DNA of 64,000 nucleotides from Oscillospiraceae bacterium (GTDB lineage: Bacteria; Bacillota; Clostridia; Oscillospirales; Oscillospiraceae). The position numbers and the translations under genes are program-made. The notes beneath the pieces are model-generated. The model did no database searches. It saw only the letters and a program-made list of their open reading frames with translations, and had not been told where the DNA came from. Position 1 is the stretch's first letter; the number at the start of each line of letters is the position of its first letter. The stretch spans positions 2,937 to 66,936 of the forward strand of contig JAFSJZ010000048.1 of NCBI GenBank assembly GCA_017449185.1. The letters run 5' to 3'. This document shows positions 1 through 64,000 of this stretch, one piece after another.

Positions 1-972
1 CTGGATATCTGGATGAAGGACTACTGCGGCGACAAGAAGTATTCGACTCTCAAGCACTATCGCGCGCTTGTCAATGCGCATATCAAACCGGAACTCGGCA
101 AGGTTGAGCTGGGAAAGCTGACCACTCCGGAAGTGCAGAAGTTTTATAACCGACTCATACAGCCTCCGGACGGCTCGCCGGGCATCTCACCCAAAACGGT
201 CAAAAACGCCCATGGCGTTTTGAGTAAAGCCATGGCTGTGGCGGTGGTAAGCGGCCATATCCGGCGCAATCCCTGCCAGGGAGCGATTCTGCCGCGGATC
301 GAGAAGCATGAGATCGAACCGCTGACGGACGATCAGGTCGCGCTGCTCCTGCAGATGGCCGAGCAGGACGAGGAATACGGTATCCTGCTGAAGGTGATCC
401 TGCTCACCGGCGTTCGAAAGGCAGAAGCACTGGGTATCACCTGGGACTGCGTGGATTTTAGGCGCGGCGTGATCCGCATCAACAAACAGCTGCAAAAGCG
501 CCCGATCCGCGACGGCGGCGTAGTGTTCGCGTCCCTGAAAAACGGCAAAGGCCGCACGCTGAAGCCGGCACCCTATGTGATGGAGCTGATGCGAAAGCAG
601 TATAATTTGCAGATCCGGCAGAGGGAAGACGCTTCCGCCGCCTGGAAAGGCTGGAATACGGAGGCGGAGCACCGGACCTCGCTGGCCTTTCTGACAGTCT
701 TCGGAACGCCGCTGCAGCCCCAGACCACGTCCAATCACTTCAAGAAGCTCGCCGCCGAGATCGGTGCACCAAATGCCCGAGTCCATGATCTGCGACACAC
801 CTATGCGGTGCTCTCGCTGCAGAACGGGGACGACGTGAAAACGGTGCAGGGAAACCTCGGCCATGCCACGGCGGCTTTTACACTGGACGTGTACGGTCAC
901 GTTTCCGACGCCATGAAGGCGGCCAGCGCGAGCCGGATGGAAGAATATGTGCGTCAGATCCCGGGCATATAA
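1..972 (+). CDS. Tyrosine-type site-specific integrase, 5'-truncated by the window edge
   Basis: The reading frame is open from base 1 (listed ORF 13..972). The C-terminal catalytic signature is present: GVRKAEAL (Arg box), HDLRHTYA, LGH, and YGH (catalytic Tyr). The gene ends 158 bp from the 3' end of a tRNA gene. Confidence 0.85.
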   Translation: MDIWMKDYCGDKKYSTLKHYRALVNAHIKPELGKVELGKLTTPEVQKFYNRLIQPPDGSPGISPKTVKNAHGVLSKAMAVAVVSGHIRRNPCQGAILPRIEKHEIEPLTDDQVALLLQMAEQDEEYGILLKVILLTGVRKAEALGITWDCVDFRRGVIRINKQLQKRPIRDGGVVFASLKNGKGRTLKPAPYVMELMRKQYNLQIRQREDASAAWKGWNTEAEHRTSLAFLTVFGTPLQPQTTSNHFKKLAAEIGAPNARVHDLRHTYAVLSLQNGDDVKTVQGNLGHATAAFTLDVYGHVSDAMKAASASRMEEYVRQIPGI

Positions 973-1030
973 AATCCAAACAGTACCAAAATACCGTGTT
1001 TTTTCTCACTGTTTTACCCTGTTCAAACGC

Positions 1031-1075
1031 GGTAAGGGTACGGGTAAGGGTAAAGAATAACTTTTGAAAGTTATT
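1031..1075. repeat. Direct repeat ggtaagggta x2 (1031..1040, 1043..1052) plus a 9-bp-arm palindrome aataacttt-tg-aaagttatt (1056..1075)
   Basis: Read directly from the sequence. It lies between the integrase stop and the tRNA-Gln 3' end, so it is a candidate recombinase-binding/att-flanking site. Confidence 0.5.
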
Positions 1076-1091
1076 AAATATGCCAAAAACC

Positions 1092-1130
1092 AAAAAAATC
1101 GACCTGAATCTAACGATTCAAGTCGATTTT
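1092..1130 (-). terminator. Hairpin plus T-run downstream of tRNA-Gln(CUG)
   Basis: On the minus strand the stem is atcgac(t)tgaatc/gattca(g)gtcgat with one mismatch, followed by ttttttt. Confidence 0.55.
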
Positions 1131-1204
1131 TGGCAGCGGGAGAAGGATTCGAACCCTCACATACGGAGTCAGAGTCCGCTGTGCTACCTTTACACAATCC
1201 CGCT
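1131..1204 (-). tRNA. tRNA-Gln (anticodon CUG), CCA encoded
   Basis: Manual cloverleaf of 74 nt. Acceptor AGCGGGA/TCCCGCT, D stem GTGT/GCAC, anticodon stem GCGGA/TCCGT with loop CTCTGAC, T arm GAGGG-TTCGAAT-CCTTC, discriminator G plus CCA. Confidence 0.85.
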
Positions 1205-1217
1205 AAACGCAAAAGTT

Positions 1218-1245
1218 ATTATACAGAAAAAACGCCCTTTGTCAA
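1218..1245 (-). promoter_or_regulatory. Sigma-A-like promoter for tRNA-Gln(CUG)
   Basis: Minus strand reads TTGACA (1245..1240), a 16-nt spacer, then TATAAT (1223..1218), ending about 14 nt upstream of the tRNA 5' end. Confidence 0.5.
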
Positions 1246-1292
1246 GCACTTTTTTCCCGTCCCTCCCGAGCGGCAAAAACAGGGAGGGCCGC

Positions 1293-1730
1293 TCACTCGA
1301 TCGCGAGCAGACGCACGCTCTCCACACCGCCGACGGATTCCAGCGCGGAGACGAGCGAGCTGATCCCGCGGGACACGCCGCCCACGTCGATCGTGAGCGT
1401 GACGCTGGCCTTGCCGAGCACGGGCAGACTCTGCGTGATGGTCAGGATATTCGCGCCCGCTCCGAAGAGGCGCGAGAGCACGGCGCTGAGCACGCCCGGC
1501 TGGTGGTCGAGCATCAGCTCCAGCACGGCCTTGCGGCTGCCGGAGGCCTCTGCGGGTTCGAAGACGTGATCCTTGTATTTATAATACGTGCTGCGCGAGA
1601 TGCCGGCCATGCGCGCGGCTTCGCTGACCTCGCGCACCTTGCCGGACTCGAGCAGGCGGCGGGCTTCGAGCACTTTGGCGTAATAGTCGGGCAGAACGCT
1701 TTTGTGGATGATCAGATACTCTTCGGACAT
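1293..1730 (-). CDS. pheB: UPF0735/PheB-like ACT-domain protein with N-terminal HTH-like segment
   Basis: The internal ATG at 1730 is preceded by GGGAGG. MSEEYLIIHKSVLPDYYAKVLEARRLLESGKV...STYYKYKDHVF... plus a C-terminal ACT domain closely resembles B. subtilis PheB (recalled from memory). Confidence 0.8.
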   Translation of the reverse strand: MSEEYLIIHKSVLPDYYAKVLEARRLLESGKVREVSEAARMAGISRSTYYKYKDHVFEPAEASGSRKAVLELMLDHQPGVLSAVLSRLFGAGANILTITQSLPVLGKASVTLTIDVGGVSRGISSLVSALESVGGVESVRLLAIE

Positions 1731-1863
1731 GGCGATCCCTCCCTTTGGAAACATGATACACTCTGTGAGGATAAAAAACAAGCGTCCTTTGCTGCCGCCG
1801 GTCGGTTGAAAAGAAACCGCGCGTATGTTATATTGAGATTCGCGAGAACTTAAGAAAGGAAGC

Positions 1864-3303
1864 ATGATCGTGAAAGCACCCTTTTCCCCTTACCTCGATG
1901 CGATCGCGCCGGGGCTGAAAAAGCTCGTGGCGCTGCTCGGCGAGGATTATGATTACGTCAGCGTTCTGTCCACGGATTCCGTTGGCTTTGTCGTTTCGAT
2001 CTCCCAGCGCGCAAAGCACGTCGACCATTCGACGATGATGACCGAGCGCGGCAGCGTCGTCCGCGTCCGCCGCGGAGGACTGTACAGCGAGTTTGCCTTC
2101 AACCGTTTTGACCCCGCCTGCCCCGAGCAGACCGCCGCCGAAGCGCGGCGCGTACTGAACGAGCAGTTTGCCCTGCTCGAGGAGACGAAGAGCGAGATCT
2201 ACGACACGCCCGCCCTGCCGGATGAGCCCTGTGAGCTCCGCGAGGAGATGGAGACCGGCGAGCTGCCGGAGAACTGCGATCTCGGCGAGCTGGTCGACAG
2301 CTTTTCGGAGATGTCGGCGCGCGGCGTCGCCTGCGGCGAGCACGCCGTCGACTGTCATGTGCGCGGCCAGTCCACCCACGTGTGCAAGATGTTCCTCACG
2401 GCGAAGCGCGACATGCGCCAGAGCTACGTCTATTCCGAGGGCGTCGTTGCGGTGATCGCGGCGGGCGAAGCGGGCGTCAAGTTCGGCTATGAGAGCGTCT
2501 CCGACCGCAAAGGCCCTGAGATTTTCGCCCTGCTCGGAGAAAAGGTCGAAAAGGTCGCAAAGAGCGCCGAGGAGCTGCTCACGGCCGAAAGGATCGAGCC
2601 GGGCGAGTACGAGGTCATCGTCTCGCCGGAGGTCAGCGGTCTGATCGCGCACGAGGCCTTCGGCCACGGCGTGGAGATGGACATGTTTGTGAAGAACCGC
2701 GCGCTCGGCGCAGAGTATATCGGCAAGCGCGTCGGCAGTGATCTCGTGACGATGCACGAGGGCGCAAAGCCGGAGATCCAGGTCGCGAGCTATGCCTTCG
2801 ACGACGAGGGCACGCTCGCCCATGACACCGTGGAGATCCGAAACGGCATCCTGCAGACCGGCGTGTGCGACGCCCTCGCGGCTCTGCGCCTTGGCGTCGA
2901 GCCTACCGGCAACGGCAAACGCCAGAACTTCGAGCACAAGGTTTACACCCGCATGACCAACACGGTGTTCGAATCGGGCGAGTCGACGCTCGAGGAAATG
3001 ATCGCGACGGTGAAATACGGCTATCTCCTCAAGGGCATGCAGTCCGGCATGGAGGACCCCAAGCACTGGGGCATCCAGTGCATTATCGACCGCGGCTACG
3101 AGATCCGCGACGGCAAGCTGACCGGCAAGGTCGTCTCCCCGATCGTGATGACAGGCTATGTGCCGGATCTGCTCGGCTCGATCTCGATGCTCAGCCGCGA
3201 CCATGAGCTCTTCGGCTCCGGCGGCTGCGGCAAGGGGCACAAGGAATGGGTCAAGGTCTCGGACGGCGGCCCCTATATGAAAGCGAAAGCGAGGCTCGGA
3301 TAA
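1864..3303 (+). CDS. tldD: TldD-family metalloprotease
   Basis: 479 aa. It has the HEAFGHGVEMD zinc motif and TldD/PmbA-family C-terminal GGCGKG, and is immediately followed by its PmbA partner. Confidence 0.9.
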   Translation: MIVKAPFSPYLDAIAPGLKKLVALLGEDYDYVSVLSTDSVGFVVSISQRAKHVDHSTMMTERGSVVRVRRGGLYSEFAFNRFDPACPEQTAAEARRVLNEQFALLEETKSEIYDTPALPDEPCELREEMETGELPENCDLGELVDSFSEMSARGVACGEHAVDCHVRGQSTHVCKMFLTAKRDMRQSYVYSEGVVAVIAAGEAGVKFGYESVSDRKGPEIFALLGEKVEKVAKSAEELLTAERIEPGEYEVIVSPEVSGLIAHEAFGHGVEMDMFVKNRALGAEYIGKRVGSDLVTMHEGAKPEIQVASYAFDDEGTLAHDTVEIRNGILQTGVCDALAALRLGVEPTGNGKRQNFEHKVYTRMTNTVFESGESTLEEMIATVKYGYLLKGMQSGMEDPKHWGIQCIIDRGYEIRDGKLTGKVVSPIVMTGYVPDLLGSISMLSRDHELFGSGGCGKGHKEWVKVSDGGPYMKAKARLG

Positions 3304-4590
3304 ATGGAAAACTATATTCTTGATCTGCTCCGCAGCTCCGGAGCCGACGCCTGGACCGTATCGGACGTGCGCCGCAGAGGATGGGAATTCTATTTCGTCC
3401 GCCACGCGCTCGACCAGAACCGCGCCCGCGACGCCGAGCACATCACTTTGACGGTGTACAGACAGTTCTCCGAGGGAGAACAGAGCTTCCTCGGAAGCGC
3501 TTCGGCCGAGATCGCGCCCAGCGCATCGCCCGCCGAGGCCGAAAAGCTGATCGCGCAGCTGCTGGACGAGGCGAAGCTGATCCGCAACCCCTTCTACACG
3601 CTCAACGAGCCGCGCGGCGAGGCCGTGCTCACCGCTCAGGCGCCCGACCTGCGCGCCATCTCCGGCGACTTCCTGCGCGCGATGCGCTCCGTGGAAGAGA
3701 GCGCGGACGCGTTCATCAATTCCTACGAGATCTTCGCCGACTGCGTCGAGCGCCGCTTTATCTCCTCGACGGGCATCGACGTGACGGACGTCTATCCCGC
3801 CTCGATGACGGAGGTCGTCGTCAACGCCCGCAGGGCCGGTCACGAGATCGAGCTCTACCGCATGTACAAATCCGGCAGCTGCGACGCCGCCGGACTGAAG
3901 GCGAACGTCGAGGAAACGCTGCGCTTCGGCCGTGACAAGCTGCGCGCGCAGAAAACGCCTGCGCTCGGCAAGTGCGACGTCGTGTTCTCCACGGACGACG
4001 CGCTGGAAATCTACAGCTATTTCATCGACCGCATGAGCACGAACATGGTCTTTCAGCGCATCTCCGACCTTGAGATCGGCAAGCGCGTCTGCGAGGACGC
4101 GGGCGGCGATGCTCTCACGGTCAGGGCGCTGCGCAGCCTCGAGAATTCCTCGCACAACGGCGCCTACGACGAAGAGGGCGCGCCGGTTCGCGAGCTGACG
4201 ATCATCGACAAGAGCGTTGCGAAGAGCTACTTCGGCAGCCGCATGTTCTCGCAATACCTCGGCCTGGAGGACAGCTTCATGCCCGGCAACATCGCCGTCG
4301 ACGGCGGCGCCGCCTCCGCGGCGGAGCTGCGCACGGGCCGGTATCTCGAGATCGTCGAGTTCTCCGATTTCCAGGTCGACGCGATGTGCGGCGACATCGC
4401 CGGCGAGATCCGCCTGGGCTACCTGCACGACGGCGACACGGTCACGGTCGTGGAGGGCGGCTCGGTCTCCGGCACGATGCGCGAGCTGGCCGGCTCGATG
4501 CGATTCTCGAAGGAGCAGAGACAGTACGACAACTATCTCATCCCCGCCGTCACGCGTTTGCAGGGCGTGAGCATCACCGGCGCAGAATAA
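3304..4590 (+). CDS. pmbA: PmbA/TldE-family protein (TldD partner)
   Basis: 428 aa with TldD/PmbA-family similarity but lacking the HExxxH motif. The start is adjacent to the tldD stop (TAAATG). Confidence 0.85.
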   Translation: MENYILDLLRSSGADAWTVSDVRRRGWEFYFVRHALDQNRARDAEHITLTVYRQFSEGEQSFLGSASAEIAPSASPAEAEKLIAQLLDEAKLIRNPFYTLNEPRGEAVLTAQAPDLRAISGDFLRAMRSVEESADAFINSYEIFADCVERRFISSTGIDVTDVYPASMTEVVVNARRAGHEIELYRMYKSGSCDAAGLKANVEETLRFGRDKLRAQKTPALGKCDVVFSTDDALEIYSYFIDRMSTNMVFQRISDLEIGKRVCEDAGGDALTVRALRSLENSSHNGAYDEEGAPVRELTIIDKSVAKSYFGSRMFSQYLGLEDSFMPGNIAVDGGAASAAELRTGRYLEIVEFSDFQVDAMCGDIAGEIRLGYLHDGDTVTVVEGGSVSGTMRELAGSMRFSKEQRQYDNYLIPAVTRLQGVSITGAE

Positions 4591-4613
4591 GGAATAAGAA
4601 AGAAGAAAAACGC

Positions 4614-4648
4614 AAGGCCGCTGCGATATTCCGCAGCGGCCTTGTTTT
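4614..4648. terminator. Bidirectional intrinsic terminator between convergent genes
   Basis: 12-bp stem aaggccgctgcg/cgcagcggcctt flanked by an A-run and a T-run. Confidence 0.65.
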
Positions 4649-4663
4649 GCAAAACAGGGGGAA

Positions 4664-5506
4664 TTATTCGAGATTGAGGTGCTTTTTGAGAATGAAGCGC
4701 GAGAGGAAGAAGAAGCCGGTGCCAAGCAGGACCTCCCAAAACAGGACCGAGCCCATCGCTCCGGCCATCATCCCGAGACCGTGTGCGGTAATCTCGCCGC
4801 TGTCAGCGAAGAAGCCCCAGCTTCCGCTGCCGAGGATGCGCATGAGCAGGCCGCTGGACACGCCGAAGCCGAAGAGGATGTTCAGCACGACGTCGATGCC
4901 GACATAGGCGAGGACCGCCCAGAGCACGCGGTGCTTTTTCGCCAGATGACCCAGCGAGATCGCCGCGTAGATCTTCAGCGTCTCGGCGGCAGTCGCGGCG
5001 ATCGCGACGATCACGCCCTCGGCGACGAGCCAAGGCGTTGCGGCGGGGAAGTCAAGCTGACGGAACATCGCCAGGAACTCCCGCCAGCCGCGGAGAAGTT
5101 CCTCGCCGCTGTAAGTGACGGCGACCAGCGTGATGCACAGCAGCGCGACAAGGCCGGAGACGATCTCGAGGATCAAGGCGGTCAGACCCTTCGAGGCGAT
5201 ATGCGCGCCCGCCGTGACGGGCAGCGTGTGCATCAGATAACCCTCATCGCCGAGCAGGCCACTGTAAAAGCGGCTGCAGACGAAGATCAGCGCCATCACG
5301 GCCATCGCCACGAAGATGCCGAAGAGCGCCGCGGGGAGCAGACCGACAAACATCTTCATCAGAAAGTTGCTGGAAGAGACACTGTCCATCAGGCGGAAGT
5401 AGAGACCGCAGACCACGCTCAGCGCCACAGCGGCGATCCAGAGCGGGCCGAACTTGCGCAGCATGGAGCGCAGGTCGTATTTCATCAGTTTACCGAGCAT
5501 TGTCAT
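4664..5506 (-). CDS. ABC-2-type membrane permease (YtrC/D-like)
   Basis: 280 aa polytopic hydrophobic protein directly downstream of an ABC ATPase and a GntR regulator. Confidence 0.7.
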   Translation of the reverse strand: MTMLGKLMKYDLRSMLRKFGPLWIAAVALSVVCGLYFRLMDSVSSSNFLMKMFVGLLPAALFGIFVAMAVMALIFVCSRFYSGLLGDEGYLMHTLPVTAGAHIASKGLTALILEIVSGLVALLCITLVAVTYSGEELLRGWREFLAMFRQLDFPAATPWLVAEGVIVAIAATAAETLKIYAAISLGHLAKKHRVLWAVLAYVGIDVVLNILFGFGVSSGLLMRILGSGSWGFFADSGEITAHGLGMMAGAMGSVLFWEVLLGTGFFFLSRFILKKHLNLE

Positions 5507-5516
5507 TTCCTCCTAT

Positions 5517-6221
5517 TCAGATCTGCGCGCGGAACATGTCGCGGAAGAGCTGATCGACGCTGCCGCCGGTGCGCTCGCGGATGCTGTCCACGCTCTCGTG
5601 CAGGACCACCTCGCCCTGCCGCAGAAAGACCGCCTCGTCGAGCACCTGCTCGACGTCGAGGATCAGGTGCGTGGAGATCAGCACCGTGCCGTCCTCGCTG
5701 TAATTCGTCAGGATCGTGCGCAGGATGAACTCGCGCGCCGCCGGATCCACGCCTGCGATCGGCTCGTCGAGCAGATACAGCTTTGCGGCGCGGGACATGA
5801 CGAGCATGAGCTGCATCTTCTCGCGCGTGCCCTTCGAGAGCGTCTTGATCGGCAGCTTTTTGTCCAGCCCCAGTACGCGGCACATCTCGTCGGCCTTGGA
5901 GCGGTCGAAGTCGGCATAGAAGTCGGCGAAGAGCTCAATCATGTCGCCCACGCGCATCCACGCGGGGAAGTAGCCGCGGTCGGGCAGATAGCTGACGATC
6001 TGCTTGGTCTCGACGCCCGGCGCGTTCCCGGCGATGCGCACCTCGCCGGAAGTGGGCTGCAGCAGCCCGTTGAGGATCTTGATCAGCGTCGTCTTGCCCG
6101 AGCCGTTGGGGCCGAGAAGACCGACGATCCTGCCGGAGGCAAGGCTGAGATTGACGCAGTCGAGAGCGCGTACGTTTTCAAAATTGCGGCACAGGTTCGT
6201 GCATCTTACCAATTCATTCAT
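5517..6221 (-). CDS. ABC transporter ATP-binding protein
   Basis: Walker A GPNGSGKTT, signature LSKGTREK, Walker B LYLLDEP. It overlaps the upstream GntR gene by 4 nt. Confidence 0.9.
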   Translation of the reverse strand: MNELVRCTNLCRNFENVRALDCVNLSLASGRIVGLLGPNGSGKTTLIKILNGLLQPTSGEVRIAGNAPGVETKQIVSYLPDRGYFPAWMRVGDMIELFADFYADFDRSKADEMCRVLGLDKKLPIKTLSKGTREKMQLMLVMSRAAKLYLLDEPIAGVDPAAREFILRTILTNYSEDGTVLISTHLILDVEQVLDEAVFLRQGEVVLHESVDSIRERTGGSVDQLFRDMFRAQI

Positions 6222-6592
6222 GTCGTTTCCTCCTTTTTGTCCGCCGCGGCAAGCTCCGCGGCCTGAGCACGGGTAAAGCCCAGTTCTTTCATGGCCGAAA
6301 AGAATTGTTCGGTCAGCTCTGCGGCGAGACGCTTTCGCATCGCGTCGAGCACGCCCACGTCCTCGGTCACGGTGCGGCCGGCGGTGCGGTTCGTGATGAC
6401 GAGACCCTCGTTCTCCAGCTGCCCCAGCGCGCGCTGCATCGTGTTCGGGTTGACGCCCGCTTCCGCAGCAAGCTCGCGCACGGTGGGGAAGCGGGAGGCG
6501 GGCGGGTAAACGCCGGTCACGATCCGCCGGGCGAGCTGTTCGGCAAGCTGCTGCCAGATCGGCCGCGAGCTCTGCAGTTCAAAATCCATCAT
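6218..6592 (-). CDS. GntR-family (YtrA-subfamily, short) transcriptional regulator
   Basis: 124 aa with a winged-helix N-terminus (PIWQQLAEQLARRIVTGVYPPASRFPTVRELAAEAGVNPNTMQRALGQLENEGLV). Confidence 0.9.
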   Translation of the reverse strand: MMDFELQSSRPIWQQLAEQLARRIVTGVYPPASRFPTVRELAAEAGVNPNTMQRALGQLENEGLVITNRTAGRTVTEDVGVLDAMRKRLAAELTEQFFSAMKELGFTRAQAAELAAADKKEETT

Positions 6593-6782
6593 GGCCCTCC
6601 TTTGTATGTTTGTATTAAGCGATTAACACAATACTACAACAATACAATTCTGTCAAGGGGTTTTTCAAAAAAATTTTTGGAAGGGGGAAAATCTGAATAA
6701 TTCTGAAATCTGCGCCGGATCGCTGTACATTTCCGCGCGCCGGGGGTATAACATGAGCGTTCCATGAAAGGAGGACCTTTCC

Positions 6783-7352
6783 ATGACTGCGATCAAAGTA
6801 TGTATCTGTGTCCTGTTCGCGCTGCTCCTGCTCGCAGGCTGCGGCCCGCAGAACAGGGACGCCGCCCCGAACCCGACGGAGGAGATCATCGAGCCGGCCA
6901 GTCTCGAGAGTGAGGAGATCGACGAGATGATCGCCGAGCAGATCGAGGAATCCGGCGAAGTGCTGCCGGAGGAACAGACAGGCGGGGACGAAGAAAAAGC
7001 CGCGGCGCTTGCCGCGCTGCTCGAGGACGTCCGCACGAGCGTTTTTCCCGGCACGGCCGGAAATTCCCTTAGAGCCGCGGGCCGCGCTGCCGCGATGGCG
7101 GACTTCTTTGCCGAAGGCGGCATGAGCCCCGACGAGGCCGACCGCGCCGTGCAGGACTATATCGCCTCGCTCTCCGCGGAGGATGCGGAGCTCTTTGAAA
7201 TGCAGCTTGACGCCGTCCTCGGCGCCTTCAGCTCGCTCACGGGCGAGAACGGCGCGGACCTGCTGGAGGACTGCGGCTATGAGAGCGCATATTTCCCCTG
7301 GAGCGAGGAGAATGTGCGAAATTGCTTCGCCGCGCTTCCGGGTTCGGATTGA
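6783..7352 (+). CDS. Acidic lipoprotein of unknown function
   Basis: Good RBS (AAAGGAGG). Signal peptide with lipobox LLLAGC. No recognised domain. Confidence 0.6.
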   Translation: MTAIKVCICVLFALLLLAGCGPQNRDAAPNPTEEIIEPASLESEEIDEMIAEQIEESGEVLPEEQTGGDEEKAAALAALLEDVRTSVFPGTAGNSLRAAGRAAAMADFFAEGGMSPDEADRAVQDYIASLSAEDAELFEMQLDAVLGAFSSLTGENGADLLEDCGYESAYFPWSEENVRNCFAALPGSD

Positions 7353-7355
7353 GAG

Positions 7356-7478
7356 TAGTTTCTAGTGTCTAGATTCCAGTTTCTAGAGGACGAGAGTTAC
7401 GATAAAAAATAAAAGAGTGCGGAGATTACTCCGCACTCTTTTTTTTACTAGACACCAGATACCGGATTCTAGAAACTA
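7356..7478. repeat. CTAG-rich palindromic-arm element around a bidirectional terminator (copy 1)
   Basis: Left arm tagtttctagtgtctagattccagtttctag (7356..7386), terminator hairpin 7411..7446, right arm ctagacaccagataccggattctagaaacta (7448..7478). A homologous copy lies at 35476..35597. Confidence 0.65.
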
Positions 7479-9043
7479 TCCAGCACCGCTTCGGCACAGC
7501 GCAGGCCGTCCACGGCGGCGGAGGTGATGCCCCCCGCGTAGCCGGCACCCTCCCCGCAGGGGTAGAGCCCGCGCACGGCGGGCGAAGAAAAGTCCTCTCC
7601 GCGCAGGATGCGGACGGGGGAGGAGGAGCGCGTCTCCGGCGCGGTCAGCACGGCGTCGGGGTCGTCGAAGCCGCGCAGCTTTTTCCCAAGCTCCGGGATG
7701 GCGCGCGCGAGCACGGACGTGATCTTGTCGGGCAGCACCTCGCGCAGCTCGCCCCAGATCACGCCGGGGCGGTAGGAAGGCTGAACGCTCCGCGCACCGA
7801 TGCTCGGCCGGGCGGCGAGAAAGTCGCCGACGAGCTGCGCGGGAGCCAGGTAATTCCCGCCGCCGTAAGCCCAGGCCGCGCGCTCGATCTGCCGCTGCCA
7901 GGCCATGCCCGCGAACAGATCGTCGCCTGGGAAATCCTCCGGCCGCAGCGTGACGAGCAGGGCGGCGTTGGCATTTTGCCCGCTGCGGCGGGAATCACTC
8001 ATGCCGTTCGTGACGACGCCGCCCGCCTCCGAGGCGGCGGCGAAGACCTCGCCGCCGGGGCACATGCAGAAGGTATAGGCGCTCTCGCCGTCGGGAAGGC
8101 GGACGTTCAGCGAGTAGTCGGCGGGCGGCAGCTCACCGCGCTCGCACCCGTACTGGGAAAGGTCGATCGCGCGCTGCAGGTGCTCAATGCGCACGCCCAT
8201 CGAGAAGGGCTTTCTTTGCATCGGCAGGTCCAGCGCACGCAGCGCCGCAAAGGTGTCGCGCGCCGAGTGCCCGATCGCCAGGATCAGCCGTGAGCAGGGG
8301 AGTGTATAGTCCCCCTCCGGCGAATGCACGCGCGCAGCGCACAGCGTTCCGTTCTTGATCTCCAGTCCCTCAAGCCGGTGTGAGAAACGGATCTCGCCTC
8401 CGTGCGCGAGGATATCCTCCCGGATCGACCTGACCACGCCCGCGAGCACGTCCGTTCCGATATGCGGCTTGGCGTCGTACAGGATCTCCTCCTGCGCGCC
8501 GTGCTCGTAAAACTGCCGCAGCACCCAGGCGATGCGCGGATCGTGCGTGCCGGTGTTCAGCTTGCCGTCGGAGAAGGTGCCCGCGCCGCCCTCGCCGAAC
8601 TGCACGTTGTTCTCGCCATCGAGCTCTCCGCCCGCGCGGAAGCGTTCGACCGCTTCCCGCCGCGCGTCCACGTCCCGGCCGCGCTCGAGTACAATCGGTT
8701 TTGCACCCGCATAAGCGAGCAGGAGCGCGGCAAACATCCCCGCCGGGCCGAAGCCTACGACGACGGGGCGCTCGGCGCTCTCCACATGCGGGATGCGGTA
8801 TTTCTTTTCCTGATAGAGGGAACAGCCCGCGCGCTTGCAAAGGCGCGCCTCGCCGCCCTTAACGGTCACGGCGAGAGAGCAGACGAAATGAATGTCGTCC
8901 TTCTTCCGCGCGTCGAGCGAGCGGCGGATAAGCTTGATCTCGCGGAGCTCCTCAGAACGCACGCCCAGCTTTTTCGCCGCGCGGGAGCGCAGCGCGGAGA
9001 CGTCCTCGCCCGGGGCGAGGCGCAGATCGCGCACAAGGATCAT
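7469..9043 (-). CDS. FAD-dependent protein (COG2509-type NAD(FAD)-utilising dehydrogenase)
   Basis: The start at 9043 (MILVRDLRL...) forms an ATGA overlap with the upstream gene. Dinucleotide-binding VVVGFGPAGMFAALLLA and a C-terminal GEGAGYAGGI motif are present. Confidence 0.85.
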   Translation of the reverse strand: MILVRDLRLAPGEDVSALRSRAAKKLGVRSEELREIKLIRRSLDARKKDDIHFVCSLAVTVKGGEARLCKRAGCSLYQEKKYRIPHVESAERPVVVGFGPAGMFAALLLAYAGAKPIVLERGRDVDARREAVERFRAGGELDGENNVQFGEGGAGTFSDGKLNTGTHDPRIAWVLRQFYEHGAQEEILYDAKPHIGTDVLAGVVRSIREDILAHGGEIRFSHRLEGLEIKNGTLCAARVHSPEGDYTLPCSRLILAIGHSARDTFAALRALDLPMQRKPFSMGVRIEHLQRAIDLSQYGCERGELPPADYSLNVRLPDGESAYTFCMCPGGEVFAAASEAGGVVTNGMSDSRRSGQNANAALLVTLRPEDFPGDDLFAGMAWQRQIERAAWAYGGGNYLAPAQLVGDFLAARPSIGARSVQPSYRPGVIWGELREVLPDKITSVLARAIPELGKKLRGFDDPDAVLTAPETRSSSPVRILRGEDFSSPAVRGLYPCGEGAGYAGGITSAAVDGLRCAEAVLDSF

Positions 9044-10251
9044 GACAGCAGCCTCCCGGCGAGCGCGCCGCTGGACCAGGCCCATTGCAGGTTGAAGCCG
9101 CCGCAGTCGCCGTCGATATCGAGCACCTCGCCGCAGGCATAGAGCCCCGGCACGAGACGGCTCTGCAGCGTCGCGGAGTCGAACTGCGCGGTGGACACGC
9201 CACCCGCCGTGACCTGCGCGGCGTCGAAGCCCGCCGTGCCGCGCACTTCGAGCGCGAAACCGCGGCAGACGGAGAGGACGCGGGAAAGATCGCCGTCGGA
9301 AAGCTTTTTCAGCGGCTGCGTGCCGCCGATCCCGGCATATTTCACGCACATGCGCCCGAGCCGGTTGTGCAGCATGCCGCACAGCAGCTCGCTCGCCTCC
9401 AGCTCCGGCAAAGCCTCGCGCCGCGCGCGGAGCATGCCGAGGAGTTCCTCGTCAGCGCGGCCGCGGAAGAAGTCGAAAGAGATCTCCGTCCCGCTTCCGC
9501 ACAGAGAGGCCGCGCGCGAGACGTCGAACACGGCCGGGCCGGAGACGCCTGTCTCGGTGAACTGGACCTCGCCTTCACTGCGTGCGAGGATCTCGCCGTC
9601 GAGCCGCAAAGCTACGGCGGCGTCGGCGCGGATGCCCTTGAGCGCACGCGGATACTCCGGCGCGGTGAGAAGCGGCACGAGCGCGCCGAAGAGCTTCGTG
9701 CGCTCGTGGCCGAAATGCTTCAGCAGCTCATAACCGTCCGTCACGCCGCCGAGCTTCCGCCCCGCCATGCCGCCGCAGGCGACGATCAGCGCGTCGCAGG
9801 CAAAGCGCTCGTTTTCGCATTCCACGACAAAGCCGCTCTTTTCGCGCCGCGCACGCACCGCGCAGCTGGCCGTGTGCAGCTCGACGCCCATGCGCTCGAG
9901 AGCGAGGCGCAGCACGTCAAGCACGCTGTTGGCGGAATTCGACAGCGGATAGACGCGCCCGCCGTATTCCTCCTCGGTCAGCAGGCCGAGCGAGGAGAAA
10001 AAGGCGAGCGTATCGGCGCAGGAAAATGCCTCGAGCGCGGGACGCGCGAAGGCCGGGTCCTCGCCGTGGTAGCGCGAAAGCGAGCAGGCGGTATTCGTCA
10101 GATTGCAGCGCCCGTTGCCCGTGGCGAGCAGCTTGCGTCCCGGGCGCTGCTGCCGCTCGAGGATCAGGACGCGGTTTTCCGGCTCCCTTGCGGCGGTGAG
10201 CGCGGCCATCAGGCCGGAGGCGCCGCCGCCGATCACAATGACGGTCTTCAT
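9040..10251 (-). CDS. BaiN/HI0933/YhiN-family NAD(P)/FAD-dependent oxidoreductase
   Basis: MKTVIVIGGGASGLMAALTAA... plus a C-terminal ACGEVLDIDGDCGGFNLQWAWSSG motif typical of the family. Confidence 0.9.
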   Translation of the reverse strand: MKTVIVIGGGASGLMAALTAAREPENRVLILERQQRPGRKLLATGNGRCNLTNTACSLSRYHGEDPAFARPALEAFSCADTLAFFSSLGLLTEEEYGGRVYPLSNSANSVLDVLRLALERMGVELHTASCAVRARREKSGFVVECENERFACDALIVACGGMAGRKLGGVTDGYELLKHFGHERTKLFGALVPLLTAPEYPRALKGIRADAAVALRLDGEILARSEGEVQFTETGVSGPAVFDVSRAASLCGSGTEISFDFFRGRADEELLGMLRARREALPELEASELLCGMLHNRLGRMCVKYAGIGGTQPLKKLSDGDLSRVLSVCRGFALEVRGTAGFDAAQVTAGGVSTAQFDSATLQSRLVPGLYACGEVLDIDGDCGGFNLQWAWSSGALAGRLLS

Positions 10252-10254
10252 GGT

Positions 10255-11253
10255 CTAACCTCTGTACAGCATGTCGTGCGCCACGGGCGTATAGAAGCGC
10301 GCGGCGACCTCTTGCGGATCGCGCGTCTCGGCGAGGATCCACATGATCTTCGCCAGCGCCGCTTCCGTCGTCATGTCGTAGGCCTCCAGCACGCAGGGAT
10401 TCTCCTTGAGCCGGTGGCCGACGCTGTAGACGGACAGATCCGAACCCTCGTTCTGCACCTGCGTCGTGACGACAATGAATTTTCCCTCTGCCGTGCGGCG
10501 GCGGACGACCTCAAAGAGCGCGTCGTCGCTGTAGGAGGGCAGCCCTCCCACGCCGAAGCACTCCATGACCACGGCGTCCTTGCGCGCGAGCAGGAAATCC
10601 ATGAGCTCGACGTCCGTGCCGGGGATCATCTTGATCAGGCCCACGTTGGCGTCGAGCGCTGCGGAAAAGAGCGGCACTGGCTCGTACGCGCTCTCAATGT
10701 AGCACAGCAGCCTTCCGTCCTGCAGCGTGCCGATGTCGGGATAGTTGATGCTCGAGAAGGCCGTATAGCTTTTCGAGCAGGTCTTCCTTGCGCGGGTGCC
10801 GGTAATGACACGCCCCGAAAAGACGATGTTCACGCCGTGGATCTTCTCCGAGCAGGCGCAGACAAAGGCGTCGGCGAGGTTGATCTTCGAGTCGGTCGAA
10901 TCGAAGTTGATCGGCTTCTGCGCTCCGGTGAGGATGATGGGCTTTTTCGCCCCGCGCACAAGATAGGACAGCGCGGCGGCGGTGTAGGCCATCGTGTCCG
11001 TGCCGTGGGAGATGACAAAGCCGTCATAGTGCCCGTAATGCTCGCAGAGCGCGCCGGCCAGGCGCAGATAGTGCGCGGGCGTGATGTTCGTCGAGTCGAT
11101 GGAAAACAGGCTCAGACAGTCCACCTCGCACAGCGAGGAGATCGCGGGCACGGCGCGCAGCAGCTGCGCGGGCGTGAGGTCGGGACTAAGGCCCTCCGGC
11201 GTCATCGCCGAGGCGATCGTTCCGCCCGTACCGATCATCAGGATGCGTTTCAT
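10255..11253 (-). CDS. ansA: Type I L-asparaginase
   Basis: ILMIGTGGTIAS (catalytic Thr motif) and HGTDTMAYTAAAL. 332 aa. Confidence 0.9.
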   Translation of the reverse strand: MKRILMIGTGGTIASAMTPEGLSPDLTPAQLLRAVPAISSLCEVDCLSLFSIDSTNITPAHYLRLAGALCEHYGHYDGFVISHGTDTMAYTAAALSYLVRGAKKPIILTGAQKPINFDSTDSKINLADAFVCACSEKIHGVNIVFSGRVITGTRARKTCSKSYTAFSSINYPDIGTLQDGRLLCYIESAYEPVPLFSAALDANVGLIKMIPGTDVELMDFLLARKDAVVMECFGVGGLPSYSDDALFEVVRRRTAEGKFIVVTTQVQNEGSDLSVYSVGHRLKENPCVLEAYDMTTEAALAKIMWILAETRDPQEVAARFYTPVAHDMLYRG

Positions 11254-11268
11254 CTCTTTTCTCCCTCC

Positions 11269-12018
11269 TCAAAGCCGCCGCGCGAGCTCCAGCGCGAGCT
11301 GGAGCTTGTATGCGGCATGATTGGCCTCCTGCAGACCCTCGGGCGTGTACGCCTCGTCGGAAAAGCTGTCGCCGGTCTCCAGGAAGGCATAGAGCGAGAA
11401 GCCGTAAAAGTCGCAGACGGCCTGCACCCCGGCGATCTCCATCTCCACGGCGATGCAGCCCTCGGCGCGCCGCCGCGCGACCTGTCCGGACGTTTCGCGC
11501 AGAAAGGCGTCCGTCGTCCAGACGCGGCCCTCCGCGTAGGGGACGCCTTTTTCACGAAAGAACTCCGCGACCGTGCGGTGCCCGGGCACGGCGATATAGT
11601 CCGCCGGCGGGGCATAGTGATAGCTCATGCCCTCGTCGCGGTAGGCCTCGGTCGGCAGAACGTAGCGCCCGGCGGTCTTCTCCGCGTCCAGACTCCCGGC
11701 GGAGCCGAAGAGGATGAAGCGCGTCGCGCCGCAGATCCAGTTGGCCTCAATGCAGTACTGCGCCGCCATCGTCGAGCCGACGGGGGAGAGGTAAAAGGCC
11801 AGCGGCCTGCCGTCAAGATCAAAGCACCAGATCGGCGTCATGCCGTTGACCGAGCCGATCTCGCCGATCTGTCGGCAGGGGAAGCGCCCGAGAAGCTCGT
11901 CGTGGAGACGGCGCGAGAAGACGAGCAGACAGCGATCGGCTGTGTGCCTCTGTTCGCCGTAGAAGGCCTCGAGGCTGATCAGGGTTTTCGTTTGGTTGTC
12001 AAAGGAATCGGTGATCAT
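11269..12018 (-). CDS. Nucleoside phosphorylase-family protein (PNP/UDP family)
   Basis: Internal ATG at 12018 with a GGAGG RBS. LFGSAGSL and VEMEIAGV motifs typical of uridine/purine nucleoside phosphorylases. Confidence 0.8.
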   Translation of the reverse strand: MITDSFDNQTKTLISLEAFYGEQRHTADRCLLVFSRRLHDELLGRFPCRQIGEIGSVNGMTPIWCFDLDGRPLAFYLSPVGSTMAAQYCIEANWICGATRFILFGSAGSLDAEKTAGRYVLPTEAYRDEGMSYHYAPPADYIAVPGHRTVAEFFREKGVPYAEGRVWTTDAFLRETSGQVARRRAEGCIAVEMEIAGVQAVCDFYGFSLYAFLETGDSFSDEAYTPEGLQEANHAAYKLQLALELARRL

Positions 12019-12133
12019 GGGATCCTCCGGGTTGATGGTTGATCGTATTACATTAATTATAGCGCCAAAGCGCGGGAACTGCAACTTGAATCGAAGGCCC
12101 GAAGCAATCGGAAAAAGAAGAACAAAGGGAGCG

Positions 12134-12162
12134 TTGAAATTTGCGCAGATCGGTGATACAAT
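12134..12162 (+). promoter_or_regulatory. Sigma-A-like promoter of the VTC operon
   Basis: TTGAAA (12134..12139), 17-nt spacer, TACAAT (12157..12162). Confidence 0.55.
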
Positions 12163-12193
12163 AAATTGGTTAAATAGAGAAGGAGGCTGCGGG

Positions 12194-12916
12194 GTGGAAG
12201 AGACAAAACTGACCTTCAAGCGCTACGAGAAAAAATATCTTCTCTCCCACGAGCAGTACGAAAAGCTGTTCCGCGAGCTGGAGGATCATATCAAGCCCGA
12301 TCTCTACTTCCGCAGCGTCGTGTGCAGTCTCTATTACGACACCGACGACTATGCGCTCATCCGCCATTCCATCGACGCCCCGGTCTACAAGGAAAAGCTG
12401 CGGCTGCGCAGCTACGGCGTGCCCGGCCCGGAGGACGAGGTGTTCATCGAGCTGAAAAAGAAATACAAGGGCATGGTCTACAAGCGGCGCGTCGCCATGA
12501 GCGCGAAGGCCGCCGCGGCCTACCTCGCGGGCGAGACGCCGCCGCCCGAAGAATCGCAGATGACGCGCGAGCTCGACTGGTTCCTGCACGAAAACGCGGT
12601 AAAGCCCAAGGCCTACATCGCCTGCGACCGCACCGCCTGGGTCGCGAAGGACGACCCGGAACTGCGCATCACCTTCGACGAAAACCTGCGCTGGCGCGAG
12701 CACGATCTGGATCTCACCCTCGGCAGCGAGGGCGAGAGCCTGACCGAGCCGGGCTGTGTCCTCATGGAGATCAAGATTCCCGGCGTGTCGCCGCTGTGGC
12801 TGGCGCGTCTGCTCTCAGAACTGGAGCTCTTCCCTACGACCTTTTCCAAATACGGTACCTGTTATAAGGACCATATTCTCAGCGAATACTTTCATGGAGT
12901 GATCGAGTGTGTTTAA
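12194..12916 (+). CDS. VTC-domain (polyphosphate polymerase / triphosphate tunnel-like) protein
   Basis: GTG at 12194 lies 7 nt after AGGAGG. FKRYEKKYLL...YYDTDDYALIRHS...KEKLRLRSYG... matches bacterial VTC-domain proteins (family recalled, not searched). Confidence 0.8.
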   Translation: MEETKLTFKRYEKKYLLSHEQYEKLFRELEDHIKPDLYFRSVVCSLYYDTDDYALIRHSIDAPVYKEKLRLRSYGVPGPEDEVFIELKKKYKGMVYKRRVAMSAKAAAAYLAGETPPPEESQMTRELDWFLHENAVKPKAYIACDRTAWVAKDDPELRITFDENLRWREHDLDLTLGSEGESLTEPGCVLMEIKIPGVSPLWLARLLSELELFPTTFSKYGTCYKDHILSEYFHGVIECV

Positions 12917-13571
12917 TTGTGTGATCCCCGGCTATATGACCGTTTCCGCGTTTTTGATCTGCCTCGTCGGCGCGCTCGTGCTGGGCATACTGACCGCGCT
13001 GGTCTTTTGCTTCCGCAGCGAGCACAGCGGCAATCTGCCCTTTGCGCTGGTGCTGGTGCCGCCCATCGTCACGCTGGTGATCATGATGGTCAACGGCAAC
13101 ATCGGCGCGGGCCTGGGCGTCGCGGGCGCCTTCTCGCTGATCCGCTTCCGCAGCGCCCCCGGCACCGCGCGCGAGCTCAGCGGCCTGTTCACCGGAACGG
13201 CCATCGGCCTCGCCTGCGGCATGGGCTACGTCGGCATCGCGGCCCTGTTCTTCCTGGTCGTGGCGGTCACCGTGCTTGCGCTGACGCTGCTGCGCTTCGG
13301 CGAAAAGAGCCGCAGCTACCGCCACCTGCGCATCACGATCCCGGAGAATCTCGATTACGACGGGCTCTTCGACGACGTCTTTGAGAAGTATACCGTCGAC
13401 CACAATCTGGCCAAGGTCAAGACCACCAATATGGGCACGCTCTATGAGCTGAGCTACGACATCCATATCAAGGGCAGCGACGTCCCCAAGGACTTTATCG
13501 ACGAGCTGCGCTGCCGCAACGGCAATCTGAACATCGTCTGCGGTCGGGAATCCGACAAGGAAATGCTGTAA
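12909..13571 (+). CDS. DUF4956-family membrane protein
   Basis: N-terminal TM helices plus a soluble C-terminus. It overlaps the VTC stop. The start is uncertain (GTG 12909 or ATG 12936). Confidence 0.75.
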   Translation: MFNCVIPGYMTVSAFLICLVGALVLGILTALVFCFRSEHSGNLPFALVLVPPIVTLVIMMVNGNIGAGLGVAGAFSLIRFRSAPGTARELSGLFTGTAIGLACGMGYVGIAALFFLVVAVTVLALTLLRFGEKSRSYRHLRITIPENLDYDGLFDDVFEKYTVDHNLAKVKTTNMGTLYELSYDIHIKGSDVPKDFIDELRCRNGNLNIVCGRESDKEML

Positions 13572-15151
13572 TGATGAAAAAACTATCGGCTGCACTGCTG
13601 ATCCTTGCGCTGTGCTTCGGCGCGCTTACCGGCTGCGGCGACATCGTGATCGGCGCTCAGCCCACGCCCGCGCCCGCGCCTGAACCCATACAGAATACGC
13701 CGGGCGGGATCGTGATCGACCCCGTCGACACCTCTCCCAAGGGCGGCGACATCACCCTCAACGGCAGCGGCGCTTCCTTTACCGGCAGCGGCGTCTCGAT
13801 CTCCGGCAGCACGGTGACGATCGCCTCGCCGGGCAGTTATACCGTGTCCGGTACGCTGGACGACGGCTGCATCGTCGTCAACACCGGCGAGGTCAAGGGC
13901 GACGTCACGCTCACGCTCAAGGGCGCGGACGTCACCTGCCTCAGCGGCCCCGCGATCCATGTGATCGAGGCCAAAAACTTCAACCTCGTCCTGGCACAGG
14001 ACACGCAGAACCGTCTCGTTTCCGGCTCGGAGGAGACGGAGGTCGTCGTCAAGCAGGACGGCGCGGCCCTCTTCTGCGAGGACGACCTGAACATCCGCGG
14101 CAGCGGCTCGCTTGAGGTGCTGGGCTGGCTCAACAACGGCATCACCTGCAAGGACGACCTCGACATCGAGGACGGGATCATCCGCGTGACGGCCGTCTAT
14201 AACGGCGTCAAGGGCTCCGAGTCCGTGGAGATCTTCGGCGGAAGCCTTACCGTCAGCGCCGGCAACGACGGCGTCAAGACGAGCTCCGCGAAGAAAGAGG
14301 GCAAGGGCTTTCTCACCGTCGAGGGCGGCACGCTGGATATCACAGCCGGCGGCGACGGCCTCTCGGCCGAGACTGCGCTGACGGTTTCCGGCGGCGAGAT
14401 CCGCGTTACGACGAGCGCCGAAAGGGAGGACGGCAGCAGCAAGGCTCTCAAGGCCAAGACGCTGCTGACAGTCTCCGGCGGCACGCTGACGATCGACAGC
14501 GCGGATCACGCGCTCCACTGCACGGGCGACATCGAGCTCTCCGGCGGCACGCTGACGATCGACAGCGCGGATCACGCGCTCCACTGCACGGGCGACATCG
14601 AGCTCTCCGGCGGCACGCTGACGGTCGACTCCCGCGCGGGCAAGGGCGTATCGGCCCACGGAACGCTGACGCTCTCGGGCAGCATGCTCGATATCACCTC
14701 CTCCGACGACGGCGTCGAGGCCGAAGAGGCTGTCACGATCTCCGGCGGAGAGCTGCGGCTGTTTACCGGCGGCGACGGCATCAAGGCCGGCAGCAAGAGC
14801 GGCGCCGGAGCGGGGACGCTTTCGATCACCGGCGGCAGCGTGACGCTCAGCGCCCACGGCGATCCCTTCGACGCCAAGGGCGGCGCGACGATCTCCGGCG
14901 GCAGCTTTACCGGCGTCGGCAGCCCGAAAACGCCGCAGGGCTTTTCTCCCGAAAGCCCGCAGCGCTCGCTGCTTTTCCTCTTCAACGGGGGAGCGAACAC
15001 GGCCGCCGAGGTCCGGAGCGCTTCGAACGAGCTTGTCGGCGCGGTCGAGGCCCGCTGCGGCTATACCTGCGCGATCATTTCACGCGCGGGGCTTGCCTCG
15101 GGGACCTATACGATCGAACTCGGAACGCTCAAGGCCTCCGCAGAGGCTTAA
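13571..15151 (+). CDS. Secreted lipoprotein, Cthe_2159-like beta-helix 'carbohydrate-binding domain-containing protein'
   Basis: TAATG overlap with the upstream gene. Lipobox LTGC. Periodic G-x-L-x-I/V rungs (SGGTLTIDS..., GGSVTLSA...). Confidence 0.75.
   Translation: MMKKLSAALLILALCFGALTGCGDIVIGAQPTPAPAPEPIQNTPGGIVIDPVDTSPKGGDITLNGSGASFTGSGVSISGSTVTIASPGSYTVSGTLDDGCIVVNTGEVKGDVTLTLKGADVTCLSGPAIHVIEAKNFNLVLAQDTQNRLVSGSEETEVVVKQDGAALFCEDDLNIRGSGSLEVLGWLNNGITCKDDLDIEDGIIRVTAVYNGVKGSESVEIFGGSLTVSAGNDGVKTSSAKKEGKGFLTVEGGTLDITAGGDGLSAETALTVSGGEIRVTTSAEREDGSSKALKAKTLLTVSGGTLTIDSADHALHCTGDIELSGGTLTIDSADHALHCTGDIELSGGTLTVDSRAGKGVSAHGTLTLSGSMLDITSSDDGVEAEEAVTISGGELRLFTGGDGIKAGSKSGAGAGTLSITGGSVTLSAHGDPFDAKGGATISGGSFTGVGSPKTPQGFSPESPQRSLLFLFNGGANTAAEVRSASNELVGAVEARCGYTCAIISRAGLASGTYTIELGTLKASAEA
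14472..14603 (+). repeat. Perfect 66-bp tandem duplication (2 copies; a third partial copy follows)
   Basis: Period 66: 14472..14537 equals 14538..14603. It encodes SGGTLTIDSADHALHCTGDIEL twice. Confidence 0.9.
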
Positions 15152-15175
15152 CTGCTTGACAAGGAGGGATAATCC

Positions 15176-16009
15176 ATGAAATACCCTAAAATTCTGACCA
15201 TTCAGGACATCTCCTGCGTGGGCCAGTGCTCGCTGACCGTCGCGCTGCCGATCCTTTCGGCCGCGGGGATCGAAACCTGCATCCTGCCCTCGGCTGTCCT
15301 GTCCACCCACACGGCGGGCTTTTCCGGCTTCACCGTACGTGACCTGACCGAGGATATCCCCGCCATCGCCGCACACTGGCGCAAAGAGAAGATCGCCTTC
15401 GACGCGGTCTACACCGGCTATCTCGGGTCCACCGAGCAGATCGCCTATGTGCAGGATATTTTCGACACCCTGCAAAAGCCCGGCGCTCTTACGATCGTCG
15501 ATCCGGCCATGGCCGACAACGGCAAGCTTTACCCGGCCTTTGACCAGGCCTACGTCGAAGCGATGAAGACCCTGGCCTTCGGCGCGGACGTGATCCTGCC
15601 GAACATTACCGAGGCCTGCTTCCTCACGGGCATGGAGTACCGCGAGAGCTATGACGAGAGCTATATCGCCGCGCTGCTCGACCGGCTCACGGCCGCCGGC
15701 GCGAAAACGATCGTGCTCACCGGCGTGGGCTACGCCCCGGACAAGACGGGCGTGGTCGTGCGCGAGAGCGGCGTGACGCGCTATTACGAGCATAAGAAGA
15801 TCGCCAAGGGCTGCCACGGCACGGGCGACGTGTACGCCTCGGCCTTCGTCGGCGCGCTGGAGAACGGTTTTTCGTCCTACGACGCCGCGGTGCTGGCCGC
15901 GGATTACACGGTCCGCTGCATCGAGCTCACCCAGGGCGACCCCGAGCACTGGTACGGCGTGAAGTTCGAGCTCGCGCTGCCGGAGTTCATCCGTATGCTG
16001 GGGAAATAA
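15176..16009 (+). CDS. pdxK: Pyridoxamine/pyridoxal kinase
   Basis: ILTIQDISCVGQCSLTVALPILSAAG..., DPAMADNGKLY, and GTGDVYASAF (ribokinase-fold anion hole). Confidence 0.9.
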   Translation: MKYPKILTIQDISCVGQCSLTVALPILSAAGIETCILPSAVLSTHTAGFSGFTVRDLTEDIPAIAAHWRKEKIAFDAVYTGYLGSTEQIAYVQDIFDTLQKPGALTIVDPAMADNGKLYPAFDQAYVEAMKTLAFGADVILPNITEACFLTGMEYRESYDESYIAALLDRLTAAGAKTIVLTGVGYAPDKTGVVVRESGVTRYYEHKKIAKGCHGTGDVYASAFVGALENGFSSYDAAVLAADYTVRCIELTQGDPEHWYGVKFELALPEFIRMLGK

Positions 16010-16020
16010 GCGTTTATCAG

Positions 16021-16059
16021 AAAAACCGCCTCGGGCCTATGACCCGAGGCGGTTTTTTA
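16021..16059. terminator. Bidirectional intrinsic terminator
   Basis: aaaaa-ccgcctcggg...cccgaggcgg-tttttt. Confidence 0.7.
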
Positions 16060-16788
16060 TTTCAGAAGATCTGTCAGCTCCGCGATCTCGACACAGCCCT
16101 CCGGCAGGGGAGAGCGCCGCGGCGGGGACTGCCAGGTATGGATATAACAGCCCGGCATCCCGACGGAGGCCGCGCCGCGCATATCCGCGTCCGGGTCGTT
16201 GCCGACCATCAGCGCCTCCTCCGGCGAAACGCCCGCACTTGCGAGCGCCGCGGCAAAAAAGACGGGGGAAGGTTTTTTGCAGCCGAAGTCGGACGAGAGA
16301 AAGATCGTGTCAAAGGCTTCGTCGAGGCCGAGCTTCCGCAGCTCCGGCATCGTGAAGCAGTTCTGCGCGTTCGAGAGCAGAAAGATCCGCGCCCCGCGCC
16401 GCCGCAGCTCCGCCAGCGTCTCCCGCGCGCCGCGCATCAGCCGCGGGGAGCGGCGATAGGAAAGCGCACGGAAGAGCAGCGCCGCGTCGGCCGCGCGCTC
16501 ATCCGAAACGGGGGCGCTTTTCTCCTCAAACAAGCGTCGAAATACGTTCCGCAGTTCGATCTCCACGCCCTCCTCGCCCAGCTCGGGCCGTGCGGCGGCG
16601 AGAGAAGAGCTCTCCTCCGCACAGAGGGCGAGATAGCGCTCCCGCAGCTCCGCGCTTCGATAGGCCGCGCCGCAGAGCGAATAGAATTCCGCCGCTCCGC
16701 GCCAAAGCGAGGACTTCGTCTCATCCGTACGGATATCGACGAGCGTGCCGTATAAATCAAAGAAATAAACCGTTTGCTTTTGATTCAT
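16057..16788 (-). CDS. HAD-superfamily hydrolase
   Basis: FFDLYGTLVD motif I, and SNAQ and GNDPDADM motifs. Confidence 0.85.
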   Translation of the reverse strand: MNQKQTVYFFDLYGTLVDIRTDETKSSLWRGAAEFYSLCGAAYRSAELRERYLALCAEESSSLAAARPELGEEGVEIELRNVFRRLFEEKSAPVSDERAADAALLFRALSYRRSPRLMRGARETLAELRRRGARIFLLSNAQNCFTMPELRKLGLDEAFDTIFLSSDFGCKKPSPVFFAAALASAGVSPEEALMVGNDPDADMRGAASVGMPGCYIHTWQSPPRRSPLPEGCVEIAELTDLLK

Positions 16789-16815
16789 CGCTTCTCCGCG
16801 GCAGCGATGCCGGCT

Positions 16816-17988
16816 TTATGCCCGGCGCTGCCATCTGTCTGAAATAAGGCCTGCGTACTCCGTCATCGAGAGCATCAGAAGAACAAAAAACACCAGATAG
16901 ACCGGGTACCACCGCATCCCGGCCCAGTCGCTGATCCATCCGAAAATCTTCGGCGCCAGGGTAGAACCCAAATAGGCGCTGGCCATCTGGATGCCCACCA
17001 GGGACTGGGAATTCTCCCGGCCGAAGCGCTCCGGCGTGGAGTGGATGATACTGGGATAGATCGGGGCGCAGCCCAGACCGATGAGCACCAGCGCGAGCTT
17101 GGCCGGCGCGAGCCGCGAGGCCAGCAGCAGGATCAGCACGCCGGCGCCCGCGATACCCTCTCCCAGACGGATCATATTCCGGTCGCCCAGCCTCTCGGCG
17201 ATAAAGCCGGAGGCGCCGCGCCCGGCCGTGATGCCGAGATAGAAAAGCGCGGCCAGCCCGGCGGCCTCGGCGGCGGAGATCCCCTTGACCGAGACCAGCC
17301 AGCTGGCGGCCCACAGTCCGGTGCTGGTCTCCATTCCGCAGTAGCAGAAGAAGGCGATCAGGATGGCCTTCGCGCCCGGCAGAGAGACGGCTTGCTTCAG
17401 CGAGAGCACGTTTCGCTCCTTCTCTTCGTCTTTCCCGCCGGCGTCCCTCTCCCACAGGGGCACGGACAGCGCCAGGATCACAGCCAGCACGATCTGGAAA
17501 ACACCGATGATCCGGTAGCCCGCCGGCCAGCGCGCGCCGCCGCTGAGACACAGGCCCATAATCAGCGGGCCGACGGTCGCGCCGACGCCCCACATGCAGT
17601 GGAGCCAGGACATGTGCTTCGAGCTGTAATGCAGCGCCACATAGTTGTTCAGCGCCGAATCCACCGCGCCCGCGCCGAGCCCGTAAGGGATGCACCACAG
17701 GACAAGCTGGAAATAGGAGCGGGAGAAGGAAAAGCCGAACAGGGCCGCGGCGGTCATCGCCACGGAGACCGTCGTGACACGAACCGTGCCAAAGCGGTGG
17801 ATCACCCGGTCCGCCGCAAGACTGGAGACGATCGTGCAGGCGCTGATGAGCATGGCCAGCGTTCCCGCGCCGGTGATCGTCGAGCCCATCTCCGCGAACA
17901 TGCTGGGCCACGCGCTGCCCAGCAGGGAGTCCGGCAGCCCCAGGGAAATAAAGGCCAGATAGATGACTGCGATGAGAAGTGCCGTCAT
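16816..17988 (-). CDS. MFS transporter
   Basis: 390 aa, about 12 TM segments, with an AADRVIHRFG loop 2-3 motif. Confidence 0.9.
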   Translation of the reverse strand: MTALLIAVIYLAFISLGLPDSLLGSAWPSMFAEMGSTITGAGTLAMLISACTIVSSLAADRVIHRFGTVRVTTVSVAMTAAALFGFSFSRSYFQLVLWCIPYGLGAGAVDSALNNYVALHYSSKHMSWLHCMWGVGATVGPLIMGLCLSGGARWPAGYRIIGVFQIVLAVILALSVPLWERDAGGKDEEKERNVLSLKQAVSLPGAKAILIAFFCYCGMETSTGLWAASWLVSVKGISAAEAAGLAALFYLGITAGRGASGFIAERLGDRNMIRLGEGIAGAGVLILLLASRLAPAKLALVLIGLGCAPIYPSIIHSTPERFGRENSQSLVGIQMASAYLGSTLAPKIFGWISDWAGMRWYPVYLVFFVLLMLSMTEYAGLISDRWQRRA

Positions 17989-18055
17989 GTCGTGCCGCCC
18001 TTCTGCAGAAAATACTGGAACTTATCATAACATAGATCGCGTTTTTGTGGAAGAT

Positions 18056-18445
18056 AAAAAGCGATACGGATCCGCTTCGCGTTTGGTGTCCGGGGGAAAG
18101 ATGCTCCAGCGGGGATTCGCTGCGTTTGCGCCTTGCGGGGGGGAGGAGCATGCTGGGACCGACGCCTTCGGCGACTCGGGTACTTTTCGGCACAGAAAGC
18201 GGGGATTCGAACCCCGGAAGCCCGTCGCAAGGCGACGGACTTCATTTATCCGCTCCGCTCTCGATAAAGACCGCTCCAGCGGATGATTCGCTGCGTTTGC
18301 GCCTTGCGGGGGATCGGCGCAAACCAAGGTATCGACCAGTTTGCGAACTGGTCGATGCACACGCCCCCGGCGTGTGCGATACTGATTCGAATCCCCGCGG
18401 AGCGAAAAAAGGACAAGACCCCACATGGGGGTCTTGCCTTTTTGG
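18056..18445. repeat. Non-coding mosaic of tRNA-Lys-3'-end-like and T-arm-like fragments and GC hairpins
   Basis: Exact matches to the tRNA-Lys locus: 18073..18095 equals 23684..23706 (23 nt), and 18198..18218 equals 23777..23797 (21 nt, T-arm). There is an internal direct repeat of about 38 nt at 18104..18141 and 18274..18312. tttatccgctc occurs at 18246 and also at 23655. Confidence 0.7.
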
Positions 18446-18577
18446 CACATCTGCATAAACTTGATACAATGAACAGATTCTGAGGGCATCTGTTCATTTT
18501 TCCTCCTCAAGAAAGTGCAGACATCAATGGGGATTCACATCGGCGTGACAAAACGGACAAAAGGGACAAAAGAGACC

Positions 18578-19774
18578 TTACCAAACGTCTGCCAGCAGAA
18601 AATCCTCCAGGTGCACGATGCGGACGCCGTTCTCATTCCCCGTCGCAAGGCGATCCAGCGTGACCACATATTTCGGATAGTTGTCCGGGATCTCCAGCAG
18701 ATTGTCCGTCTCGCGGGTAGTGTCCTCCGGAATAGTCACACAAGCCTGAACATAGAGCCGCTCACCGCGCTTTTCCGCCACGAAGTCGATCTCCTTGCTG
18801 CCGAGCTTGCCGATATAGACCTCATAGCTACGGCGGCGCATTTCCAAATAAATGATGTTCTCTAGCGCGGCCGCGCGCATCCGGCCGTTATAACCGCAGA
18901 GCGCGTACTTCAGTGACACATCCGCCAGATAGTACTTTTCCTGCGTTTTCAGGACTGCCTTTCCCTGCAGATCATAGCGCTTGCAGGGGTAGATGACAAA
19001 CGCCTGTTCCAGCCAGCGCAAATAATTATAGATAGTCTCCACCGAGACCGTCCTGTGCTCGCTCTTCAAAAAGGTGCTGATGGAGTTTGCAGAAAAGGTT
19101 TTGCCCATATTCTCGATCACAAAACGCACGACACGGTCAAACAGATCCTGCTTCGAGATACGGTGACGCTTTACGATATCGCGGGATACGACGGTGTGAT
19201 AGATGCCCTCTACGATCTGATACGCGGTCTGGTCATCGTATTCGCCCAGCGCCACAAGCGGAAAACCGCCCATGCGGATATAATCCTCCAGCCGTTCTGA
19301 CCGGCTGCGGTTACTCCCTTTTTTGAATTCCAGATATTCCTGGAAAGAAAGCGTATAGACAGAAATCGGCACACAGCGGCCTGTGAGATAGGTGGAGATC
19401 TCACTGCTCATCAGCTTAGAGTTGGAGCCGGTCACATAAATGTCCACATCGGCGCTTTCAAGCAAGCTGTTGACGGCCTTTTCCCAGCCCTTGATCTCCT
19501 GCACCTCGTCCAGAAGCAAGTAGCAGCGGTCTTTTTGGGTGATTGCGGCTTTCAAGTCCTCGTACATCCGACGCTGGTCGAAGTCATCAAGCTCCATATC
19601 CGTATAGCGCCGGGAAACGATTCTTTCTTCCGCTATTCCTCTGTTGCGCAGTTCATCGTGAAGCATCAGAAAGATGGTTGATTTTCCACACCGGCGTATG
19701 CCGGTAAGGATTTTAACCAACGGGGCGTCCATAAAAGGACGGATCGCCTCCAAATAATCCGGTCGAAGAATCAT
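18578..19774 (-). CDS. AAA+ ATPase (AAA_14 / DUF4143 type)
   Basis: RBS GGAGGTG. Walker A GIRRCGKST, Walker B YLLLDEVQ, and a C-terminal DUF4143-like region. GC is lower than the flanks (by eye). Confidence 0.9.
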   Translation of the reverse strand: MILRPDYLEAIRPFMDAPLVKILTGIRRCGKSTIFLMLHDELRNRGIAEERIVSRRYTDMELDDFDQRRMYEDLKAAITQKDRCYLLLDEVQEIKGWEKAVNSLLESADVDIYVTGSNSKLMSSEISTYLTGRCVPISVYTLSFQEYLEFKKGSNRSRSERLEDYIRMGGFPLVALGEYDDQTAYQIVEGIYHTVVSRDIVKRHRISKQDLFDRVVRFVIENMGKTFSANSISTFLKSEHRTVSVETIYNYLRWLEQAFVIYPCKRYDLQGKAVLKTQEKYYLADVSLKYALCGYNGRMRAAALENIIYLEMRRRSYEVYIGKLGSKEIDFVAEKRGERLYVQACVTIPEDTTRETDNLLEIPDNYPKYVVTLDRLATGNENGVRIVHLEDFLLADVW

Positions 19775-20042
19775 GATCCCACCTCCAACCCGATACTACC
19801 AAAAAAGTCCGTCGAAAGCAAGAGTTTTTCCGGTTGAACTTGAAAAACTTTTCCTTTGCACCAATTTTTTATATTCAACTCCAGAAATAAACCAAACAGG
19901 AAGAAAAGAGTTTTCAGATAATAAGTCTTGTTTTAAGATATACAATATCACTAATTCCTTGACGGCCCTGTATATGGTATGGTAAAGTAAATTTGATACA
20001 ATATTTCCATTTAACGCGCGAAAGAAACGGAGGTCCTCCGGC

Positions 20043-22238
20043 ATGAACATGACAAAACCCATCCCCGGCGCGCGCCGCCCGCAAAAGCTTTTGCGGACGC
20101 TTGCGCTGCTGCTTGTCCTCGTTTTCGCCTCGCAGCTGCTCGCCTGCCCCGTCCACGCGGACGGCGGGCGCGAGATCACGCTGCTGGAGCTCTCCGGCAC
20201 CTGCCGGGTCGAGCGCGGCGGCGAAAGCCTTGCCGCGGAGGAGGGCATGGCCCTCGCCTCCGGCGACACGCTGGTGACGGGCGAGGACGGCAGCCTCCGC
20301 CTGTGCCTCGACGGCGACAAGTTCCTGTATCTCGGCGCCGCCTCCCGCGTGCAGATCACCGCGGAGGGCACGGCCGCGTGCAGCCGCACCGTCGTGCTCG
20401 TCGAGAGCGGCTCCGTCCTGACGGAGGTCAGGCAGAAGCTCTCGGACGATTCGAGCTTTCAGATCGTCAGCTCGAACTCCGTCATGGAGATCCGCGGCAC
20501 CAAGACGTTGACCGAGGTCATCGAGGACCTTGTGACCGGCCACGTCCAGACGAGCAACGCCGTCCTGGAGGGGCAGGTCAAGATCAAGGCCGTCAAGGTC
20601 AAGGCGGACGGGACGGTCGTCTCCGTCGAGCGGGATCTCGGCGCCGGCGAAGGGAACGCCTTCAAATCGGCAAAGGAAGAGCTCGTTTCCAGAGAGGAGA
20701 TGCAGGCCATCGCCGAGACGGGCGCGTCCGTAAGCGGGATCCGCGTGGAGATCGTCTCCGAAGAAGAGGCCGGCGTCGTATTCGACGTGGCGACCTTTGA
20801 CGCCACCTTCCTCGAGAGCGTCAAGAGCATCCTGATCGCGGACGCGGAAGCCGCTGCCGGGGAGAGCCTTTCGGATGAGGAGCTGGACGCGATCAATGCG
20901 CAGATCGACAAAGCGATCAAGTCTCTTGACACGATCCGCGAAGAGTCGCAGGAGGCGGTCAACGCGGCAGCCGAAGCCGGAGCGCAGCCCGAGAACGAGC
21001 CGATGCCGGTCGTTCAGCCGGAGCCCGCGCCGGTCATTCAGCCCGAGCCCGTGCCGGTCATTCAGCCGGTCCCCGTGCCCGCAACGGACGAAACGCAGGA
21101 TGAGGGCACCACGCTCGTAGACGGCGACACCAATCTCATCGACATAGACGACGCCGACGATGAAGACGACAACGCGGGCGACGCCGGAGACGACGAAGGC
21201 GAGACCGAAGAAGAGAGATTGGCCCGCGAGGAAGCGGAACGTCTCGAGGAGGAAGAACAGGAACGTCTCGAGAAAGAAGAACAGGAACGTCTCGAGAAAG
21301 AAGAACAGGAAAAGAAAGAGCGGGAAGCCGCGGAACAGGCGGCCCGCGAGCAGGCGGAACAGGAAGCCCAGCAGGAGCAATCCTCGTCGGGCGGCGGCTC
21401 CGAGCAGGACAGCTCGCCTGACGAGCCCGACCAACCGACCGAGCCCGAGCAGCCCGATGAGCCCGACGAGCCCGACGAACCCGACGAGCCCGACGAGCCC
21501 GACGAGCCCGACGAACCCGACGAACCCGACGAGCCCGACGAACCCAACGAGCCCGATGAGCCCGATGAACCCGACGAGCCCGACGAGCCCGACGAGCCCG
21601 ACGAGCCCGACGAGCCCGACGAACCCGACGAGCCCGACGAGCCCGACGAACCCGACGAGCCCGACGAGCCCGACGAGCCCGACGAGCCCGACGAGCCCGA
21701 CGAGCCCGACGAGCCCGACGAACCCGCGGAGTCTTGTGACGAGCTCGGCCACGACTGGGGCGACTGGGCCGTCACGACCGAGCCCTACGCGGAAACCAAT
21801 GCGGACGGCGCCGTGCTCGCCTGGCACGCCGGCGCAGAGTCCAGGAGCTGCGGCCGCTGCGGCGAAGAGGAGCAGAGGCCGGTCTATGTGGCGCCCGTTC
21901 TCGCGAGCGAAGAATACGAGGACGCGACGAAGCTGCCTATCGACTTCTTCTGGGCCGAGGGCGAGACGGCCCCCGCGGAAGGCATGACGCTGGCGGATCA
22001 CGAATTCCCGTACTGGTGGGCCTCTTCCCCGATGTACAACAACGATCCGGAGACGCGGCTGGATATCCAGGGAGCCGAAATAAGCTGGGAGGACGACAGT
22101 ATCCTTCTGTCCTCGCTGGAGGTCGACGACACGCTTGTGGTCCACATCGCCGTGCCCGAGGAATACCGCGACGCCTTTGAGGACACGGACGTGGCCGTCA
22201 CGCTGATCGAGCGCGGGGCCGTCAACCCTCTGTCCTGA
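20043..22238 (+). CDS. Secreted FecR-domain protein with long acidic low-complexity repeats
   Basis: Signal peptide, FecR-like beta-sandwich region (GDTLVTGEDGSLRLCLDGDKFLYLGAASRV), then E/Q-rich, PVxQPEP and (PDE)n tracts, and a Cys-containing C-terminal domain. Confidence 0.8.
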   Translation: MNMTKPIPGARRPQKLLRTLALLLVLVFASQLLACPVHADGGREITLLELSGTCRVERGGESLAAEEGMALASGDTLVTGEDGSLRLCLDGDKFLYLGAASRVQITAEGTAACSRTVVLVESGSVLTEVRQKLSDDSSFQIVSSNSVMEIRGTKTLTEVIEDLVTGHVQTSNAVLEGQVKIKAVKVKADGTVVSVERDLGAGEGNAFKSAKEELVSREEMQAIAETGASVSGIRVEIVSEEEAGVVFDVATFDATFLESVKSILIADAEAAAGESLSDEELDAINAQIDKAIKSLDTIREESQEAVNAAAEAGAQPENEPMPVVQPEPAPVIQPEPVPVIQPVPVPATDETQDEGTTLVDGDTNLIDIDDADDEDDNAGDAGDDEGETEEERLAREEAERLEEEEQERLEKEEQERLEKEEQEKKEREAAEQAAREQAEQEAQQEQSSSGGGSEQDSSPDEPDQPTEPEQPDEPDEPDEPDEPDEPDEPDEPDEPDEPDEPNEPDEPDEPDEPDEPDEPDEPDEPDEPDEPDEPDEPDEPDEPDEPDEPDEPDEPDEPDEPAESCDELGHDWGDWAVTTEPYAETNADGAVLAWHAGAESRSCGRCGEEEQRPVYVAPVLASEEYEDATKLPIDFFWAEGETAPAEGMTLADHEFPYWWASSPMYNNDPETRLDIQGAEISWEDDSILLSSLEVDDTLVVHIAVPEEYRDAFEDTDVAVTLIERGAVNPLS
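21453..21726 (+). repeat. In-frame 9-bp microsatellite (ccc-gac-gag)n, about 30 units, encoding (Pro-Asp-Glu)n
   Basis: Read directly. The only variation is at synonymous or near-synonymous positions (gac/gat, gag/gaa, and one aac). Confidence 0.95.
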
Positions 22239-22284
22239 CCGGCGCACGCCCCTGTTTGCGCAGAAAAAGCTTCAACACAAACCC

Positions 22285-22620
22285 GTAGGGGAGCAGCTTG
22301 CTGCTCCCTCTTTTTACGCGCACAGCCTTCGCTTCACATTGTAGGGGCGGCCTTTGCGGCCGCCCGTTTCCCCCGTCATTGCGAGGCCCCAACGGGGCCG
22401 CGGCAATCCGTACCCCGTCCCCTCCGTCCCCCCCGTAGGGGCGGCCCTTGCGGCCGCTCGTTTTGCTGCGCTCGCTCGTGAATCGCCCGCCGTTTCCCTC
22501 CCCTCGTCATTGCGAGGAGCGAAGCGACGCGGCAATCCGTATTTCCTTTCCCACGCGGGCCGTCGAGGACGCCATCCCCTACAAATCTAAAACCTAAGCG
22601 GGCGGCCCTTGGGCGCGCTC
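22285..22620. repeat. Cluster of REP/BIME-like elements (GTAG plus GC palindrome) and two cgtcattgcgagg...cggcaatccgta modules
   Basis: GTAGGGG heads at 22285, 22341 and 22435, and an inverted one (cccctac) at 22577..22582. Palindromes ggcggcc/ggccgcc. Modules at 22374..22412 and 22504..22541. Confidence 0.5.
22289..22315 (+). terminator. Intrinsic terminator of the FecR-domain gene
   Basis: gggagcag-cttg-ctgctccc followed by tcttttt. Confidence 0.65.
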
Positions 22621-22676
22621 ACACAGGGATACGGCAGCCGGAACAATAAGCTAAGTATTTCAGGATGAGATGATTT

Positions 22677-23336
22677 ATGGCTATTACAAAAACTGATTTT
22701 ATGCGTGGGATGCAATGTCCCAAAATGCTGTGGCTGGACAAGCACAAACCTGGACTGAAAGTCATTCCTCCTGAAATTCAGGCGCGGCTGGACGCGGGGA
22801 ACGATTTCGGAGATCTGGCAATGGGCATGTTTGGCCCTTATGAAGAAATGACAGTCTATCTTCCAGGAACAACCATTCCTGACAAGGCAGCTATGCTGAA
22901 GCGGACGCAGGATCATTTGGCTGCTGGCACACCAGTAATCTGTGAGGCGGCCTTTTCCAACTATAACAACTATTGTGCCGTTGATATACTTCGGAAGACT
23001 GAGAGCGGCTACGATTTTTACGAAGTCAAAAATGCTCCGGAAGTGTATCCTCAGTTTGTAAAAGATACTGGCTTTCAGTATTACATCATGGCTCGGTGCG
23101 GAATAAACATCGGTAAGATCTTTATCGTTATCCACGGGCCAGACGAGAACAATCCGTTTGTTCCCGTTGAAGTAACAATGCAAGCTAAGAGCTATTACAA
23201 GTGGATCAATGATCACATCTGGGATCTTAATCGCATGCAGAAACAGGCTGAAGAAGTTGATACAGAACCTGGTGAACAATGCTCCACACCATATGAGTGT
23301 TGGTATTATGGGTACTGTCATGGAAGAAAAGAATAA
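22677..23336 (+). CDS. Short PD-(D/E)XK (Cas4/RecB-like, DUF2779-like N-terminus) nuclease-fold protein
   Basis: N-terminal MRGMQCPKMLWLDK, D-x-Y-E-V-K motif (GYDFYEVK), and a C-terminal CSTPYECWYYGYC Cys triad. Clearly AT-richer than the flanks. Confidence 0.6.
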   Translation: MAITKTDFMRGMQCPKMLWLDKHKPGLKVIPPEIQARLDAGNDFGDLAMGMFGPYEEMTVYLPGTTIPDKAAMLKRTQDHLAAGTPVICEAAFSNYNNYCAVDILRKTESGYDFYEVKNAPEVYPQFVKDTGFQYYIMARCGINIGKIFIVIHGPDENNPFVPVEVTMQAKSYYKWINDHIWDLNRMQKQAEEVDTEPGEQCSTPYECWYYGYCHGRKE

Positions 23337-23351
23337 GACTACTCGTAACCT

Positions 23352-23408
23352 GAATACCCATCTCGCATACGAATACCCATTTCGCACACGAATACCCATC
23401 TCGCATAC
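23352..23408 (+). repeat. Three tandem 19-bp direct repeats (gaatacccatctcgcatac), iteron or arm-site-like
   Basis: Copies 1 and 3 are identical and copy 2 has 2 mismatches. An inverted partial copy gtattcgtgtgcga lies at 23495..23508. Confidence 0.9.
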
Positions 23409-23601
23409 GAAATGAAAATGAGTAAAAAGATAAAACAGCTCGTAAATGCAAAGATCCCCGGCAGAATGGCTCTGTCGGGGATCTGCAATTCTTTGTATTC
23501 GTGTGCGAGAAGCAGAAAAGCCTCTTGCTGCATGGGCCTTACTGGCAGGGCGGGGTGCAAAGCAATAGGACCCTAATCGTATCAAGATTAGAGTCCTATT
23601 A

Positions 23602-23726
23602 TGGTGCTCCAGCGGGGATTCGAACCCCGTGACCGCGGCTGCGCCGCGATCACATTTATCCGCTCGCGTTGCTCGCTCAAAAACGCTTCGCGTTTGGTGT
23701 CCGGGGTTCGAGAGTTCCGAGGTATC
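23602..23726 (-). repeat. tRNA-Lys-linked module: inverted T-arm copy, conserved core, hairpin, and direct copy of the tRNA 3' end with CCA
   Basis: 23602..23629 equals 23768..23795 (28 nt direct). 23696..23711 is the exact reverse complement of 23786..23801. The core aaacgcgaagcgtttttgagcga...gcggataaa is shared with 39951..39989. Confidence 0.7.
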
Positions 23727-23767
23727 AAAAAAGATACGGACAGGCCGTTGGCCTGTCCGTATCTTTT
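23727..23767 (-). terminator. Intrinsic terminator of the tRNA cluster
   Basis: 14-bp stem gatacggacaggcc/ggcctgtccgtatc, loop of 3 nt, T6 on the minus strand. Confidence 0.75.
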
Positions 23768-23843
23768 TGGTGCTCCAGCGGGGATTCGAACCCCGGACAC
23801 CCTGCTTAAAAGGCAGGTGCTCTGCCTACTGAGCTACTGGGGC
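23768..23843 (-). tRNA. tRNA-Lys (anticodon UUU), CCA encoded
   Basis: Manual fold of 76 nt. Anticodon arm CCTGC-CTTTTAA-GCAGG, T arm CGGGG-TTCGAAT-CCCCG. The acceptor stem has one C:A mismatch at 3:70. Confidence 0.8.
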
Positions 23844-23846
23844 GGG

Positions 23847-23920
23847 TGGCTGGGATGGCGGGACTCGAACCCACTATATCGGAGTCAAAGTCCGGTGTGT
23901 TACCATTACACTACATCCCA
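23847..23920 (-). tRNA. tRNA-Gln (anticodon UUG), CCA encoded
   Basis: Acceptor TGGGATG/CATCCCA, loop containing CTTTGAC, T arm GTGGG-TTCGAGT-CCCGC, discriminator G. Confidence 0.85.
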
Positions 23921-23970
23921 AAGCTGTTATGAAAGAAACCGGCGGCCGCGGCCGCCGGCCTCTTTTTAAG

Positions 23971-24047
23971 TGGGGTGGGATATGGGGCTCGAACCCACGA
24001 CACCCGGAACCACAATCCGGTGCTCTGCCAACTGAGCTAATCCCACC
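23971..24047 (-). tRNA. tRNA-His (anticodon GUG) with encoded G-1, CCA encoded
   Basis: G-1 opposite C73. Anticodon arm CCGGA-TTGTGGT-TCCGG. T arm with TTCGAGC. Confidence 0.85.
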
Positions 24048-24213
24048 AAATCGTCCTCGCAAGCGCGAGGATTTTCCTTTTCACCGTCTAACCAAATCAA
24101 AGCCCGGCGAAGCGGGTTTGATTTGGAAAAGGAAGAAGGAACTGACGGATGTGCAGTTTTCGCGGCTCTTACGCAAACCGCGGAAACGGAACGCAGTCTG
24201 TTTCTTCTGACGC

Positions 24214-24290
24214 TGGCACGCCAAGAGGGATTCGAACCCCCGACCTATTGCTTAGAAGGCAATTGCTCTATCCTGCTGAGCTATTGGCGC
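24214..24290 (-). tRNA. tRNA-Arg (anticodon UCU), CCA encoded
   Basis: Anticodon arm ATTGC-CTTCTAA-GCAAT, acceptor GCGCCAA/TTGGCGT (G1:U72). Confidence 0.85.
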
Positions 24291-24326
24291 ATATCGATGC
24301 TGCCACTCAACTCCCAAAGCAAATAC

Positions 24327-24400
24327 TGGAGCGGGTGATGGGAATCGAACCCACGTATCCAGCTTGGAAGGCTGGTGTTCTACCATTGAACTACACCCGC
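24327..24400 (-). tRNA. tRNA-Gly (anticodon UCC), CCA encoded
   Basis: Acceptor GCGGGTG/CACCCGC, anticodon arm CCAGC-CTTCCAA-GCTGG. Confidence 0.85.
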
Positions 24401-24706
24401 AGGGGGAGGCGCAACGGGCTCGAACACCTGTCGCCTGTGAGCGCATTTTTTCGGCGCTTTTTGTCTTGTCATCCTTGGCTTGCGCCGGCAAGCCTGCGTC
24501 TTCCGCAACAAAAATCACTCGAAAAACTCCTGCTCACAGGTGCGAAGCAGTTTTCGGGGAGCTGATTCGCGCCTGAGGCGAGGCGCATCCCGCAGGAAAT
24601 ACGTGGGTATATTCAAGGGATGCAACAAAGCATCAGAGGGAATCGGCCAGCGAAAACCGACAGGAGCTCGAGTCCGCTGCGCCTTCTATCCACATTCAGC
24701 CAAGAG

Positions 24707-24736
24707 ATAATACCATAAGCGGCGCGGCAATGTCAA
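24707..24736 (-). promoter_or_regulatory. Strong sigma-A-like promoter pointing at the tRNA cluster, about 300 nt upstream of tRNA-Gly
   Basis: Minus strand reads TTGACA (24736..24731), 18-nt spacer, TATTAT (24712..24707). Confidence 0.45.
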
Positions 24737-24884
24737 CCATTTTATCTTCTTTTTTGCCGCCGGGCGCTTTCTGTGGAAGAAAAAGGAAGACGGCAGAGAA
24801 AAATCTGTAGATGTGGCACAAATTTCACTTAATCTTTTTGGTCGATTTAGTGAAAGAAAGAGCTTTTTTATGTCCCTTTTTCAA

Positions 24885-24913
24885 TTGACAAAGGGAAAGA
24901 CAGCCGCTATAAT
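24885..24913 (+). promoter_or_regulatory. Consensus sigma-A promoter of the peptide ABC importer operon
   Basis: TTGACA (24885..24890), 17-nt spacer, TATAAT (24908..24913). Confidence 0.6.
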
Positions 24914-24981
24914 ATAGTGGTAAAAATACATACTCAAATCCAAAATCGCGTATGTATTCAAAAAAAACAGGAGGAAATGAA

Positions 24982-27054
24982 ATGAAAAGATTTCTCGCAA
25001 TTCTTCTTGCAGTTGTGATGGTCCTCACCATGGCTGCCTGCGGTCAGCAGGCTGCCCCGGCGACGTCCGCCCCCGCTGCAGAAGCTCCGGCGGCTGAAGC
25101 CCCCGCGGCTGAAGCCCCCGCTGCCGAGGCCCCGGCCGAAGCTCCCGCGGAGCCCGAAGTGGTCGAGGAGCCCTATACCGGCCCCGACACCTATTCGATG
25201 ATCGCGAACTTCGACATCACCACGCTGGACTATGTTTACAACAACAAGTCCTCCAACGGTGACTACACCTGCAACTTCATCGAAGGCCTGATCACGCAGG
25301 ACTCCCACGGCACGCTGGTTCCCGGCATGGCCACCGAGTGGAGCCCCAACGCTGACGCCTCCGAGTGGACCTTCATCATCCGCGACGACGCGGTGTGGTC
25401 CACCAACAGCGGCGAAGAGTATGACGCTGTCACCGCCGAAGACTTCGTCACCGGCCTCAAGCATGCCGCTGACTCCAAGTCCGAGACTCTCGGCCTCGTC
25501 GCCGACCTGATCGTCGGTCTGCGCGCCTACTCCGAAGGCACCGGCGCTTGGGAAGACGTCGGCATCAAGGCTGACGGCAACAAGCTCGTCTACACCCTTA
25601 CCGGCCCCTGCGGCTACTTCGACGGCATGACCACCTACTCCATCCTGTGGCCGATCAACGCCGAGTTCCTCGAGTCCAAGGGTGAGGACTTCGGCGCCGT
25701 CCAGGCCGACTCCATCCTCTACAACGGCTGCTACATCCTGTCCTCCCTGGTTCCTGCCCAGGAGGTCCGCTTCGACGCCAACCCCAACTACTACGATGCT
25801 GACCACGTCTACGTCCAGCACGTCGTCGTTTCCTACTCCGACGGCCAGGATCCCGCCCAGAACTTCAACATGTTCGTCAACGGCGAGGTCACTGCCACCG
25901 CCATCAACAGCTCTCTGCCCGACGTCGTGGAGAAGGCCAATGAGCTCTATGCCGACAACCAGTACAAGAGCATGACCACCTCCACCTCCTTCTGGGGCGC
26001 CTTCAACTGGGACCGCCGTCTGTACAACCTGTACAACGATCCCTCTGTCTCCACCACCAGCAAGACCACCGATCAGCAGAAGGCTGACACCCATGCCGCC
26101 ATCCTGAACGCCAACTTCCGCCGTGCCGTCTACGCCGCCTACTCGGCTCACGCCGTTGAGGCCGTCACCCGCGGCGAGGAGCTTGCCGATGACGTCATCC
26201 GCAACACCCTTGTTCCCTACACCTTCTCCACGATGTCCGACGGCACGCCGATCGGCGCCCTCGTTGAGAAGTACGTTGCCGAGGCCGTTCCCGAATACGC
26301 CGGCATCAACCTCTCCGACGGCCAGGACGCCTGGTACAATCCCGAGCTGGCCAAGGTCTTCGCCGAGAAGGCCAAGGAAGAGCTGGGCGACAGCGTTGCC
26401 GAGTGGCCTGTCCACCTCGACGTCCCCGTGTATGCTGCTTCTGAGAACCAGAAGAACATGCAGCTCGCGTTCAAGAACTCCGTTGAAGCTGCGATCGGCG
26501 ATTACGTTGTGATCGACCTGCAGTACCTCGAGGGCAACTCCTCCGTCTACTACTCCGCGTTCTACAACCAGCCCGACGGCGTGTCCAACTCCATCGACGT
26601 CGTCTTCGGCGCCGGCTGGGGCCCGGACTACGGCGATCCTCTGACCTACCTGCACTGCTTCGACATCCATGACGGCGACATGCTGAACTACTCCGGCATC
26701 AACTACGAGAGCCAGGGCCAGGACGACGTTCAGAAGGAAGTCCTCAAGACCCTCGGCCTCGAGGAAGTCCAGGCCATCGTTGAGAAGGCCACCGTCGCTA
26801 CCGGCGACGAGCGTGTCGACCTGTTTGCTCAGGCCGAGGCCCTGCTCCTCGCCAACGGCATCCTGCGTCCTTACTCCACGAGCGGCGCCAGCCTCTCCGT
26901 CAGCAAGGTTCAGCCCTTCTCCGCTGCCTACGGCATGTACGGCCAGGCGTCCTGGAACCAGGTGCCTTACTTCAAGTACATGAAGCTCCTTGACGAGCCC
27001 GTTCTCGCTTCCGACTACTACGCTGCCAAGGAGGCTTGGCTGGCCGGCGAATAA
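24982..27054 (+). CDS. ABC transporter substrate-binding lipoprotein, family 5 (peptide/nickel, OppA-like)
   Basis: ATG at 24982 after AGGAGG. Lipobox LTMAAC. (AEAPA)n linker. Large SBP_bac_5-like body. Confidence 0.85.
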   Translation: MKRFLAILLAVVMVLTMAACGQQAAPATSAPAAEAPAAEAPAAEAPAAEAPAEAPAEPEVVEEPYTGPDTYSMIANFDITTLDYVYNNKSSNGDYTCNFIEGLITQDSHGTLVPGMATEWSPNADASEWTFIIRDDAVWSTNSGEEYDAVTAEDFVTGLKHAADSKSETLGLVADLIVGLRAYSEGTGAWEDVGIKADGNKLVYTLTGPCGYFDGMTTYSILWPINAEFLESKGEDFGAVQADSILYNGCYILSSLVPAQEVRFDANPNYYDADHVYVQHVVVSYSDGQDPAQNFNMFVNGEVTATAINSSLPDVVEKANELYADNQYKSMTTSTSFWGAFNWDRRLYNLYNDPSVSTTSKTTDQQKADTHAAILNANFRRAVYAAYSAHAVEAVTRGEELADDVIRNTLVPYTFSTMSDGTPIGALVEKYVAEAVPEYAGINLSDGQDAWYNPELAKVFAEKAKEELGDSVAEWPVHLDVPVYAASENQKNMQLAFKNSVEAAIGDYVVIDLQYLEGNSSVYYSAFYNQPDGVSNSIDVVFGAGWGPDYGDPLTYLHCFDIHDGDMLNYSGINYESQGQDDVQKEVLKTLGLEEVQAIVEKATVATGDERVDLFAQAEALLLANGILRPYSTSGASLSVSKVQPFSAAYGMYGQASWNQVPYFKYMKLLDEPVLASDYYAAKEAWLAGE

Positions 27055-27156
27055 GCCATCGGCTTATTCCGAAACAGCTTTGATTAACTAAACAGGGGGG
27101 AGCCAGACGAATCGCTTCTCTGGCTCCCTTCTTTCTAACCAAAGGAGCGGTGCCTT

Positions 27157-28656
27157 ATGCAAAAGGGCTATATATGGAGACGACTGGTCAGGTCGCTCAT
27201 TTCCATTGTGATCATCATGATCATCGTGTTCACGATGGTGTACACGATGGTGCCGCGCGAAAACATTTTCTTTGAGGACAGCACCTACCGCAAGCTGTCC
27301 AGCAAATCCGACGACAAGACGGAATACGTATATTCCACTTGGCAGAAGCTCGGCTATCTCGACTACGTGAGGGTCAACGATTACTGTCTCACGCTCTACG
27401 AGGCCGGCAGCCCGGAGATGGTCGCGGCCGTCGAGCCCGACTCTCCCGAGAGCCAGGACTTCGTGCGCATTTACTCCGAAAAGGGTTATTCGATCGCCAA
27501 ATACGAGATCAACGGCCGCTACTATGCCTATAAGGACATCCCGGTCATCAAGCAGATGGGCAAGTGGCTGTCCCAGATGATCGTGATCGATACGATCCAT
27601 TCCGTGAAGGATGAGAACAACCCCGATCTCGAGCGCAAGCTCTCCTTCGGCCGGACGCCTTCGGGCGGCCTCGCTCTCATCGGAAGCGGCTCTACCCACA
27701 AGTATCTGCTCTATACCGACAGCAGATTCCCGTGGATCCACCAGAATTTTATCAAGCTGAATCTCGGCACCTCCTACCCCACCTATCAGGGCCTCGAGGT
27801 GCTGCGGGTGCTGTTCCAGACCCAGGGCACTGAGGTCAAGCGCCACGTCGTCTTCGAGACGGGCTACGAGGCGGAATCCGGCATCAATTTCGGCACGCTG
27901 AAATATAAGCCCATCGTCGACAGAATGGACAGAAAGAAGTTCGTCGACAACTACGCCACATACGAGACCTTCAAGGACCAGCCCTCCATGGTCGGGACCT
28001 CCTTCACCATGGGCATCATCGCGATGCTGCTGGCATACGGCATCGGCCTGCCGGTCGGCATCCTGATGGCCCGCCGGAAGGACAAGCTGGCGGACAAGCT
28101 CGGCATGGCTTACATCATCTTCATCATCGCCGTGCCTTCGCTTGCCTATATCTATCTGTTCCGATACATCATGACGTCGATCACCGACCTGCCGTCGGTG
28201 TTCACCACCTACGGCCCGGCCGACGTACGCTCCTGGATCCTGCCGGTCATCTCGCTGGCCATGCCCTCGATCGCCGGCCTCATGCTGTGGTCGCGGCGCT
28301 ACATCGTCGACCAGATGAACACCGACTACGTCAAGTTCGCCAAGTCGAAGGGCCTGAACCAGCGCGAGATCTTCAACCGGCACATCTTCAAGAACGCCAT
28401 CATCCCGATCGCGCACGGCATCCCCACCTCGCTGGCCGGCTGCATCACCGGCGCCCTGATCACCGAGTCGATCTATTCCGTCGGCGGCATGGGCAAGATG
28501 CTGCCGAACGCGATCCGGCAGTACAACAACGTGATGGTCATCGCCCTCGCGTTCATGTTCTCCGGCATCTTCATTCTCTCGGTCCTGCTGGGCGACGTTC
28601 TGATCACGAAGATCGATCCGCGTATTTCACTCAGTGAGAAAGCAGGGAGGTCGTAA
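27157..28656 (+). CDS. ABC transporter permease (OppB/DppB-like) with a very long first extracytoplasmic loop
   Basis: 499 aa: TM1, an approximately 245-aa loop, then a typical BPD_transp_1 core (EAA-like YVKFAKSKGL). Confidence 0.85.
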   Translation: MQKGYIWRRLVRSLISIVIIMIIVFTMVYTMVPRENIFFEDSTYRKLSSKSDDKTEYVYSTWQKLGYLDYVRVNDYCLTLYEAGSPEMVAAVEPDSPESQDFVRIYSEKGYSIAKYEINGRYYAYKDIPVIKQMGKWLSQMIVIDTIHSVKDENNPDLERKLSFGRTPSGGLALIGSGSTHKYLLYTDSRFPWIHQNFIKLNLGTSYPTYQGLEVLRVLFQTQGTEVKRHVVFETGYEAESGINFGTLKYKPIVDRMDRKKFVDNYATYETFKDQPSMVGTSFTMGIIAMLLAYGIGLPVGILMARRKDKLADKLGMAYIIFIIAVPSLAYIYLFRYIMTSITDLPSVFTTYGPADVRSWILPVISLAMPSIAGLMLWSRRYIVDQMNTDYVKFAKSKGLNQREIFNRHIFKNAIIPIAHGIPTSLAGCITGALITESIYSVGGMGKMLPNAIRQYNNVMVIALAFMFSGIFILSVLLGDVLITKIDPRISLSEKAGRS

Positions 28657-28658
28657 AC

Positions 28659-29585
28659 ATGGATACGGAAAACCTGAATCTGTTTGAGTTTGCGGCCTTT
28701 GACGAGCTCGAATCCGAGCACATCGCCGCCCCCCGCTATTCCTACTGGAAATCCGTCTGGAGGACCTTCTTCCGCAGCAAATTCACGGTCGCCGTGTCGA
28801 TCCTGATGGTCGCGCTCGTGCTCTTCGCGCTGATCCAGCCGCTCTATTCCGGTTACGATCCGAAGGTCGCGCCCAACATCAACGACCCGGACATGAAGTT
28901 CCTCACCCCCAGCGCCAAGCATATTTTCGGCACGGACAACATCGGCAACGAGGTCTTCGACGCGGTCTGGGCCGGCGCCCGCAACTCGATCATCGTCAGC
29001 TTCGCTGCGACGGGCATCAACATGGTCATCGGCGTGCTGGTCGGCGCGGTGTGGGGCTTTTCCAAGAAAATGGACAAGTGGATGATCGAGATCTACAACG
29101 TCATCGCCAACATCCCCTTCCTGCTGCTGGCCATGATCCTGTCCTACGTGCTGGGCGCGGGCATGTGCTCGCTGATCATCACGATGACCTGCACGAGCTG
29201 GATCGTTGTCGCCTACTTTATCCGCACCCAGGTCATGATCATCCGCGACCGCGAGTACAACCTGGCATCCAAGTGCCTCGGCACGAGTACCTGGACGATC
29301 ATCACCAAGAACATCCTGCCCTATCTCGTCTCGGTCATCATGACCTATGTGGCCCGCGAGATCCCCACGGTCATTTCCTATGAGGTGTTCCTGTCCTACC
29401 TGGGTCTCGGCCTCGGCGCGTCGAACGCCTCGCTCGGCCGCATGATCTCGCTGTACACCTCGTTCATGAAGGGCTATCCGCACCTGTTCTGGATCCCCGT
29501 CAGCGTCGTCGCGATCCTCTCCATCTCCCTGTATATCGTGGGACAGAAGCTCGCCGACGCGACCGATCCGCGCACGCATATGTAA
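28659..29585 (+). CDS. ABC transporter permease (OppC/DppC-like)
   Basis: 308 aa, GGGAGG RBS, OppC-type N-terminus and permease core. Confidence 0.9.
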   Translation: MDTENLNLFEFAAFDELESEHIAAPRYSYWKSVWRTFFRSKFTVAVSILMVALVLFALIQPLYSGYDPKVAPNINDPDMKFLTPSAKHIFGTDNIGNEVFDAVWAGARNSIIVSFAATGINMVIGVLVGAVWGFSKKMDKWMIEIYNVIANIPFLLLAMILSYVLGAGMCSLIITMTCTSWIVVAYFIRTQVMIIRDREYNLASKCLGTSTWTIITKNILPYLVSVIMTYVAREIPTVISYEVFLSYLGLGLGASNASLGRMISLYTSFMKGYPHLFWIPVSVVAILSISLYIVGQKLADATDPRTHM

Positions 29586-29598
29586 GGGGGGCAGGACA

Positions 29599-30672
29599 AT
29601 GGACGAAAACAGAAACGTGATCATTTCCGCCAAGGACGTCGAGGTCAAGTTCCGCGTACGCGACAACTATCTCACGGCGATCCGCAACGTCTCCCTTGAC
29701 CTCTACGAGGGCGAGACCTTCGCCATCGTGGGCGAGTCCGGCTCCGGCAAATCCGTCTTTACCAAGACCTTTACCGGCATGCTGGAATCCAACGGCATGA
29801 TCTCGAACGGCTCGGTCATGTTCCACGGCATCGATCTGACCAAGCTCAAGACCGACAAGGACTGGGAAGGCATCCGCGGCGCGAAGATCTCCACGATTTT
29901 CCAGGACCCGATGACCTCCCTCAACCCCCTGCGCACGATCGGCTATCAGATCACCGAGGTCATCGAGAAGCACCAGAAGATCTCGAAGGCCGAGGCGAAA
30001 AAGCAGGCCATCGACATCATGGAGCGCGTCGGCATCCCCAACGCGGCCGACCGCTTTGACGAGTATCCCTTCCAGTATTCCGGCGGCATGCGCCAGCGCA
30101 TCGTCATCGCGATCGCGCTTTCCTGCCACCCGGAGATCCTGATCTGCGACGAGCCGACGACGGCTCTGGACGTCACGATCCAGGCGCAGATCATCGCTCT
30201 GATCCGCGATCTGCAGAAGGAGCTGGGCTTCACCACGCTCTACATCACGCACGACCTCGGCGTCGTGGCCAACGTGGCCGACCGCGTCGGCGTCATGTAC
30301 GGCGGCCAGATCATCGAGTACGGCACGGTCGAGGAGATCTTCTTCGACCCGAAGCACCCCTACACCTGGGCGCTGCTGTCCTCGCTGCCGCAGCTCGGCG
30401 TGAAGGGACAGGATCTGTACTACATCACCGGCACGCCGCCCTCTCTGTACAACAAGATCAAGGGCGACGCCTTCGCTCCGCGCAACGAGCGCGCGCTCAA
30501 GATCGACTTCGAGCAGGAGCCGCCGTTCTTCAAGGTGAGCGATACCCACTATGCCAAGACCTGGCTGCTTGATCCGCGTGCGCCGAAGCTGGAGAAGCCG
30601 GAGGCGATCCGCAATCTGCACGAAAAGATCAAGGGAATGACGGACAAGGGAGGTGCTTTCCATGTCGAATGA
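29599..30672 (+). CDS. ABC transporter ATP-binding protein (OppD-like)
   Basis: Walker A GESGSGKS, signature FSGGMRQR, Walker [12 protein letters not shown], and an oligopeptide C-terminal extension. Confidence 0.9.
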
Positions 30673-31624
30673 AGACAGAGAAGTGATCCTGTCCATCAAG
30701 CATGTGGACGTGACCTTTGAAACGGGGCATAAGAAGAAGCTCGTCGCCGTCAAGGATGCGAACTTCGACATCTACAAGGGCGAGACCTTCGCCCTGGTGG
30801 GCGAGTCCGGCTCCGGCAAAACGACGCTCGGCCGCGCGATCATGCGCATCAATCCCTGCAGCGCCGGCGAGATCGACTTCGAGGGCAAGCGCATCTCCGG
30901 CAAGATCTCCCGTGAAGAGGACCGCAACGTGGTCCGCAACATCCAGATGATCTTCCAGGATCCCGCCGCGTCTCTCAACGAGCGCGCCACGATCGAGTAC
31001 TGCGTCTCCGAGGGCCTGTACAACTTCCATCTCTACAAGGATGAGGAGGACAGACTCGCCAAGGTGGACCGCGCGCTCGAGTCCGTGGGTCTGCTGCCCG
31101 AGCACAAATCCCGCTATCCGCACGAGTTCTCCGGCGGCCAGCGTCAGCGTGTCGGCATCGCGCGCGCCATGATCATGGACCCGAAGTTCATCGTCGCGGA
31201 CGAGCCGATCTCCGCGCTGGACGTCTCGATCCGCGCGCAGGTGCTCAACCTGATGAACAAGCTCAAGGCCGAAAGGAACCTGACCTATCTCTTCATCGCG
31301 CACGACCTGTCCGTCGTCCGCTTCATCGCAGACCGGATCGCGGTCATCCATCTCGGCGAGATCGTCGAGATCGCCGAATCCGAGACGCTGTTCAAGTACC
31401 CGATGCACCCCTATACGACCTCGCTGCTCTCCGCGGTGCCGATGCCGGACCCGGTCGTGGAAAAGACCAGAAAGCACATCGTCTACGATCCCTCCGTGCT
31501 CGACCAATCGGGCGAAAAACGCGAGATGCGCGAGATCCGCCCCGGCCATTTCGTCTTCTGCACGAGCAAAGAGTTCGAAGGCTACGAAGCGAAAATGGCT
31601 CAGATGGAGCAGGAAAAGGGCTGA
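30662..31624 (+). CDS. ABC transporter ATP-binding protein (OppF-like)
   Basis: ATG at 30662 after [34 protein letters not shown]. Confidence 0.9.
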
Positions 31625-31640
31625 AAGTCTCAAAAAAGCA

Positions 31641-31682
31641 AAAAAGAAGATCAAACCGTTCCGGTTTGATCTTCTTTTTTTG
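31641..31682. terminator. Bidirectional intrinsic terminator
   Basis: aaaaaagaagatcaaaccg-ttc-cggtttgatcttcttttttt. Confidence 0.75.
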
Positions 31683-31693
31683 ATTCCGATCGC

Positions 31694-32098
31694 TCAGGAC
31701 AGAAAACCCCAGGCGAGCACGGCCGAGACAGCCAGACTCAGGATCCCGAGAAAGAGCGGATAATTGAAGGCCTCCGCCCGCTTTTCCTTCGCCTCGCTGA
31801 GATAATCGACGATGGCCTCCTGCTTCGCGGGATCGCTGCCGCGCCGCGTGAAGAGACGGCCGATGCCCCGCGCGCCGCGCTGGAGATAGAAGGCGCTGAG
31901 ATCGAAGTCGCCGTGCAGGATCATCGAGTAAAGGACGCCGATGATCACCAGGATCAGGCCGATCACGGTCAGGCCGTTCGTAAAGTACAGAAGACGGTTG
32001 TTTTGGACGGAGAAGGCCTTGATGATCGGATAAGCCAGCGTGATGACCACCTGGGGGATCAGGACCTGCAGCCGGATATTTCTGAATCTTTTGAACAT
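31694..32098 (-). CDS. DUF3899-like small membrane protein
   Basis: About 134 aa from the ATG at 32098. Three or four TM helices. The domain assignment is from memory of the family. Confidence 0.6.
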   Translation of the reverse strand: MFKRFRNIRLQVLIPQVVITLAYPIIKAFSVQNNRLLYFTNGLTVIGLILVIIGVLYSMILHGDFDLSAFYLQRGARGIGRLFTRRGSDPAKQEAIVDYLSEAKEKRAEAFNYPLFLGILSLAVSAVLAWGFLS

Positions 32099-32263
32099 CG
32101 TTTTATCCACCTTGAGCAAGAACACGTCAATGTCGGCCCGCCGCTGCGGGCCGACCCCATTTTAACAGAGGCGGAGCGCCCGCGTCAACACAAAGCATCG
32201 CCTTGCCAGGAAAAGGCATCGGTGATATAATATGCTTATCTATCGTTAAGGAAGGGATCAGGC

Positions 32264-33946
32264 ATGGCGAAGAGCGATTGGTACAAGAATATGTCCGTCT
32301 ATCAGATCTGGCCGCGCAGCTTCTGCGACGGAAACGGCGACGGCATCGGCGACCTGTGGGGCGTGCTGGAGAAGCTGGATTATATCAAATCCCTGAATGT
32401 GGACGCAATCTGGTTTTCGCCGCTCTTTCCCTCTCCGAACGCCGACTACGGCTACGATATCTCGGACTACATGGACATCCACCCCGACTACGGCAACCTT
32501 GAGGTCTTCCGGAAGGTGCTGGACGGGGCGCACGCGCGCGGCCTGAAGGTGTTCATGGATCTCGTCGTCAACCACACTTCCGACGAGCACAAATGGTTTA
32601 TCGAGAGCCGCAGGGACAAGTCGAGCCCCTACCACGACTACTACTTCTGGCGCAAGGGCAGACGCACGCGCGGCGGCCATCGCCTCCCGCCCAACAACTG
32701 GTCCAGCGTCTTCGAGGGCGGCGCCTGGGAATACGACGCGACGCTCGACGAGTACTATCTGCACGTCTTCGCCAAAAAGCAGCCGGATCTGAACATGGCC
32801 AACCCCCGCGTGCGCGAAGAGGTCAAGAATATCCTGCGCTTCTGGCTGAACATGGGGGTGGACGGCTTCCGCGAGGACGTCATCACCTTCATCGCCAAGG
32901 ACGAGGGCCTGCCGAGCTCCTACCCGCCGCTGCCTGTGGCCAACGGCGTCAACCACTACGTCAACCGCCCGAAGGCGCATGCATATCTCAAGGAATTCAA
33001 ACGCGACGTGCTGGACTTCTATGACTGCTTCACCGTCGGCGAGAGCCCCATGACCACCGCGGAGGTCGCGCTCAGCTACGTGGCCGAGGGCGAGAACAAG
33101 GTCCTTGACGAGATGATCTCCTTCAAGCACATGGAAGCGGACTGCTTCATGCTTGACATGCTGCAGCTGCCCTTCAACCTGGTGAAGATGAAGCGCGCCT
33201 TTACAGAGTGGCAGGAAAAGCTGCAGGGAAAGGCCTGGAACGCGCTCTACATCGAAAACCACGACCATCCGCGCATCATCAGCCGCTACGGAAGCGAGGA
33301 ATACCGCACCGAAAGCGGCAAAATGCTCGCGGCCATGTACATCCTCCAGCAGGGCACGCCCTTTATCTACCAGGGTCAGGAGATTGGCATGCTCAATATC
33401 AATCTCCCGGAGCTGAGCATGTATAAGGACGTGATGGCGCAGAACAATATCGACGTCGCCACGCGCTTCATGCCGCGCTCGACGGCGATGAAGCTGCTTG
33501 CGCGCTCTTCCCGCGACAACGCCCGCACGCCCGTCCAGTGGTCGGCGGAGGAGAACGCCGGCTTCACGACCGGCACGCCCTGGTTCTTCGTCAACGAGAA
33601 CTATCGCGAGATCAACGTCGCGCAGCAGGAGGACGATCCGAACTCGCTGCTGAACTTCTACCGCAGGGTCCTGAAGTTCAAAAAGGAAACGCCTGTAGCC
33701 GTCTGGGGCGATTACAAAGAGTATTTTCCAAAGGATAAAAACTTCTACGTCTATGAACGAAGCTACGAGGGAAGGCGGCTTCTCGTGATCTGCTCGTTCA
33801 GCAAAAAGCTGCTGCGCTTTGAGGCTCCGGAAGGCTTTGATCTGGAGAAGGGCGAGCTGGTGCTCTCCAACTACGAGAACAATTTCGTCATCATGAACGG
33901 CTTCACCTCACATCCCTACGAAATGAGAGTGTATTACTTTGAGTGA
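32264..33946 (+). CDS. GH13 alpha-glucosidase / oligo-1,6-glucosidase-type enzyme
   Basis: YQIWPRSFCDGNGDGIGD, DLVVNHTS, GVDGFREDV, ENHDHPR conserved regions I-IV. Confidence 0.9.
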   Translation: MAKSDWYKNMSVYQIWPRSFCDGNGDGIGDLWGVLEKLDYIKSLNVDAIWFSPLFPSPNADYGYDISDYMDIHPDYGNLEVFRKVLDGAHARGLKVFMDLVVNHTSDEHKWFIESRRDKSSPYHDYYFWRKGRRTRGGHRLPPNNWSSVFEGGAWEYDATLDEYYLHVFAKKQPDLNMANPRVREEVKNILRFWLNMGVDGFREDVITFIAKDEGLPSSYPPLPVANGVNHYVNRPKAHAYLKEFKRDVLDFYDCFTVGESPMTTAEVALSYVAEGENKVLDEMISFKHMEADCFMLDMLQLPFNLVKMKRAFTEWQEKLQGKAWNALYIENHDHPRIISRYGSEEYRTESGKMLAAMYILQQGTPFIYQGQEIGMLNINLPELSMYKDVMAQNNIDVATRFMPRSTAMKLLARSSRDNARTPVQWSAEENAGFTTGTPWFFVNENYREINVAQQEDDPNSLLNFYRRVLKFKKETPVAVWGDYKEYFPKDKNFYVYERSYEGRRLLVICSFSKKLLRFEAPEGFDLEKGELVLSNYENNFVIMNGFTSHPYEMRVYYFE

Positions 33947-34826
33947 TCAAGCCCCTGCTTTTCCGATCACGGAAAAGGCCTACGCCAAGCTGAATATCTC
34001 TCTGGACGTCACCGCACGGCGTGCCGACGGCTATCACGACATGCTCATGATCATGCAGACAGTCTCGCTCTGCGACGAGCTGACGATCACGCCGGAGAGC
34101 GACGGGAACGTCTTTGCCGCTTCCGGTCTGCCCTACGTGCCGGGGGACAAGCGCAATCTCGCCGTGCGCGCCGCGCTGAAATATCTCGAGCTCGTCGGCG
34201 ACGAAGGGCGCGGCATGAAGATCGCGCTGCGCAAGCGCATTCCCGTCGGCGCGGGCATGGCAGGCGGCTCGGCGGACGCGGCGGCGGTGCTGCGCGCGCT
34301 CAACCGCGCCTACGGCGAGCCGCTCACGGCCGAGGAGCTGTGCGCTGCGGGGCAGACCGTGGGCTCGGACGTGGCCTTCTGCCTGCGGGGCGGCACAGCG
34401 CTGGCCTCCGGACGCGGCGAGATCCTCACGCCGCTCGCAGCGCTGCCGGACTGCCGCTTTGTCATCTGCAAGCCGGATTTTTCGATCTCGACACCGGAGC
34501 TCTTCAAAAAACTCGACGAGAGCAGGACAAGCTGTCATCCGGACACCGACGGCCTGCTTGCCGCGCTCGGGAGAGGGGATCTCGACGGCATCTGCCGCAG
34601 GATGTACAACGTCTTTGAGGACGTGCCCGATCGCCGCATGCGTACGATCCGCGCGGCGAAGGGGGCGCTGCTGGACTGCGGCGCACTCGGCGCGCTCATG
34701 ACCGGGACGGGCTCGGCCGTGTTCGGGGTCTTCCGCGATGCGGAGCGGGCTGAGAGAGCCCGCGCGGAGCTTGCAAAGGAGTATCGCTTCTGCTGTACGG
34801 CCGTGGCCGTCGGAGCGCAGCTGTAA
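33939..34826 (+). CDS. ispE: 4-(cytidine 5'-diphospho)-2-C-methyl-D-erythritol kinase
   Basis: AYAKLNISLDV..RADGYH, and GHMP motif PVGAGMAGGSADAAAV. TTG start overlapping the upstream stop. Confidence 0.9.
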   Translation: MSDQAPAFPITEKAYAKLNISLDVTARRADGYHDMLMIMQTVSLCDELTITPESDGNVFAASGLPYVPGDKRNLAVRAALKYLELVGDEGRGMKIALRKRIPVGAGMAGGSADAAAVLRALNRAYGEPLTAEELCAAGQTVGSDVAFCLRGGTALASGRGEILTPLAALPDCRFVICKPDFSISTPELFKKLDESRTSCHPDTDGLLAALGRGDLDGICRRMYNVFEDVPDRRMRTIRAAKGALLDCGALGALMTGTGSAVFGVFRDAERAERARAELAKEYRFCCTAVAVGAQL

Positions 34827-34845
34827 ACAGAAGAATAAAAAGAAC

Positions 34846-34892
34846 AAAAACCGCCGATACTGTGTGTGAATACACAGCAAAGGCGGTTTTTT
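34846..34892 (+). terminator. Intrinsic terminator after ispE
   Basis: aaaaaccgcc...ggcggtttttt with an inner hairpin ctgtgtg/cacacag. Confidence 0.6.
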
Positions 34893-35492
34893 ATGTCTGA
34901 ACATACGCAAAGCCGTTTCAGGGCATGGGAGACGGCGCTGCTCTGCGCGCTGTGCCTCACGCTGCTCTGCGCCGTGTGGGCGCAGGGACGCACGGAGACG
35001 ATCGACTCCGCGCTCGTACGGCTTCACGTCCTCGCGGTCAACGACAGCCAAGCGGAGCAGGAGATCAAGCTGCGCGTGCGAGACGCGGTGCTGGCGTATC
35101 TGACGCCGCGCCTCGAGGACGCGGAGAGCAAGGCGGAGACAAAAGAGATCCTCGCCGATTCGCTCGGCGGGATCCGCCGCGCCGCCGCGTCCGCCGCAGA
35201 AGGAAGGCCCGTCACGGTCACACTGACGCGGGAGAGCTATCCCACGCGGACTTACGGCGCGCTCAGCCTGCCCGTCGGAGAGTATGATTCGCTGCGCGTG
35301 ATTCTCGGCGAAGGGGCGGGGCATAACTGGTGGTGCGTCGTGTTCCCGCCGCTGTGCATGAGCCTCGAGAGCACGGAAGAACTGGAAGAGGCGGTCGGAG
35401 AGAAGACATTTGAGATCCTCTCGTCCGACGGCACGACCGCTTATCGCTTCCGGCTGCTCGAACTCTGGGGGAAGATAGTTTCTAGTTTCTAG
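34893..35492 (+). CDS. spoIIR: Stage II sporulation protein R
   Basis: VRLHVLAVNDSQAEQEIKLRVRDAVL... and NWWCVVFPPLC are hallmark motifs. The start could be ATG 34893 or GTG 34866. Confidence 0.85.
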   Translation: MSEHTQSRFRAWETALLCALCLTLLCAVWAQGRTETIDSALVRLHVLAVNDSQAEQEIKLRVRDAVLAYLTPRLEDAESKAETKEILADSLGGIRRAAASAAEGRPVTVTLTRESYPTRTYGALSLPVGEYDSLRVILGEGAGHNWWCVVFPPLCMSLESTEELEEAVGEKTFEILSSDGTTAYRFRLLELWGKIVSSF

Positions 35493-35597
35493 ATTCTGGT
35501 TTCCAGCACCCGAGGACGAAGATTTGCAAAAAGGGACTGCTGCGAAATCGCAGCAGTCCCTTTTACCAGACACTAGATACTAGATACCAGACACTAG
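35476..35597. repeat. CTAG-rich palindromic-arm element around a bidirectional terminator (copy 2)
   Basis: Left arm tagtttctagtttctagattctggtttccag (35476..35506), terminator 35527..35564, right arm ccagacactagatactagataccagacactag (35566..35597). Homologous to 7356..7478. Confidence 0.65.
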
Positions 35598-37501
35598 TCG
35601 GCCTTGCGGCAGGTAAAGAGGATGACCTGACGCTCCTTGGCGATCTCGGAGAGAAGCTCCATCGCCTGCTTGAGGCGCGTCTCGTCGAGATTGACCAGCG
35701 CGTCGTCGATGATGAGCGGGCAGGGCTCGCCCTCCGGCAGCGCCAAGCGGCAGACCGCAAGGCGCACCGCGAGATAGAGCAGATCCATCGTTCCGGCGCT
35801 GAGATAGCTGCTGTCGTGTGCCACCGCGTCCGCATCCGTGCGTGTCATGGCTGAGAAGTCGCGGTTGATGAGCACCTGGGAGTAGCGCCCGCCGGTCACG
35901 CGCGACATATACTCCGCCGCCACGCGTCCCAGCTCGGGCGAAAAGCGGCTCTGCAGCTCCTCATCGGCGCTGCGCAGCGTCTCGGCGGCGAGAGAGATGT
36001 CCTCATATTCCTGCTCGAGCTGCGCGCGTTCGGTCTCCATCGTGCCCAGCTCGCTGCGCAGCACCATCGTGTCGCCCATGGCCGAGAGGCGGCCCTTGAG
36101 CGTCGCGATCTGCGCGGAGAGGCGCTCGGCCTCGGCACGGCGGGAATTCAGCTCGCGTCCGAGTCGTGCGGCAGGAGAGCTGCCGGCAACAAAATCGAGA
36201 TCGGCCAGGGCCGTCTCCTCCAGCTTCTCCTGCCGGCGCCGTGCCTGCTCATAGTTCTCGCGCGTTCTGCGTTCGTTGTCCTCGGCGGAGGCGACGGCTG
36301 AGAAGCGCTTGCGATAGTCCTCCAGCGCGGCGGAGAGCTCGGAGGCATGCGAGACGCCGTAGCTTCTGAGGATCTTTCCGCGCTGCTCCCGCGCTTCGTC
36401 CGCGGCCCGGCGCGCCTTGAGATAGAGCGTGAGGAACACGACCGCGCCGACGAGAAAGACGCCCGCGGCGATGATCCACACCAGCGCATCGTAAACCGTA
36501 TAGAGCGTCACGCCCACGGCGGTCAGCAGAAACATAAGGAGCAGCGGCAGCGGCGAGATCTTTTTCTTATACACCGCTTTGAGCTCGGCCATGCGCGTGA
36601 GGTCTTTTCCGGCCTTTTCCTCGACCGCGCCGAGATCGGCGCCGCCGAAAGCGCCCTGCCGCAGCTCGCTGCGGCACTCGGAGAGACGCTCCATCGCGGC
36701 GTCGTGTTCGGCGCTTGCCTCGGCCAGCGCGGTCCGCCCGCGGTTGAGCGTTTCAAGCGATTCCCTGCGCTGGAGTTTGCGGCTCTCGGTCACCGCGTCC
36801 TCAAGACGGGCGCAGTCGGCCTTCGTCTTCTCGAGACGCTGCTCGAGCGCGTCGATGTTCTCCGCCGAGCCGTCCATGTCCTCGAGAAGGCGGCGGGACT
36901 CTTCGATCCGGCTCTCGATATCCGGCAGCATGCCGCGGCGGTTGTAGCGCCGCTTGCGCAGCCAGGCGCGCAGCCGTGCGTCGGCCTCGGTATAGGAGGT
37001 CTCCTCCTCGCCGGTGGAGACGATGGCGTTGATGCGCCTCTCCAGGTCCGGACTGCCAGACACGGCGACGGAGCCCTGCTCGATAAAGGCGCTGCGGCGG
37101 AATACGTCGCGCGTAACGCCCGTGAGCTGTTCGCCCGCGTTTGTGCCGGTCATGCCCTCCACGCGCACGTTTGTGCCGGTGTAGGTGGCGGTGAATTCGC
37201 GCATCGGAGCGCTCTTCATGCGGGTGGTGCGCGTCAGCGTGATGTTGCAGCGGTCGACCGTGAGGTCCATCTGCCCCTCCATCGGGGCGCCGGACCAGGG
37301 GGCATAGCGCTGCTTGTCCGGCAGAAAGCTCCCGCGCGCCCGTTCGCCGGAGTCGACGCCATAGAGCATCGCGCGGATGAAGGCGCACCAGGTGGACTTG
37401 CCGCTCTCGTTCGGGGCGTGGATCACGTTCAACCCGTCATGGAAGCTCAGTGTTTCGTTCTCGAGCTTGCCGAAGGAGGCCGTCAGCTTATTGATCGTCA
37501 T
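35594..37501 (-). CDS. AAA/SMC-like ATPase with central TM hairpin (YhaN/SbcC-like)
   Basis: Start at 37501 (MTINKL...). Walker A APNESGKST, long coiled-coil region interrupted by two TM helices, C-terminal LSAGT...PLIIDDALVNLD. Confidence 0.85.
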   Translation of the reverse strand: MTINKLTASFGKLENETLSFHDGLNVIHAPNESGKSTWCAFIRAMLYGVDSGERARGSFLPDKQRYAPWSGAPMEGQMDLTVDRCNITLTRTTRMKSAPMREFTATYTGTNVRVEGMTGTNAGEQLTGVTRDVFRRSAFIEQGSVAVSGSPDLERRINAIVSTGEEETSYTEADARLRAWLRKRRYNRRGMLPDIESRIEESRRLLEDMDGSAENIDALEQRLEKTKADCARLEDAVTESRKLQRRESLETLNRGRTALAEASAEHDAAMERLSECRSELRQGAFGGADLGAVEEKAGKDLTRMAELKAVYKKKISPLPLLLMFLLTAVGVTLYTVYDALVWIIAAGVFLVGAVVFLTLYLKARRAADEAREQRGKILRSYGVSHASELSAALEDYRKRFSAVASAEDNERRTRENYEQARRRQEKLEETALADLDFVAGSSPAARLGRELNSRRAEAERLSAQIATLKGRLSAMGDTMVLRSELGTMETERAQLEQEYEDISLAAETLRSADEELQSRFSPELGRVAAEYMSRVTGGRYSQVLINRDFSAMTRTDADAVAHDSSYLSAGTMDLLYLAVRLAVCRLALPEGEPCPLIIDDALVNLDETRLKQAMELLSEIAKERQVILFTCRKAD

Positions 37502-38603
37502 GCCGGACCACCTCCTCCCGGTTGTCGATCGCGGCGAGACCCCAGCGCGCGGCCTGCTCGATGTGCAGGCGCTCGGCCTCGCTCGACGCGGCGTCATAGC
37601 GCTCGCGCAGCTTCAGCAGAAACAGCCCGCGCAGCGAATCGTCGCCTGAGCGCTCCCACACGCTCTGGCGCAGGCGCGTCTCGTCGCGCAGCTGCAGCTC
37701 GAAGAAAAACTCGCTTAAATTTTCGCGCAGCCGTCCCAGATCGGGCGGCACATCCGTCTCGCCCGTGAGGACGATGCGGTAGATGTCCCGCACGGTCTCG
37801 TCCGGCAGCATGGTGTGGATGGCCAGCAGCGGTTCGACGCCGGAGACATCCGCCTCCATTACCTCGTAGCGGCGCGAGGCAACCGACACGGTGCGCAGCG
37901 TGCATTCCTCGCCGTCGAGCTCGATGAGGTTGACGGTCTTATCTCCCGTCTCGTCAAAGCCGCGTCCCTCGGGACAGCCCGGCCAGGAATACCAGGTCTT
38001 CCCGGCGCGGAGCAGACCGCCCGTCTTGTGCACGTGGCCGAGCGCGGCGTAGTCGAGCCCGCTTCCGGAGAGATCCTCTTCGCTGATCGGGTCGTAGAGC
38101 GAGTCGCGCACGCCCACCTCGCCGTGCAGGCAGAGGATGTTGTACACGCCCTCCGTCCGCTCGGCGTGAAAGCCCTGCAGCAGAGGAGCGCTCTGCCGCT
38201 CAGTAAAGGCGGCGCCGTACACGCGCATGCCGAGCGCGGCAAGATCGACGCAGCGTATCTCATTTTCGGAAAAGATGTGGATGTTCTCCGGCAGCTTCAG
38301 CCGCGCGTAAGGTGAGCGTTCGGAGTAATAATCGTGGTTGCCCGGCGCGATAAAGACCGGCACGCGGATCTGCCGCAGCGCGCGGATAAGCTCCTCGCCC
38401 GTCTCGTAAAAGGTGTTGTCGCTGTCGAGCAGATCGCCGGAGAAAAGCACGAGGTCGACCTTCTCCTCCGCCGCGAGCAGGGCGATACGGCCGAGCAGAT
38501 CACGCTGTTCGCGCCGACGGACCGTGGCCTTCGCGGCCCCGAGTCCCTCGAAGGGCGAGTCCATGTGCAGATCGGCCGTGTGCAGGATACGCAGCCTGTT
38601 CAC
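37488..38603 (-). CDS. Metallophosphoesterase, SbcD/YhaO-like DNA exonuclease
   Basis: ILHTADLHMDS, GDLLD, GNHD, and LGHVH motifs. It overlaps the downstream ATPase gene by 14 nt. Confidence 0.85.
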   Translation of the reverse strand: MNRLRILHTADLHMDSPFEGLGAAKATVRRREQRDLLGRIALLAAEEKVDLVLFSGDLLDSDNTFYETGEELIRALRQIRVPVFIAPGNHDYYSERSPYARLKLPENIHIFSENEIRCVDLAALGMRVYGAAFTERQSAPLLQGFHAERTEGVYNILCLHGEVGVRDSLYDPISEEDLSGSGLDYAALGHVHKTGGLLRAGKTWYSWPGCPEGRGFDETGDKTVNLIELDGEECTLRTVSVASRRYEVMEADVSGVEPLLAIHTMLPDETVRDIYRIVLTGETDVPPDLGRLRENLSEFFFELQLRDETRLRQSVWERSGDDSLRGLFLLKLRERYDAASSEAERLHIEQAARWGLAAIDNREEVVRHDDQ

Positions 38604-39373
38604 GTCAGCCTCACCCCCTCCGCGGAGAGGCAGCGGCCGGTCTCGGGATCGATCTCAAACAGGCAGCCCTCCAGCTTGACGGGCCCCTTTGCGCTCTCAT
38701 AGCGTCGCGGGGGATCGCCCATGAACTTGCCGATGCTCTGCTCGGGGTCGATGCCGAGCACCGAGTTCGCCGCCCCGGTCATGCCGAGGTCGGTGATGTA
38801 GCCCGTGCCGCCGGGCAGCACCTGCGCGTCGGAGGTCTGCACATGCGTGTGCGTGCCCCATACCGCGCTGGCGCGGCCGTCGAGAAGGAAACCCATCGCG
38901 CGCTTTTCGCTGGTGCCCTCGGCGTGGAAGTCCACCAGAATGATCTTCTCCTTGATCTCCTCCATGAAGCCGTCGGCGATCACGAAGGGGTTGTCGGTGT
39001 TGACGTCCAGCGTGAAGCGGCCCATCAGATTGAGCACGCACACGTCGCCGAAATCGGTCGAATAGACCTCGATGCCCTTGCCGGGGCATTGCGGCGCAAA
39101 GTTGGCCGGGCGCAGGATGCGGCGGCGCTCCTCCAGATAGGGGCGCAGCTCCGTCCGCGTCCAGGTGTGATTGCCCAGCGTCACGACATCCGCGCCGGCG
39201 TGCAGGATCAGGTCGGCCTGCTTGGGCGTGATGCCGACGACGTTGGCGTTCTCGCCGTTGACGACGACAAAGCTGATGCCCATCTCCTTGCGGTAGTCCC
39301 GCAGCTTGTTGTTCAGGAAGGACAGCCCGGGCTCGCCGCACACGTCGCCCACGGCCAGGATCTTTACGCTCAT
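38600..39373 (-). CDS. ymdB: YmdB-family (TIGR00282-type) metallophosphoesterase
   Basis: Start at 39373 with a GGGAGG RBS. MSVKILAVGDVCG..., VVNGENA, GNHTW, DFHAE..SEK, GTHTHVQTSD. Confidence 0.9.
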   Translation of the reverse strand: MSVKILAVGDVCGEPGLSFLNNKLRDYRKEMGISFVVVNGENANVVGITPKQADLILHAGADVVTLGNHTWTRTELRPYLEERRRILRPANFAPQCPGKGIEVYSTDFGDVCVLNLMGRFTLDVNTDNPFVIADGFMEEIKEKIILVDFHAEGTSEKRAMGFLLDGRASAVWGTHTHVQTSDAQVLPGGTGYITDLGMTGAANSVLGIDPEQSIGKFMGDPPRRYESAKGPVKLEGCLFEIDPETGRCLSAEGVRLT

Positions 39374-39550
39374 AGTCTTCGCCTCCCGTAGAGAAACCGA
39401 TTTTTTCCTAATGATATAATAGCACAATCGCCCTGCTGCTATCAATGGACAATCTGTTACGAAACACAAAAAGCGGATGGAACGCCTTTCTCTGCGCATA
39501 ATAAGAAATGAAAAACGCCGCGTATGCAGCGCGGAGAAGGGGAGAAGAAC

Positions 39551-39721
39551 ATGAATAACGACAAAATGAACAGCGAGCTCTATCTGGGCATGGGCGTGGG
39601 GCTGGCCGTCGGCGTGGTCTCGACGCTGCTGATGCGCCCGCGAAGGAAGGACGTCAAGAGCGCCGTCGCCCGTGTGATCGGTGACATGGCGGATTCCGTT
39701 TCGAAAAACATGGGCTGGTAA
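39551..39721 (+). CDS. Small single-TM protein (hypothetical)
   Basis: 56 aa, RBS GAAGGGGAG, one hydrophobic helix (LYLGMGVGLAVGVVSTLLM). No homolog recognised. Confidence 0.4.
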   Translation: MNNDKMNSELYLGMGVGLAVGVVSTLLMRPRRKDVKSAVARVIGDMADSVSKNMGW

Positions 39722-39750
39722 AAGTTTTCGCCCAAAGCGAGAAAAAACTC

Positions 39751-39779
39751 TTGCAATTCTATCCAAGCTGTGCTAATAT
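39751..39779 (+). promoter_or_regulatory. Sigma-A-like promoter of tRNA-Arg(ACG)
   Basis: TTGCAA (39751..39756), 17-nt spacer, TAATAT (39774..39779). Confidence 0.55.
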
Positions 39780-39808
39780 ATGCAAGCTGTCGATGATACA
39801 TCCGACAT

Positions 39809-39885
39809 GCGCCTTTAGCTCAGCTGGATAGAGCGTCTGGCTACGGACCAGAAGGTCAGGGGTTCGAATCCCTTAAGGCGTGCCA
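39809..39885 (+). tRNA. tRNA-Arg (anticodon ACG), CCA encoded
   Basis: Acceptor GCGCCTT/AAGGCGT (G1:U72), anticodon arm TCTGG-CTACGGA-CCAGA, T arm AGGGG-TTCGAAT-CCCTT. Confidence 0.85.
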
Positions 39886-39920
39886 AAACACGGGACACCC
39901 ATCCGGGTGCCCCGTGTTTT
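39886..39920 (+). terminator. Intrinsic terminator after tRNA-Arg(ACG)
   Basis: aaaacacggg(a)cacc-catcc-gggtg(c)cccgtgtttt. Confidence 0.7.
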
Positions 39921-40051
39921 GCATCCGACCTGCGAATTCGAACCCCTGACCTCAAAACGCGGAGCGTTTTTTGAGCGAAGCGGATAAAAGCTGCGCAGCG
40001 TGTCGCAAAGCGACATGCGAAGCAGGGGTTCGAATCCCTTAAGGCGTGCCA
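39921..40051 (+). repeat. tRNA-Arg-linked module: inverted T-arm copy, conserved core, hairpin, and direct copy of the tRNA 3' end with CCA
   Basis: 39936..39951 is the exact reverse complement of 39854..39869. 40023..40051 equals 39857..39885 (29 nt direct). The core aaaacgcggagcgttttttgagcgaagcggataaaag is homologous to the tRNA-Lys module. Confidence 0.7.
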
Positions 40052-40194
40052 AGAAGAACCACCGTTTTTATCAAAAATCGGTGGTTCTTGGTATTTTTTA
40101 GGCGTTTTCTTTTTTCGCGCTTGCTCAAAAATTCAACTTTAATTCAACTCGCTCTCAAAATCATGCCCTTTTCAAGAAGGCATTTTTACACGGA

Positions 40195-41427
40195 TTACTG
40201 TACCGTAAGCATCGCTGTATCAGAGATTAGTTCTTTTCCGTCCAGGCCCATGATGACGCAACGGAATTCATAGCCGTTGAGGCGGCTTTCGGCCAATATG
40301 GTGCACTTAGTCCAATTGCTTCCGCTTGTGACCAATATGGTGTCGGGGATATTGCTCCAGTCAGATGTTCCGGGGGATCTGTACTGCCACTGTATTGTGT
40401 CAGCACCTCGTGCAGTTATATTGAAAACTGCGTTTTCGCCTTCTGCAACAGCAACGCTCTCAGGCTGAACCAAAATGGCGGAAAAGAAAGTTATCGTTGC
40501 CGTCTGACTTGCGAGTTTTTTCCCGTAGGCATTTGTGATCAAACACCGAAGCATCCAATGGTTCATATCCGCCGTTGCATGAATGATCAGTTGGCTCATC
40601 GTTGCCGATGTGGGGCCTGAAAGCTTATACCAGGTGGAGCCGCCGTCCTTGCTGAAGATCCATTGATAGGTCAGGCCTGTTCCCGATGCCTTGACCCTGA
40701 ATTCCAGGGTTCCTCCTCCGGGAAAAAACGTGTTTATACTATCTGGCTGTCTCGTAATATTCGGCAGCACCGTGAGCGTAGCTGGATTTGAGATGGATGA
40801 GCCGTTCTGACTCGTTACGATACAGCGGAACTGATAGTCGTTCATCGTATCACGGGCTTTGATGACCAGATGAGACGTCGCCGCGCTGCTGGCGTTTGTT
40901 AAATTGCTCCAGCTTTCGCCGTTGCTGCTGACCTGCCACTGATAGCGCAGATTCGAGCCCGTGGCACTGACTGTGAAACTTGTTTGGCAGGATTCATAAC
41001 CGCTGTGTGTTTTCGGATGCACGGTGATGCTGGGGCCCGTACCGGTCGTGTCGGACAAAACCGTCAGCGTTGACGCGCTGCTGGTCATCGTGTTCCCTTT
41101 GCTGTCCGATATCCTGCAGCGGAACTTCATGCCATTCATGCTTTCGCTTGCCGTGAGCCGCAAATTGGATGTTTTTGCGCTGGTTGCCCTGGTAATACTG
41201 GCCCAGACTTCGCCGCCGGGGCTTGACTCCCATTGATAGGTCAGCGTTCCGCTTCCGTTTGCGGTAACTGAAAACTGCGCGATGTTGCCTGCAAAAACGC
41301 TTGTTTGCGCAGCCGGCTGGCGGGAGATCGTGATGGAGTCGCTTGCCGCGTCGATGGGAGTCGGAAGAATCAGCAAGTATAACGCCAATAACGCCAACAG
41401 CAGCGCTGTTATTTTACGCAAACGCAT
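40195..41427 (-). CDS. Secreted protein with four tandem Ig-like repeats
   Basis: Signal peptide. Four units of about 90 aa, each with Q-P...F.V.A.G..L.YQW......W..........L.I......N...F.C......G......A.LTV. AT-richer than the flanks. Confidence 0.75.
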   Translation of the reverse strand: MRLRKITALLLALLALYLLILPTPIDAASDSITISRQPAAQTSVFAGNIAQFSVTANGSGTLTYQWESSPGGEVWASITRATSAKTSNLRLTASESMNGMKFRCRISDSKGNTMTSSASTLTVLSDTTGTGPSITVHPKTHSGYESCQTSFTVSATGSNLRYQWQVSSNGESWSNLTNASSAATSHLVIKARDTMNDYQFRCIVTSQNGSSISNPATLTVLPNITRQPDSINTFFPGGGTLEFRVKASGTGLTYQWIFSKDGGSTWYKLSGPTSATMSQLIIHATADMNHWMLRCLITNAYGKKLASQTATITFFSAILVQPESVAVAEGENAVFNITARGADTIQWQYRSPGTSDWSNIPDTILVTSGSNWTKCTILAESRLNGYEFRCVIMGLDGKELISDTAMLTVQ

Positions 41428-41852
41428 TTTTCCTCCTTCTTTTCCGTGGCCGAAACGGTCTTCTCGCCTGAGCGCTTCGTTTATTGAGACACATCAATTG
41501 AATAACTATGTTATATATTTTTGCATTTTTTGATGCGGATGTCAATGAGAAATCAATAGTTGCCATGGAAAGACCGTGTATGACTACAATACATCTTGGA
41601 CACATGCTCCCCAAAAAGAAAGTGCAGGAAGATGCGAAATCGGTTATTGTTGAGCTGAAGCAACAACGAAGCCAAAAGGAGCATAGCCTATATTTCTGTA
41701 AGCTATGCCGCTTTTCTTAACGAGTTAAATGCTCCCTAATCCGCACGAGCAAAATGGGTCGGGCTTTTTGGCACTTCTTGCAGAGCTTTTCGTTTTGCCC
41801 CCTGACCATAAACCGGTCGGTACGCGTTTTTTGCTTTTCAAGCGGCAGACGC

Positions 41853-41881
41853 TTGACTTTCTCCTGCCTATCTGTTATATT
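41853..41881 (+). promoter_or_regulatory. Sigma-A-like promoter upstream of leader ORF/MFS gene
   Basis: TTGACT (41853..41858), 17-nt spacer, TATATT (41876..41881). Confidence 0.5.
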
Positions 41882-41918
41882 TTCCCTGCTAATTCCAAAG
41901 AAAGAGAGGTGATCATAC

Positions 41919-41990
41919 ATGCGCAATAACAACAGAAAAAACGCATTCGAATTTTATATGATGACCTCGGTTCATGCCTGTCAGTCCTGA
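41919..41990 (+). CDS. Candidate 23-aa leader peptide MRNNNRKNAFEFYMMTSVHACQS
   Basis: RBS GAGAGG lies 9 nt upstream of the ATG. The ORF sits between a promoter and a terminator/antiterminator. It is too short for the ORF track. Confidence 0.4.
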   Translation: MRNNNRKNAFEFYMMTSVHACQS

Positions 41991-42013
41991 AGCGACGATG
42001 ATCTGACGACTGG

Positions 42014-42089
42014 ACCGTGGCGTTGCCGTCACGGTATTTTTATGTCTTCTGTCAAACCGTGACCGGATGTCACGGTTTTTTGCTTTTTT
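42014..42089 (+). promoter_or_regulatory. Transcription attenuator (two terminator hairpins with a mutually exclusive antiterminator)
   Basis: Hairpin 1 is 42014..42035 (9 bp) plus atttttat. Hairpin 2 is 42056..42076 (8 bp) plus T-run. GTCACGGT (42028..42035) can pair with ACCGTGAC (42056..42063) instead. Confidence 0.55.
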
Positions 42090-42195
42090 ACGCGGGCCTG
42101 TCACCCTGTCGGCCCGACCGGGGTCAGAAAAACATGTTTAGAAAAGAACGAACAACGAATCAGTATAAAGGAAAACCCTTCAGCGAGGAAACACC

Positions 42196-43422
42196 ATGAC
42201 ACTCTTCAATCAATACCGCGGGCTGCGGCGCGAGATCTACATCCTCTGCTTCGGCAGGATGGTCACGAATCTCGGCAGCATGATCTGGCCCGTCATGACC
42301 ATGATACTCAGCCAGAAGCTCGGCCTCTCGGCTGCGCAGATATCCTATTATTTTGTCGGCTCCAGCCTGATCATGCTGCCGGCCAACATCATCGGCGGCA
42401 GGCTGGCCGACCGTCTGAACAAAAAATGGCTGATCGTATGCTGCGACTGCGTCAGCATCCTCTGCTTCTTCATCAGCGCGGCGATCCCGCTCGGGATCGG
42501 CACGATCATCCTCTTTATCGTCGGAGGCATTTTCCAGAGCGTGGAATACCCCTCATACGACACCCTGTTTGCCGATCTGTCGACGACAAAGGACCGGGAG
42601 CGCGCCTATTCGCTCGAGTACCTCGGGGGCAACCTCGGGCTTGTCCTCTCGCCGACCATCGCGGGGCTCCTCTTCAAGGACTATCTGTGGCTGAGCTTTC
42701 TCATCAGCGGCTTTTCCATCGCGGTCTCGACCGTCCTCATCGCCGTTCTCGTCAAGGACGTCACGCCCGTCGAGGATACCGGCGAGGAGGCGACTTACCA
42801 GGAGAAAAAGGACGGAGCGAGCGTTTTCGCCATCCTCAGGGAGAACCCGCTCATCCTGCTCTATCTTCTCTGCGGAACTTTCTATTCCGCGGCCTACGGA
42901 CAATACAACTTTATCATGCCGCTCGACATGGCCGCCGTCCACGGCGACGCGGGCGCCGTCATCTTCGGCACGGTCTCCAGTCTCAACTGCATCACGGTCG
43001 TCATCTGTACGCCCCTTATTACCCGGCTCTTTGCAAGGGTGCGCGATACCGGCAAGATGCTCGCGGGCAGACTGCTCGTTTTCGCGGGATACATGGTCTT
43101 CCTCCTGCTGTTGGGCTTTATCCCGGGCTACTATCTCGCCATGCTGATCTTCACCTGGGGAGAGATCTTCGACGTGCTTTCGTCGGGGCCCTATGTCTCG
43201 ACCCGCATCCCCGCGAGTCACCGCGGCCGGATCAACGGCTTCATGAGCGTCGTTTACACGTTCGTGACGGGCGGGATCGACCTGGTCGTCGGGCAGCTGT
43301 ACGACCGCGCCGGCTCCTCCGCAACCTGGGCGCTCATCCTTACGGTGACGCTCTTCTCCGCCGCGCTGACGCTCCTTCTCAAGGCCTTCGATAAAAAGAG
43401 GTATCCGAAGCTGTATACATGA
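42196..43422 (+). CDS. MFS transporter (Mef/EntS-like exporter architecture)
   Basis: 408 aa, 12 predicted TM segments, and a GGRLADRLNKKWLIV loop motif resembling macrolide-efflux-type MFS proteins (from memory). Confidence 0.85.
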   Translation: MTLFNQYRGLRREIYILCFGRMVTNLGSMIWPVMTMILSQKLGLSAAQISYYFVGSSLIMLPANIIGGRLADRLNKKWLIVCCDCVSILCFFISAAIPLGIGTIILFIVGGIFQSVEYPSYDTLFADLSTTKDRERAYSLEYLGGNLGLVLSPTIAGLLFKDYLWLSFLISGFSIAVSTVLIAVLVKDVTPVEDTGEEATYQEKKDGASVFAILRENPLILLYLLCGTFYSAAYGQYNFIMPLDMAAVHGDAGAVIFGTVSSLNCITVVICTPLITRLFARVRDTGKMLAGRLLVFAGYMVFLLLLGFIPGYYLAMLIFTWGEIFDVLSSGPYVSTRIPASHRGRINGFMSVVYTFVTGGIDLVVGQLYDRAGSSATWALILTVTLFSAALTLLLKAFDKKRYPKLYT

Positions 43423-43514
43423 TGCTGTTGTTTCCGGCAGCGGCGTATGGTATACTGTCTTCAGCATTACAGCAGCTCAATGACCGAAAGAACGACGATA
43501 CAGGAGAGCGTCTC

Positions 43515-44324
43515 ATGAAAACAGCGGTGATCACAGGCAGCACGCGCGGACTGGGCTTTGAGATGGCCAAGCGCTTCCGTGCGGCGGGATGGAATCTGGT
43601 TATCAACGGCGTGAGCGAGGCGCGGCTCGCTCAGGCGGTGGAAACGCTGCGCGCGCTGCCCGGCGCGGGCGCGGTGGAAGGCTGCCGCGGCAGCGTCGCG
43701 GACGCAAACGAGCTGCAGGCGCTGGCGGACTTTGCCTTCGAAACATTCGGCACGGCCGAGATCTGGATCAACAACGCCGGCGTCAACCAGCCCATGAAGC
43801 CGATCTGGGAACTGAGCGAGCAGGAGATCGACGCGATCCTCGACATCGACCTGCGCGGCGCCGTGCTGGGCAGCCGTCTGGCCATACAGCGCATGGAGTC
43901 CCAGACAGAGGGCGGTTTCGTCTACAACCTCGAAGGCTACGGCAGCAACGACGCGATGATGCTGGGCCTGAACATGTACGGCACCAGCAAGCGCGCCGTG
44001 ACGCACTTTACCCAGGCTCTGGCCAAGGAACTGGAAGAACGCGGCAGCCGCGTGAAGGCCGGGCGGCTCTCGCCGGGCATCATGATCACCGACTTTACCG
44101 TGAAGGCTCTCGGCGGAAAGGAGAGCATTGCCCTGCCGGAGAAGACGAAGAAGGTCTACAACATTCTGGGCGACTACCCGGACGTCGTGGCCGCGCATCT
44201 GGTAAAAGGCATGCTGGAGAACACGAAGAACAACGCCCACATCGAATGGCTGACGAGCGGCAAGGCCGCCTGGCGCTTCCTGACCGCGGCCTTCAACAAG
44301 CGCGACTTTTTCGCGGAGCAGTAA
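43515..44324 (+). CDS. SDR-family oxidoreductase
   Basis: ATG at 43515 after AGGAGAG. TGSTRGLG cofactor motif, NNAG, and YGTSK catalytic motif. Confidence 0.9.
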   Translation: MKTAVITGSTRGLGFEMAKRFRAAGWNLVINGVSEARLAQAVETLRALPGAGAVEGCRGSVADANELQALADFAFETFGTAEIWINNAGVNQPMKPIWELSEQEIDAILDIDLRGAVLGSRLAIQRMESQTEGGFVYNLEGYGSNDAMMLGLNMYGTSKRAVTHFTQALAKELEERGSRVKAGRLSPGIMITDFTVKALGGKESIALPEKTKKVYNILGDYPDVVAAHLVKGMLENTKNNAHIEWLTSGKAAWRFLTAAFNKRDFFAEQ

Positions 44325-44332
44325 GCAAAGAC

Positions 44333-44375
44333 AAAAAGACGCTCGCACCCCTGCCGGGGGTGCGAGCGTCTTTTT
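44333..44375. terminator. Bidirectional intrinsic terminator
   Basis: aaaaagacgctcgcaccc-ctgcc-gggggtgcgagcgtcttttt. Confidence 0.75.
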
Positions 44376-44384
44376 GCGTTGTAT

Positions 44385-45026
44385 TTACTTGAAGCTCGAG
44401 ATACCGTAACTGTTGACCAGCGCATCGAGCTTGACGCCGGCCTTGCACAGCGGGCACTGGGAGGCGGGAACGGAGCTGTAATCCTCCAGCACTTTGGCGT
44501 GGAAGATCGTCGTGACCGGAAATTCGCCGCACTTGTCCAGGCAGGAGAAGATGCTGCAGATACCGACGGGGATGCCGCCGTAATAGCGCACGGCCTCAAT
44601 GGCCTCCAGCACGGCGCCGCCGGTCGTGACCGAGGCGGCCAGCACCAGGATATGACGGCCCCGGATCAGATGGGCGATGTTCTCGCGGAAGATCTGCATG
44701 TTGCCGGTGGTAATCTCCGGCGTGACGACATAGAGGGTGTTGTGCTCGTTCTCATTGCGGATGCCCTGCTCGATCAGCTCATCGGCGAGGCATGCGCCGA
44801 GCACCTCCGTCCCGTCAAGGCAGAGGATCGTATCCACGACCTCGGAGCTCTGGTACTTGATCGCCAGCTCGCGGGCGGCCTGCCGCGCCTCGGCGAGGCG
44901 GTGCTTGGTGAAGGTCATGTCGACGAAGTAGTTGATATGGCTGTGGCTCGTGGCAAAATGCCCCTTGGCGATGCGCAGGGGAATCTCGCTGTATTCGCTG
45001 CGGAAATGGACGGTCGGGATCACCAT
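44385..45026 (-). CDS. Phosphoribosyltransferase-fold protein
   Basis: PRPP-binding-like ILVLAASVTTGG motif. The start is uncertain (ATG 45026 or GTG 45062). Confidence 0.7.
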   Translation of the reverse strand: MVIPTVHFRSEYSEIPLRIAKGHFATSHSHINYFVDMTFTKHRLAEARQAARELAIKYQSSEVVDTILCLDGTEVLGACLADELIEQGIRNENEHNTLYVVTPEITTGNMQIFRENIAHLIRGRHILVLAASVTTGGAVLEAIEAVRYYGGIPVGICSIFSCLDKCGEFPVTTIFHAKVLEDYSSVPASQCPLCKAGVKLDALVNSYGISSFK

Positions 45027-45379
45027 AGAAACGCGCGCTCCTTTCTGCTTTATACTATCCACTGATAAAACTCTTTAAATCTTTCCGGCAAAAACGCCGC
45101 CATGCTGCGTTGCTTCCCTTGACCATATATTTCCATTATGCTCTGCGGAAAGCGCCTTGCCTGACGCCTTTTTTGCTTGGAAATCTAATGAAGCTTTTTA
45201 TCAGTGAATAGTATTACAAAAATACAAACCGAATGCTCGATATCAACATTTTAGCACAGCGCCGCACGGCATACAAGCGGAAAATGCGCCGTCCCGGGGC
45301 GGAAAAAGCCGAGCCTTCGGCATAGTGCGCAGAATGGCGCATTATTTCTTGGAAGATTCTCCAATCTGCCGCGTTTCCG

Positions 45380-45408
45380 TTGACAGATTTCCCTTGTTCC
45401 TGTATGAT
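45380..45408 (+). promoter_or_regulatory. Sigma-A promoter (extended -10) of the tat-flavoprotein-nrfA-ccs operon
   Basis: TTGACA (45380..45385), 17-nt spacer, TG-TATGAT (45401..45408). Confidence 0.6.
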
Positions 45409-45470
45409 AATTGTGTACGTTTATATCTGTTTCATGGCTTTTTTATCTGATTCCGGAGGAAGAAAACGCA

Positions 45471-45761
45471 ATGAAGATCGGCGCGCTGGAACTTATCGTC
45501 GTGTTCATCGTGGCCCTGCTCGTGATCGGGCCGGACAAGCTGCCGCAGTATGCCAGGAAATTCGGCGCCGCCATGCGGGAATTCCGCAAGGCCTCTCAGG
45601 ACGTGACGCAGGAGATCCGCGAGAGCGTGATCGATCCGCTCGAGGAGGCGCAGAAGCCCCTGAAGGATGCGATAGAGCCGATCGAAGAGCTGGAAAAGGG
45701 CTTGAAGGACGACGTGAAGAGCGTTGAAAAAGACCTCAGAGATCTCGGGAAAGCCAAATAA
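45471..45761 (+). CDS. tatA: Twin-arginine translocase TatA/TatB-family protein
   Basis: GGAGGA RBS. Has the TM helix + G-P + amphipathic helix layout of TatA/B: MKIGALELIVVFIVALLVIGPDKLP. Confidence 0.85.
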   Translation: MKIGALELIVVFIVALLVIGPDKLPQYARKFGAAMREFRKASQDVTQEIRESVIDPLEEAQKPLKDAIEPIEELEKGLKDDVKSVEKDLRDLGKAK

Positions 45762-45782
45762 ACGGAGCGGAGGAAAAACAGT

Positions 45783-46013
45783 ATGAGAATCGGAACACAG
45801 GAGCTTATCATCATCCTGATCGTCGTCATCATCATTTTCGGACCCACGCAGATCCCCAAGCTGACGAAGATGTTCGGCAAGAGCGTGAAAAGCTTCAAGG
45901 ACGGCATGGAAGAGGTCGTCTCCGGCGACGCGCCGGAAGAGGACAAGGAACAGAAGCCGCAAAAGGCCAAGGCCGTAAAGGAGGCCGAGGCTGCCGATGA
46001 AGACGAAAGCTGA
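45783..46013 (+). CDS. tatA: Twin-arginine translocase TatA/E-family protein
   Basis: MRIGTQELIIILIVVIIIFGPTQIPKLTKMFGKSVKSFK. Confidence 0.9.
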   Translation: MRIGTQELIIILIVVIIIFGPTQIPKLTKMFGKSVKSFKDGMEEVVSGDAPEEDKEQKPQKAKAVKEAEAADEDES

Positions 46014-46755
46014 CGCCGCTTCCCCCAATCCGGACGGGAGCATGACGCTCTCCGGCCACCTGCGGGAGCTGCGCCGCCGCATCCTGGTGTGCGTCGTGCT
46101 GCTGCTCGTCGTGTTCGGCGTCTGTCTGGCCTTCGCCCCGCGCATCGTCACACTGCTGACCGACATGGGCACGCGCTACGCCTACGTCTACGTGTACATC
46201 GCCCCGCAGGAGCTGCTGCTGGTCTATCTCAACGTCGCCCTCGTCGCGGCGCTGATGCTCTGCTTCCCCGTGCTGGCCTACGAGGCCTACGCCTTCTGCA
46301 GCCCGGGGCTGAAAGCGAAGGAGCGGCGCTATACGATCGGCGCGCTCTTTGCCGGAACGCTCTGTTTCCTGCTCGGCGCGGCCTTCGCGTACTTTATCAG
46401 TCTGCCCTTCATGCTGCGCTTTCTGATTCAGTTCACCGCGGACGTGGACGTTGCGGCGTCCATCAGCATCGACCAGTACGTCAGCTTTTTGCTGACGGTG
46501 TTCATCATTTTCGGCCTCGTGTTCGAACTGCCGGTCGTCTCCGTGCTGCTGACGGCGCTGGGCGTCATTCAGCCGGCCTGGCTCGTGAAGGGGCGGCGCG
46601 TGATGATCGTCGTGATCTTCTTCCTGGCTGCCGTCATCACCCCGCCGGACGTGGTCTCCCAGATCATGCTGGCCCTGCCGATGATGGCGCTCTACGAGCT
46701 GAGCATCCTGCTCAGCCGCGCGGTCGGACGGGCAAAGGCGCAGGCCGCGGCATAG
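45997..46755 (+). CDS. tatC: Twin-arginine translocase subunit TatC
   Basis: HLRELRRRIL N-terminal motif, six TM segments, 252 aa. Confidence 0.9.
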   Translation: MKTKADAASPNPDGSMTLSGHLRELRRRILVCVVLLLVVFGVCLAFAPRIVTLLTDMGTRYAYVYVYIAPQELLLVYLNVALVAALMLCFPVLAYEAYAFCSPGLKAKERRYTIGALFAGTLCFLLGAAFAYFISLPFMLRFLIQFTADVDVAASISIDQYVSFLLTVFIIFGLVFELPVVSVLLTALGVIQPAWLVKGRRVMIVVIFFLAAVITPPDVVSQIMLALPMMALYELSILLSRAVGRAKAQAAA

Positions 46756-46825
46756 CCGTCGGCAGGGGAGCGCGTTTAACACAGGGTACTCTATTTTCGG
46801 AAATAAAAATATAGGAGGACACACC

Positions 46826-48868
46826 ATGGCAAACAAAGAGCTTTCCCGCAGAGACTTTCTCAAAGGCATGGCTGCGGGTGCCGTGGGGATGGCCACGATG
46901 GGCGTCCTGAGCGGCTGCGGCGAGGCCGCGACCGCGAGCGCGCCCGCCGCCGCAACGGAGGCGCCTGTCGCCGCCGCGGCAGCCGCAGAGGCCATCTACA
47001 CCCCCGGTACATACTCCGCAGCCGCAAAAGGCATTGCCAGCGACGTCAAGGTCACGATGACCTTCAGCGAGACCGCCATCACCGACTGCAAGATCGACGT
47101 CTCCGGCGAAACCAAGGACATCGGCGGCAAGATCGGCCCCGCGATGGAGCAGGCCGTTCTGGACGCCCAAAGCCCCGATGTCGACGCCGTCTCCGGCGCG
47201 ACCGTCACTTCCGACGCGATCAAAAAAGCCGTGGCCGACTGTATTTCCCAGGCCAGCGGCAAGGACGTCACGGTCGCGCAGACCGTCGTCGCCAGCGCCG
47301 ACTGGCTGGGCGAGGCTCCGGCCATCTCCGAGGGCGACATCACCGAGACCCTCGACACCGAGGTGCTCGTCGTCGGCTGCGGCACCGGCGGCATCATGGC
47401 CACAATGACCGCTGCCGAGGAAGGCGCGAAGGTCCTTGTGATCGAAAAGCGCGAGACCCCGACCGGCATCCGCGAGGACATCGGCTCGATCAACTCCAGA
47501 CTCCAGCTCGAGAGCTTCGCCGAGTATCCCGAGTTCGAGATCGACAAGGACGAGGCCCTGCATGAGCTTGTGCGCTACGCGGGCGGCTATGTGGATTCCG
47601 ACCTCATCAAGGTCTGGATCGACAATTCCGGCGAGCTGGTCGACTGGCTGACGGACCTCATGGAGTCCACCGGCGACTGGTACATGAGCCTGGAGGGCGG
47701 CATCGGCCAGCCCGAGTTCTACAAGGCCTATGCCACCGGCCACAGCCCCCACAAGACCGCGCAGGGCACGGAGAAGGGCGTCACCACCACCTCGACCTTC
47801 CGCGACTTCTGCGACAAGACCGGCAACGTCGACTGGCGCTTCCAGACCTCTCTCATCAAGCTCGAGCAGACCTCCGACGGAAAGGTCACGGGCGTCATCG
47901 CACAGGACGCGACCGACGGCCACTATCTGCGCATCAACGCCTCCAAGGGCGTCATCATGGCCACCGGCGGCTACGCCACCAACACACAGATGATGCTGGC
48001 CCTCCAGCCCCAGACCATGAAGATGAAAGCCAACGTTCCCATCGGCTCGACCGACGACGGCTCCGGCATCAAGGCGATGCTCTGGGCGGGCGCCGAGCTC
48101 GACCCGACCCACGCCTCCATGATGTTCAACCGCTGCTCCGTCAAGCCCGACGAGACCGCCGGCTACCAGACCAACGGCAAGTGGTACTGGTTCGGCGAGC
48201 AGCCCTTCCTGAAGGTCAATCTCAATGGCAAGCGCTTCTGCAACGAGTCCGGCCCCTACGAGCATATGCTGCACTCGATGTACATGCAGCCCAACCACAC
48301 CTACTGCGATATCTTCGACTCCAACTGCAAGAAATACGCCGAGCAGTTCGACGAGGTCGGCTGCTGCCGCCTCTTCGCCTTCCCGAACGGAGCCGAGAGC
48401 AACATGCCCTTCGATTACGTCTGGGGCCAGATGACCGAAGGCGAGAACTCCCACCTTGCGCTGGGCTATCTGCAGAAGGCCGACACGCTCGACGAGCTGG
48501 CCGAGAAGCTGAACATCCCGGTCGACGCCTTCAAGGAGACCGTCTGGCGCTACAACACCTTCTGCGCCAGAGGCCTGGACGAGGATTACGGCAAGCCCGA
48601 GCACCGTCTCACGCCGGTGGACACGCCGCCCTTCTACGGCATCCGCACCTGCGCCTGGCATCTGACCACGCTCAACGGCTGCCGCATCAACACCGACATG
48701 CAGGTCATCCGTGAGGACGGCACGCCCATCGAGGGCCTCTACGCCACGGGCGACTGCACCGGCGGCTTCTTTGCCCAGACCTATCCGAACCTCTTCACCG
48801 GCCTCGCCTGCGGCCGTACGATGACCTTCGGCCGCCGCGCGGCCAAGAAGGTCTGCGCGAAGAGATAA
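46826..48868 (+). CDS. Tat-signal lipoprotein flavoenzyme: FMN_bind domain plus FAD_binding_2 (fumarate/urocanate-reductase-like) domain
   Basis: SRRDFLKG twin-arginine motif, lipobox LSGC, flavinylation-type motif DAVSGATVTS (SGAT at 47192..47203), VVGCGTGGIMA dinucleotide fold, C-terminal YATGDCTGG. Confidence 0.85.
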   Translation: MANKELSRRDFLKGMAAGAVGMATMGVLSGCGEAATASAPAAATEAPVAAAAAAEAIYTPGTYSAAAKGIASDVKVTMTFSETAITDCKIDVSGETKDIGGKIGPAMEQAVLDAQSPDVDAVSGATVTSDAIKKAVADCISQASGKDVTVAQTVVASADWLGEAPAISEGDITETLDTEVLVVGCGTGGIMATMTAAEEGAKVLVIEKRETPTGIREDIGSINSRLQLESFAEYPEFEIDKDEALHELVRYAGGYVDSDLIKVWIDNSGELVDWLTDLMESTGDWYMSLEGGIGQPEFYKAYATGHSPHKTAQGTEKGVTTTSTFRDFCDKTGNVDWRFQTSLIKLEQTSDGKVTGVIAQDATDGHYLRINASKGVIMATGGYATNTQMMLALQPQTMKMKANVPIGSTDDGSGIKAMLWAGAELDPTHASMMFNRCSVKPDETAGYQTNGKWYWFGEQPFLKVNLNGKRFCNESGPYEHMLHSMYMQPNHTYCDIFDSNCKKYAEQFDEVGCCRLFAFPNGAESNMPFDYVWGQMTEGENSHLALGYLQKADTLDELAEKLNIPVDAFKETVWRYNTFCARGLDEDYGKPEHRLTPVDTPPFYGIRTCAWHLTTLNGCRINTDMQVIREDGTPIEGLYATGDCTGGFFAQTYPNLFTGLACGRTMTFGRRAAKKVCAKR

Positions 48869-48919
48869 GCGCACGCATCCACGGCTGCAAGAAAACGTGA
48901 ATGAATGCAGGAGAGGATT

Positions 48920-50530
48920 ATGAACGCTAAACTGAAACAAAAAAGGCTTGCCGACATCATCGGCATCGCCTGCGGCGTGTTCGTGCTGCTCGTCGGCATC
49001 GTGACCGGCATCGTCAAGAGCCGGCCCGCCACCGTCGGCGCGAACGCCGGGGATATCCCTGCCAGCGCCCAGCATCTGACGGGCACGGCCGAGGGACGCA
49101 ACGGCCCCATCACGGTCGAGATCATCGCGGACGAGAGCCAGATCTATCAGATCAACGTCGTCAGCCACACCGAGACCGACGGCATCGGCACCGTCGCGGT
49201 CGAAAAGCTCCCCGCCTCGATCTACGAGGCGCAGAGCCTGGAGGTCGACAGCGTCTCCGGCGCGACCCTGAGCTCCGACGGCATCAAGGCGGCGGTGCTC
49301 AACGCGATGGAGAGCGGCGGTCTTTCGACCGACAGCTTCGGCGGGGCCGAAGTCGCCGCGGCGGCCTCCGCGCCCGTCAAACTGGCCGAAAAGGTCGAGA
49401 CCAACTCCGGCGTCACGGTGCTGCATGCTTCCGACTGGGCCGCGCAGTACCCCAACGAGTACAACACCTGGCTGATGACCTCCGAGAGCTCCGAAGCCGA
49501 GGATTATCTCGAGATCTACCCGATGCTCCGCACCCTCTACGAGGGCTACGGCTTCGCCATCGACTACAAGGCGGCGCGCGGACATTACTACGACGTCGAG
49601 GATATCGAGGCCACCGGCCGTCCCCATCCGATGGCCAACTGCTGGACCTGCAAGACGCCCGACTTCACGAACATGGTCAACGAGGAGGGCATCGAGGCCT
49701 ACAAGTACGCCTGGACCGACGTCCAGGGCCAGGTCGTCGAGGGCATCAGCTGCTACAACTGCCACGGAAACGATCCGACGACGATCACGATCACCCACAC
49801 CTACTGGATCGACGCGCTGGGCGACGATTTCGAGAATGTCGCGGCGGCGAATCTCGCCTGCGGCCAGTGCCACAACGAGTACTACTTTGCGCCCGACACC
49901 AAGGCGACCACGATCGCTCACGACAGCCTCGAGAGCATGGATCCCGCAACGATGCTGGCCTACTTCAACGACGGGGCAAACTTCTCCAACGGCGAGATGT
50001 TCGCCGACTGGACGAATCCCCGCACCGGCGTCAAGCAGATCAAGGTCCAGCACCCCGAGTTCGAGACCTTCCTCGGCAAGGGCAGCCAGCACGCCAATGA
50101 TTTCACCTGCGCCGACTGCCACATGCCCGAAGCCACGGCCGAGGACGGGACTGTGTATATGAGCCACAACATCATCAGCCCCCTGGATAACGAGGAGCTG
50201 ATCGAAAACACCTGCTCGCAGTGCCACTACAACCTGGTCGAAGAGGTGCAGAAGACGCAGCAGGCGGTCGAGCAGCGCACCTATGCCGTCGGCTATCAGC
50301 TGGAGTATCTCACCGAGCTCCTGGCCAACGCAGTGGCGAGCGGCGAGTACACCGACGCCGACCTCGCGCAGATCCGCATGCTCGCCCGCAACGCCCAGTT
50401 CTACTGGGACTTCGTGTTCGTGGAGAACGCCGAGGGCGCGCACAACCCGACGCTGACCTACGAGTGCCTTGACAAGGCGGAATCCCTCTGCTCCCAGGCG
50501 ATCACCCTGATCCTGAAGCTGACCGCGTAA
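48920..50530 (+). CDS. nrfA: FMN_bind-domain::NrfA (pentahaem cytochrome c552 nitrite reductase) fusion, membrane-anchored
   Basis: N-terminal TM anchor and FMN_bind-like domain with DSVSGATLSS (SGAT at 49256..49267). Haem motifs are CWTCK (Lys-ligated active-site haem, 49640..49654), CYNCH, CGQCH, CADCH and CSQCH. Confidence 0.85.
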   Translation: MNAKLKQKRLADIIGIACGVFVLLVGIVTGIVKSRPATVGANAGDIPASAQHLTGTAEGRNGPITVEIIADESQIYQINVVSHTETDGIGTVAVEKLPASIYEAQSLEVDSVSGATLSSDGIKAAVLNAMESGGLSTDSFGGAEVAAAASAPVKLAEKVETNSGVTVLHASDWAAQYPNEYNTWLMTSESSEAEDYLEIYPMLRTLYEGYGFAIDYKAARGHYYDVEDIEATGRPHPMANCWTCKTPDFTNMVNEEGIEAYKYAWTDVQGQVVEGISCYNCHGNDPTTITITHTYWIDALGDDFENVAAANLACGQCHNEYYFAPDTKATTIAHDSLESMDPATMLAYFNDGANFSNGEMFADWTNPRTGVKQIKVQHPEFETFLGKGSQHANDFTCADCHMPEATAEDGTVYMSHNIISPLDNEELIENTCSQCHYNLVEEVQKTQQAVEQRTYAVGYQLEYLTELLANAVASGEYTDADLAQIRMLARNAQFYWDFVFVENAEGAHNPTLTYECLDKAESLCSQAITLILKLTA

Positions 50531-50613
50531 GCGCGCGCTTCCCATTCACCGGGCCGTCCCGGACAAGTCATCCGCCCGCCCTCCGGGGCGGGCGGCTTCG
50601 TGAAGGGAAATCC

Positions 50614-51831
50614 ATGAAACAAATTCTGCGTCTTCTTCGCTCGATGCGTTTTGCCAATATCCTGCTTGCGCTCGTCGCGCTTTTGTGCGGCGTGAGTTCG
50701 CTGCTGCCTCAGGGCAACGAACTGGCCTACTACGCGCAGAACTATCCGCGCCTCTATCCGCTTATCTACCGCGCGCAGCTCTACGACGTGTTCCGCAGCT
50801 GGTATTTCATCCTGCTTGTCGCACTGCTGAGCCTGAGCATGCTCGCATGCACGGCCTCCATGCTGCGCCGCGCGCTGCGCTCGGGCAGGGGAGCGGTCGA
50901 AAAAGCCGCCGCCCTCCCGAATGCCGAAGCGCTCGACGCTGCAGGGCTGGAAAAGCTGCGGCTTTATCTGGCCTCGATCCGCTGCAAAGAGGAGAAGATC
51001 GGGCAGAGCTTTGTCTTCCACAAAAATGGCTTTGGCCGCTGGGGGACCTTTCTGATCCATCTCTCGATCCTGCTGACGATCGCTTTCGGCGCGATGGCAC
51101 TGTACCTGCCGCAGGTGACAGACCGGAGCTGCTGGCCGGGCGAGACGCTCACGCTGGAGGACGGGACGCAGATCGCGGTGGATTCCTTCTCCATGTACAA
51201 CGCGGAGGGGCAGCTCGATTATGCCAGCGTGATCCGCATCACGCTGCCCGACGGGAGGAGCGCCGGCCCGCAGGAGATCCGCGTGAACTATCCGATGACC
51301 TTCGGCAAGTACAAGGTCTTTCAGTGGAGCTACGGGGCGGGAGGCGCCGTCTCCGCGCGCAGCCTCTCCACCGGCGGAACAGACCGTTTTACCTCTCTTG
51401 ACAGCGGCAGCGTCCTTTCAATCGACGAGAAGAATCTGATCGAATTTCTGGGCGTCTATGAGGCGACGCCCACGGACGGGAGCGAAGAAAAGTTCGTATT
51501 CTATCAGGTGCGCACCGTGCGCGACGGCGTCTATGAGGATGCCGCGGAATACCGCCCGGGCGAAAGCGTCACGCTCGGGGACGTGGAGTTCACCTTCCTC
51601 GACCCCTATTATCCCGGCCTGCGCATCAAGACCCTGCCCGTCCGCGCGGCCAATTCGCTGCTTGAGGCGGCCTTTGTGCTGATGCTCGTCGGGCTGTTTA
51701 TCTGCTTCTATCTCCAGCCCGTGCTGGTCAAGGCGGACGAGAAGGGCTATACCGTCGCCGGACCGCGTGCGGAAAAGCTGCGGCTGGAGCTGCGGGGCAG
51801 ACTGGCCGGGGAGAAGGAGGCGCAGACATGA
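50614..51831 (+). CDS. resB: Cytochrome c biogenesis protein ResB/Ccs1 (System II)
   Basis: 405 aa with an N-terminal TM cluster, a large extracytoplasmic domain and a C-terminal TM. It overlaps ccsA (ATGA). Confidence 0.8.
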   Translation: MKQILRLLRSMRFANILLALVALLCGVSSLLPQGNELAYYAQNYPRLYPLIYRAQLYDVFRSWYFILLVALLSLSMLACTASMLRRALRSGRGAVEKAAALPNAEALDAAGLEKLRLYLASIRCKEEKIGQSFVFHKNGFGRWGTFLIHLSILLTIAFGAMALYLPQVTDRSCWPGETLTLEDGTQIAVDSFSMYNAEGQLDYASVIRITLPDGRSAGPQEIRVNYPMTFGKYKVFQWSYGAGGAVSARSLSTGGTDRFTSLDSGSVLSIDEKNLIEFLGVYEATPTDGSEEKFVFYQVRTVRDGVYEDAAEYRPGESVTLGDVEFTFLDPYYPGLRIKTLPVRAANSLLEAAFVLMLVGLFICFYLQPVLVKADEKGYTVAGPRAEKLRLELRGRLAGEKEAQT

Positions 51832-52625
51832 CGATGACGACGCTGTTTTATATATCCCTCGGCCTCTACGCCGCCGCGCTTCTCGTCGAGCTTGCGGGCG
51901 TGGCCGTGAAACGGGACAAATGGAAAAACCTGGCCTGGTGGGTCTTCGTGCTCGCGCTGCTGACGCACCTGGGCTATTTCGTCTGGCGCGGCCTTGTCGC
52001 GCAGCGTCTGCCGCTCTCGAGCCAGTTTGAGTTTTCCTGCGGCTTTGCGCTGGGCGTGTCGCTGCTGCTGCTCGTGGCGCGCACGCGCCTGAGCGCCGAC
52101 TGGATCGCCGCCGCGGGCATGGCCGCCGTCACGCTGCTGATGGTCTATGCCTCCCGCCAGAAGATGGAGATCAGCGAGCTGATGCCCGCCCTGCGCAGCT
52201 TCTGGTTCGACTTCCATATCGGCGCCGCGGTCTTCTCCTACGCCGCCTTCCTGGTGGCCGGCTGCGTCAGCCTGCGCTATGTGCTGCAGCACCGGAAAGG
52301 CGAGGCCCCGGACAGCCTGAAGATGAAAAAGCTCGAGTACCTCAGCTATCGCCTGGTGGCGCTGGGCTTCCTGCTGCTCACGGCGGTGATCGTCATCGGC
52401 GCGATCTGGGCCGAGGCCGCCTGGTCGGCCTACTGGACCTGGGACCCCAAGGAGGTCTGGGCGCTCATTACCTGGATCATCTACGCGGTGTATCTCCACA
52501 TCCGCCTGCGGCGGCAGTACAGCGACCTGTTTCTGAGCTGGTACGTGATCCTTGCGATCCCGGCCTTCCTCTTTACCTTCGCCGGCGTCAACAAGCTGCT
52601 GCCTGGCCTGCATTCCTACGCATGA
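51828..52625 (+). CDS. ccsA: Cytochrome c biogenesis protein CcsA/ResC (System II)
   Basis: Trp-rich haem-handling motif WAEAAWSAYWTWDPKEVWALITW. Confidence 0.9.
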   Translation: MTMTTLFYISLGLYAAALLVELAGVAVKRDKWKNLAWWVFVLALLTHLGYFVWRGLVAQRLPLSSQFEFSCGFALGVSLLLLVARTRLSADWIAAAGMAAVTLLMVYASRQKMEISELMPALRSFWFDFHIGAAVFSYAAFLVAGCVSLRYVLQHRKGEAPDSLKMKKLEYLSYRLVALGFLLLTAVIVIGAIWAEAAWSAYWTWDPKEVWALITWIIYAVYLHIRLRRQYSDLFLSWYVILAIPAFLFTFAGVNKLLPGLHSYA

Positions 52626-52644
52626 GAAAAGGTTAATAAAACAC

Positions 52645-52673
52645 TTGACGTGTTATTCTATAAAGGGTATAAA
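52645..52673 (+). promoter_or_regulatory. Sigma-A-like promoter of argS
   Basis: TTGACG (52645..52650), 17-nt spacer, TATAAA (52668..52673). Confidence 0.5.
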
Positions 52674-52697
52674 TGAACTCCCCAAAGGAGAAAAACC

Positions 52698-54362
52698 ATG
52701 AGCGATTTTGAATCGAAATTCTACGAAGCCGTGCGCGAGGCCGTCCGCGACGTGTGGGAGATCGAGCCCGAGGAGGGCCTCTACGTCGTGGAGACGCCGC
52801 AGAATCCCGATTTCGGCGACTATTCCACGAACGTCGCGATGAAGCTCGCCCGCGCGCTGCGCCGCAGCCCCATGGACATCGCCGCGCCGCTCGCCGACAA
52901 GCTCGCCGAGATCCTGCCCGAAGCCGAGAGCGTCACCGTCGCGCGGCCGGGCTTCATCAACTTCAAGCTCAAGGCCGACGCGCTCAGCAGCCTCATCAAC
53001 ACGGTCATCGAGCTCGGCGTCGACTACGGCAAAAACGACAGCGGCAGGGGGCAGCGCTGGCTGATCGAGTGGGTGTCCGCCAACCCGACGGGACGACTGC
53101 ACTGCGGCCACGCCCGCAACGCCGCCTGGGGCGACTGCATCTGCCGCCTCATGGAGGCGAGCGGCTACGAGGTACTGCGCGAGTACTACGTCAACGACGC
53201 CGGCAACCAGATCGTGATGCTGGGCAAGTCGATCAGCGCCCGCTATTTCGAGCACTTCGGCCGCGCGGAGGACTGCCCCATGCCCGAGGACGGCTATCAC
53301 GCCGAGGACATCCGCGCCATCGCCGACGAGATCGCCGCCGAGGATGGGGACAAATGGCTCTCCGCGCCCGAGGACGAACGCATGGCCTATTTCATGCAGA
53401 CGGGCAAGGAACGGGAGCTGAAGGTGATCGAGGAGGATCTGCTGTCCTACGGCGTGAAGATCGACTCCTGGATGCACGAGACCTTCTTCTACGAGAACGA
53501 CCGTGCGCGCATCGAGTCCTGCCTCAAACGCATGGAAGAGCTGGGGCTGACCTACGAGCAGGACGGCGCGCTGTGGTTCCGCTCGACGGACTACGGCGAC
53601 GACAAGGACCGCGTCCTGCGCAAGAGCGACGGCACGCTGTCCTATCTCACACCGGACGTCGCCAACCACGTCTACAAGGTCGAGCGCGGTTATCCGCGGC
53701 TCGTCGACCTCTGGGGCGCGGATCATCACTCCTACGTTGTCCGCATGCAGGCCGCGCTCCGCGCCCTCGGCTATCCGGAGGACACCCTCGCGGTCGACCT
53801 CATCCAGATGGTCCGCATGATCGAAGACGGCAAGGAGGTCAAGATGTCCAAGCGCACCGGCAACGCGCTGAGCCTGCGCGAGCTGTGCGAGGACATCGGC
53901 GTGGACGCCGCGCGCTGGTTCTTTGTCTCCAAGGACGTGGCTACGCACATGGATCTCGACCTGCGCCTCGCGCGCAGCCGCGACAATGACAACCCGGTCT
54001 ATTACGCCCAGTACGCCCATGCCCGCATGAATTCCGTGCTGACGAATCCCAAGATCGCGAAGTTCGAAAAGGCCGCTCGCTACGACCGCCTGACGGACGA
54101 GCGCGAGCTGCTGCTGCTCCGGAAGATCAGCGAGTTCCCCGCGGAGGTCGCCGCCGACGCGGCCCTGCGCAAGCCCAACAAGATGACGGACTATATCCTC
54201 TCGCTGGTCAAGACCTTCCACGCCTATTACAACGCCGTGCGCGTGAACAACCCCGACGATCCGGAACTGACCAACCAGCGTCTCGGCCTCGTGACCGCGA
54301 CGATGATCACGCTGAAGAACGCGCTGAATCTGATCGGCGTCTCCGCGCCGGACAGCATGTGA
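52698..54362 (+). CDS. argS: Arginine--tRNA ligase
   Basis: SANPTGRLHCGHARN (HIGH-type) and KMSKRTG (KMSK) motifs. 554 aa. Confidence 0.95.
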   Translation: MSDFESKFYEAVREAVRDVWEIEPEEGLYVVETPQNPDFGDYSTNVAMKLARALRRSPMDIAAPLADKLAEILPEAESVTVARPGFINFKLKADALSSLINTVIELGVDYGKNDSGRGQRWLIEWVSANPTGRLHCGHARNAAWGDCICRLMEASGYEVLREYYVNDAGNQIVMLGKSISARYFEHFGRAEDCPMPEDGYHAEDIRAIADEIAAEDGDKWLSAPEDERMAYFMQTGKERELKVIEEDLLSYGVKIDSWMHETFFYENDRARIESCLKRMEELGLTYEQDGALWFRSTDYGDDKDRVLRKSDGTLSYLTPDVANHVYKVERGYPRLVDLWGADHHSYVVRMQAALRALGYPEDTLAVDLIQMVRMIEDGKEVKMSKRTGNALSLRELCEDIGVDAARWFFVSKDVATHMDLDLRLARSRDNDNPVYYAQYAHARMNSVLTNPKIAKFEKAARYDRLTDERELLLLRKISEFPAEVAADAALRKPNKMTDYILSLVKTFHAYYNAVRVNNPDDPELTNQRLGLVTATMITLKNALNLIGVSAPDSM

Positions 54363-54381
54363 GAGGCGGGGGAAGAGCGAT

Positions 54382-55614
54382 ATGAATTCGATCCACGTCA
54401 AAAGCGAGATTGCGCCGCTGAAAAAGGTGCTGCTCCACCGCCCGGGACGCGAGCTGTTAAAGCTCACGCCCAAGCGGCTGGGAGAGCTGCTCTTCGACGA
54501 CATCCCCTTTCTGAAGGTCGCCCAGCGCGAGCATGACGCCTTTGCCGACATCTTGAGAGAAAACGGCGTCGAGGTCGTCTATCTCGAGGATCTGATGACG
54601 GAGGTGCTGGAAGCGCAGCCCGAGCTCATCCGCCCCTTCCTGTACCAGTGGCTGACCGAGGGCAATATCCGCACCGGCAAATGGCAGGACAAGCTCTGCG
54701 ACTATCTGCTGGAGAACTACTCCGGCAAGGCGCTCGTGGAAAAAACCATGGAGGGCATCACGCTCGAGGAGATGGGCGGCGCCTCCGCCTATTCGCTGCA
54801 GGATCGGATCGCTCCGGCGGACGACCTGATCGTCGATCCGATGCCGAACCTCTATTTCGCGCGCGATCCCTTCGCCTCGGTCGGCAGCGGCATTTTCCTC
54901 AACAGCATGCGCTTCCCGCCGCGCCGCCGCGAGACGATCTACGCCGAGTATATTTTCAATCATCACCCCGACTATACAGACGTGCCGCGCTACTGCGAGC
55001 GGGACAGCTTCGCAAGCATCGAGGGCGGCGACGTGCTCAACCTGCGCGCGGACACGATCGCCGTCGGCATCTCCGAGCGCACCACGCCCGACGGCATCGA
55101 GGGCGTGGCCCGGCGGCTCTTCAGCGATCCGGAGGCGGAGGTGCGCACGGTGCTGGCCTTCGACATTCCCCATACCCGCGCCTTCATGCACCTCGACACG
55201 GTCTTTACGCAGATCGACACCGACAAATACATCGTCCATCCGGCCATCCTCGGCACGCTGACGGTCTATGAGATCACGCCGGGAAAAACCGATCCCGCGG
55301 AGCTTTCGATCGAACGCATTGACGACAGCCTGGAACACATTCTGGAAAAGTACACGCATACCGATCGCGTCCAGCTGATCAACTGCGGCGGCGGCGACAT
55401 GATCGCCGCGGCGCGCGAGCAGTGGAACGACGGCTCGAACACCCTGGCGATCTCGCCGGGCAGGGTCGTCGTGTACGAGCGCAACGACGTGACCAACCCC
55501 ATCCTGCGGGACCACGGGATCGAGATCCTGGAGATGCCCTCCGCGGAGCTCTCCCGCGGCCGCGGCGGCCCGCGCTGCATGTCCATGCCGCTCATCCGGG
55601 CGGACATATCATAA
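54382..55614 (+). CDS. arcA: Arginine deiminase
   Basis: EIAPLKKVLLHRPG, LFDDIPFL, and a C-terminal GGPRCMSMPL motif with the catalytic Cys. Confidence 0.95.
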   Translation: MNSIHVKSEIAPLKKVLLHRPGRELLKLTPKRLGELLFDDIPFLKVAQREHDAFADILRENGVEVVYLEDLMTEVLEAQPELIRPFLYQWLTEGNIRTGKWQDKLCDYLLENYSGKALVEKTMEGITLEEMGGASAYSLQDRIAPADDLIVDPMPNLYFARDPFASVGSGIFLNSMRFPPRRRETIYAEYIFNHHPDYTDVPRYCERDSFASIEGGDVLNLRADTIAVGISERTTPDGIEGVARRLFSDPEAEVRTVLAFDIPHTRAFMHLDTVFTQIDTDKYIVHPAILGTLTVYEITPGKTDPAELSIERIDDSLEHILEKYTHTDRVQLINCGGGDMIAAAREQWNDGSNTLAISPGRVVVYERNDVTNPILRDHGIEILEMPSAELSRGRGGPRCMSMPLIRADIS

Positions 55615-55632
55615 ACGGAGGAACACACAGAC

Positions 55633-56625
55633 ATGGGACTGAACATCAGAGGCAGAAGCTTTCTTACCCTGCTGGACTACACGCCCGAGGAAATCAATTA
55701 TCTTCTGGATCTCGCGGCGGAGTTCAAACGCATGAAGTACAACGGGATCGAGCACAAGTGGCTGACCGACAAGCAGATCGTGCTGCTGTTTGAGAAGACC
55801 TCCACCCGCACGCGCTGCTCTTTCGAGGTGGCCGCGCGCGACCTCGGCATGGGCGTCACCTTCCTTGACCCCGGCTCCTCGCAGATGGGGAAGAAGGAGT
55901 CGATCGCCGACACGGCGAAGGTGCTCGGCAGGATGTACGACGGCATCGAATACCGCGGCTTCAAGCAGTCCACGGTCGAGGATCTGGCGAAGTACTCCGG
56001 CGTTCCGGTGTGGAACGGCCTGACCGACGATTTCCACCCCACGCAGATGCTTGCGGACATCCTGACCGCGCGCGAGGAGTTCGGCGATCTCAAGGGCCGA
56101 AAGCTGACCTTCTTCGGCGACGCGCGCAACAACGTCGCGAACTCCCTGATGGTCGTGTGCGCGAAGCTCGGGCTGCACTACTGCGCCTGCGGCCCGGCGG
56201 AGCTGATGCCTGCGGAATGGCTGATCGAAAAGTGCCACGAGATCGCCGGCGAGACCGGCGCGATCCTCGAGTTCACGGCCGACCCCGCCCAGGGCGCAAA
56301 GGACTGCGACATCCTTTACACCGATATCTGGCTGTCGATGGGCGAGCCGGCCGAGCTGTGGGCAAAGCGCATCGAGCTGCTGCTGCCCTATCAGGTCAAC
56401 GGCGCTCTGCTGGAAAAGGCCAAGCCGACGGCGATCTTCATGCACTGTCTGCCCGCTTTCCACGACCGTGAGACGACCGTGGGCGAGGAGATCTACCAGA
56501 AATTCGGTCTGAGCGCCATGGAGGTCACCGACGAGGTCTTCCTCGGCAGCCACGCGCGTCAGTTCCGCGAGGCGGAAAACCGCATGCACACGATCAAGGC
56601 CGTCGTCTACGCGACGCTGAAGTAA
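55633..56625 (+). CDS. arcB: Ornithine carbamoyltransferase
   Basis: STRTRCSFE, HPTQ, and HCLPA motifs. A catabolic versus anabolic role cannot be decided from the sequence. Confidence 0.9.
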   Translation: MGLNIRGRSFLTLLDYTPEEINYLLDLAAEFKRMKYNGIEHKWLTDKQIVLLFEKTSTRTRCSFEVAARDLGMGVTFLDPGSSQMGKKESIADTAKVLGRMYDGIEYRGFKQSTVEDLAKYSGVPVWNGLTDDFHPTQMLADILTAREEFGDLKGRKLTFFGDARNNVANSLMVVCAKLGLHYCACGPAELMPAEWLIEKCHEIAGETGAILEFTADPAQGAKDCDILYTDIWLSMGEPAELWAKRIELLLPYQVNGALLEKAKPTAIFMHCLPAFHDRETTVGEEIYQKFGLSAMEVTDEVFLGSHARQFREAENRMHTIKAVVYATLK

Positions 56626-56640
56626 AAAAACAGAACGACA

Positions 56641-56675
56641 GGGGAGGGGAAGGCAATTTCCCCTCCCCATTATTT
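56641..56675 (+). terminator. Hairpin terminator after the OTC gene
   Basis: ggggagggga-aggcaatt-tcccctcccc followed by a T-rich tail. Confidence 0.55.
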
Positions 56676-56707
56676 CCCGCTTGCGGCGGGGCGAAAAATG
56701 GCGTATC

Positions 56708-57844
56708 ATGCGGAGTATGGAAACGACGGTGACAAAAAAACACGGCCTCGCCGCCATCTTCAAGTGCTGCCCGAAGCGCCATGTGCTGCTCCTCGTCTCG
56801 GCGGGGCTGATCGCGCTGCACCTGCTCACGAGAGGAAACCACGACCTGATGGTCTTTCTCTCGGAAAGGGCAGTGCGGCCGCTGCACCGCGCGCTCGGGC
56901 GGCTCAACGCCCACGCCCCGTTTTCCGTGGCCGAGCTCCTGATCGCACTGGCGGTCCTTGCGACAACAGTTTACATAATATCTCAGACTGTACTGTTTAT
57001 CCGGAAAGGGGAGAGAGCCGCGCGGCTCTACCGCACGCTCGTCACGCTTCTCGGCGCCGTGACGGCCGTCTATGCGCTGTTTTGCCTGATGTGGGGCGTG
57101 TACTATTATGCCGACGACTTCTCGGCAAAGAGCGGCCTGGAAGACGGCGCGGTGAGCGCCGAGCAGCTCGCGTCCGTCACGCGCTTTTTCGCCGATAAGG
57201 CCAACGAATACGCCGCACAGGTGCCGCGGGACGAAAACGGTGTATGCGCCTCCGACCGCGAAAAGATCCTCGCGCAGTCGCCCGAGGTCTTTGCACAGAC
57301 GGAGCGGCAGCTTCCCTGCCTTGCCGGGCCGCCGCTCGCGGCCAAGGGCATTCTCTGCTCGCGCGTGATGAGCTATCTCGATTTCTCGGGATTTTTCTTC
57401 CCCTTCACGGCGGAGGCGAACGTCAACACGGACATGCCCGTGTGCGATCTCGCCGCCACGGTCGCGCACGAGCTGTCCCACCAGCGGGGCGTCGCCAAGG
57501 AGCAGGAGGCCAACTTCGCCGCCGTGCTCGCGTGCCTGAACTACGGAGATCCGGACTACGTATACAGCGCCTGCCTGCTGGCCTACACGCATCTCGGCAA
57601 CGCGCTCTACAAGGCCGACCGCGCGGCCTGGGAGACGGTCTACGACACGCTCGGCGAGGACGTACTGCGCGATCTGCTTGCACGCCTGGACTACTGGCAG
57701 CGCTTCGACACCCCGGTGCAGACGGCCTCAAACACCGTGTATGAGAATTTTCTGTACAGCTACGATCAGGAGCTCGGCCTGAAAAGCTACGGCGCCTGCG
57801 TGGATCTGCTGGTGAATTACTATTACGAGGAATCGATCAAATAA
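56708..57844 (+). CDS. DUF3810-like membrane zinc-metallopeptidase-like protein
   Basis: N-terminal TM helices, and HELSHQRG (HExxH) followed by EANF. The start is uncertain (TTG 56681, ATG 56708 or ATG 56717). Confidence 0.75.
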   Translation: MRSMETTVTKKHGLAAIFKCCPKRHVLLLVSAGLIALHLLTRGNHDLMVFLSERAVRPLHRALGRLNAHAPFSVAELLIALAVLATTVYIISQTVLFIRKGERAARLYRTLVTLLGAVTAVYALFCLMWGVYYYADDFSAKSGLEDGAVSAEQLASVTRFFADKANEYAAQVPRDENGVCASDREKILAQSPEVFAQTERQLPCLAGPPLAAKGILCSRVMSYLDFSGFFFPFTAEANVNTDMPVCDLAATVAHELSHQRGVAKEQEANFAAVLACLNYGDPDYVYSACLLAYTHLGNALYKADRAAWETVYDTLGEDVLRDLLARLDYWQRFDTPVQTASNTVYENFLYSYDQELGLKSYGACVDLLVNYYYEESIK

Positions 57845-57876
57845 AAAAAGATGCTGTGGAACACAGCATCTTTTTT
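57843..57876. terminator. Bidirectional intrinsic terminator
   Basis: aaaaaagatgctgtg-gaa-cacagcatctttttt. Confidence 0.75.
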
Positions 57877-57897
57877 CGTTATCGGAGGGAGAGACCG

Positions 57898-59244
57898 CTA
57901 AACGCCGAGGCCCTCGCTCTGCGCACGGCGGATCGCCCGCTGCCGGGCAAAACGGTAATAATAGATCAGAATGACCGCGCTGCACATGACCCAGCCGGAG
58001 GGATAGCCGAGCGCGATCGGCACGATCCCGCCGCCGAGGCGGTAAGCCGTGAAGAGATAGAGCTGACGGAACAGGACGAAGGAGAAGAGCATGATGACCA
58101 TCGTGGCCTTCGTGTCGCCCACGCCGCGCAGCGCGCCGGAATAGACCTGGTTGATCGTGCACAGCAGATAGAACGGAGAGATCAGCCGGATAAAGAGCGT
58201 ACCGAAGGCGACGACCTCTGCCTCCTGATTGAACAGCTTTACGAGCGACGGGGCAAAGATCATCATCGGCGTGAGGATCACGATCATCAGGACCGTGCCG
58301 ATGCCAAGCGCGTAGAGCGGCCCCTTTCGCGCGCGGTCGAGCTTGCCCGCGCCGTAGTTTTGCCCCACAAAGGTGGTCACGGCCATCGAAAAACCGAGCA
58401 GCGGCAGGAACGCGAAGGCGTCGAGCTTGTTGTAGGCCGCCCAGCCCGCCATGCAGGAGCTCTCGAAGCGGTTGATGTAGGACTGAACGAACACGTTCGA
58501 CACCGCCGTCACGCCCATCTGCAGCGAGGAGGGCACGCCGATGGCGCAGATGCGCCGCAGGATCGCGCGGTCGAAGCCGATCGCGCGCAGGTCGATCCGG
58601 TAGTCCGCGCGCGAGACGATCAGCATGCGCAGAACCAGCAGTGCGGAGAGAAACTGCGAGACCACGGTCGCGATCGCCGCGCCGGCGATGCCCCAGGAGA
58701 AGACCTTGACGAAGAGATAGTCCAGGATCGTGTTCGTCGTGGCGGAGAAGATCAGAAAATACAGCGGATGCGTCGAATCGCCCACCGCGCGCAGGATGCC
58801 CGCGCCGATGTTGTACAGGAGCATCCCCGAGATACCCCAGAAATACAGGCTCAGATAAGTCGAGGCCTCGCCGATCACGTCCTCGGGCGTGGCCATGAGG
58901 CGCAGCATGAAGGGCGTCATCGCCACGCCCAGCGCCGTGAGGGCGGCGCACATCACCAGCGTGAGCGCGATCGTGGTCTGCACCGCGCTGTGCAGCCTCT
59001 CGCGGTCCTTCGCGCCGTAGTACTGGCTGATCACGACGCCCGCGCCGGAAGCGAGCCCGCCGAACACGCCGATGAGCGTGTTGATGATCGGCCCCGTGCA
59101 GCCCACGGCGGCCAGAGCCTGCCGGCTGACGAAGTTGCCCACGATGATCGAGTCGACCGTGTTGTACAGCTGCTGAAAGATGTTGCCGATCATCAGCGGC
59201 AGGGCAAAGACGATCAGAAGACGGGGGATGCTGCCCTCGGTCAT
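57898..59244 (-). CDS. MATE-family efflux transporter
   Basis: Start at 59244 (MTEGSIPRLL...). 12 TM segments, with IGNIFQQLYNTVDSIIVG typical of MATE. Confidence 0.9.
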   Translation of the reverse strand: MTEGSIPRLLIVFALPLMIGNIFQQLYNTVDSIIVGNFVSRQALAAVGCTGPIINTLIGVFGGLASGAGVVISQYYGAKDRERLHSAVQTTIALTLVMCAALTALGVAMTPFMLRLMATPEDVIGEASTYLSLYFWGISGMLLYNIGAGILRAVGDSTHPLYFLIFSATTNTILDYLFVKVFSWGIAGAAIATVVSQFLSALLVLRMLIVSRADYRIDLRAIGFDRAILRRICAIGVPSSLQMGVTAVSNVFVQSYINRFESSCMAGWAAYNKLDAFAFLPLLGFSMAVTTFVGQNYGAGKLDRARKGPLYALGIGTVLMIVILTPMMIFAPSLVKLFNQEAEVVAFGTLFIRLISPFYLLCTINQVYSGALRGVGDTKATMVIMLFSFVLFRQLYLFTAYRLGGGIVPIALGYPSGWVMCSAVILIYYYRFARQRAIRRAQSEGLGV

Positions 59245-59384
59245 GTCGGTATCTTTTCTTTGAAATACGGCCACGGACGCGCCCCCTTTCCTCGATGCAT
59301 TCCATAACAATATAGCACGTTCCGACTGAAAAGGGAAATAAAAAATCAGGACAGAAGCTGTCCTGATCGACTTGAATTTCTTTC

Positions 59385-59873
59385 TTATTCCGCCGCGGTC
59401 TGTTGGGCGATATAATTTTCCACATCGCCGAGTTCGATGCCCAGTGCGACGGAGAGCTCGCCGTGCAGGATGTCCTTAGCGCGCTTCATGGTTGCCTCGG
59501 CGCGGCTGGACTTGGTCTTACGCTCGGACATGCGGGAATGGAGGCCCTTGATCACAGAGACCAGCGCCTCGTTGGAATGGAGCTTGAACAGCTCCTTGTA
59601 AAAAGCGTCTACATGGTTGAAGCGCGTGTCGCTGCAGATCGCGGGCTCGATATCGGGAATGGTGGCGATGAAGGCCTCGGCCTCATCCTTGCTCATGACA
59701 GGCCGCATATACGCGGCGGAATCGATGGGCGTGAAATACATCCCGTTTCCGATCAGGGGCTTGAGGTGATAATACACCTTGCCGCCGGATGGGTCCATCG
59801 GAAGCGCGCCGATGTCCGACACGGTACAGACGCCGTTTTCGCCGTATATGATTTTTTCGCCGACCGAAAACAT
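59385..59873 (-). CDS. CarD/CdnL-family transcription factor
   Basis: MFSVGEKIIYGENGVCTVSDI (Tudor-like RNAP-interacting domain). 162 aa. Confidence 0.85.
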   Translation of the reverse strand: MFSVGEKIIYGENGVCTVSDIGALPMDPSGGKVYYHLKPLIGNGMYFTPIDSAAYMRPVMSKDEAEAFIATIPDIEPAICSDTRFNHVDAFYKELFKLHSNEALVSVIKGLHSRMSERKTKSSRAEATMKRAKDILHGELSVALGIELGDVENYIAQQTAAE

Positions 59874-60013
59874 CCGAATAATCCCCCACAGTATTACTTA
59901 CAGTATAATCATACACTATTATCAGAAAAATTTCCAATGTTTTTTTCGCAAAATCCGCTTTTTTTTCTATCTTTTTTTGTTAAAATCCCTTGATTTTTCA
60001 ATTATTTTAACCG

Positions 60014-60042
60014 TTGTCATCTCCCGGATGGTCTGATATAAT
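60014..60042 (+). promoter_or_regulatory. Sigma-A-like promoter of hemZ-like gene
   Basis: TTGTCA (60014..60019), 17-nt spacer, TATAAT (60037..60042). Confidence 0.5.
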
Positions 60043-60117
60043 AAAAAAGCAAGATTTTCCCCTCCGTTTCCCGTCTGTAAACACCCTGCCGGGACGGAGG
60101 CACACGGGAGAAACAAC

Positions 60118-61593
60118 GTGAAGCTGTACTTCGAGGGACATGATTACCGCTATGCGGTCGAGCAGATGCTGCTCACGCTCTTTCCGGACGAGCGGCCGGA
60201 GTATCCGGCCGGGCCGCCGGAGGGGGAGGGGGCGGAGATCCGCCTTTCCCGTGGAGCGTGCTATACCAGGGCCGTCTGCGTTCTGCGCCGGGGCGGCACC
60301 TTTCGCGGCGCGGCGCGCGTGAAAACAGGCACGCCGACCGATGCGCTCGCACGCGAGCGCGCGGAGCAGCGCCTGATCAAAAACGCGATGTACCGCGCCG
60401 CACTCTCTGCCGGACACGAGCGCCCGGCCTGGGGCGCGCTCACCGGCGTGCGGCCCGGCAAGCTCTTCGCGCCGCTGCTGCGGCAGGGCCTGCGCGAGGA
60501 CGAGGCCATGCGGCGCTTTTGCGAGGAATACGACGTCACGCCGCGCCGCGCCGCGCTGTGCCTCGACGCCTCGCGTCATACCCTCGCGGCCGCGGACTCG
60601 CTGGGACAGAGGGACGTCTGCCTCTATCTCGGCGTGCCTTTCTGCCCGACCCGCTGTGCCTACTGCAGTTTTGTCAGCCAGTCGGTAGAGAAGAGCATGG
60701 GCCTCATCGCGCCGTTTCTGGACGCGCTGGAAAAGGAGATCGCGGCGACGGGAGCGCAGGCGCGCGCCCTCGGGCTGAGGCCGGTCGCCCTCTATTTCGG
60801 CGGCGGCACGCCCACGACGCTTTCCGCCGCGCAGCTTGAGTGCGTGTGTACAAAGCTGGAAGAGAGCTTCGATCTTTCCGCCCTGCGGGAGTTCACGGTC
60901 GAGGCCGGACGGCCCGACACGATCACGGAAGAAAAGCTCCGGGTGCTGCGCGCGCACGGGGTGGACCGGGTGAGCGTCAATCCGCAGACCATGTCCGACG
61001 CGGTGCTCGAGGCCATCGGCAGAAAGCACTCGGCTGCGGATATCCTCAGCGCGCTCGATACGGTGCGCAGCGTCGGCGGCTTTGCCGTGAACATGGATCT
61101 GATTGCCGGTCTGCCCGCCGATGACCTTGACGGCTTTTGCTCCACGCTCCGGCAGGTGCTTGCTCTTACGCCGGAGAACATCACCGTCCACACGCTCAGC
61201 CTGAAAAAGGGCTCGCGCATCCTCACCGAAGGCGCCGTGCTGCCCGGGGCAGGGGAGGTGGGACAGATGCTCGACTTCGCGGAGGAGAAGCTGCGCGCCT
61301 CCGGCTATGAGCCCTACTACCTCTACCGACAGAAATTCATGTCCGGCGGCTTTGAAAACGTCGGCTGGACGCGCGAGGGTCATGTCAACCTCTACAACAT
61401 CTGCATGATGGAAGAGCTCTGCAGCATCCTCGCCATGGGCGGAGGCGGCTCGACCAAGCTCGTGCGGCGCGACGGCGGGCGCAATCTGCGATTCATCGCG
61501 CCGAAATACCCGAGTGAATACATCGCCCTCATCGACGGCGTCTGCGCCGAAAAGGAAAAGATCGCCGCGTTTTATCAAGGACTGGAGGACTAA
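60118..61593 (+). CDS. hemZ: Radical-SAM coproporphyrinogen dehydrogenase HemZ-like protein
   Basis: GTG start. CPTRCAYCSF radical-SAM cluster motif and a HemN/HemZ-like body. Confidence 0.85.
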   Translation: MKLYFEGHDYRYAVEQMLLTLFPDERPEYPAGPPEGEGAEIRLSRGACYTRAVCVLRRGGTFRGAARVKTGTPTDALARERAEQRLIKNAMYRAALSAGHERPAWGALTGVRPGKLFAPLLRQGLREDEAMRRFCEEYDVTPRRAALCLDASRHTLAAADSLGQRDVCLYLGVPFCPTRCAYCSFVSQSVEKSMGLIAPFLDALEKEIAATGAQARALGLRPVALYFGGGTPTTLSAAQLECVCTKLEESFDLSALREFTVEAGRPDTITEEKLRVLRAHGVDRVSVNPQTMSDAVLEAIGRKHSAADILSALDTVRSVGGFAVNMDLIAGLPADDLDGFCSTLRQVLALTPENITVHTLSLKKGSRILTEGAVLPGAGEVGQMLDFAEEKLRASGYEPYYLYRQKFMSGGFENVGWTREGHVNLYNICMMEELCSILAMGGGGSTKLVRRDGGRNLRFIAPKYPSEYIALIDGVCAEKEKIAAFYQGLED

Positions 61594-61596
61594 GCT

Positions 61597-62532
61597 ATGT
61601 CATACGACCTTTCCGAACTCAACTATCGAACGGTGTCCGACCCCCGCGGTCTGATCGAGGAGGGAGACGCGAACTACCGCGCCGGCGTGGAAACGGCGGC
61701 GGAGAAGATCGCGGAGAATATCAGATACAGCCCCATCGTGCTGCTGTCCGGTCCGTCCGGCTCGGGCAAGACGACGACAGCCATGAAGCTCTCCGAAGAG
61801 CTGGAGCGCCGCGGCGTGCGCAGCCACTACGTCGGCATGGACGATTACTTCAACACCGTCAGCCCGGAGACTACCCCCCGCACGCCGGAGGGCGAATACG
61901 ACCTCGAAAGCCCGCTGTGTCTGGATATGGAGCTGCTGAACGAGCATTTCACCAAGCTCTCCCGCGGCGAACGCATCTACGTCCCGAAGTATGAGTTCTC
62001 CCGCCGGATGCGCGCCTTCGAGCCGTCCAAATCCCTCAAGCTGAAAAAGGATGAGATCGTGATCTTCGAAGGCATTCACGCCCTCAACGACATGATCACC
62101 GACCGCCATCCGGAGGCCTTCAAGCTCTATATCTCCGCGCGCAGCGACGTGCTTTTCGGCGGGACGGTGGTCTTCAAACGCACCTGGTTCCGTCTCGTGC
62201 GCCGCATCGTGCGTGACTTCAACTTCCGCGGTTCCTCCGCGGCGGAGACGATGGCCATGTGGGCCAACGTCCGCCGCGGCGAGAAGGCCTATATCTCGCC
62301 CTTCAAGGACAAGGCGGATTACCAGTTCGACTCCTCTCTGCCCTACGAGCTGCCGGTGTTCAACCACACGGCCACCGCCCTGTTTCAGACCGTGCCGGAG
62401 GGCGTCGAACGCTTTGAGGAGCTGCGCGCCGTGCTGCCCGCGCTGCAGCTCTTCGGCGACATCGACGAGAGCCTCGTCCCGGAGGATTCCCTCATCCGCG
62501 AGTTCATCGGCGGCGGCTGCTACGAATATTGA
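61597..62532 (+). CDS. Uridine-kinase-family nucleoside kinase
   Basis: P-loop GPSGSGKTTTA and a PRK/uridine kinase-like fold. 311 aa. Confidence 0.8.
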   Translation: MSYDLSELNYRTVSDPRGLIEEGDANYRAGVETAAEKIAENIRYSPIVLLSGPSGSGKTTTAMKLSEELERRGVRSHYVGMDDYFNTVSPETTPRTPEGEYDLESPLCLDMELLNEHFTKLSRGERIYVPKYEFSRRMRAFEPSKSLKLKKDEIVIFEGIHALNDMITDRHPEAFKLYISARSDVLFGGTVVFKRTWFRLVRRIVRDFNFRGSSAAETMAMWANVRRGEKAYISPFKDKADYQFDSSLPYELPVFNHTATALFQTVPEGVERFEELRAVLPALQLFGDIDESLVPEDSLIREFIGGGCYEY

Positions 62533-62547
62533 TCGATCAAGGAAGGC

Positions 62548-62585
62548 GGGAGGACGCAAACGCGTCCTCCCGTCTGTTTATTTCC
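62548..62585. terminator. Intrinsic terminator between convergent genes
   Basis: gggaggacgc-aaac-gcgtcctccc followed by gtctgtttattt. Confidence 0.6.
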
Positions 62586-62622
62586 ATGGGGCGTGTCCTG
62601 CTTCACGGCGGCCGTTTCCCTG

Positions 62623-63681
62623 TCAATCCAAAAGAGTTCCGTCGAAGCATTCCGGCGGGAGACAGTCGGCCAGGCCGACGAGCAGCGTTCCGACGTCGGC
62701 GGGCCCCTCCGGCTGCGGCGCGCCGAGCGAGGCTCCGCCGACGTGCCGTGAGAGCGATACCCGCGCCGAGGTGCCGCTTCCCGCGCGGCTCTCGATCAAC
62801 AGCGTGCCCTCGTGCAGACGGGCGACGCCGCGCACGACGCTCAGCCCCAGACCCGCGCCGCGGCTCATGCCGTCGAGCGCAAAGCCGTCGCGATAGCGCT
62901 CGAACACGCCGCCCATCGCCTCCTCGCCGATCCCGCAGCCGTCATCGCTGACCGACAGGATCAGATGCGTAGGCGTGGGCGTGATACGCAGCGTGACGCG
63001 GCTTAAGCCCTCAGCATGGACGAGGCAGTTGGAGATCAGGTTGAAGATCATCTGCTCGAGCAGCACGCGGTCGCCCGTCAGGCAGGTTTCACCCTCGGCA
63101 AAGAGCTCAAAGCGGATATCGCCGCGCAGAAGCGACACACTCTCAACGATCGAGCGGCACAGCGCCGCGAGGTCGAGCACCGACAGGGTCGCCTTCAGAT
63201 CGTCCGAGGCGACGCCGCGCACGACGGCGGCGTTGTCCAGCAGGCGAGAGATGCGGAACACGCCCGCGCGCATCGCGCGCAGACCGTCCGCCAGCTCCGC
63301 GTCGCCAAGCTTTTCACAGCGCGCACGGCAGAGCTCTTCGGACAGACGCAGATTCATCAGCGCGCTGCGCAGGGAATAGAGCAGCGCGTCGTTCACCGGC
63401 GCGGCGGAGAGACCGCCCTCCGACAGAAAGAAAGCCTGCATATCCTCAAGCTTCGAGGTACGCACGCTCAGTCGCTTCCCGCCAAAAGTCGTATCGGCGG
63501 CAAAGAGACGCGCCTGCGCCTCGGCGATCTCGGGCGGAAACAGCTCGCGCAGCGTCCTGCCGACACAGTCGGAGCCGACGAGCTTTTCCGCGCGGCTGTT
63601 GGCGTAGAGGATCCTGCCGCCGCGCACGAGCATGACCGCTTCGTTCGAAAGCGAGAGCACCTTCGAGGAAACCGTAAGCAT
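62623..63681 (-). CDS. Cytoplasmic histidine-kinase-like ATPase (PAS-like N-terminus, HATPase_c) lacking the H-box histidine
   Basis: N box LISNCLVHA, G1 DDGCGI, F VFERY and G2 GAGLGLSVV are present. The H-box position reads LLYSLRSAL. Confidence 0.8.
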   Translation of the reverse strand: MLTVSSKVLSLSNEAVMLVRGGRILYANSRAEKLVGSDCVGRTLRELFPPEIAEAQARLFAADTTFGGKRLSVRTSKLEDMQAFFLSEGGLSAAPVNDALLYSLRSALMNLRLSEELCRARCEKLGDAELADGLRAMRAGVFRISRLLDNAAVVRGVASDDLKATLSVLDLAALCRSIVESVSLLRGDIRFELFAEGETCLTGDRVLLEQMIFNLISNCLVHAEGLSRVTLRITPTPTHLILSVSDDGCGIGEEAMGGVFERYRDGFALDGMSRGAGLGLSVVRGVARLHEGTLLIESRAGSGTSARVSLSRHVGGASLGAPQPEGPADVGTLLVGLADCLPPECFDGTLLD

Positions 63682-63949
63682 ATGACCACCCACTCTCTGT
63701 CAGAAAATCCCATTTCAATGCTATTCTAACAAAAGCCGACAAAATAAACAATACCCGGGGTTCTTTTTTGCCGATCCGGGCATCAATTTCGGCAATTTTT
63801 GTGCGTCCGCATGCGAATGAAAACTTGCTTTTTGCCAATAGTATATGATACAATTTATAAAGTCAGTAAGGGAGAATTTGCCTTTCCTGCTGTTTGTGTG
63901 TCAACACAGCCCGATATGTTATTTTTATAAAAACGGAGGATAGAATTCA

Positions 63950-64000
63950 TGATCAAAGTCGGCATCAACGGTTTTGGCCGCATCGGTTCCCTCGCGTTCC
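63950..64000 (+). CDS. gap: Glyceraldehyde-3-phosphate dehydrogenase, N-terminal 17 codons (3'-truncated by the window)
   Basis: RBS GGAGGA. MIKVGINGFGRIGSLAF is the canonical GAPDH N-terminus. Confidence 0.8.

Follow-up and report, generated by a model that had tools for sequence, protein, structure and literature searches.

To our knowledge, all characterised NrfA nitrite reductases receive electrons from the quinol pool via a cytochrome partner, which is either NrfH, as in the NrfHA systems of Wolinella succinogenes and Desulfovibrio vulgaris, or NrfB together with NrfCD, as in NrfABCD of E. coli. In known NrfA complexes haem 2 is the electron-entry haem. The substrate range of NrfA enzymes also extends to NO, hydroxylamine and sulfite. 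A different kind of wiring is used by extracytosolic reductases such as Listeria monocytogenes FrdA, Shewanella UrdA and Klebsiella fumarate reductase, in which an N-terminal FMN_bind domain carrying the ApbE flavinylation motif, D-x-x-[S/T]-G-A-[S/T] (PMC12052999), ties the enzyme to the membrane chain (PMC12052999; Meheust et al. 2021, eLife, PMC8238504, a survey). A literature search returned no description of an FMN_bind-NrfA fusion. The nearest match was a single sentence of that survey on multihaem RnfG (Fig. 6H), which envisages a general function in electron transfer via cytochromes without calling the haem domain a nitrite reductase. In the literature found, flavin wiring of NrfA has thus been noticed only in passing.

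Here we analysed a 64-kb stretch of Oscillospiraceae DNA (the window), in which a single open reading frame encodes a complete NrfA core preceded, from the N-terminus onwards, by a transmembrane anchor, an FMN_bind domain and a linker of ∼35 residues (Table 1). The frame is open from position 48905 (48905..50530, 541 amino acids). ATG 48920 is the probable start, giving 536 amino acids; it was favoured because the Shine-Dalgarno sequence GGAGAGG lies just upstream (48910-48916) and homologue alignments begin there. Residues are accordingly given in one of two numberings, 541 (from 48905) or 536 (from ATG 48920). No interruption of the frame was detected, and its GC3 of 0.90 was similar to that of the neighbouring genes, as expected for uniform codon bias. 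An exact-sequence look-up of the protein matched no record. The span of the gene had been assigned identically in a first-pass annotation, whose quoted peptides (GRNGPITVEII, VSHTETDGIG and DSVSGATLSSDGIKAAV) all occur in the protein; the fused architecture proposed there is real, as shown by reading frame, Pfam domains and motifs, and CWTCK lies where it had been placed. Neither of the two outcomes named there as refuting the fusion, a frameshift between two separate genes or a failed profile match to FMN_bind, was obtained.

Table 1 Features of the fused gene and its surroundings, in window coordinates
Feature	Position	Strand	Evidence
tatA, tatA, tatC, serving the flavoprotein reductase	45411..46755	+	Pfam
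Tat-exported, lipobox-bearing FMN_bind + FAD_binding_2 (fumarate-reductase-like) flavoprotein reductase	46826..48868	+	Pfam TAT_signal, FMN_bind, FAD_binding_2
Fused gene: anchor, FMN_bind, linker, NrfA core	48920..50530	+	ORF call, Pfam, homologue alignment, Shine-Dalgarno
Single transmembrane helix, residues 13-32, Lys/Arg-rich N-terminus before helix	48956..49015	+	Hydropathy, AF2
FMN_bind domain (PF04205)	49094..49312	+	Pfam, PDB 8p2b sequence match, Foldseek
ApbE flavinylation motif DSVSGAT, residues 110-116	49247..49267	+	Exact D-x-x-[S/T]-G-A-[S/T]
Ala/Gly-rich flexible linker, flavin domain to NrfA core	49313..49417	+	pLDDT, alignment
Pentahaem NrfA core (PF02335)	49418..50527	+	Pfam, PDB sequence matches, Foldseek
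CWTCK, active-site haem 1, Lys proximal ligand	49640..49654	+	Aligns with E. coli CWSCK; invariant in family
CYNCH, haem 2 motif	49751..49765	+	Motif scan, alignment to solved NrfAs
CGQCHNEY, haem 3 motif then Glu320/Tyr321 (Ca site, catalytic Tyr)	49859..49882	+	Alignment to 1gu6; invariant
K375-V-Q377-H378 (Ca ligands, catalytic His)	50042..50053	+	Alignment
CADCH, haem 4 motif	50108..50122	+	Motif scan
CSQCH, haem 5 motif	50213..50227	+	Motif scan
resB-like gene (System II cytochrome c biogenesis)	50614..51831	+	PF05140, E 9.7e-32
ccsB (haem-handling subunit, System II), 4-nt overlap with resB	51828..52625	+	PF01578, E 1.2e-36

The anchor corresponds to the hydropathy maximum of the protein, IIGIACGVFVLLVGIVTGIV (residues 13-32, 536-numbering; mean Kyte-Doolittle value 2.7). 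It is preceded by KLKQKR, so that the N-flank of the helix is its more basic side, and in the AF2 model the helix extends over residues 2-39. This single helix agrees with the signal-anchor annotated earlier at about residues 1-35, and its predicted topology is N-in/C-out. No plausible signal-peptidase site was found near the helix. Since the nearest AXA-like site lies at least 10 residues beyond it, a signal anchor is likelier than a cleavable signal peptide, although cleavage may occur. A lipoprotein reading of the nearly invariant anchor cysteine was discarded: this residue lies within the hydrophobic stretch of 20 residues that forms the helix, and a lipobox at this place would have Gly at position -3. 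The haem domain would lie outside the membrane, because haem attachment by System II, whose ResB and CcsB subunits are encoded in the adjoining genes, requires this location.

The flavin domain matched the Pfam FMN_bind profile over residues 64-136 (541-numbering) with an E value of 2.8e-15 and 57.2 bits against a gathering score of 22, close to the residues, about 55-130, at which it had first been noticed. This part of the protein also matched the sequence of PDB entry 8p2b (CbFMN4 domain 1; E 9.6e-11), a crystallised FMN domain with covalent flavin. The AF2 model, of moderate quality (mean pLDDT 74), matched the fold of 8p2b in Foldseek with TM scores of 0.82-0.87 and an rmsd of 1.3-1.9 Å. 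Within the domain, Thr116 (536-numbering), the last residue of the ApbE motif, is the predicted FMN attachment site. The Asp, Gly, Ala and Thr of the motif were invariant in 27 homologues at 58-90% identity, as were many residues of the FMN_bind core. TIGR01947 (RnfG) gave only 20.7 bits against a cutoff of 102, the match being limited to the FMN-domain part of the model. The domain was 34% identical to the FMN_bind domain of the protein encoded immediately upstream. As judged from these sequence comparisons, it is of the reductase/multi-FMN type and not of the RnfG type. Between flavin domain and NrfA core, the Ala-rich linker described earlier was present; pLDDT fell below 50 at residues 152-158 of the AF2 model, the length of the linker varied across the alignment, and mature non-fused relatives start at the counterpart of KVETNSGV.

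The remainder of the protein matched Cytochrom_C552 over residues 177-539 (541-numbering; E 3.7e-77, 260.6 bits against a gathering score of 24.1). Its best PDB sequence matches were the NrfA proteins of S. oneidensis and E. coli (E about 2e-47), and it was ∼30% identical to solved NrfAs. Foldseek top matches of the model (mean pLDDT 74) were all NrfA, with E values from 1e-15 to 1e-10 and target TM scores of 0.6-0.68; E. coli NrfA was matched with E 1e-15 and TM 0.66-0.68. The CXXCK motif and four CXXCH motifs occur in canonical order and align with those of E. coli and S. oneidensis, so that the complete pentahaem core of the first-pass annotation, with all five motifs it had listed, could be recovered in full. 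Catalytic and Ca-site residues R220, K245, E320, Y321, K375, Q377 and H378 were all present and invariant in the 27 homologues. The E. coli counterparts of R220, E320, Y321, K375, Q377 and H378 are presumably R106, E215, Y216, K261, Q263 and H264. By sequence, the core thus appears catalytically complete. It scored far under the cutoffs of the NCBIfam equivalog models (NF008339, 226.3 bits against 595; TIGR03152, 186.3 against 692.5) and therefore represents a divergent subfamily. All matches to solved NrfA structures fell inside the core (query residues 147-540), and none of these structures has a flavin domain; the earlier remark that known NrfAs have none therefore holds for every solved NrfA structure matching the query.

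Both System II subunits, ResB and CcsB, are encoded beside the fused gene, and the ccsB product scored 194 bits against the TIGR03144 cutoff of 187.6. The resB/ccsB pair was located 3' of nrfA in the related Clostridia loci examined, fused and non-fused alike. When neighbouring genes were clustered across 82 loci, ResB and CcsB were the only widely recurring partners, although long antisense ORFs in the high-GC DNA added noise to the clusters. The flavoprotein reductase encoded upstream is a second predicted ApbE substrate as judged by its sequence, and an anchored FMN_bind reductase next door is consistent with a shared electron supply. A homologue of it was present upstream in 6 of 53 fused loci. 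We regard it as a separate but recurrent neighbour, because it was inverted in one locus (L082) and absent from another (L080). A promoter-like site (45380-45408) lies ahead of tatA-tatA-tatC. Other neighbouring genes include arcA, OTC and argS, which offer no respiratory context.

No candidate for a cytochrome partner emerged: no other ORF with at least two CXXCH motifs was found in the 64-kb window, or at a distance of up to 10 kb from any of the 53 fused loci, and no NrfH, NrfB or NrfCD family was detected by Pfam among the 49 called window genes. As a positive control, non-fused Eggerthellaceae loci (L072-L079) have a membrane multihaem (NrfH-like) gene directly 3' of nrfA, which in the two loci scanned (L073 and L075) matched Cytochrom_c3_2. 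Pfam likewise detected no apbE, rnf, DUF4405, PepSY, MsrQ or NapH among the 49 window genes. None of these was found in the 10-kb surroundings of the Oscillospiraceae fused loci either, except for rnf operons ∼3 kb from the cassette in L040 and L064. On its own, this proximity is compatible with chance, ∼0.4 such loci being expected among the 53 by a rough, uncomputed estimate. A phmmer/HMM search seeded with an ApbE sequence identified putative homologues only in two Coriobacteriia loci (L069 and L079), and the same seed gave no match in the window or in fused loci. In distant fused lineages, the gene directly followed rnfB in all five loci examined (L085-L089), in the order rnfC-rnfDG-rnfE-rnfA-rnfB-[FMN_bind-nrfA]-resB-ccsB. 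In one of them (L087), an FMN_bind reductase adjoined the rnf genes. Rnf was the only membrane redox complex found linked to FMN_bind-NrfA, either by operon or by fusion. As the FMN_bind domain of the window protein is not of the RnfG type, this link is borrowed from relatives at 35-55% identity.

The FMN_bind-NrfA architecture proved widespread in uncultured Oscillospiraceae. It was present in 109 of 120 homologue clusters among those listed and in about 53 of 79 species-representative loci, almost all carriers being ruminant or gut Oscillospiraceae MAGs, and the flavinylation motif was invariant across fused forms. Public databases label these proteins only "cytochrome c552 subunit", and metagenomic surveys therefore overlook the flavin wiring. 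In a rough NJ tree the fused forms constituted one large clade with non-fused forms nested inside it. Some of the latter had a signal peptide only (L036, L039 and L041-L044), others an anchor without flavin domain (L055, and P0105 among the listed homologues), and nrfH was absent from the vicinity of both kinds; NrfA in this clade can therefore obtain electrons without a fused flavin domain. Further variants carried two or three N-terminal FMN_bind domains, the first of which had S-[A/S/T]-A-T instead of S-G-A-T, or C-terminal FMN_bind domains (P0150). In L046 a full RnfG subunit was fused to NrfA (TIGR01947, 133.8 bits against a cutoff of 102), and P0133 had, as judged by eye, an RnfG-like N-terminus. 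When the N-terminal module alone served as query, seven short "stand-alone" proteins were returned. The two examined were fusion genes broken at a scaffold N-gap (L083) and at a contig end (L084), and the idea of a free-standing anchored flavoprotein partner was therefore dropped.

Taken together, we think it probable that the flavin arm replaces NrfH or NrfB as the electron entry of an anchored, ApbE-flavinylated NrfA, with Rnf as the likeliest donor. The built-in entry point suggested by the first-pass annotation is supported by context, namely the lack of an adjacent NrfH, the invariant motif, the FMN_bind multiples and RnfG fusions, and the relatives in rnf operons. The N-terminal helix would hold the polypeptide on the outside of the cytoplasmic membrane, where ApbE, for which Pfam detected no gene in the window, would attach FMN covalently to Thr116 and the adjoining ResB/CcsB would attach the haems, including that of the CXXCK motif. 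The flavin domain would then take up electrons at the membrane surface and hand them singly to an exposed NrfA haem, and haem 1 would reduce nitrite to ammonium in a six-electron reaction. The likeliest membrane donor would be Rnf via its outward-facing flavin subunit, although another flavin-based extracytosolic module might serve. More tentatively, gut and rumen Clostridia may perform quinone- and NrfH-independent ammonification, in which electrons pass from the Rnf flavin over a swinging flavin arm to the tethered NrfA; such an assembly would constitute a ferredoxin/NADH:nitrite oxidoreductase and might keep the ion translocation of Rnf.

Alternatively, the same protein could work as proposed with a donor other than Rnf, such as a quinol- or NADH-dependent extracellular-electron-transfer (EET) module or free flavin shuttles. 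Most Oscillospiraceae fused loci lack a nearby rnf, and the resemblance of the window FMN_bind domain to flavoprotein-reductase and multi-FMN domains (its upstream neighbour and 8p2b) rather than to RnfG would fit such a donor. There is also precedent, since Listeria FMN_bind reductases are fed by an EET apparatus according to the 2021 survey (PMC8238504), and an apbE-DUF4405 cluster has been published for Oscillospiraceae (PMC11334425). However, no such module was present in the window or at the 53 fused loci, and Rnf remains the sole membrane redox complex linked to FMN_bind-NrfA. We therefore consider a donor other than Rnf rather unlikely, if worth keeping in sight.

A second alternative concerns function. 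Instead of a respiratory ammonifier, the protein could serve mainly to detoxify nitrite, NO, hydroxylamine or sulfite, or to dispose of electrons on these compounds without conserving energy; all four lie within the wider substrate range generally known for the NrfA family. No obvious coupling site is present in the cassette itself, the arcA, OTC and argS neighbours are not respiratory, and the low equivalog scores (226 against 595 and 186 against 692.5) mark the core as divergent. Yet its nitrite-reductase active site and Ca site are complete and invariant, and relatives in rnf operons tie the family to energy-conserving electron transport, which makes a role restricted to detoxification or electron disposal somewhat doubtful. 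The two kinds of role are not mutually exclusive and can coexist.

It is improbable, in our view, that FMN_bind is a non-redox spacer or degenerate remnant and that NrfA is fed otherwise. Loss of the domain in nested relatives (signal-peptide forms L036 and L041, anchor-only forms L055 and P0105) and the altered motif in the first domain of multi-domain variants could be read in this sense, but D-x-x-S-G-A-T and many core residues were invariant over 58-90% identity, and the domain has been independently duplicated, moved to the C terminus and swapped for a full RnfG, so that a passive spacer is hard to uphold. Finally, an assembly or frameshift artefact joining two genes, as a few split-looking entries (P0121 and P0123) and overlapping frames (L025 and L026) might suggest, is refuted, because split entries proved to be artefacts themselves (L083 and L084), the window ORF is unbroken with uniform codon usage, and more than 100 clusters from independent assemblies, as well as about 53 species-level genomes, contain the fusion as one ORF.

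If the preferred reading of a flavin-fed NrfA is true, a flavin-wired and possibly Rnf-coupled enzyme would represent a second, mechanistically different drive for nitrite ammonification, and the interchangeability of flavins and cytochromes as extracytosolic wires would then include a nitrogen-cycle haem enzyme. The known nitrite reducers would gain a large and uncultured guild, the Oscillospiraceae of ruminants and the gut that carry the fusion, which is of relevance for nitrate feeding in methane mitigation, nitrite toxicity in ruminants and gut nitrite turnover. The Rnf-flavin route, if true, would also be a new way of conserving energy from nitrite.

Compared with NrfHA and NrfABCD, the window protein shares the five haem c motifs including CXXCK, the Arg/Tyr/His triad, the Ca site and the fold, as well as the outer side of the membrane as its predicted location and dedicated haem-attachment genes beside nrfA. 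In contrast to those systems, NrfA itself is anchored and bears an N-terminal flavin domain, no NrfH, NrfB or NrfCD gene is located nearby, and the protein falls well under the NCBIfam equivalog cutoffs. Moreover, both CXXCH and CXXCK sites appear to depend on one ResB/CcsB pair, and no additional lyase of the NrfI or NrfEFG type was seen. With Listeria FrdA, Shewanella UrdA and the Klebsiella fumarate reductase it has in common the N-terminal ApbE-type FMN_bind domain, and one such enzyme is its immediate upstream neighbour. Its catalytic module, however, is a pentahaem cytochrome and not FAD_binding_2, so that electrons would flow from flavin over haems to an inorganic substrate, whereas in those reductases they pass from flavin to flavin to an organic substrate. 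The multihaem RnfG of the 2021 survey (PMC8238504) is probably of one class with the rnf-operon forms (L085-L089) and with L046, where RnfG is fused to NrfA; these likewise combine flavinylated domains with a multihaem domain in association with Rnf. The window protein differs from that form in having a single FMN_bind domain of non-RnfG type, in lying outside an rnf operon and in its Oscillospiraceae origin. In NosR/NosZ and PceC, as presented in the same survey, a flavinylated FMN_bind domain also feeds an extracytosolic N-oxide or organohalide reductase; there, however, the flavin domain resides unfused in a separate polytopic Fe-S membrane protein, whereas the window has no NapH-like gene. 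Shewanella FccA resembles the window protein in that one polypeptide with haem c and flavin modules wires an extracytosolic reductase to the membrane, but with the roles exchanged: FccA conducts electrons through its haems to a flavin active site, whereas here the flavin would be the wire and a haem the active site.

The gene for the fused protein forms a single uninterrupted frame, and its codon bias is the same as that of its neighbours (GC3 0.90). Since a Shine-Dalgarno sequence precedes the ATG and all homologues align from this methionine, the protein is most likely 536 amino acids long, in agreement with the start chosen in the first-pass annotation. Pfam profiles identified both an N-terminal FMN_bind domain (E 2.8e-15, 57 bits versus a threshold of 22), as had been proposed from the sequence alone, and Cytochrom_C552 (E 3.7e-77). 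The earlier description of one ORF combining an anchor, a flavin domain and an NrfA core was thus confirmed, and all five haem motifs lie exactly where they had been placed.

Features of the fused gene and its immediate neighbours in the window
Feature	Position	Strand	Remarks
FMN_bind + FAD_binding_2 reductase	46826..48868	+	Tat signal SRRDFLK, lipobox LSGC
Shine-Dalgarno GGAGAGG	48910-48916	+	just 5' of ATG at 48920
Fused nrfA ORF	48905..50530	+	single uninterrupted frame
CWTCK	49640..49654	+	first of five haem motifs; then CYNCH, CGQCH, CADCH, CSQCH
resB	50614..51831	+	
ccsB	51828..52625	+	

At the N terminus, a hydrophobic helix of 20 residues (13 to 32, mean hydropathy 2.7) comes directly after KLKQKR. 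Cys18 (window 48971..48973; C23 in the numbering of the homologue alignment) is nearly invariant within this transmembrane anchor in the FMN_bind-NrfA family; its assignment as a lipobox cysteine was not convincing. Residues 110 to 116 of the FMN_bind domain, DSVSGAT, exactly match the seven-residue ApbE motif D-x-x-[S/T]-G-A-[S/T], in which FMN is attached to the last residue (PMC12052999). The domain resembles domain 1 of CbFMN4 (PDB 8p2b), which was crystallised and is covalently flavinylated, both in sequence (E 9.6e-11) and in an AF2 model of moderate quality (pLDDT 74, built without cofactors), with a TM score of 0.82-0.87 and an rmsd of 1.3-1.9 Å. An Ala/Gly-rich linker with low model confidence (residues 132 to 166) connects it to the NrfA core.

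Alignment to the E. coli and S. oneidensis enzymes revealed that the core has kept the catalytic residues R220, Y321 and H378, the lysine haem ligand K245 and the calcium-site residues E320, K375 and Q377, all of which are invariant in 27 homologues. The E. coli counterparts used for this comparison we take to be R106, E215, Y216, K261, Q263 and H264. Foldseek matched the core only to NrfA and octahaem nitrite reductases. The NCBIfam equivalog models for NrfA matched as well, but far under their cutoffs (226 versus 595), and identity to solved NrfA enzymes is ∼30%. The protein thus belongs to a divergent subfamily of NrfA.

Among 5.8 billion proteins searched, 1299 matched, and domains were counted in the best 120 (57-91% identity). 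One FMN_bind domain plus NrfA was present in 109 of these; two FMN_bind domains occurred in 6 and three in 2, and the 3 without any were two fragments and one anchor-only form. Where a source name was given, it read only [quoted passage not shown] Species-representative genomes yielded 310 loci with relatives, and the fusion was found in ∼53 of the best 79, nearly all of them MAGs from the rumen or gut of goat, sheep, cattle, buffalo, deer and chicken; the labels they carry are Oscillospiraceae, Ruminococcaceae, Candidatus Limivicinus or Clostridia. Two separate genes, the alternative raised in the first-pass annotation, are suggested at first sight by "stand-alone" N-terminal modules, but the two modules examined are fused genes that were broken, one at a scaffold gap and one at a contig end; the uninterrupted ORF in the window and the recurrence among the best homologues show that the fusion is real, and it is kept by selection. 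In the multi-FMN_bind variants P0010, P0012, P0044, P0047, P0049, P0051 and P0052, the first tandem domain carries S-[A/S/T]-A-T rather than S-G-A-T and, going by this motif, may not be flavinylated; the later domains retain the canonical motif.

In the window, the plus strand reads tatA, tatA, tatC, reductase, fused nrfA, resB, ccsB, argS, arcA and the ornithine carbamoyltransferase gene, with a good promoter-like site 5' of tatA and a bidirectional terminator upstream. The reductase, whose gene directly follows its own tatA-tatA-tatC set, is predicted to be a fumarate-reductase-like extracytosolic flavoprotein; its best NCBIfam match, vinyl phenol reductase, was far under cutoff. A Pfam scan of all 49 called genes in the window detected no apbE, nrfH, rnf or other known flavinylation-associated membrane module, and no second ORF with at least two CXXCH motifs occurs in the 64 kb. 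The same scan detected a SpoIIR gene, which identifies the organism as a spore-forming Firmicute. Elsewhere in the window, a 410-aa secreted protein with about four Ig-like repeats of ∼95 aa (40195..41427, minus strand) is encoded in a low-GC island (GC 0.49 versus ∼0.62 for the window) adjoining a tRNA (39809-39882), which may be horizontally acquired DNA. At the window edge, a phage-type integrase gene (13..972, plus strand) adjoins a tRNA gene (1134..1204, minus strand), a pair that may mark the boundary of an integrated element, and five tRNA genes cluster at 23771..24400 (minus strand) within 2.7 kb lacking called protein genes.

Across loci, resB and ccsB were the only widely recurring neighbours. 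The Tat/flavoprotein-reductase unit adjoins the fused gene in 6 of 53 fused loci, and is inverted in L082 and absent from L080, so that it is best seen as a unit of its own that recurs beside the fusion. Within 10 kb, none of the fused loci had a further multihaem gene. The search would have caught an NrfH-type partner, since at each of the non-fused Eggerthellaceae loci L072-L079 it found, directly 3' of nrfA, an ORF with a membrane anchor and three CXXCH motifs; the two scanned (L073 and L075) match Cytochrom_c3_2. In a rough, quick NJ tree of NrfA cores, a single large clade holds the fused forms, and the Christensenella-like, Lachnospiraceae and Coriobacteriia outgroups are non-fused. Because a few non-fused forms (the signal-peptide group L036, L039, L041-L044, plus L055, L056 and similar forms) nest inside this clade, the tree implies a secondary loss of the flavin domain. 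No nrfH lies near these nested genes, which argues that the fused flavin domain is not the sole electron supply for NrfA in these bacteria. Clostridia NrfAs that lack the fusion but bear a signal peptide or a lipoprotein signal (L036, L039, L041-L044, L058-L062, L066-L068, L071) likewise have resB-ccsB as their only neighbours, with no nrfH. In a Coriobacteriaceae MAG (L069 11239..12669, minus strand), a putative apbE homologue, one of two recognised solely with an ApbE seed sequence, lies directly beside a non-fused nrfA and is flanked on its far side by an 8-TM protein gene; flavins may therefore, as this arrangement hints, supply NrfA even where the two are not fused.

When 1.84 billion cluster representatives were searched exhaustively, more distant fusions emerged at 35-55% identity, several with two or three N-terminal FMN_bind domains, one with two at the C terminus (P0150) and one with an N terminus that by eye is RnfG-like (P0133). 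In all five distant fused lineages looked up (P0152, P0138, P0144, the P0137/P0277 cluster and P0143), the gene lies directly 3' of rnfB, in the order rnfC-rnfDG-rnfE-rnfA-rnfB-[FMN_bind(n)-nrfA]-resB-ccsB. At L087, an FMN_bind-FAD_binding_2 reductase is encoded just 5' of rnfC, echoing the reductase/fused-nrfA pairing in the window. The Oscillospiraceae MAG RUI382 (L046 9329..11503; P0131 cluster) encodes a 724-aa protein in which full-length RnfG (TIGR01947, 133.8 bits versus a cutoff of 102, residues 9-173) precedes another FMN_bind domain and NrfA; no rnf operon adjoins its gene, and resB-ccsB come next. This protein could be an alternative RnfG subunit plugging NrfA straight into the Rnf complex. 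At L040 and L064, rnfCDGEAB lies ∼3 kb from the cassette, a proximity that alone could be chance. The flavin domain in the window belongs to the reductase/multi-FMN type rather than to that of RnfG, and we therefore infer its Rnf link from relatives. The multi-FMN NrfA of the P0152 rnf operon (L085 4626..7790) has an extra FMN_bind-like domain at its C terminus, and its catalytic haem motif reads CLTCN where CXXCK would be expected; this may reflect a true change of ligand or an error in the sequence.

Sequence and comparison together support a protein anchored in type II fashion, with the ApbE motif in its flavin domain and an NrfA core predicted to be catalytically complete, which is served by dedicated System II haem attachment and has no cytochrome partner nearby. 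ApbE would attach FMN to Thr116 outside the cell, and the flavin domain, tethered on both sides by flexible segments of ∼20-35 residues, would take up electrons at a membrane donor and hand them on to the entry haem exposed on NrfA, with nitrite reduced to ammonium at haem 1. Covalent FMN in such domains has a sufficiently low potential and can deliver single electrons, and the E0' of nitrite is about +340 mV; transfer to the NrfA haems and on to nitrite would therefore run downhill. By analogy with the rnf-linked relatives, Rnf is the best-supported candidate for the membrane donor. Listeria-type EET modules or a DUF4405 cytochrome b are possible donors; a published apbE cluster from Oscillospiraceae includes the latter (PMC11334425).

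The fused NrfA bears on nitrite turnover in the rumen and gut, and the idea is open to direct test. No description of an FMN_bind-NrfA fusion was found in the papers or supplements searched; what comes closest is a single sentence on multihaem RnfG in Meheust et al. 2021 (PMC8238504). The same paper documents an interchange of flavin and cytochrome for fumarate reductases, compared with which the fused NrfA would represent the reverse arrangement, a flavin wire leading into a haem active site.
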